Source of the DNA: Felis catus
Lineage: Eukaryota
Direction: 5' to 3'
Assembly: GCF_018350175.1 (NCBI RefSeq)
Contig: NC_058375.1
Span: 13,950,001 to 14,014,000, forward strand
DNA length: 64,000 bases
Shown piece after piece: positions 1 through 64,000 of this stretch. The notes below the pieces were generated by a model. It was not told the origin of the DNA. It worked only from the letters and a program-made list of their open reading frames with translations, and made no database searches. How positions within the stretch are numbered: the stretch's first letter is position 1; every line of letters begins with the position of its first letter. The position numbers and the translations under genes were made by a program.

Positions 1-207
1 CAACATTATTTCTCTTGCTTATCTCATTTAACCTCCTCCACCAGAATGTTAAGCTCCATGAGGGCAGAGAGTTTTGTTGGATTTGTTCACTGCTATGACC
101 CCAGCCCCAAGCACAGCAGAACGGCAGATAGCAGGCCAAGGACCAGGTTTGTTCAATAGGTCACCTTCTCAGGGTCAGAGCCTTCAGCACCACCTGCAAG
201 GTCTCAC

Positions 208-24634
<24,427 letters not shown>

Positions 24635-24925
24635 GATAGGAGCCCGGGCCGCCGCCGGCCCGGCATGCACCGGGCCGAAGGCTCCGCCTCCGTGGACCAT
24701 AGAGTTTTGAGCGCACGCGCAGCCCTCGCTGGGGCCCTCGGGATTTGGAGGCCTCCGGGTGCGCTTAAAGTCGCCCTAGAGAAGTCTGGGTGGAAAGAGG
24801 CGGGCTGTGGCGCAGATTGGGTCAGGCACGCGCGAGGGCAGCCCCGGAGGGCCGGCCCAGAGGCCCCCGCGCCACCCGGGTCCTAACAGGCAGCACCGCC
24901 TTCCGACACATGTGCGTGCAGCGCG

Positions 24926-27900
24926 ATGCCCAAATCCAAGCGCGACAAGAAAGGTGAGTGAGGGGTCCTGGGATCCGGAGGAGCACCACCGGCTGGCTGC
25001 CAGCTGCGGTGGGGACGTGAGTGGGACGCCAGGGCCTCCGCGAGGAGCTCCGAGTGGGACGCCGGGAGGAGCTCCGCGGACTAGCTGGGAGCTGCGAGAG
25101 GGCTTCGCGACTGGGGTCCGGAGTCTGCTCGGGTCAGGGGAACGAAGACTGCCTTGCCGGGCCTTGAGTGCCTTTCCAAACAGCTTCTGAGCACCCGATC
25201 TCGCCTTGGCCCACCTTTGCCACCCTAGCCCGTCTTCCTTAGCTCTTCGCGCGCCCGCCACCCTGGTCGCTTTTCCTTTAAGACGGGTTTAATCCCAGAT
25301 CTGGCCTTTTCACTTGCCGTTGCCTCTGCCTGGCATGCTTATGTTTTGGTCTTCATGTGCCTGGGTCTGTCTCAGCTGACCGTTCATAAGGCATGTCTTA
25401 AAAGGCCATTTCTGACTCTTTTATTGTGGTAGTGTCTCTCCCATAATAGACTCTCTAGCACAGTCACCGAACAAATATACTCGGGAGCCTAGTACTATTG
25501 CATCCACACGACTCCTGAAACAGAACGCTACGGGCACCAGTGACAGTCACAACAAAGTTTATTGTAATGAGAGGCAAGGCCGATCGATGGGGACCAACAC
25601 TCTTGAACAGCCAGGGTACAGAGTTTTTATGGCCGATCACATCGTTTTATCATCACCTGGGAACAGAACAGAGAAACAGTTCCCAGACGAGTTAGAAACA
25701 GTTGCCGGATGAGGTGATTATTTTAGACTTTCTGCCGCTGAGTTGCAACCAGTGGATCTCCTTGACCTTGCCTCTGATGCTCTTTTCTTTGAACTTTTGT
25801 TTCCTTAGTTGGTGAAGCCTGATTTACAAGAGTATGAAGCATAATTTACAAGAGTAAAGCAAGGCTGTTATCTCTTGACCTTCAGTGTCAGAACAAAGCC
25901 GTTAGTTTTCAAGCTACAGTGTCAACACAAAGTTGTTATCTCTCAAGCTACAGTTAGTCCTACACTACAATTTAACCCTTGCAGTACTCTAGGCATTGGA
26001 GGTTACAGCAGTTACAACAAGAAGGCCTAGAGTCCTCAATGAGTTTAACATTTAGTCACTGGAAATGTTATCCCCCAAAACACCAAAAATCCTATACGGT
26101 CAGATTCTAATGAGTCTTGTGGACTCAAGATAAAGAAGTGATATTTCATATAATGCAGCCAGAGAGAGGTCTCTGATGAGCTGACAAGTGAGCAGAAACC
26201 TAAAGAAAGGAAGTGAGCAATCCACGGAGTTACCGGGGAGAATGGTATTCCAAGGAGAGGGAAGATAAAGTGCAGAGGGGCTGTGTGGCTGGAGCAGAGT
26301 AAGCAAAGAAGGGGAGGGAGGTGGGCAAAGAAGGCAGGGCTTTACAAGCCTTTGCAAGGAATTGGCTTTCACGCCCAGATGAAATGGGTAGCCACCTGGG
26401 AGCTTGAGCAGAGGGATGACAGGGTTTAACTTTTAAAAGATCACCCTAATTTCCTTGTTGAGAATAGTCTGGGGAAAGTGAAGCTAGAGGGCAAGGCTGG
26501 AAGGAATGAGACCAGCAGCAATCCAAGAGAGGGTCACGCTGGCTTGGTCCACTGTTGTAGCAGTGAACCTGGTGGGAAATGGACAGTGGCGTTCTGTTTG
26601 CCTTCCTGTGCTGCCCTTACCCTGACTGGCATGATTGATTACCTTTCCAGGTATACGCCTTGTGAGTGCCAGGCAGACTGAATAAGAAATAGCCCCTTAC
26701 TGGGGACACTCGTGGCCTTGCATTTGATGCTTTGTTAAGTGTTTGTGGAATGACTGGGTTCGGTAGAGGGAACCCTGGTGAGATGGCAAATGCCAAACCC
26801 TCTGGATATGAGGAAATTGGGCCCCAGCTCTTGGTAGAGGTGCTTGCCCTCCCCAAAGAGACATTGCTGCATCCAAACTGCAGAACAGGTTGTAGCAGAG
26901 AAGATGGAGTCCCCAGATTCATCATTCCACAGCTTAAGCCACCTCAGATTTTCTCTACACACCATGGGGAGCGGAGGGAGGGGATCAGGAAGGGCCCTGG
27001 CAAGCTAGGTATCCCTCTGAAAGCCGTCCAAGAACAGGAACAAGCCCTGCCCCCACACCTCAGTACAGCTTTTTAGGTTAGCCTAATAGGAGCGAGGGAA
27101 CACCTGGTTTGTCTAAGTGACAGGAAGTATGTCAAGGGATCTCCAGGCTCAGGAACACTAGAGAGTTGGCATTCTGGGGACCCTGGGAATACAAAGCCCT
27201 GGTGCCTTTCCTCAGGCTGGCTTGGTCCAGCTGAGCTACCAAAGGGGAGAAGGAAATGAGCCTGCAAGGCTTCTGGATATGTGTCTCATCATCTATCTTT
27301 TTCTTCTTTGTATTAGTTTCCTTAACCAAAACTGCCAAGAAAGGCTTAGAACTGAAACAGAACCTGATAGAAGAGGTAAGAGCTCATTCTTTTTATCGGT
27401 TCAGATTTTGGTTTATAAAGGTGGCTATAGGGTTGTCAGGGAAATACTGTTTTTTGTTTTGTTTTGTTTTGTTTTGTTTTAAATTTTTTTTTTCAACGTT
27501 TATTTATTTTTGGGACAGAGAGAGGCAGAGCATGAATGGGGGAGGGGCAGAGAGAGAGGGAGACACAGAATCGGAAACAGGCTCCAGGCTCCGAGCCATC
27601 AGCCCAGAGCCCGACGCGGGGCTCGAACTCCCGGACCGCGAGATCGTGACCTGGCTGAAGTCGGACGCTTAACCGACTGCGCCACCCAGGCGCCCCCTCA
27701 TACTGTTTTTTAAAACACACACACACACACACACACACACCCCACAACCACCACAGTTCAGCCCTTTTTCCGGTTCAGCCCTTTTTCCTCCAGCAACAGC
27801 ACCCAATAAAAACCCCCGTAGTAACGATTTCTGGTTTTCACAGAGCTCTTACTCTGTGCATGGCACCCCACTAAGTACTCCACGTGTGTTCCACTTCATT

Positions 27901-30900
27901 CATACGTGTCTATGAATAATGATCACTGTTATGCATCTAGGTAACAGAAACTTAGATTTGGTAGCCTGCCCAGTGTCAAAAAGCTGTACAATCACAGCGC
28001 ACCTGGCTGGCTCAGTCTGTAGAGCATATGACTCTTGATCTCAGGGTCATGAGTTCAGGTCTCATGACGGGCATAGAATTTACTTTTGAAAGGTGGGGGT
28101 GCACCTGGGTGGCTCAGTCGTTAAGCATCTGACTTTGGCTCAGCTCATGATCACAGTTTGTGAGTTTGAGCCCCACATCAGGTCAGGTGAGCTCAAGGCT
28201 TTGGGTGAGCCCTGCCTGCCTCTCTCTCTCTCTCTCTCTCTCTCTCAAAAAAAAAAAAAAAAAAAAAAGCTCTGGGGTTACTAGATGTAAGTGTACCAGC
28301 CAGCCCCCTGTCTACATTGCTCCAAGGCTGCAAGCTGGATGACAGTAGATTGTCCTCCAGCACAGTGATTCCTTTTCCATGAGACCGTGTCATGGCTGCA
28401 GCCAGCACTGTGGGCAGAGCAGGGCCGATGAGCCGCTTCTTCTTAGTAAATAATAAGGTGTTACAGATTTCCATTTCACAGGAGCCTTCCAAGTATGGCC
28501 GAGCGTTTCTGGGTTGTCAGTTAACGGGCAAAGCAAAGCGATCCATTCCACTCATGGCCACAGATAACCCATGTTAACAGATGTTGACCCATGGCCCAGC
28601 TGCCCCTGCGCTTTGAGATCACGCCTGCTTTGCCTCGGGGGAGCCCCTGTAGTCCGCGATCATGACTTCAGTAATGGAAGTAAGGAGGAAATGACGAGAT
28701 TAGAGCCTCCAGCTCTAAACGTCCACGGTTGTTAGGGACCTAGAGCAGATTTTTTCCCATCTGAAGCCCAACCCGTGCTGCCCCTTGAACTCCAGAACCC
28801 CATGAATTGTCCCGCAGCTTCGGAAATGTGTGGACACATACAAGTACCTTTTCATCTTCTCCGTGGCCAACATGAGGAACAGCAAGCTGAAGGACATCCG
28901 GAACGCCTGGAAGCACAGCCGGTGAGCAGGTGGCGGGAAGAGGGCCTTCCTGAGTAGAGAAGCAGCCAGGGTGCTCTCAGAGCAAGGGGCGGTTATTGAC
29001 CCTGCGGATACCACCTTACTAAGGAGAAAGTGCCACACCCCCCAGAGGCACTTTTCAGCTGTTAAAACTGGCCTTGTGTTGAGCTTCTCAGGGGCAGGAT
29101 TTGGTAGTTGCTCAGGGAATGCCTGAGTAATGATCCCTCGGGAGAAGGGGCATCCTTATCCCTGGAGGCTGGTCCTTTTAGGAACGTCCCATCAGTTTTA
29201 AAACGTTGATGTGTGGGGCGCCTGGGTAGCTCAGTCGGTTAAGCGTCCGACTTCGGCTCAGGTCATGATCTCACGGCTCGTGAGTTCGAGCCCCGCGTCG
29301 GGCTCTGTGCTGACAGCTCAGAGCCTGGAGCCTGTTTCAGATTCTGTGTCTCCCTCTCTCTCTCTCTCTCTCTGACCCTCTCCTGTTCATTCTCTGTCTC
29401 TCTCTGTCTCAAAAGTAAATAAACGTTAAGAAAATAAAATGTTGATGTGTCCTCTGAAATGACACAGTGACTTGAGAGCCATGTGGCGGGTACCTGCCCC
29501 TCGGGTGAGTCTCTGACGGTACGAGTGAGTCCTGGTGTGGCTCAGACCGGTGACTGTGCCTCTTCCACGTTTCCAGATTGGGGCGCTCAGTGGGTCACGT
29601 AACACCCACGGGCTGGTAGTCAGAATACTGTGAACGTTGAGGTCTTCAGACAGGAAAATCACGAGAGGGGTCCTTGGCTGTGGACAGAGCAGGCAGGGCT
29701 GTGTGGAAGACCTCCTTCTGCGGAACAGTCTGGGCCTGCGCTCGGGCTCCCCGGAACCAGAGCTGGTTTGCACCTAACGGGGGGAGGGTGGGCAGGGCGC
29801 TTCCTTCATAGATCTCTCTTTTTCTGTGTAGGATGTTCTTTGGCAAAAACAAAGTGATGATGGTGGCCTTGGGTCGGAGCCCAGCTGACGAGTACAAGGA
29901 CAACCTGCATCAGGTGAATTTCTGGCCAGTGGCGGGATCAGTGAGAGCAAGGCCTGACTTACAGCTCGGTTCTCCTTTAAACCCCGGACTCAGAATAGCA
30001 CCCCTGCCCCACCAGCTCCTGACAACCAAAAACATCTCCAGATTTTGCCAGATGTCTAACGAGACTGGGCTGACCCTCTTTTGTTCTGTAGGTCAGCAAG
30101 AAGTTGAGGGGTGAGGTCGGTCTCCTTTTCACCAACCGCACCAAGGAGGAAGTGAATGAGTAAGTGTTACTGAGGAGCAGCAGGGAAGGAATAATCCTGG
30201 TACTCTGTACAGTATGGAGGCGTTGAGTCAAAACTGGTTCCTGGAACACTGCTCCTGGGTCTTCCTTCTCTGCAGCACCGTGCTCCAGGCTGACTGCTGG
30301 TCAGCAGCAGAGATGGACAGGGAGGTGTAGGGGTGGGGGGAGAAGAGGCCAGGGGGCCTGACTTCATGCGGGGCTGGGGGGCCAGTCAGGAGCCTCCCCT
30401 CTTACCACTGATCTTTTCCCAAAGGTGGTTCACAAAATACACAGAAATGGACTTCGCTCGAGCTGGAAACAAAGCAACTTTCACCGTGACCCTGGACCCG
30501 GGGCCCCTGGAGCAGTTCCCCCACTCCATGGAGCCACAGCTGAGGCAGCTGGGCCTGCCCACTGCCCTCAAGAGAGGTACGGGTTAGTCCCTGTAGCGGG
30601 AAGGTCACAACTTAGCTGCCAGGAATGCAAGCTTGTGAGCTCAACAGACCCCCTCTGGCTCTGTGGCTGAGCAGGTTATTTCTGCCGGCCTCCATTTTCT
30701 CCTGTGAAAGTGGGACTGAGTGACCACCTCTTGGTCGGGACGAGAGTGACAGTAACTTGCAGCCAGAATTCAGCTAAAGGACACAAGGGAGGCTTCATCC
30801 CCCCACAGACCCTCCTGAACGCTTGCTGGTTTAGCACGAGTGTGCTGGGGTTGGGCAAGGTGGAGTGGGGTCGGGGGTGCCAGCCAGCCCCCTCCCGGCT

Positions 30901-31306
30901 CTGGGCAGCGGGCAGAGAGCTGTGCACAGGCCTCTGTGCAGAAGTCACTGTGTGGGGTCCCCTTCTCTGTAGGTGTGGTGACCCTGCTGTCTGACTACGA
31001 GGTGTGCAAGGAGGGCGACGTGCTGACCCCAGAGCAGGCCCGCGTGCTGGTGAGTCTGACCCCTTCTGCATCCTGTGGCCTGTAGCACAAGGGACCACGG
31101 CCACTTCGTGCCACACATGCTCCTCCTGACCATTGGTTCCCTTTACACATCTCTTGCAGAAGCTTTTTGGGTATGAGATGGCTGAATTCAAGGTCACCAT
31201 CAAATACATGTGGGACGCACAGTCTGGAAGCTTTCAGCCGATGGGAGAGGACTTGCCTGAGAGTGCGCCCGAGTCAGCAGAAGAATCAGAGGGTGAAGAC
31301 GACTGA
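24926..31306 (+). CDS. MRTO4: mRNA turnover protein 4 homolog (60S biogenesis factor, uL10 paralog), complete, 238 aa
   Basis: Exons 24926-24953 (MPKSKRDKK), 27317-27375, 28818-28921, 29832-29913 ([17 protein letters not shown]), 30092-30159, 30425-30576, 30973-31049, 31160-31306 (TGA). Total 717 nt, all introns GT-AG. Confidence 0.97.
25496..25983 (-). mobile_element. Solo ERV LTR in MRTO4 intron 1
   Basis: ~488 bp with TATTG...CA ends and a 4-bp TSD GTAC. On the minus strand: AATAAA (25558-25563) and a TATA-like CATAAAAA (~25623-25630). Short internal direct repeats near 25860-25955. Confidence 0.65.
27450..27697 (-). mobile_element. Young felid CAN-SINE in MRTO4 intron 2
   Basis: CpG-intact body, TSD ATACTGTTTTT, (TTTTG)n tail. 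Confidence 0.92.
27716..27740 (+). repeat. (CA)n microsatellite
   Basis: Direct reading. Confidence 0.85.
29215..29440 (+). mobile_element. CAN-SINE
   Basis: TSD AAAA(C/T)GTTGATGTGT. Confidence 0.9.
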
Positions 31307-31755
31307 CAGGCGCTTGGGGCCAGGACACATGGGACTGCCGCCCCGCTGGGGGAGCAGCAGGGGAAGACAGATGGACTGCTTTTCTATAAGGTGTAAAACT
31401 ATCTGCAGGATGACTCCCTGTGGACAACAAAGAGGAATTTTCCTAGAAAAAAGACCTTGGCTTGGGCTTTGGTTTGGATTCCTAGGATGCCTTTCCTTTA
31501 CCGCGAGCCAGCTTCCCGCGCTGGCTCCTGCGTGACGGCTGGGGTGGGAGAGCCGCCACCTACACTGGCAATTCGCTCCTCTGGCCTCTGTGTCCCCCTA
31601 CTGGACACGGGGTTTGCCAAGGAATACGGGAGCCCTGGCCGCACTTCCTTCCGCTTTCTTCCCCTCCTCCCAAACCAGGGCCGGGAGTCTTACAGAGAAG
31701 GAGGGACACTTTCACTAAGATGAGAGTAAAGCCACTGCTGAAACCCAGAGCAGAT

Positions 31756-31761
31756 ATTAAA
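31756..31761 (+). terminator. Candidate MRTO4 poly(A) signal ATTAAA
   Basis: Hexamer ~450 nt after the stop codon; an alternative AATAAA lies at 32196-32201. Confidence 0.4.
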
Positions 31762-32312
31762 ACTGCTCAACAGCATACCAGGACCTCTTATTCTTGGTAG
31801 TGACTCCAGCGGTAGGTTTTTACCTAAATTGTTCTTGGTGGCGAGTATCCCGCGAAGGATCTCTGAGTGACAGGAAATCTTCGGGATGTGTGGCCCTCTT
31901 TCTCTTTTGTGTGTAGCAGCATGAGTGCCATCTCCAGCCGCAGTGTCGAGAGATCAGGCTGGATTCAGGACAGGAGGCTGGGAAGCCTAATCCGTGCTCC
32001 TGCCCTCTCCCCCCAAGCCCTCGGCAAGGACAGGAACCAGGCTGCAGGCAGCAGAGGAAACAGATTCACCAGGTTCGCTCCCGGGCTGGGCAGCCAGGTC
32101 TAGCACCCGCTTTGTCCAAGCAGGAAGTGGCCGAGTGGACCACAGCCCCAGCCCTTTCACGTGAAGGCAGCTGGGGGCACTGTGGGAATAGAGGAAATAA
32201 ACAGCTTGTGAACTGGGACTGGGGAGAGAAAACAGGCTCACTAAAGCCGTTTAAGGCCCAGGGTGAAAGTGTGAAAGACGAGGCCCTCTGCCACCTCAAG
32301 CCAGCACTGGCC

Positions 32313-39400
<7,088 letters not shown>

Positions 39401-40034
39401 TGAGCTAGTTCTGAGGGTTTCCAGCGAACCCGAAGGCCAACGGCTGGCCCTCCTGGGGCCTGGCTGCCATGTCTCCCCACATCCCTCGGCCTCCCCTCGC
39501 CCTGAACTGTTCCGGGGGCCCAGCGTCGTTCCGGAGGGAGTTTTCCTACGCGCTGAAGTGTCCCGATGTGAGAGGCCTTGGCTGGGGGAATGTGGCCCTC
39601 GGGGCTGTCCCGCTACCGTGCGGTCCCAGAAGTGGGTGTGTGATCCCTCCAGTTCCGACTTGCCAAAGGCTTTAGCCCGAGGCCCTGTGGAGTGACAAGC
39701 AGAGACAGTCAGCCTCGGATTAATCTATCCCAGCAAAAATACCTTTCCAACAGGAAGGCAAAATAAAGGCTCTGTTCAGACAAGCAGAGGGACAGGGCAT
39801 TCACAGCAAACTTTCACTGTTAGAAGTATTTGTAGACCGAAGGAATTCGATTTTCGAATTTACCCACACAAAACATGAGGGGTGCTGGAGGTGGTCAACG
39901 TGGGTGAATACAAAACACATTTGTTTAACCTTTAAAAAAAGATCACTGCGTTTTTATAAAATTAAACAGAAGTTTACCATATGACTCCCCGAAAGCCTAT
40001 GTTCACACAAAAGTCTACACACCTGTGTTTTAAA

Positions 40035-40400
40035 TTTTTTTTTAATGTTTATTTAGTTTCGAGAGACGGAGTGTGAGTGGGGGAGGGGCAGAGAGAGAGG
40101 GAGACACAGAATCGGAAGCAGGCTCCAGGCTCTGAGCTGTCAGCACAGAGCCCGACGCGGGGCTGGAACTCACGGACCGCGAGATCATGACCTGAGCTAA
40201 AGTTGGATGCTTAACCGACTGAGCCACCAAGGTGCCCCTAAATTTTTTTTTTAATATTTACTTTTGAGAGACAGAGAGAGACTGTGAATGGGGGAAGAGG
40301 AGAAAGAGAGGGAGACAAGGATCGGAAGCAGGCTCTGTGCTGGTAAGAATATTACCTGAGCTGAAGTCGGAGGCTTAACCTACTGAGCCACCCAGGTGCC
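40035..40400 (-). mobile_element. Two tandem CAN-SINEs
   Basis: Reverse-complement SINE bodies. Confidence 0.85.
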
Positions 40401-41270
40401 TGGGAACCATCCATTTTATTGTGGGTGAAGACAAAGAAGGGTGACTGCTTTTGTAGAGAATGACATTTTGTCTGTAAGGTATCTCCCTCTAGCTGACAAA
40501 TGGGACATTTCTTAGAACAAAGAGCCTGATTGGTGGTTTGGTCTAGAATTTCCAAGTTAAGCCCCTTTCCTTACTTCACGTTTAGCAAGCTCTGAGTGTT
40601 GACTTCTGCTGCTTGCCTCCCTTGCCCAGAGCTAAACCCATATTTCCGCACCGGGAATGCTCAAATTCCAGCCATCAGACCTGGGATTTTCTTTTCCAGC
40701 CTTGGGTGCCTCCTGCTTGGAGGAGGGAAACGGGGCTCCTGGCTGCCCATGCCACACTTCCAGCAGCACGAGACCCAGGGCTAAGTAAGGCTGAGTGTCT
40801 TACAGATGACAAGGAGACAGGATGCTTTCACTAAGAGTAAAGCCATTCCTGAAATTGAGTTTGCGAAAAACGTTCCGCAGCATCTTAGGAGGTGCCCGGG
40901 AGCGTCTTTATTCTCTAATGGAAGGTTTTGGCCTTGATGATTCTAAGTACCTCCATTTCATGAGGAGATTCTGAATAAGAGAAAATGCCCTTCAGGGTGT
41001 ATGGCCTACTTTTCTTCCTTTGTGTACAGCAGAGTGAGGGCCAGCTCAAACCTGCTGTTGAGAGTTCAGGCTGGATTCGGACAGAAGGCAGGGGAGACCC
41101 TCGAGAGGGCAGCCTGCACTGTACCTCTGCCCTCCAGAGACTCCATCTCATGGTTCTGCTCCTCTCGCAGGAAGCCCCTAGGCAGGATGAAAACTGGTCG
41201 CAAATAAGTCAAGGAGATAGGTTCATGGGGTTTACTCAAGGCCTGGGCTACAGCCAGGTCAAGTGCCTGC

Positions 41271-41276
41271 TTTATT
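41271..41276 (-). terminator. Candidate AKR7A2 poly(A) signal AATAAA
   Basis: TTTATT on the plus strand ~213 nt past the stop codon. Confidence 0.55.
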
Positions 41277-41488
41277 CAGACAGGAACTTCCCAAGGGGAC
41301 CACAGCCCCAGCGTTTCCACATTCTGAGGGCAACTAGGAACCAGACGGGAATCTAGAAAAATAACGCATTGATCCAGACAATCAAAAAGACCACACTAAA
41401 TCAACTTAAGGCAGACTGGTCAGGGTGAGAGAACAGAAGATGTGACGGAAAGGAGAGAAACCTTTGGCAGCTCGGGCCAGGGTGCGGC

Positions 41489-48813
<7,325 letters not shown>

Positions 48814-51800
48814 GAGGTCGGCGCCTGCGCGCTGAGGCGCTTCGAGCCCCGCCCACCCGCCGCCAGAGAGGAGCCTGGAGGCGGTGAGGGAACGGAGACA
48901 AGCTGCGCACAGCCCCACCGCGCACGCTCCGCTTGCTCGCACCGCCCCCAAGGTCTATAGACTCCGCCCACGGCGCAGGAGGCGGAGCCGCGCGGCTCAG
49001 GGGCGGGGCGGGGTTTCGGGTCAGCTGACCTAGGCTGTGGAGACTCAACCCAGAAGCCGGAGCTGTGCTGTGGATCTTGGCGCGGTGAGGCAGGTTTGAG
49101 GCTGGGGGCAAGGATGACGGCTGCGGGTCGGGACTCTGGGGCGTCTCTGCCACATTTTCCAATAACCTCCTCCAGCCCCTAGACCGTCTTGGGGCTTCTG
49201 TCCCCTCCTTCGGGTACGAGATCCCGGGACAAGGCTCTGAGCCGGGATTAGGTGGCCCCTGGGGGGCATACGTTCCCCTCCTGAGCATGGCCTCTCAGCC
49301 GAGCCTGTCCAGGGATTAGTATCTGAGTCCCCTGTTCACCTCCTGGTTCCGGCGGTCGGCCCCCGTCGTGTCCGACGGCTTTGTTTTCTCCAGGGCAGGC
49401 CATGGGAGGGGGCCTCGCGGCGACTGAGCGCTGACCCCAGCAGCTGCCCTGTCATTATCCGCGCCAAACAGGCGGCTCGCGCGGGGCTGAGTCACCAGGT
49501 GGCCACGGACCTGGAGGCCTTGGAGTGGGTGGTATCCACCAGCGGGGACGCCCCTCCCCTCCACAGACGCCGCGGTTCTGTTGGGAGCCCAGATTGCCTC
49601 CTCCCCTCATGCCTAGGACAAGTTTTCAAGTGTGTACATTGGGAGGCTGGGTTTGGAAGACTGGCGCGGGTCTTGTCCATTCAACACTTAAAGGCTGCTT
49701 TGCGCCAGGGACTTGCGGAGGGCGGTAGAGGAGCGGGGGACACGAGGCAACCAGTGCTTAGCCTGTACCGGGTACCATCCTCATTTCTTGGCCTCAATTA
49801 TGTCATTTAATTCTGCAGTTTGTAATTCTGCAGTCTAGGAGATGGATACCTAGGTTATCCGCCCCCCCCCCCCCCCCGCCCCATTGTATAGATTGGAATT
49901 CTGAGGCTCAGTCACTTGCCCCGGAGTTCTATACCTTGTAGGCATCAGGCAGGTCAGTTCTAGGGTGTTCTCTCCTCAGACCTAGGTCATCTGAACTCAC
50001 GACTAGTTTCTTTCCTTCCTTCCTTCCTTCCTCCTCTTTCCTTTCTATATTCCTCTCTGTCTCCTCTTTCTTCCTCAGCACTTTCTGAACCTTTATTGTG
50101 CAGCTGGTGTTTCCAGCCCTGAGAGTCCGTCACAGCTAGGGTGAAGGGAGGGGTGTGGGCTTGAAGAGCAGGATTAGCTGAGGAATGTGATAAGCATTCT
50201 TCAGGTATGTGAAGGGGGGGGCGGTGGGGTGACAGGTGTCATCCAGCCAGCCTTTGCAAGACCTCTTTGAGATGACATGTTAGAACTCGGTCTCAGTGTC
50301 TCCTTTACCAGGCCCTCCAGGGGCAGAAGGACACTCCTCGGGGAAGAGACCACACGTGCGGAAGCCTGGAGGCCTGCAGCTTCCTTGGGAAGCTTCCATG
50401 GGAAGCATCTCCGTGATTCAGCTTGCGATCCGAGAGAGGAACTTGGTATGGCAGGTGATGCCTTCTCCAGCACAGCCTTTCTCAGAGTGTGGCCGTGTGC
50501 ACCAGAATCGGATGGGGTTGCCCTTTTTTTTTTTTTTTTTAAGATTTTAATTTTAGGTAATCTCTACACCCAGTGTGGGGCTTGAACTCACAACCCCGAG
50601 ACCTAGAGTCACATGTTCTACCAACTGAGCCAGCCAGGCATCCCAAATCCCTGTGTTTAAGGCTGCTTCTTAAACCCAAAGACCCTGATCTGAAGTCCAG
50701 AGACACTGTTCCTGAATTCTGGACACGTACCCTCTGTGGTTCCAAGACACCCCTGCTGTGGTCCTTGTCAAACCTGTGGATGCAGCCAAACTTTGTTGGG
50801 ACCCCGGGCATCTGTTCTCACAGTGCTATTTGACCAAGAGGTGGGCCCCTTTCCAGAAGCCAGGCCTGGGGCCCAGGCTGGCTCTTTAGCTGGGTCAGAA
50901 CTTATAGGTGACGGGCTGTACGCACAGCGGCCCCCAGGGGAAGGCCCTCTGGTAAGGACTCATGTGCATCTTAGAGTGCCCTGAGTTGTACGCATGCCCT
51001 GTGCATGGATAGGAGACCACCCACCTAGTGCTCTGGGCCCTCTGAGCCAAGCTATGATTCTCAAGACACCCCCTTCCCTCACTGGGCATGTGCTCACCTT
51101 ATTTCCTCCCTAACCTGGTGAAAAGGATGGGGGGTGAGGGAGTGGCCTCAGGGTGGTTGAGCTATAGGGTTCTCATCCCTCAAGCAGTCATCAGCCTGAC
51201 AGCCAGTCAGGCGCTGGGCTAAGAGCCTCATATGTGCTTCATCTGCACCACAAACCCCAAGGAGTGAGTGTCATCATCCCCATTTTATAGAGAGGCTCAG
51301 ACGGGTTCCTCACTTGGGCAGGGCCACCCGACCTTATCTGGAAAACGGAGACCCTCTCCACTACCTCGCAGGGAAGTTACGAGGGTGGCGATGTATTCAT
51401 GTGATGGGCTGGATGGGCACACTCAGAATCTGTAAGAGGACGGCTGGGAGTCCAGTTGGGAGGTGGCTGGGGGACCAGAGGACTTGCTCTGAGATGCCTT
51501 TAGCCCAGCAGAGATACAGTTCTAACCTGGATTGTCTGTTAACCTGGGTGGCCTCGCAGGTGCTAGTGGCAAGACATCAGGTCAACAGCTCCCACGTGGG
51601 CTGTGCTGAAGGTCATCAAGGTGGGTTACCAGGATGCCGGTAGAGGCTATCAGCACCCTTTCTGGGCCCCGGAGGTACTGCAGAGAACCGGGCAGACAGT
51701 GACCTGGATGCCCTTGCCCCCAGCTCAGGGCCTCTGCTCGTGGCCAGTCACAGTTGGGCTGAGAGTCTCCAACTTCCTGAGAAGAGAAGCTGACTTGCTT

Positions 51801-51861
51801 CCTTTCCCTCCCTGGTGCTCCCAGGGTGCTGCGATCTCAGCACTTCCAAGGGTCTGGCCAG

Positions 51862-52226
51862 GGTGACAGTCCATTTGGGTGCTGTGACAAAACACCAAAG
51901 ACCAGGTGGCTTATAAACAATACACTTTGATTTCTTACGTGTTCTCGGGGCTCGGAAATCCAAGGTCAAGGCACCAGCAGATTTGGTGTCTGGTGAGGGT
52001 CCGCCCCCTGGCTCATAGGTGGCTGTCTTTTCGCTGTGTCCTCACATGGCAGAAGGGGTGAGGGAGCTCCCTGGGGTCTCTTTTATAAGGACACTCGTCC
52101 CATTTATGAGGGCTTTGCTCTCCTGACCCAAGCACCTGCCAACGGCCCCATCTCCTAATGCCATCACACTGGGGGTTAGGTTTCAATGTACGAATTTGGG
52201 AGCATACAAATGTTCACTCCGTAGCA
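51862..52226 (-). mobile_element. MLT1A-like MaLR solo LTR
   Basis: Typical MLT1 text: GGTGGCTTATAAACAA...TCCAAGGTCAAGGCACCAGCAGATTTGGTGTCTGGTGAGGG...CATCACACTGGGGGTTAGGTTTCAA. Confidence 0.8.
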
Positions 52227-53458
52227 CAGGGCACTGCTTTATGAGGATTCTGGGCCTTCTGAGTAGGAACTGAAGGTGGCCGGAGACAGTCTCAGTCTGG
52301 TGAGGAAAGCCTCTGAGCACAGGAAGAGAAGAGGAAGCCTGCCTTCTGGCCGCTGGGGAGGTCGGGGCAGTTAGGCCAGGCCACAGGAGAGCTCGGCCAC
52401 ACCCAGGGACAGAAGCACCTGAGGCAGCATCGGCAGGGTGGCTATGAGCTGGGGTGTGGTGGGCTCCCAGTCCCCGCTTTGACTCTGGCCTCTGCCGCTT
52501 CCTGGCTGGGTACGAGTCCCTTCCGTTCATGGAGTTGATATGAGGACAACATGAGTAAATGCCTGCAAGGTGCTTAGCACAAAGCTGGCAAAGAGCTTAG
52601 TAATCAAGGGCTGTGATGCGTCTCGCCTGGTAGACACGGCGCCATCTGGCTCCACTTTCTCTCCCTTCTCTTGGACTGTCGCGCAGACGGGGACTGCTTT
52701 AGTCACTGTGCAGGGTGCTCGGGCACCGGGAGGAGACTTTCCTGCCTGTTCCTGCACCAGCCACCTTCTGGCTTTGCTGGTGGTGAGAATGGGGAGGTGG
52801 TTCTGGACCCCTTGCCAGCGGGCGTCCCACACATGTTGCTCCTGGAGAATTCTGCGTGAGTGCCACGCTTGGGTCCCAGCCACCTGTGCAGCCCCTGGGC
52901 CCGCCTGGCCGTCATCCCCTGAGCGATGTTGGCAGATAGCCCTACTTTAAATGAGACGATGTGCTCAACGGGGCCTGCTCTCAGCAGACCCTCCTGGAGT
53001 AATTGACAAAACAGATTGGAAACAACGTAAATGTTCAAAAGTTCTGACAGGTGCCTCTGAGGGCTCAGTTCTCCGCACTGTAGGGACTCCTTTAACCCTG
53101 GTGACATCCGTGTGAGGGCGGTAGTGTTACCACCCCTTTTATAGATGAAAGTATTGAAGCACAGGGGGGCCGGGGCATCTACCCAAAGCTGCAGCACCGT
53201 CAAGTGGTAAAGCTGGGATTCGAACACACTTGTCCCTGACTGCAGATCAGCGCTCTCGCTGCCTGTGTCATTGGCACGCGTGTGCTGTCATCTTTCTGTC
53301 CTTGAGGCTGATTGTCCTCGGATTCAGAGGCTTGGTCTGTGCCAGGTGTTAAAACTGGGGATGGGCATAGCTGGGGGGGCCACAGGATGCAGACCTGCCA
53401 GAGCTGAAGGCGCCCTTTCTTTCTCCCCCTACGACCCTCCCTCCATCCCACAGCGGCC

Positions 53459-56400
53459 ATGGTCTGGAAGAAACTGGGCTCCGGCAACTTCTCCAGCTGC
53501 CCCAACGGCTCCCTCGAGTGGATATGGGACGTGTTTGGCGAATGCGCCCAGGACGGCTGGGACGAGGCCAGCGTGGGCCTGGGCTTGATCTCCATTCTCT
53601 GTTTTGCAGCATCCACCTTCCCGTGAGTACCGGCAGGGGCGCAGGGAGCAGGGCAGGGGTATGGGGTGGGGTGGGGCGATGGCTTCAGGCACTGCTTGGA
53701 GGGGCCTCTCCAGATTCAAGGCCATGTGTGCTGCCTCCACTCCCACTCACTGACTTCCAGCCCGCCCCGGAGGGCCCTGCGCTGAACCCCACCCTAGGCT
53801 GACACACAGATGATAATAACAAGAATCTTAACACTTGCTGCTCTGTGTTGAGGGTCCAGTGTGTGTGGCTGACTTCTAAGCGCTTGGTGTGTTTTTTACT
53901 TCATTTAATCCTCATAATAAGCCTGTGAAATAGGAACAGTTGCTGTGCCTACTTTATGAGGGAACGGAAACCCAGAGAGGCTAAGTAACTTGCTCTAGGT
54001 TGCACAGCTAGGAAGAGAGGAAGCAGAGGGGTGGGTGGGCTGAGACGCACCAAGCCCTTGTCCTGTGACAGTCTGGTGGTGGGCGGAGAAGCAGGGATTA
54101 CCAAACAGCGTGGCCACTGGCATGATTGGGGAAGAGGACACACTGTGACCTGGGAGAGTCACTTTGCTGCTCCGTACCTCAGCTTCCCCATCTGCAAAAT
54201 GGGTATGTTGTTCCCTAACTGCCGGGGTTGCTGGCGTGAGGGAACGTACGCCTTTGCTCGTTGTGTGCACAACCCCGTGGCTGCACAGAGCGTGTGCGGG
54301 TCAGGGACGCGGGGGACAGGTGAGGTCAAAGAGGTCACCAAGGGCCCTGTAATGTGAGGCATTCTCCCCTGTTAGGAAACGTGCTCTTTATCCTGAGGGA
54401 GAAAGATAGGAGTTTAATCAGGAGCTCGGCATCTTTTAAAAATAGCTTTATGGAGAGATAATCCACATACCATATAATTAGCCTATTTACATGTATAATT
54501 CAGTGTTTTTCGTATAGCCACAGAGTTGTGTAACCATTGCCTTAATCAGTTTTAGGACATTTTCTTCGCCCTAAAAAGAAACCCCCAAAGCAGTGAGTCA
54601 TTCCTCATTTCCCACTCCCAGGCCCTGGCAACCACGAGTCTACTTTCTGTTGCTATAAATTTGCCTACCCTGGACATTTCGTGTAAATGGAATCACAGAG
54701 TATGCGAAAGCCTGGCTCCTTTCCCTTAACATAACGTCTTCAAGGCTCATGCATGTTCGGCAGGTGTGAGGGCTTCATTCCTGTTTATGTCTGAATAATA
54801 TTCCCGTGTGTGATAGCCCACCTTTTATTCGTTCATCCATTGATGGGCATTTGGTCTGTTTCTACTTTTCGGCTATGCCAGTCAAGGCCACTGTGAGCAT
54901 TCATGTGCACGTTTTTGTGGGTACATGTTTTCACTTCTCTTGGGTACGTGCCTAAGTAGCAAAATTGCTGGGTCATATGGTAACTGTGTGTTTACTCTTT
55001 TAAGGATGTTTAAAAAACATTAAGTTCTGGTTTCATGACGTGGCCTGGCCCTAGTGATGTCATTTGGGGCCTGTGGTTTTCTTTTCTTTCTCTCTCTCTT
55101 TTTTTTTTAAGATTTTTTTTTCCATTTTTCTTTTTAATATTTATTTATTTTTGAGAGAAAGAGAAACAGCACAAACTGGGGAGGGACAGAGAGAGAGGAA
55201 GACACAGAATCTGAAGCAGGCTCCAAGCTCTGAGCTGTCAGCACAGAGCCAGACGTGGGGCTCGAACCCACCGACCGTGAGGTTATGACCTGAGCCAAAG
55301 TTGGATGCTTAACCGACTGAGCCACCCAGGCGCCCCTTTTTCAAAGATTTTTATTTTAAGGGACGCTTGGGTGGCTCAGTCGGTCAAGCGTCTGACTCTT
55401 GATTTTGAGGTCGTGATCTCACAGTTTGTGAGTTTGAGCTCAGAGTCTGGCTCTGTGGTGATGGTGCAGAGCCTGTTTGGGATTCTGTCTTTCCTTCCTT
55501 CTGCGCCTCCCCCCCTTTGTGCTCACTCTCTCTCCCCCTTTCTCTCTCAAAATTAATAAACTTAAAAAAAAAAGATTTTTGTTTTTAAGCAATCTCTGTA
55601 TGCAATGTGGGGCTTGAAGTCACAACCCTGAGATCAAGAATCACACGCTCCACTGACTGAGCCAGCCAAGTGGTTTTCTTTTTAATAAGGAACCGCCAGG
55701 CTGTTTTCCAGAGAGGCTGCACCATTTTACATTCCCACCAGCCATGTGTGTGAGGTTCCAGGGTCTCCAAATCCCCATCAATGCATATTTTCTTTGTTAT
55801 CGTAGCCACCCTAATGGCTTTGCAGTGTTATCTCATTGTAGTTTTGATTTGTATCTGCCTGATGGCTAGTGATGTTAAGCGTAGCNNNNNNNNNNNNNNN
55901 NNNNNNNNNNNNNNNNNNNNNNNNNNNNNNNNNNNNNNNNNNNNNNNNNNNNNNNNNNNNNNNNNNNNNNNNNNNNNNNNNNNNNNNNNNNNNNNNNNNN
56001 NNNNNNNNNNNNNNNNNNNNNAGCTTCATCTGACATATGATTTGCAAGTATTTTCTCCTGTTCCGTGGATTCTCTGTTCACTTTCGCGATGGTGTCCTCT
56101 GAAGCACAGAAGTCCTAAATTTGGACAGTGTCCAGTTTATCTCTTTTTTTTCTTTTGTTGCTCGTGCTTTTGGTGTCCTATCTAAAAAAGCATCGTAGCC
56201 TAACCCAAGTCACGGAGATTTGCCCTTATCGTAACTGGGGTGCAGGGGCACAAGAGCACCTAGCTTTGGGGGTCCCACACAGACCGGGTTCGGCCACTCA
56301 CTGCTGACAGAATCTGAAGGCAGAGACACCAAGTGATGGTGAACCAAGAAAGGAATTTGTTTCCAAGAGGCTCATCCTGGGAAGACCATGGACTTGCGTC

Positions 56401-58175
56401 TCAAGGACTGTCTCCGTAGTGCTGAAAATCCATCTGGATTTATATAAGGAAAATGTGGGACAGGGGTCAGTGGGGATGTGCTGGTGGGCAGTGAGGGTCA
56501 GGTCAGTCCTTGTCTTGGGGTCAATCATTCCGGGTCTTGCTGGCTCAGGGCCGTCCTTGTCGCCTGAGGGAGTAGTTTCGGTTCCCTTCCCAGGATGCTT
56601 TGCCCTCAGGGTCTTTTGCCTGAGTTGTGGGATGAGCTGGAAAGAAGAACTTAATCAATTAGAAAGTTTGAGGTCAAAATGGATGTAGGTGAAGCCCTCT
56701 TTCGTTATCGTTTCTTCTGAGAGTGTTATAGATTTACCTGATTCTGACACCAGCATCCCTGTGTATTTTTGCCCCACAGCACCAAGCATTTAACTCAGTT
56801 TAGGCCCTGTCTACTTTGGGACAGCATCAGATCCCACAGGTTAAGGGCTCAGTCCCACAGGATTGCCCCTCCCCCTTCAGAGGTCACTTGCAAGTCTAGG
56901 TTGTCGCCTGTGCTTCTGGTAGGTGTAGACCAGCTCTAGATCAAACCTGCTTGGGTTTGATTAATTTGCTAGAGCGGCTCACAGAAGTCAGAAAAACATC
57001 TTACTCACTGGATCACCAGTTTATCACAAAAGGATGTAACTCAGGAACAGCTACATGGAAGAGATGGAATTTCTAATTTCTCTCCCAGCGCGCCGCCCTC
57101 CCTGAATCTTTTACACGTTCACCAACCTGGAAGCTCTCTGAACCTGCCTGTTCCATTTCTTGTACAGGCTTTGCTACACAGGCATGCTTGATTAAATCAG
57201 GGCCACTGGCGATTGACTTCATCTCCAGCCCCTGCCCCCTCCCCAGAGGTCACTGGATTGGGCCGGAAAGTTCTAAGGGTTTAATCACATCATGGCAACC
57301 AGCCCTCCTCTTTGGAGGATCCAGAGGCTTCCCAAAACTTAACCTCGTGAACATAACAAAAGGCACCCTTATTGTTCTAATCGCTTTGGAAATCGCAAGG
57401 TTTTTAGGAGCTCTCTGCCAGGGATGGGGTGAAGACCGAATCTAGATTTCTTATTATAAATTGCAGTGTAACAAATTAGCTTTTAAATTTAGGTCTGTTA
57501 AGAAACAAAGTTCCACTGGGTAAAATTGAAGATCCGGTTGGTGCTATGAAGCCATTCATGAATTGGACAGCATCCCATCTAGCAAATAGAGATGCTCTAA
57601 GGAGTTTTATAAAATGGAAGATTATAAGAAGGAGAGTGGGGCAAGAAATTATTAGCAGAAAAAAAAGAAAGAGAGAAAGAAAGGATGGTATCAGGTAACT
57701 TCACTTTCCTGCAGGGGATCTTACTTAGTAGATTACCTCATCTTCTTTTGATGGGGGATGGAGAGGACAGATGACCTCATTGCTGCTGACCAGAAAATTC
57801 CTGACCAATTAAGACTACGTTTCTGGGTTGAAATGCAATTAGATTACTTATTAAGCCCCTGTTTGGTGATTTGGCCTGAGTGACTCCATCTTGAGCCTGT
57901 GGTTTTCTTTTTGATGGGTTGTTGATACAGTTTGAGTGATGTTTTGTATATGGTGTGAGGTAGGGGTTCAGTCTTTCTTTTGCATGGAGATATCTAGTTG
58001 TCCCAGTACCATGTGTTTAAAAGACTATGATTCCCCCACTGAATTGTCCTAGTATGCTGTCATGGGCTTGACATTTTTATTGAATTGGCTTATTCCAGGT
58101 GCCGTTGTGGGTATATTGCAAGTCGTCAAAGCAGATGCCATCCTTGCCTTTCCAGAGCTTCTACTGTGGCTCCAT

Positions 58176-58214
<39 letters not shown>

Positions 58215-61200
58215 TAAGTTTATTTATTTTGAGGGAGAGAGAGCATGCATACTGCCAGCGGGTGAGGGGCAGAGAGCAAGAGGGAGAGAGAGAATCCCAA
58301 GCAGGCTCTGAGCTGTCAGCACACAGCCCAACGTGGGGCTTGATCTTACAAACTGTGAGATCATGACCTGCTGGCTCCTTTTAAAAGGCAGTCTGGGAGG
58401 GGCGCCTGCATGGCTCAGTCAGTTAAGCATCACACTCTTACTTTTGGCTCAGGTCATGATCTCACAGCTACAGAGATCAAGCCCTACGTCAGGCCCCATG
58501 CTGACAGCGTGGAGCCTGCTTAGGATTGTCTCCCTCTCTCTTCCCCTCCCCTGCTCTCTATTTCAAAATAAATAAGTCAACATTAAAAAAAAAAAAAAGG
58601 CAGTGTGGGAGTCACAGGGAAGAAGGGCTAGAGGGACAGGGAATAAGACTGGAGGCAGGGAGGCCAGCTTGGAGGCCGTGTAAGCCATCCAACAAGCAGC
58701 GATATTAGCGGGAGTTGGAGAGGCCCTTCACAGGCTGACCGGACAGGTATGGGTGACTGATGGAGGCCGAGGGAGAGAGAGGCCTTGTTCCGGGCTGAGA
58801 GCTTCTCTAGAACTATCTGAGGAGCTGGCTGAGGCTTTTCCTGCTGCCTGAGCCTGGCCAAGTAACCAGTGAGGGGGGTCAGAGGCCGGAGAGAGAGCCC
58901 CAGGTGACAGCAGGAAGGGCAGTCCCCTTTGTGCTCCCCTGTAGGACTCAGCCTTTCTTGAGTGCGGCAGAATCACTCCCCCTGAAATTTATGGAGTCTT
59001 GCCAAGACACATGTCCCAGAAGGGGCTTTAGGGGCCAGAGGATAGACCTTAATTAGGGCTTCCGTGGTGCCAGGCCTGTGCCGGACCCTATTCCTGCCTT
59101 CAGGAAGCTTGAGTCCGGGAGGGACGGGGATGTCCCGTGTTACAAGGGAGAAGTGGAGGACACTGGCGAGCTCGCCACAAGGAAGCCCTGGGGAGGAAGT
59201 GATAGTTCTCAAGCCATGAAACACAAAGAGGAAGAGGAGGGAGTGGGCCGGCCGGCTGCCAGGAACAGGCTGGAGAAAGGGAAATAGGTCCTGGTGGAGG
59301 GGGCAGGGGCAGAGGAAGAGCCAGACCTGGGGGCCACGTGAGGACGCGCCCGGGAGGATGCGACTCCTCGCTGAACAGCAGTGAAAGGCTCTGAATGATT
59401 TCAGGGTTTTAGAAAGATCCTTGAGAGGGAGGAAAGATTCGAGGAGGAACCAGGCGTGGATAAGAGACACAGAGGTGGGTGGTTGGGCAGGGGGCGCTCG
59501 GACAGGAGGAGGAGAGGGAGAGATGGCCATGGGGAGAACCAGGCCATGCTCTCTGCTCAGTTTCTGATGTTGGTGATGGTGGGGGTGGGGGTGGGGTGAG
59601 GTACCACTTAGCCCCCTTTTATTTAAATACACACCAACGACTAAACAGAAATGTAAAGGCTTAATGGCAGTTGTGTAAAGGTTAAGGGTGACTGGAGCCT
59701 CAGGGTCTGGCTGTGACAGGACTGGCCCAGCCCCTATGAGGAACGTGGCTACACAGACCTGCCCTGTGGGGGTTCTTTGAGGACTGGGTGAGTCCATACG
59801 CACAGAGGGCCCAGAATTCTCCCGTTACCTGTCATCGGCATTGAGCTCATGCTAAGACCAAGGGTCCAAAGAGAGGGCCTTTGGGAAAACCACCAGCATA
59901 TCAGAAGCCACTGGCCTAGTGACGGAGAGCTCTGGGGGTCCCAGCCCTGGCCCTCCCCAATGCCCTTTTTTAAAAAAATTTTTTAACGTTTATTTATTTT
60001 TTTTAAATTTTTTTTTTTTTTCAACGTTTATTTATTTTTGGGACAGAGAGAGACAGAGCATGAACGGGGGAGGGGCAGAGAGAGAGGGAGACACAGAATC
60101 GGAAACAGGCTCCAGGCTCCGAGCCATCAGCCCAGAGCCCGACGCGGGGCTCGAACTCACGGACCGCGAGATCGTGACCTGGCTGAAGTCGGACGCTTAA
60201 CCGACTGCGCCACCCAGGCGCCCCAACGTTTATTTATTTTTTGAGAGAGAGAGAGAGAAAGCTGGGGAGGGGCAGAGAGAGAGGAGACACAGAATCTGAA
60301 GCAGGGTCCAGGCTCTGAGCTGCCAGCACAGAGCCTGACGCGGGTCCCGAACTCACGAACCGAGATCATGACCTGAGCCAAAGTCCGACGTTTAACCGAC
60401 CGAGCCACCCAGGCGCCCCTTCCCATTGCCCTTTGAAGGTAATGGGCTGTCGTCTGGTCCATCTTATCACCGGCTGCTCCTGGAGATCGTGCAGCCCCAG
60501 GCGTTGTGCTCCCGCCACCGTCCTTTGAACCCCCTTCCCCTCCTCAGAAGAAAGAATGCGGGGTCCCTGTGAAGCGGTCTCAGGGCCTGACACAGAACTT
60601 TAGCACCCTGTAAAAACTCCACGTTCCCACTGGGAGATGCCAGGGGGCCACGGAGGGGAATCTGAGTACTGCTATGGGTGGTTCTGGAAAGAGGGACGCC
60701 CCACAGGGTTCCCGGGTGACTTCCTGTGCTTCTGCGGCCCCTGCCCCACTCTTCCCCTGAGTGTCGTCTCCTTCCTCTGCCACAGCCAGTACATCAAGGC
60801 CTGCAAGACAGGCAACATGGACCAGGCGCTGTCTCTGTGGTTCCTCCTGGGCTGGATCGGTGGAGACTCCTGCAACCTCATCGGCTCCTTCCTCGCCGAC
60901 CAGCTGCCCCTGCAGGTGGGCCAGACCGCGGGCAGGTGGGCTGCACGGGACAGCCAGCACGAGGGTCCCCGCTCCAGCGTCCTGATCCATGGTTCCATCT
61001 GGCGAGGGCCCCACCCCGTAGAGAGTGCCTTCCGCCCTGCCATGCGGCGTGACAAGGGGTCGGTCGGTGCCCTTGTCCGGGCCTCAGTTTCTCCATTTGC
61101 ACACTGAGCACATCAAACCAGAGGATCGCTCTGGGGGCTGTGCTGTTAGGGTGTGGGGCCCCAGAGGAGGAACGGTTTCCCTTGGCAGGTCCAGGTGCCA

Positions 61201-63494
61201 GGAATCACAGGAATCCTCTGCCTTCCCCACCAGGACTGTAAAGTCTTTTTTTTTTTTTTTTTAATGTTTATTTATTTTTGAGAGAGAGGGGCAGAGCATG
61301 AGTGGGGGAGGGACAGAGAGAGAGAGAGGGGGAGACACAGAATCCGAAGCAGGCTCCAGGCTCTGAGCTGTCAGCTCAGAGCCGGACGCGGGGCTCGAAC
61401 CCATGAACCGCGAGATCATGACCTGAGCCGAAGTCGGACGCCCCACCGACTGAGCCACCCAGGCGCCCCAGGACTGTAAAGTCTTGATGGCTCCTGTACC
61501 AGCCAGACCAGAGCCCTCACTTAACCTCCCAGTCCCGTTCTGTATCCTGCACGTTTTCTCCCTCTGCCTCCCTGATCTCTGCCGGGTAGAAACTGTGCTC
61601 CCCTCCTTCCCAGATAAGGAGACAGAAGGTCAGAGAGGTGAAATGAATCGGCCGGGCCACCCGGCTGCTGACTGAGCCCGGCCGTGCTGTCGGCACATGG
61701 TCCGCAGAGCCTGGGAGCCCTGTTTGTCTTGCAGACCTACACGGCGGTATATTACGTACTGGCGGACCTGCTGATGCTGTCACTGTACTTTCATTACAAA
61801 TTTAAGAAACGCCCCTCGCTGTGTGAGTACGGGGTCCCTCTGGTCGGGCGTGTCGGGGGCAGCGGGAGAGCCGGCAGCCTGGGAGGAAGTGGGTTTCCCA
61901 TTGCCCAGTGATAAACTCAGCGCAGGGCCTTATCTGCAGGTCTGAGCCCCAGCTGGCCACAATGGAGGCTGGAGGGTGATTGGCACATCCTGGCAGGACC
62001 GCAGGGACTTCCCTTCTCTTGAGCTCTCATTCAGCAAACGTGGCTTCAGCTGCTCCTCTGTGCCTGGCCCTGGGCTTGGAGCTGAGGAACCGAGGACAAG
62101 GACAGGTCCTCGCTGCCCTTGAGGATTGAGAAGGGGGAGGTCAGATGGAGGCACTTGGGGGTGGGGCTGTTTCGCTGGCATTTCCGTGTGGGATAACCCC
62201 CTCCTGATCCTGCTGCCTTCGTCTCTCCTTTACCACCCGAGGAGAAGGGTGCTATGATTACACCCGTTCTGTAGATGAGGAATTAAAGCTCAGAGAGGTT
62301 CGGTTACTTGCCCAGAGTCACACAGCCGCTGAAGGGCAAGGCCAGGACTCAAGTCCTGGTCTGTTTCCTGCCACTGATAACCTAACCGTGGCTTTCCACC
62401 TGCCTCGCGCCCAGTGTCTACCCCCATCAATTCTCTGCTCCTGTTCATTTTGGCAATGGTGTGTACCACCCCACTGCTGAGGAGTGCTGGCCCCGTGACT
62501 GCCCCGAGCGAAGTCTTCCGGGGGCGGACGCTTCTGTCAGTGGAGCCGGGCAGTAAGGTGAGGTGCGGGTCTGGTAGGGTGGGGTGTGGATTGGGGGCTG
62601 GCTCGTCGTCCCCAAGGACCCTGCCCTGCATGGCCGGGGGGGGGGGGGTGGGCACTGCCCTCTCCCAGGGGGCCTGGGGTCTTGCCCTGCACCTCTGGCC
62701 CCTGTTAGGCACTGAGCACCCCCTCCCTCCCAGCCCTTCACTCGGCAGGAAATCATCGGCTTCGTCATCGGCTCTGTCTCCAGCGTGCTGTACCTGCTCT
62801 CCCGGCTGCCTCAGATCCGCACTAACGTGAGCCTGGGGCAGGGGTGGGTGGACCCCCTGTGTTGAGGTGTGGAGTTTCGCAAAAGGTCTGGGTCCAAACT
62901 CACTGTTGGCTTGGGCAAGTGCATCCAGTTCCCGAAGCCTCAGTTTCTGCCTCTGGGGAGTGGGCACGGGCCGCCTACGGGCACGTGTGTCCCGTGTGTG
63001 TCTCAGGGAAGCAGGAGGTCACGCGAGGTCAGGGGCTAGGCCCAGAGTCCTGAGAGGAGAGGAGAGAGTGGCATATTGGGGCCAGGGGGGCCAGCGAGGG
63101 TCCGTGGGGGGCGGGGGAGCGGGCCATCGTGGGGCCAATGTCCCATGGGCCTGGAACGGGTGTAGGGGTGCGGGTCGTGGATACCGGGTGCACAGGGAGA
63201 CGTCAGCTCAGAGCACGCACAGTGCAACAGGGACGTGTGGACAGGGACAACCCAGGGTGACAAGAGTCCTGTCTGCGGCCTCCGACCCCACCCCCTCCTC
63301 ACCCCTAGTTCCTGAGGAAGTCGACCCAGGGGGTCTCCTATTCGCTGTTCGCGTTGGTGATGCTGGGGAACACGCTGTACGGGCTGAGCGTGCTGCTCAA
63401 GAACCCCGAGGTGGGTCAGAGTGAGGGCAGCTACCTGCTGCACCACCTGCCCTGGCTCGTGGGCAGCCTGGGCGTGCTGCTGCTGGACACCATC
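53459..63494 (+). CDS. SLC66A1: Lysosomal cationic amino acid transporter PQLC2/LAAT1, six coding exons (last coding exon off-window)
   Basis: Exons 53459-53622 (MVWKKLGSGNFSSCPNGS...FAASTFP), 60786-60915 (QYIKACKTG...ADQLPLQ), 61735-61822, 62415-62557, 62734-62826 (...LSRLPQIRTN), 63309-63494 (FLRKSTQGVS...LLLDTI). Both PQ motifs are present. Confidence 0.96.
54435..58075 (-). mobile_element. Old L1 (L1MB-like) interrupted by nested SINEs and several LTR elements
   Basis: Antisense L1 pieces at ~54435-55005, ~55690-56225 and ~57900-58075. LTR-like inserts at ~56230-56700, ~56745-57470 (MER21-like: CATCAGATCCCACAGGTTAAGGGCTCAGTCCCACA) and ~57495-57900. Confidence 0.65.
55090..55670. mobile_element. 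CAN-SINE cluster (minus ~55090-55335, plus ~55359-55575, short minus ~55575-55670)
   Basis: SINE bodies in both orientations. Confidence 0.85.
58175..58598. mobile_element. Inverted CAN-SINE pair with (ATTT)n
   Basis: Minus ~58175-58370, plus ~58399-58598. Confidence 0.85.
59975..60419 (-). mobile_element. Young CAN-SINE (~60001-60224) nested in the tail of an older CAN-SINE
   Basis: TSD AACGTTTATTTATTTT at 59985-60000 and 60225-60240. Confidence 0.9.
61248..61469 (-). mobile_element. CAN-SINE
   Basis: 16-bp TSD AGGACTGTAAAGTCTT at 61232-61247 and 61470-61485. Confidence 0.92.
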
Positions 63495-63628
63495 GTATCC
63501 TTCAGGGGCGGGGCTGAGGGCGGGGCAGAGGGCGTGGTGGGGCGGGGCGTGCTGCTGCTGGACCCCATCATATCCTTCAGGGGCGGGGCGGGGCGTGCTG
63601 CTGCGGGACACCGTCCTATCCTTCAGGG
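63470..63628 (+). repeat. Three tandem copies of the exon end plus U12 donor (GGGCGTGCTGCTGCTGGACACCATC-NTATCCTTCAGGG)
   Basis: Donor-equivalent octamers at 63495 (GTATCCTT), 63570 (ATATCCTT) and 63616 (CTATCCTT), separated by GGGGCGGGG runs. Confidence 0.95.
63495..63502 (+). promoter_or_regulatory. U12-type (minor spliceosome) 5' splice site GTATCCTT of the last SLC66A1 intron
   Basis: Exon ends ACCATC followed by GTATCCTTC, matching the RTATCCTT U12 donor consensus. Confidence 0.85.
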
Positions 63629-63872
63629 ACTGGGCAGCGTGGGGCCGGCTTGGCAGCCTCCGCCTGCACACGGCTCCGCACCCACCCATCCAAGCACCCC
63701 GGGAGGCACCAGACCCGGCGGTGAGCAGGAACCGAACGGCCCTCGCCTGGGAAGCTTACAGCTCAGTGAGGGGGCAGTTGGCACGCATGGAGTGATCAGA
63801 GTGTGGCGCCGGGGGCTGTCTTGGTTTAGAAGGTCAGCCAAGGCCACCACAGTGCCATTTAAACTGCCCCGA

Positions 63873-64000
63873 AGAGGTGCCTGAGTGGCTCAGTTAAGTG
63901 TCAGGCTTCAGCTCAGGTCATGATCTCGAGGTTTGTGAGTTCAAGCCCCACATCGGGTGCTGTGCTGTCAGCACCAAGCCTGCTGGGGATCCTCTGTCCC
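63873..64000 (+). mobile_element. CAN-SINE, cut by the window end
   Basis: SINE head sequence. Confidence 0.8.

Follow-up and report, generated by a model that had tools for sequence, protein, structure and literature searches.

Near one end of the window, the 64,000-nucleotide stretch of domestic cat (Felis catus) DNA analyzed here, the junction between a coding exon and the intron that follows is written three times over. Each version carries a motif of the U12-type 5′ splice site, the donor recognized by the minor spliceosome. The locus thus raises the question of whether the extra copies act as donors, as binding sites that regulate the intron, or as by-products of repeat instability. The reading favored here, with a probability of about 0.7, is that of a young, cat-family-specific duplication of the junction at a known U12-type intron, most likely tolerated or mildly deleterious.

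The Gene and the Triplicated Junction

The peptide encoded by the exon at 63309–63494 matched the Pfam PQ-loop family (E 1.4e-05), and a phmmer search of a target set of 1.8 billion representatives returned orthologs of SLC66A1 (lysosomal amino acid transporter 1, PQLC2). A UniProt Felis catus model, P0151, matched window positions 63309–63881 at 100% in tblastn, and its remaining exons were placed upstream within the window. A PDB sequence search gave no match. Together, the PQ-loop match, the orthologs and P0151 bear out the identification of the gene as SLC66A1/PQLC2 that had been made in the initial annotation, and show it to be that of the cat. The 3′ end of the exon reads ...GGACACCATC, followed by GTATCCTTCAGGG; after DTI, felid proteins run on as ISIQFLVYR.

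In a repeat search, this junction (the last 24–26 nt of the exon together with the donor region) was found three times, at distances of 75 and 46 nt. The features referred to below are as follows.

63309–63494, + strand: penultimate coding exon of SLC66A1, PQ-loop, ending ...LLLDTI (Pfam, P0151, felid proteins)
63469–63515, + strand: repeat unit 1, with exon end, donor and first G runs (repeat family, unit comparison)
63495–63502, + strand: copy 1 donor GTATCCTT, assigned as the working GT-type U12 5′ splice site (identity of the 12-mer with MIDB; annotated felid proteins)
63495–63569, + strand: potential 25-residue in-frame insert of 75 nt, if copy 2 were the donor (open frame)
63505–63548, + strand: G-rich spacer with seven G runs of 3–4 and a 12-nt sub-repeat (TRF, G-run count, G4Hunter)
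63544–63590, + strand: repeat unit 2, with ATATCCTT at 63570–63577 and 2 differences from unit 1 (repeat family, unit comparison)
63590–63636, + strand: repeat unit 3, with CTATCCTT at 63616–63623 and 5 differences from unit 1 (repeat family, unit comparison)
63637–64000, + strand: remainder of the minor intron up to the window edge, with branch point and acceptor lying off-window

The three octamers, GTATCCTT at 63495–63502, ATATCCTT at 63570–63577 and CTATCCTT at 63616–63623, are separated by G-run spacers. TRF described an array of period 46 (score 152, 88% matches) and, at 63506–63548, a G-rich sub-repeat of period 12 present in 3.8 copies. The first spacing is longer by 29 nt because of the G-rich spacer that holds this sub-repeat, and across the spacer, at the very start of the intron, G4Hunter values reached 1.8–2.0. 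Over a 45-nt core unit, copy 1 differs from copy 2 at 2 positions and from copy 3 at 5. One of the two changes in copy 2 is a G>A substitution at +1, at a CpG, and the +1 change in copy 3 is G>C. Positions +2 to +12 are identical throughout, so the series at +1 reads G, A, C. The stretch TATCCTTCAGGG is the same in 3/3 copies and is followed in each by G tracts. The unit borders coincide with GGGC/GGGGC microhomology, the units are embedded in G-run simple repeats, and the ancestral intron flank lies directly 3′ of repeat unit 3.

The triplicated junction is a duplication and not a chance recurrence of the motif. The + strand of the 64-kb window holds 4 occurrences of TATCCTT, against about 2.5 expected, and three of the four fall within 122 nt, inside the repeats; none was found on the − strand of the window. 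The threefold donor, with its positions, its letters and its copy 2 in frame with the exon, had been noticed in the initial annotation and was confirmed by the sequence itself, the repeat search and TRF; indeed, the 75 nt at 63495–63569 form an open frame continuous with that of the exon. The proposed origin by local duplication was likewise supported, and the units are arranged head to tail. A metagenome scan for a 21-mer of the dead copy gave no match.

Short G-rich tandem repeats are liable to assembly error, and the three-copy array might on that ground be an artefact concealing a single copy in the real cat genome. Against this, the exact 174-residue cat read-through open reading frame (P0040) is present on four independent ENA contigs, and the same frame recurs in the UniProt cat model. 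An artefact is unlikely because of these contigs and the 100% match of P0151. The copies can, moreover, be told apart from each other at diagnostic sites, and another felid contig holds a related but distinct two-copy version. With these observations combined, an assembly error becomes an extremely improbable explanation.

A Minor Intron Conserved across Vertebrates

The intron of PQLC2/Pqlc2 is catalogued as minor (U12-type) in human and mouse in MIDB (Olthof et al., 2019; PMC6717393), and the 5′ splice site given there (Table S2) is ATCGTATCCTTC in both species. The 12-mer of cat copy 1, ATC/GTATCCTTC at 63492–63503, is identical to it. The catalogued branch points are TTGGCCTTAACG in human and AGTACCTTAACA in mouse, the intron lengths 1159 and 1256 nt, respectively, and the orthologous introns are of the GT-AG type; retention in mouse was recorded in one tissue, with an MSI of 0.147 (PMC6717393). 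Gene and junction (...DTI/ISIQ) are shared between the cat locus and the curated intron. The correspondence extends to its place after ...LLLDTI and to its being the last coding intron; the cat sequence differs in having two extra degenerate donor copies, 75 and 121 nt downstream.

Conservation of the intron start was also followed in 71 read-through open reading frames, that is, frames that run past the exon end instead of making the usual join to the last exon. In 52 of the 71, from fish to mammals, the first intron codons are VSF, which is what GTATCCTT encodes. The site of the duplication is a vertebrate-wide GT-AG U12-type intron following the ...LLLDTI exon. The assignment to the U12 class made in the initial annotation therefore stands, though it was already known from human and mouse, where the MIDB donor ATCGTATCCTTC is identical to copy 1, and the novelty lies in the duplication alone. 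In the literature, PQLC2/SLC66A1 was not found in connection with a minor intron or U12 in main texts, the gene appearing in supplementary tables only. No duplicated U12 donors were found described apart from the U11/U12 element USSE discussed below, and no extra PQLC2 donor copies were reported, in MIDB or in the papers found.

Within the 506 intron bases contained in the window (63495–64000), whose acceptor lies off-window, no branch point resembling CCTTRAC or TCCTTAAC was present. A short U12 intron lying wholly within the window was considered and rejected, as this stretch holds no branch-point-like motif. The last part of the window, at about 63868–64000, presumably belongs to a carnivore SINE, recognized by eye from its tRNA-like head.

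Copy 1 as the Donor in Annotated Felid Proteins

Annotated proteins formed the only transcript-level proxy, and annotation pipelines may discard AT-AG junctions, which is a caveat on evidence from protein models. Fifteen named felid models were compared, from cat, Prionailurus, Panthera, Lynx, Leopardus, Acinonyx and Herpailurus; the species are cat, fishing cat, leopard cat, tiger, jaguar, leopard, three lynx, Geoffroy's cat, jaguarundi and cheetah. In all 15, LLLD[T/S]I is followed by the last exon, the join being made at copy 1. The join leads directly into ISIQ in 13 of them, and the two remaining models, both from Lynx, insert the three residues PLQ, which derive from an alternative acceptor 9 nt upstream. 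Judged from these models, every annotated felid protein relies on copy 1 as its working donor.

Could copy 2 be a second working donor? Use of ATATCCTT at 63570 would add 25 residues in frame inside the last transmembrane segment and give the cat a second isoform. The extension is open over its whole 75 nt, copy 2 shares +2 to +12 and the subsequent G tracts with the true donor, and U12 splicing can work with noncanonical terminal combinations (PMC3584512). The expected insert, however, appears in 0/15 of the named felid models, including four cat RefSeq accessions that share one 291-residue sequence without it. The initial annotation had treated the AT copy as a canonical donor type, but in doing so it left the partner out of account: the acceptor is of the AG type, as seen in the GT-AG orthologs and in the CAG implied by the Lynx PLQ, and the AT-AG terminal pairing is disfavored and poorly spliced (PMC3584512). 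The insert would, in addition, break a conserved helix, and a consensus GT donor situated upstream should win the competition. Donor activity of copy 2 therefore appears unlikely.

One annotation departs from the common pattern. The Ensembl-derived cat model P0151 retains the intron, which is compatible with inefficient splicing and is also common for minor introns.

Distribution and Age of the Array

For other species, the intron starts were read from the read-through open reading frames, in which a second copy out of frame would be missed. The cat has three copies, in P0040 as in P0151. A second felid ENA contig, P0042, has two, 15 codons apart: a VSF copy followed by ...LLRDTV/LSF. Residues 50–85 of P0042 match window positions 63583–63684 at 86%, and its second copy is therefore the cat CT copy, CTATCCTT; the cat AT copy (repeat unit 2) is absent from it. 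The exon of P0042 has Ser where Panthera proteins read DSI and those of Felinae DTI, and from this one shared residue the contig is probably pantherine. That P0042 is a collapsed cat assembly was considered and rejected, since its spacing is 45 and not 46 nt and it carries several private substitutions and indels. A search with its intronic tail returned P0042 alone and no further variants.

Outside the felids, and leaving aside the sterlet, no second copy in the reading frame of the exon was found in other mammalian or vertebrate read-through frames, of which 51 have intron tails of at least 25 residues. A single in-frame copy is seen in the other mammalian frames (P0035, P0037, P0039, P0047, P0048, P0163 and others). 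The tails of these mammals align, weakly, to the sequence after cat copy 3, and thus the flank after copy 3 is the ancestral intron start. As far as the read-through frames indicate, the array occurs in the cat family only, with three copies in the cat and two in P0042. The presence of the CT copy in both implies that it is older than the split of these two lineages. The AT copy and the growth of the G-run spacer would be younger than the CT copy, or else the AT copy was lost in the other lineage.

A comparable array exists in a distant vertebrate. In the sterlet, Acipenser ruthenus, the model RXM27559.1 (P0032) has the eight homologous codons and the donor three times over, separated by spacers rich in G/GA, and in its third copy the motif is gone and reads LHS. 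Since the frames of intervening taxa show no second in-frame copy, the junction looks like a mutational hotspot; by the same comparison the sterlet triplication is, as judged from these sequences, independent of the felid array. An independent array at the homologous junction in a sturgeon fits such a hotspot. The recurrence could alternatively reflect selection.

Tests for Selection and Structure

Both extra copies have lost the G at +1. For copies with 2 and 5 substitutions over 45 sites, the joint probability that both were hit at this position is about 0.005, or roughly 0.03 once CpG hypermutability is allowed for, which suggests, as modest evidence, selection against competing GT donors. 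The TATCCTT core showed no significant excess of conservation: it has 0 changes over 14 sites in the cat copies, against about 1.5 expected (P about 0.2). A core better conserved than the rest of the unit, which the initial annotation had put forward as a check, was consequently not found across the cat copies. Folding revealed no unusual RNA structure over the array (z = −0.13), and a conserved RNA structure across it was rejected on that value.

Comparison with Known Arrays of U11-Binding Sites

The initial annotation had likened the array to the USSE, in which tandem U12-type 5′ splice sites are not used as donors and instead recruit U11 and activate, by exon definition, an upstream U2-type 3′ splice site. 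That element lies at a short conserved distance from the 3′ splice site; it is ultraconserved, and its only known hosts are SNRNP48 and RNPC3 (PMC5473595, PMC8329584, PMC3584512). The likeness consists in the repetition of U12-type 5′ splice site motifs on one pre-mRNA, so that binding of several U11 particles is possible in principle; three TATCCTT motifs are present, but with G, A and C at +1 and spacings of 75 and 46 nt. The differences are more extensive. The motifs of the USSE are never donors, whereas cat copy 1 is a real one, and they lie close together, unlike the cat copies with the spacings just given. The USSE is conserved from plants to animals and the cat array is confined to the cat family; the hosts of the USSE encode U11/U12 proteins and the host in the cat is a lysosomal transporter gene. 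The USSE is, finally, downstream of the U2-type 3′ splice site that it activates, and the cat copies have no such site: no pyrimidine tract with AG precedes copy 2 or copy 3, the sequence between the copies being G-rich, and the closest acceptor of the U2 type, at 63308, belongs to the exon itself and lies 186 to 307 nt upstream. In four features (donor use, upstream 3′ splice site, conservation and kind of host gene) the cat array departs from the USSE, and with copy 1 as donor, no pyrimidine tract and AG upstream, and an array found in the cat family only, the likeness is not supported.

A second precedent is the NRS of Rous sarcoma virus, in which G tracts bound by hnRNP H come after a nonproductive motif resembling a U12-type 5′ splice site (PMC3082916, PMC8329584). 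Such tracts aid the binding of U11, both in the NRS and at several minor 5′ splice sites (PMC3082916). Inhibition by the NRS is, in contrast, mediated by U1 and not by U11 (PMC3082916, PMC8329584). The NRS is also a viral element that is conserved and structured and carries SR-protein sites, whereas the cat stretch is unconserved and gave no structural signal.

These precedents bear on the reading that treats copies 2 and 3, G runs included, as a set of U11 snRNP sites, a decoy or enhancer of the USSE or NRS kind that tunes the minor intron and, with it, transporter output. Given the identical TATCCTTCAGGG and the G tracts in all three copies, binding of U11 to the extra copies is biochemically plausible. 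Over +2 to +12, the potential for pairing does not differ among the copies. Tandem U12 donors do bind U11 in the USSE, hnRNP H and G tracts do promote it elsewhere, one cat gene model keeps the intron, and a parallel array exists in a sturgeon. Yet the array is young, lineage-restricted and variable in copy number between felids, and its motif is conserved no better than its surroundings. Its spacing, the missing upstream pyrimidine tract and AG, the use of one motif as a real donor and the host gene are all unlike the USSE, and the third sturgeon copy has lost the motif. A tuning role of this kind must be regarded as distinctly improbable. The stronger version, in which the extra copies bind U11 with the help of G tracts and hnRNP H, measurably change removal of the intron and recur in felids and sturgeon through selection, is very doubtful; if true, repeated U12 donors would here, for the first time, be put to a USSE-like use in a gene that does not encode a U11/U12 protein.

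A closer parallel is offered by G-rich minisatellites and slippage duplications. The head-to-tail units, the flanking GGGC microhomology, the internal simple repeats and a copy number that varies between close relatives (3 against 2 in the two felid sequences) are all found here, as is the independent duplication of the same junction in a sturgeon. Compared with an ordinary minisatellite, the cat unit is distinguished by carrying a complete U12 donor, and it has in this way given rise to a natural G/A/C series at +1.

A Model for the Origin of the Array and Its Meaning

The favored reading, a young duplication at a known minor intron, can be set out as a sequence of steps. Slippage or unequal exchange between the G runs in the Gly codons of the exon (..CTGGGC) and the GGGGC runs just inside the intron would have copied about 24 nt of exon together with the donor at least twice. 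A first event, before the split of the cat and second felid lineages, would have produced the copy whose present reading is CTATCCTT; ATATCCTT would stem from a second event, in the line leading to the domestic cat, and the G-run spacer would have grown as well. Copy 1 stays joined to the exon and remains the productive U12 donor, as the annotated proteins show. The extra copies would then be intronic by-products, each of which lost its +1 G. The C version cannot act as a donor and, judging from the literature on terminal pairings, the A version would need the disfavored AT-AG pairing. Both may still base-pair with U11, with no sign of a selected regulatory role. Neutral slippage had been offered in the initial annotation as a fallback, and it is this option that copy-number variation, microhomology, the lack of excess TATCCTT conservation and the annotated joins at copy 1 favor.

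Within a single intron, the array offers a rare natural series of three U12 donor motifs that agree from +2 to +12 and differ only at +1, and for which a two-copy relative is available for comparison. It could be used to test how the minor spliceosome selects one of several competing donors, and whether nonproductive U11 sites have an effect on retention. If the array is without effect, minor introns tolerate nearby decoys. Were the intron retained or copy 2 used, the C-terminal helix of SLC66A1 would change, and the transporter's C-terminal di-leucine sorting signal would presumably be lost or displaced.

Predicted Read-through of the Minor Intron in the Cat

If the minor (U12-type) intron of SLC66A1 is retained, the reading frame stays open for 129 codons. 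The Ensembl-derived cat protein model P0151 (421 aa) is exactly this retained-intron read-through and lacks the normal C terminus. The features of the window considered here are as follows.

63405-63416, within the SLC66A1 exon (63309-63494, + strand): U2-type donor GAG/GTGGGT, rated good, with its GT at 63411
63495-63884: open frame upon retention of the minor intron
63868-64000 (window edge), within the minor intron: a carnivore tRNA-derived SINE, recognized by eye
6765-7448, 11266-11405, 42459-42721, 48518-48665, and 55886-56021: spans of N blocks, of which the window holds seven, of 129-263 nt each

Candidate Alternative Splice Sites around the Minor Intron

Because the protein model P0074 departs from the exon exactly at the GT at 63411 (...LLKNPE/ALLRL...), this position is suggested to be an alternative U2-type donor, lying upstream of the U12 donor. 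On the acceptor side, isoforms from Lynx canadensis (P0287) and Lynx rufus (P0293) carry the residues PLQ between DTI and ISIQ, the start of the last exon. The insertion arises from an alternative acceptor of the minor intron that precedes the normal acceptor by 9 nt, and implies that the normal site ends in CAG or CAA. In the Prionailurus iriomotensis model (P0281, GAB5574627.1), DTI is joined to the last exon in a shifted frame (TRRFLSSSWCTGT...), probably an annotation error due to the non-U2 splice signals of the minor intron.

A mammalian ORF on a Logan contig of 918 nt (P0036), with an exon 98% identical, continues past the exon end as DTV/ISFQVS, where VSF is usual. Since its first intron codon encodes Ile, an A at +1 (ATATCCTT) of the true donor is suggested, and a GT-to-AT subtype change of the U12 donor in some mammal is possible. 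Also compatible is a U2-like donor, CAG/GTG, 9 nt beyond the junction, which fits the back-translation as well.

A Junction Array in the Sterlet

In the annotated protein RXM27559.1 (P0032) of the sterlet sturgeon, Acipenser ruthenus, the exon end and U12-donor junction is present three times within residues ∼119-208. The copies read, in order, GTLSLDII/VSFK..., GTLSLDII/VSFT..., and GTLSLDTV/LHS. The repeat units span 30 and 48 codons, the spacers are G/GA-rich, and the protein model runs on through all three copies. This triplication affects the same SLC66A1 junction as in the cat and arose independently.

What the first reader, a model, noticed from the sequence alone, without database searches (positions are those of the whole stretch)
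63495..63577. Possible 25-aa exon extension of SLC66A1 via the second (AT-type) U12 donor
Seen: ATATCCTT lies exactly 75 nt downstream of the real donor, and the frame is open (VSFRGGAEGGAEGVVGRGVLLLDPI). Splicing there would duplicate the GVLLLD(T/P)I segment of the last transmembrane helix without a frameshift. The third copy (+121 nt) is out of frame and starts with C. Inference: this is a candidate for competing GT- and AT-type minor donors on one intron, possibly as an AT-AG hybrid, and a snapshot of U12 subtype switching.
Basis: partly seen in the sequence, partly recalled or inferred. Interest (0 to 1): 0.7.

Follow-up and report, generated by a model that had tools for sequence, protein, structure and literature searches.

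The report
Duplicated minor splice donors in SLC66A1
In this cat gene the end of an exon and its rare-type splice signal occur three times in a row; the first copy gives the normal protein, and the two altered copies are likely near-silent leftovers, though their use in RNA is untested.

Summary
The sequence observation is correct. SLC66A1 (PQLC2) has an 884-nt U12-type GT-AG last intron. A 37-nt unit (exon end plus donor) recurs at +75 nt (AT start, 35/37 identical, in frame) and +121 nt (CT start, 34/37, out of frame). No AC lies near the branch point, so the AT copy could only splice AT-AG in frame. The open frame is weak evidence (64% of shuffles are open). None of 161 proteins examined carries the +25-aa junction; 11 of 16 felid records use the GT donor normally. 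Published reporter work shows GT donors beat AT donors in tandem. The layout has precedent: human CPLANE2 and LMBR1L each have GT and AT minor donors annotated on one AG. Best reading: a local duplication left outcompeted pseudo-donors with at most trace use. It is not a subtype switch in progress, because the working donor is still GT. RNA junction reads could not be tested. Side lead: pangolin and squirrel protein models imply an AT start at the real orthologous donor, and human AT-AG introns often follow an exonic C (6/14 versus 3/30 GT-AG), which suggests CpG decay as a route to GT-to-AT switching.

The parts
63309..63494 (+). Penultimate coding exon of SLC66A1, 62 codons (residues 207-268), phase-0 end
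   Evidence: Exact match to felid protein P0122; translation
63495..63506 (+). Copy 1: working U12 GT donor; exon C and intron G form a CpG at -1/+1
   Evidence: the human orthologue is listed as U12 GT-AG with the same donor
63507..63544 (+). G-rich linker of imperfect GGGGC units that sets the 75-nt spacing
63545..63581 (+). Copy 2: duplicate of exon end and donor; AT start at 63570; changes at -6 and +1
   Evidence: 35 of 37 identical to copy 1
63591..63627 (+). Copy 3: duplicate with CT start at 63616; changes at -11, -3 and +1; out of frame
   Evidence: 34 of 37 identical to copy 1
63628..63720 (+). Likely ancestral intron start, now displaced behind copy 3
   Evidence: Orangutan read-through tail fits here (z 5.3 anchored; z 1.9 local); bat z 2.7 local; 4 of 6 tails uninformative
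63713..63726 (+). 8-nt microexon candidate and U2-like GT donor at 63721 inside the minor intron
   Evidence: Reproduces the junction and shifted frame of Prionailurus model P0075; may be a gene-prediction artefact
63495..64000 (+). Part of the 884-nt U12 GT-AG intron that lies in the window. It runs on past the window end: branch site CCTTGAC at L002:1359 (A at L002:1364), AG ending at L002:1379, last exon from L002:1380 with 23 codons and the dileucine sorting motif
   Evidence: same 15-nt branch-to-end spacing as the human orthologue; no AC within 8-24 nt of the branch A; motif role from PMC4649669

Best explanation
The exon end and U12 donor of the last SLC66A1 intron are present in three tandem copies, and the two downstream copies are likely outcompeted pseudo-donors, with the AT copy predicted to give at most trace AT-AG splicing. 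Shown: the three copies, the single branch site and AG, and normal GT-AG splicing in felid protein records. Inferred: slippage between G-rich ends duplicated the unit twice; copy 2 lost its +1 G by CpG deamination (CG to CA) and copy 3 by a transversion; the minor spliceosome keeps choosing the upstream GT donor because GT outcompetes AT and AT-AG pairing is disfavoured; the 75-nt spacing is in frame by chance (1 in 3).
For: Copies and single AG acceptor. 0 of 161 proteins show copy-2 peptide joined to the last exon; 11 of 16 felid records are canonical, 2 are Lynx forms with 3 extra residues at the acceptor, 1 is a microexon model, 2 are read-through. GT strongly preferred over AT in tandem P120 reporters (PMC8280824 section 11). 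AT-AG disfavoured and inefficient (PMC3584512); 15 AT-AG against 555 GT-AG human minor introns (PMC13602164). Duplicated downstream donors in F7 intron 7 are functional yet silent (PMC1557585 abstract; a U2 case). The insertion would split one hydrophobic peak (1.99) into two weaker ones (1.77, 1.77). Two searches found no non-cat relative of the read-through peptide.
Against: No RNA reads were examined, so silence is not shown. Copy 2 matches working human AT-AG donors (XPO4 at -3..+8, INPP5B at -3..+9). Human CPLANE2 has a predicted isoform using an AT donor 11 nt downstream of its GT donor on the same AG. Pangolin and squirrel models imply an AT donor works in this very context. Protein databases are biased against AT-AG junctions, only 120 of 397 hits were listed, and 13 of 14 members of the felid cluster were read. 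I saw no numbers for the reporter figure, nor which acceptor it used.
Confidence: 0.72

Rival explanations
1. One reading: copy 2 is a real alternative donor, spliced AT-AG at an appreciable, perhaps regulated level, giving a 316-aa protein with a split last helix and an intact sorting motif.
For: In frame, escapes NMD as it is the last intron, donor identical to natural AT-AG donors; annotated GT/AT pairs on one AG in CPLANE2 and LMBR1L; AT start inferred at the orthologous donor in pangolins and squirrel.
Against: 0 of 161 proteins; GT outcompetes AT; open frame expected 64% of the time; the human precedents are predicted XM/XR models only.
Confidence: 0.12
2. Copies 2 and 3 act as U11 decoys, or like a USSE: they bind U11/U12 without splicing and so raise retention of the intron or shift nearby U2 site choice.
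For: Positions +2..+12 are intact in both copies; U11 RNA does not pair with the first three intron bases; a cat intron-retained isoform is annotated (P0134); tandem non-splicing U12 donors regulate SNRNP48 and RNPC3.
Against: This intron is already retained at 14-46% in human control samples, and read-through models exist in vole, bat, orangutan, buffalo and yak. The 48K protein reads +1..+3, so copy 3 should bind poorly. No alternative upstream U2 acceptor was found or sought. No conservation shown.
Confidence: 0.12
3. The repeat is an assembly error in a G-rich stretch.
For: G-rich short repeats are error-prone (own knowledge).
Against: The copies differ from each other at 2-4 of 37 positions; the same ORF is on 4 ENA contigs; 18 runs from 9 studies hold at least half of the sampled words, one independent run 0.95.
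Confidence: 0.02

Closest known systems
Human CPLANE2 (RSG1) and LMBR1L minor introns (dataset of PMC8280824)
   Same: A GT and an AT U12 donor annotated on one shared branch site and AG; the GT form is the curated transcript and the AT-AG form a predicted one. In CPLANE2 the AT donor lies downstream, as here.
   Different: Offsets are +11 nt (out of frame) and -201 nt (upstream, non-coding model); here +75 is in frame and the unit includes 25 nt of exon. Use of the cat AT donor is not annotated.
Human F7 intron 7 minisatellite pseudo-donors (PMC1557585, abstract)
   Same: A repeat unit spanning the exon-intron border creates downstream donor copies; the upstream one is used.
   Different: F7 is U2-type with identical copies; here the intron is U12-type and both copies are changed at +1.
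Engineered tandem A-type/G-type P120 reporter (PMC8280824)
   Same: Two minor donors of different subtype in direct competition.
   Different: Artificial; the cat locus is a natural version with an AG-only acceptor.
USSE of SNRNP48 and RNPC3 (PMC8329584, PMC3584512)
   Same: Tandem U12 donor motifs not used for splicing.
   Different: The USSE is deeply conserved and activates an upstream alternative U2 acceptor; neither is shown here, and copy 3 lacks a purine at +1.
AT-AG U12 introns as subtype-switch intermediates (PMC1557818 Tables 2-3)
   Same: One G-to-A change at +1 with the AG kept; XPO4, ACTR10 and SCN10A are AT-AG in human and GT-AG in mouse.
   Different: Those switches are at the working donor. 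In cat the change is in a spare copy; the working-donor switch is inferred only for pangolins and squirrel.

Membership tests
U12-type GT-AG intron (from 63495, 884 nt) | RTATCCTT donor | tested here: met
U12-type GT-AG intron (from 63495, 884 nt) | CCTTRAC branch site close to the acceptor | tested here: met
   Branch A 15 nt from the intron end, as in human; the optimum quoted is 11-13
U12-type GT-AG intron (from 63495, 884 nt) | Orthologue classed as minor and responsive to minor-spliceosome defects | tested here: met
   Human PQLC2 is listed as U12 GT-AG; retention rises from 0.46 to 0.83 in ZRSR2 mutants
AT-AG U12 alternative intron (from 63570, 809 nt) | Consensus A-type donor | tested here: met
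   Same as INPP5B at -3..+9
AT-AG U12 alternative intron (from 63570, 809 nt) | Spliced product on record as protein | tested here: not met
   0 of 161 proteins; annotation bias applies
AT-AG U12 alternative intron (from 63570, 809 nt) | Junction present in RNA reads | not testable with these tools
AT-AC U12 intron | AC acceptor at working distance from the branch site | tested here: not met
   No AC at 8-24 nt from the branch A
U12 subtype switch | Terminal base changed at the same, working exon boundary | tested here: not met
   The cat working donor is GT. For pangolins and squirrel it is inferred from proteins only
USSE | Tandem U12 donor consensus | tested here: inconclusive
   Copy 2 fits; copy 3 has C at +1; 46 nt apart
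USSE | Activates an upstream alternative U2 acceptor | not tested
   No such isoform among the felid proteins; no RNA test
USSE | Conservation across vertebrates | tested here: not met
   Read-through models of orangutan, bat, vole, squirrel and two unnamed proteins show the exon-end motif once only in frame

The most novel reading that the evidence does not exclude
The cat intron is a natural, in-frame contest between GT and AT minor donors, with the AT-AG form reaching several percent when minor-spliceosome conditions change and yielding a transporter with a split last helix. The same exon-C/intron-G CpG has driven GT-to-AT switching to fixation at the real donor in pangolins and a squirrel, exposing CpG decay as a general route to AT-AG intermediates.
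Probability: 0.12. Interest if true: 0.62.

Novelty: new member of a known kind. Interest (0 to 1): 0.33.

Why it matters
Alternative splicing of minor introns is described as almost absent, and how GT and AT subtypes interconvert is open. If the AT copy is used, this locus gives a natural in-frame read-out of GT-versus-AT competition. If silent, it is an ordinary duplication. The more portable result is the side lead: one orthologous intron that appears GT in most mammals and AT in two lineages, after a codon that ends in C in cat and human, makes the CpG route to subtype switching testable on existing genome alignments.

Tried and rejected
RNA junction test: runs were found, but no reads were laid, so use of the AT donor and the level of retention remain open. 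Dating the duplication: two searches with the read-through peptide found only the cat ORF or nothing (limited lengths, not evidence of absence in other felids); no relative genomes are held. Selection against duplicate donors: both copies are hit at +1, with odds 0.4% under uniform change, about 10% with CpG weighted tenfold, and 21% if any of +1..+8 counts; suggestive only. Ancestral flank test: informative for 1 of 6 tails anchored and 2 of 6 weakly local. Structure: no solved relative; the AlphaFold model is low-confidence (pLDDT 50.8) and only loosely places residue 268 in helix 245-279. AT-AC pairing rejected. Tamandua P0115 was dropped from the I-S-F tally as a plain substitution in the last exon. 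Shares of 0.68-0.75, including organism B, were not used as evidence for the repeat. PMC1370826 was not held. PMC1874599, PMC11347168 and the TOGA2 preprint passages added nothing specific; the preprint's supplements are closed and might list orthologous intron ends. Earlier scan findings: none.

Full report
Locus. The window ends inside SLC66A1 (PQLC2). Felid protein P0122 maps exactly to six exons in the window, the last at 63309-63494. The read-through ORF is identical to a protein labelled Felis catus (P0134). I fetched the neighbouring DNA and found the last exon 379 bases past the window end (L002:1380), behind a CCTTGAC branch site and an AG. The intron is 884 nt, GT-AG. The human orthologue is listed as U12 GT-AG with the same donor and the same branch-to-AG spacing (supplements of PMC8280824 and PMC13602164).

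Observation. Confirmed. The exon end and donor recur at +75 (AT start) and +121 (CT start), 35 and 34 of 37 bases identical to the working copy. G-rich linkers separate them. The block is single-copy in the genome. The reading frame to copy 2 is open, but 64% of shuffles are also open, so this says little.

Origin (inferred). The sequence after copy 3 resembles the start of the intron in other mammals: an orangutan read-through tail fits there at z 5.3 when anchored, and orangutan and bat tails fit weakly in a local alignment (z 1.9 and 2.7); four of six tails were uninformative. This fits an insertion of about 121 nt made of two extra units. The junction C|G is a CpG, so the G-to-A change in copy 2 is the expected methyl-C decay product (established chemistry, own knowledge). 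Both copies are changed at +1, which could mean selection removed rival GT donors, but the odds run from 0.4% to 21% depending on the null. The age of the duplication is unknown.

Could copy 2 splice? There is one branch site and no AC 8-24 nt after it; the choices are AG (in frame) or an AT two bases on (frameshift). Copy 2 equals the human INPP5B AT-AG donor at -3..+9, so it is competent on paper. Against use: in tandem reporters GT donors were strongly preferred over AT donors (PMC8280824, section 11 read, figure values not seen); AT-AG is called disfavoured (PMC3584512 passages) and is rare, 15 against 555 (PMC13602164 passages); in F7, duplicated downstream donors stay silent (PMC1557585, abstract only).

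Is it used? No RNA reads could be examined, so this is open. At protein level, 0 of 161 sequences held show the copy-2 peptide joined to the last exon. Of 16 felid records, 11 are canonical, 2 Lynx forms add three residues at the acceptor, 1 Prionailurus model uses an 8-nt microexon, and 2 read through the intron. The search listed 120 of 397 hits, 13 of 14 felid cluster members were read, and annotation under-calls AT-AG junctions, so this is modest evidence. The +25 form would replace one hydrophobic peak of 1.99 by two of 1.77 while keeping the C-terminal dileucine signal (PMC4649669 passages); a cost to function is likely but untested.

Precedent. The human minor-intron table in PMC8280824 lists two genes with GT and AT donors on one AG: CPLANE2 (AT 11 nt downstream, predicted transcript) and LMBR1L (AT 201 nt upstream, predicted non-coding transcript). 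So trace use in cat is plausible (I put it near even odds), and the layout is known. Searches for this locus or mechanism in print: PQLC2 with minor intron, 0 papers; minor intron, subtype and CpG deamination, 0; U12, CpG and hypermutability, 6 papers, 4 listed, none on this by title; duplicated donors, 5 papers. The library lacks most subscription papers.

Side lead. Models that run into the intron show the donor as a peptide. It reads V-S-F (GT start) in vole, orangutan, bat, muntjac, buffalo, yak and cat, but I-S-F (AT start) in pangolins and red squirrel. Of 12 pangolin cluster members, 6 show I-S-F-R, 4 show the normal junction and 2 lack the motif. This implies a working AT donor at this same intron in two separate lineages; it is inferred from proteins, and the acceptors are unknown. 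In the human table, 6 of 14 AT-AG minor introns follow an exonic C, against 3 of 30 GT-AG in one page of another table (p 0.019) and 4 of 26 AT-AC pooled from two pages (p 0.12). These are hand counts on small samples, made after the idea. XPO4, ACTR10 and SCN10A, which are AT-AG in human and GT-AG in mouse (PMC1557818 table), all have C at -1.

Verdict. Real feature, most likely outcompeted pseudo-donors from a local duplication (0.72); appreciable AT-AG isoform 0.12; U11 decoy 0.12; artefact 0.02. It works like F7 pseudo-donors and resembles CPLANE2. It is not shown to be an alternative intron, and it is not a subtype switch in cat. Interest 0.33, part of it from the CpG lead.

Noticed in passing
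Orthologues of 63495 in proteins P0013, P0138, P0140-P0143 (Manis) and P0019 (Sciurus vulgaris): Read-through or mis-spliced models begin I-S-F where other mammals have V-S-F, implying an AT-start U12 donor at the working site in pangolins and squirrel.
   Followed up: partly
Human minor-intron tables: AT-AG minor introns follow an exonic C more often than GT-AG ones in small samples (6 of 14 versus 3 of 30), as CpG decay would predict.
   Followed up: partly
63713-63721: An 8-nt microexon with a U2-like donor reproduces the frameshifted Prionailurus model P0075; real cryptic U2 use or a prediction artefact.
   Followed up: partly
Acceptor region, L002:1371-1391: Two Lynx isoforms (P0124, P0130) carry three extra residues at this junction, implying an acceptor 9 nt upstream; whale models (P0151, P0155, P0157-P0159, P0161) lack four residues, implying an AG 12 nt downstream.
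   Followed up: no
63495-63884: Intron retention keeps the frame open to a stop at 63882, giving the annotated 421-aa cat isoform P0134, which lacks the sorting motif and should escape NMD.
   Followed up: partly
From about 63866 to the window end and on (L002:867-1071): A SINE-like element with an A-rich tail lies inside the minor intron (recognised by eye as a carnivore SINE; label recalled, not tested).
   Followed up: no
39003-39140 and 48671-48829: The N-terminal part of a 737-aa dog model (P0042) matches these upstream stretches, suggesting a chimeric model joined to a neighbouring locus.
   Followed up: no
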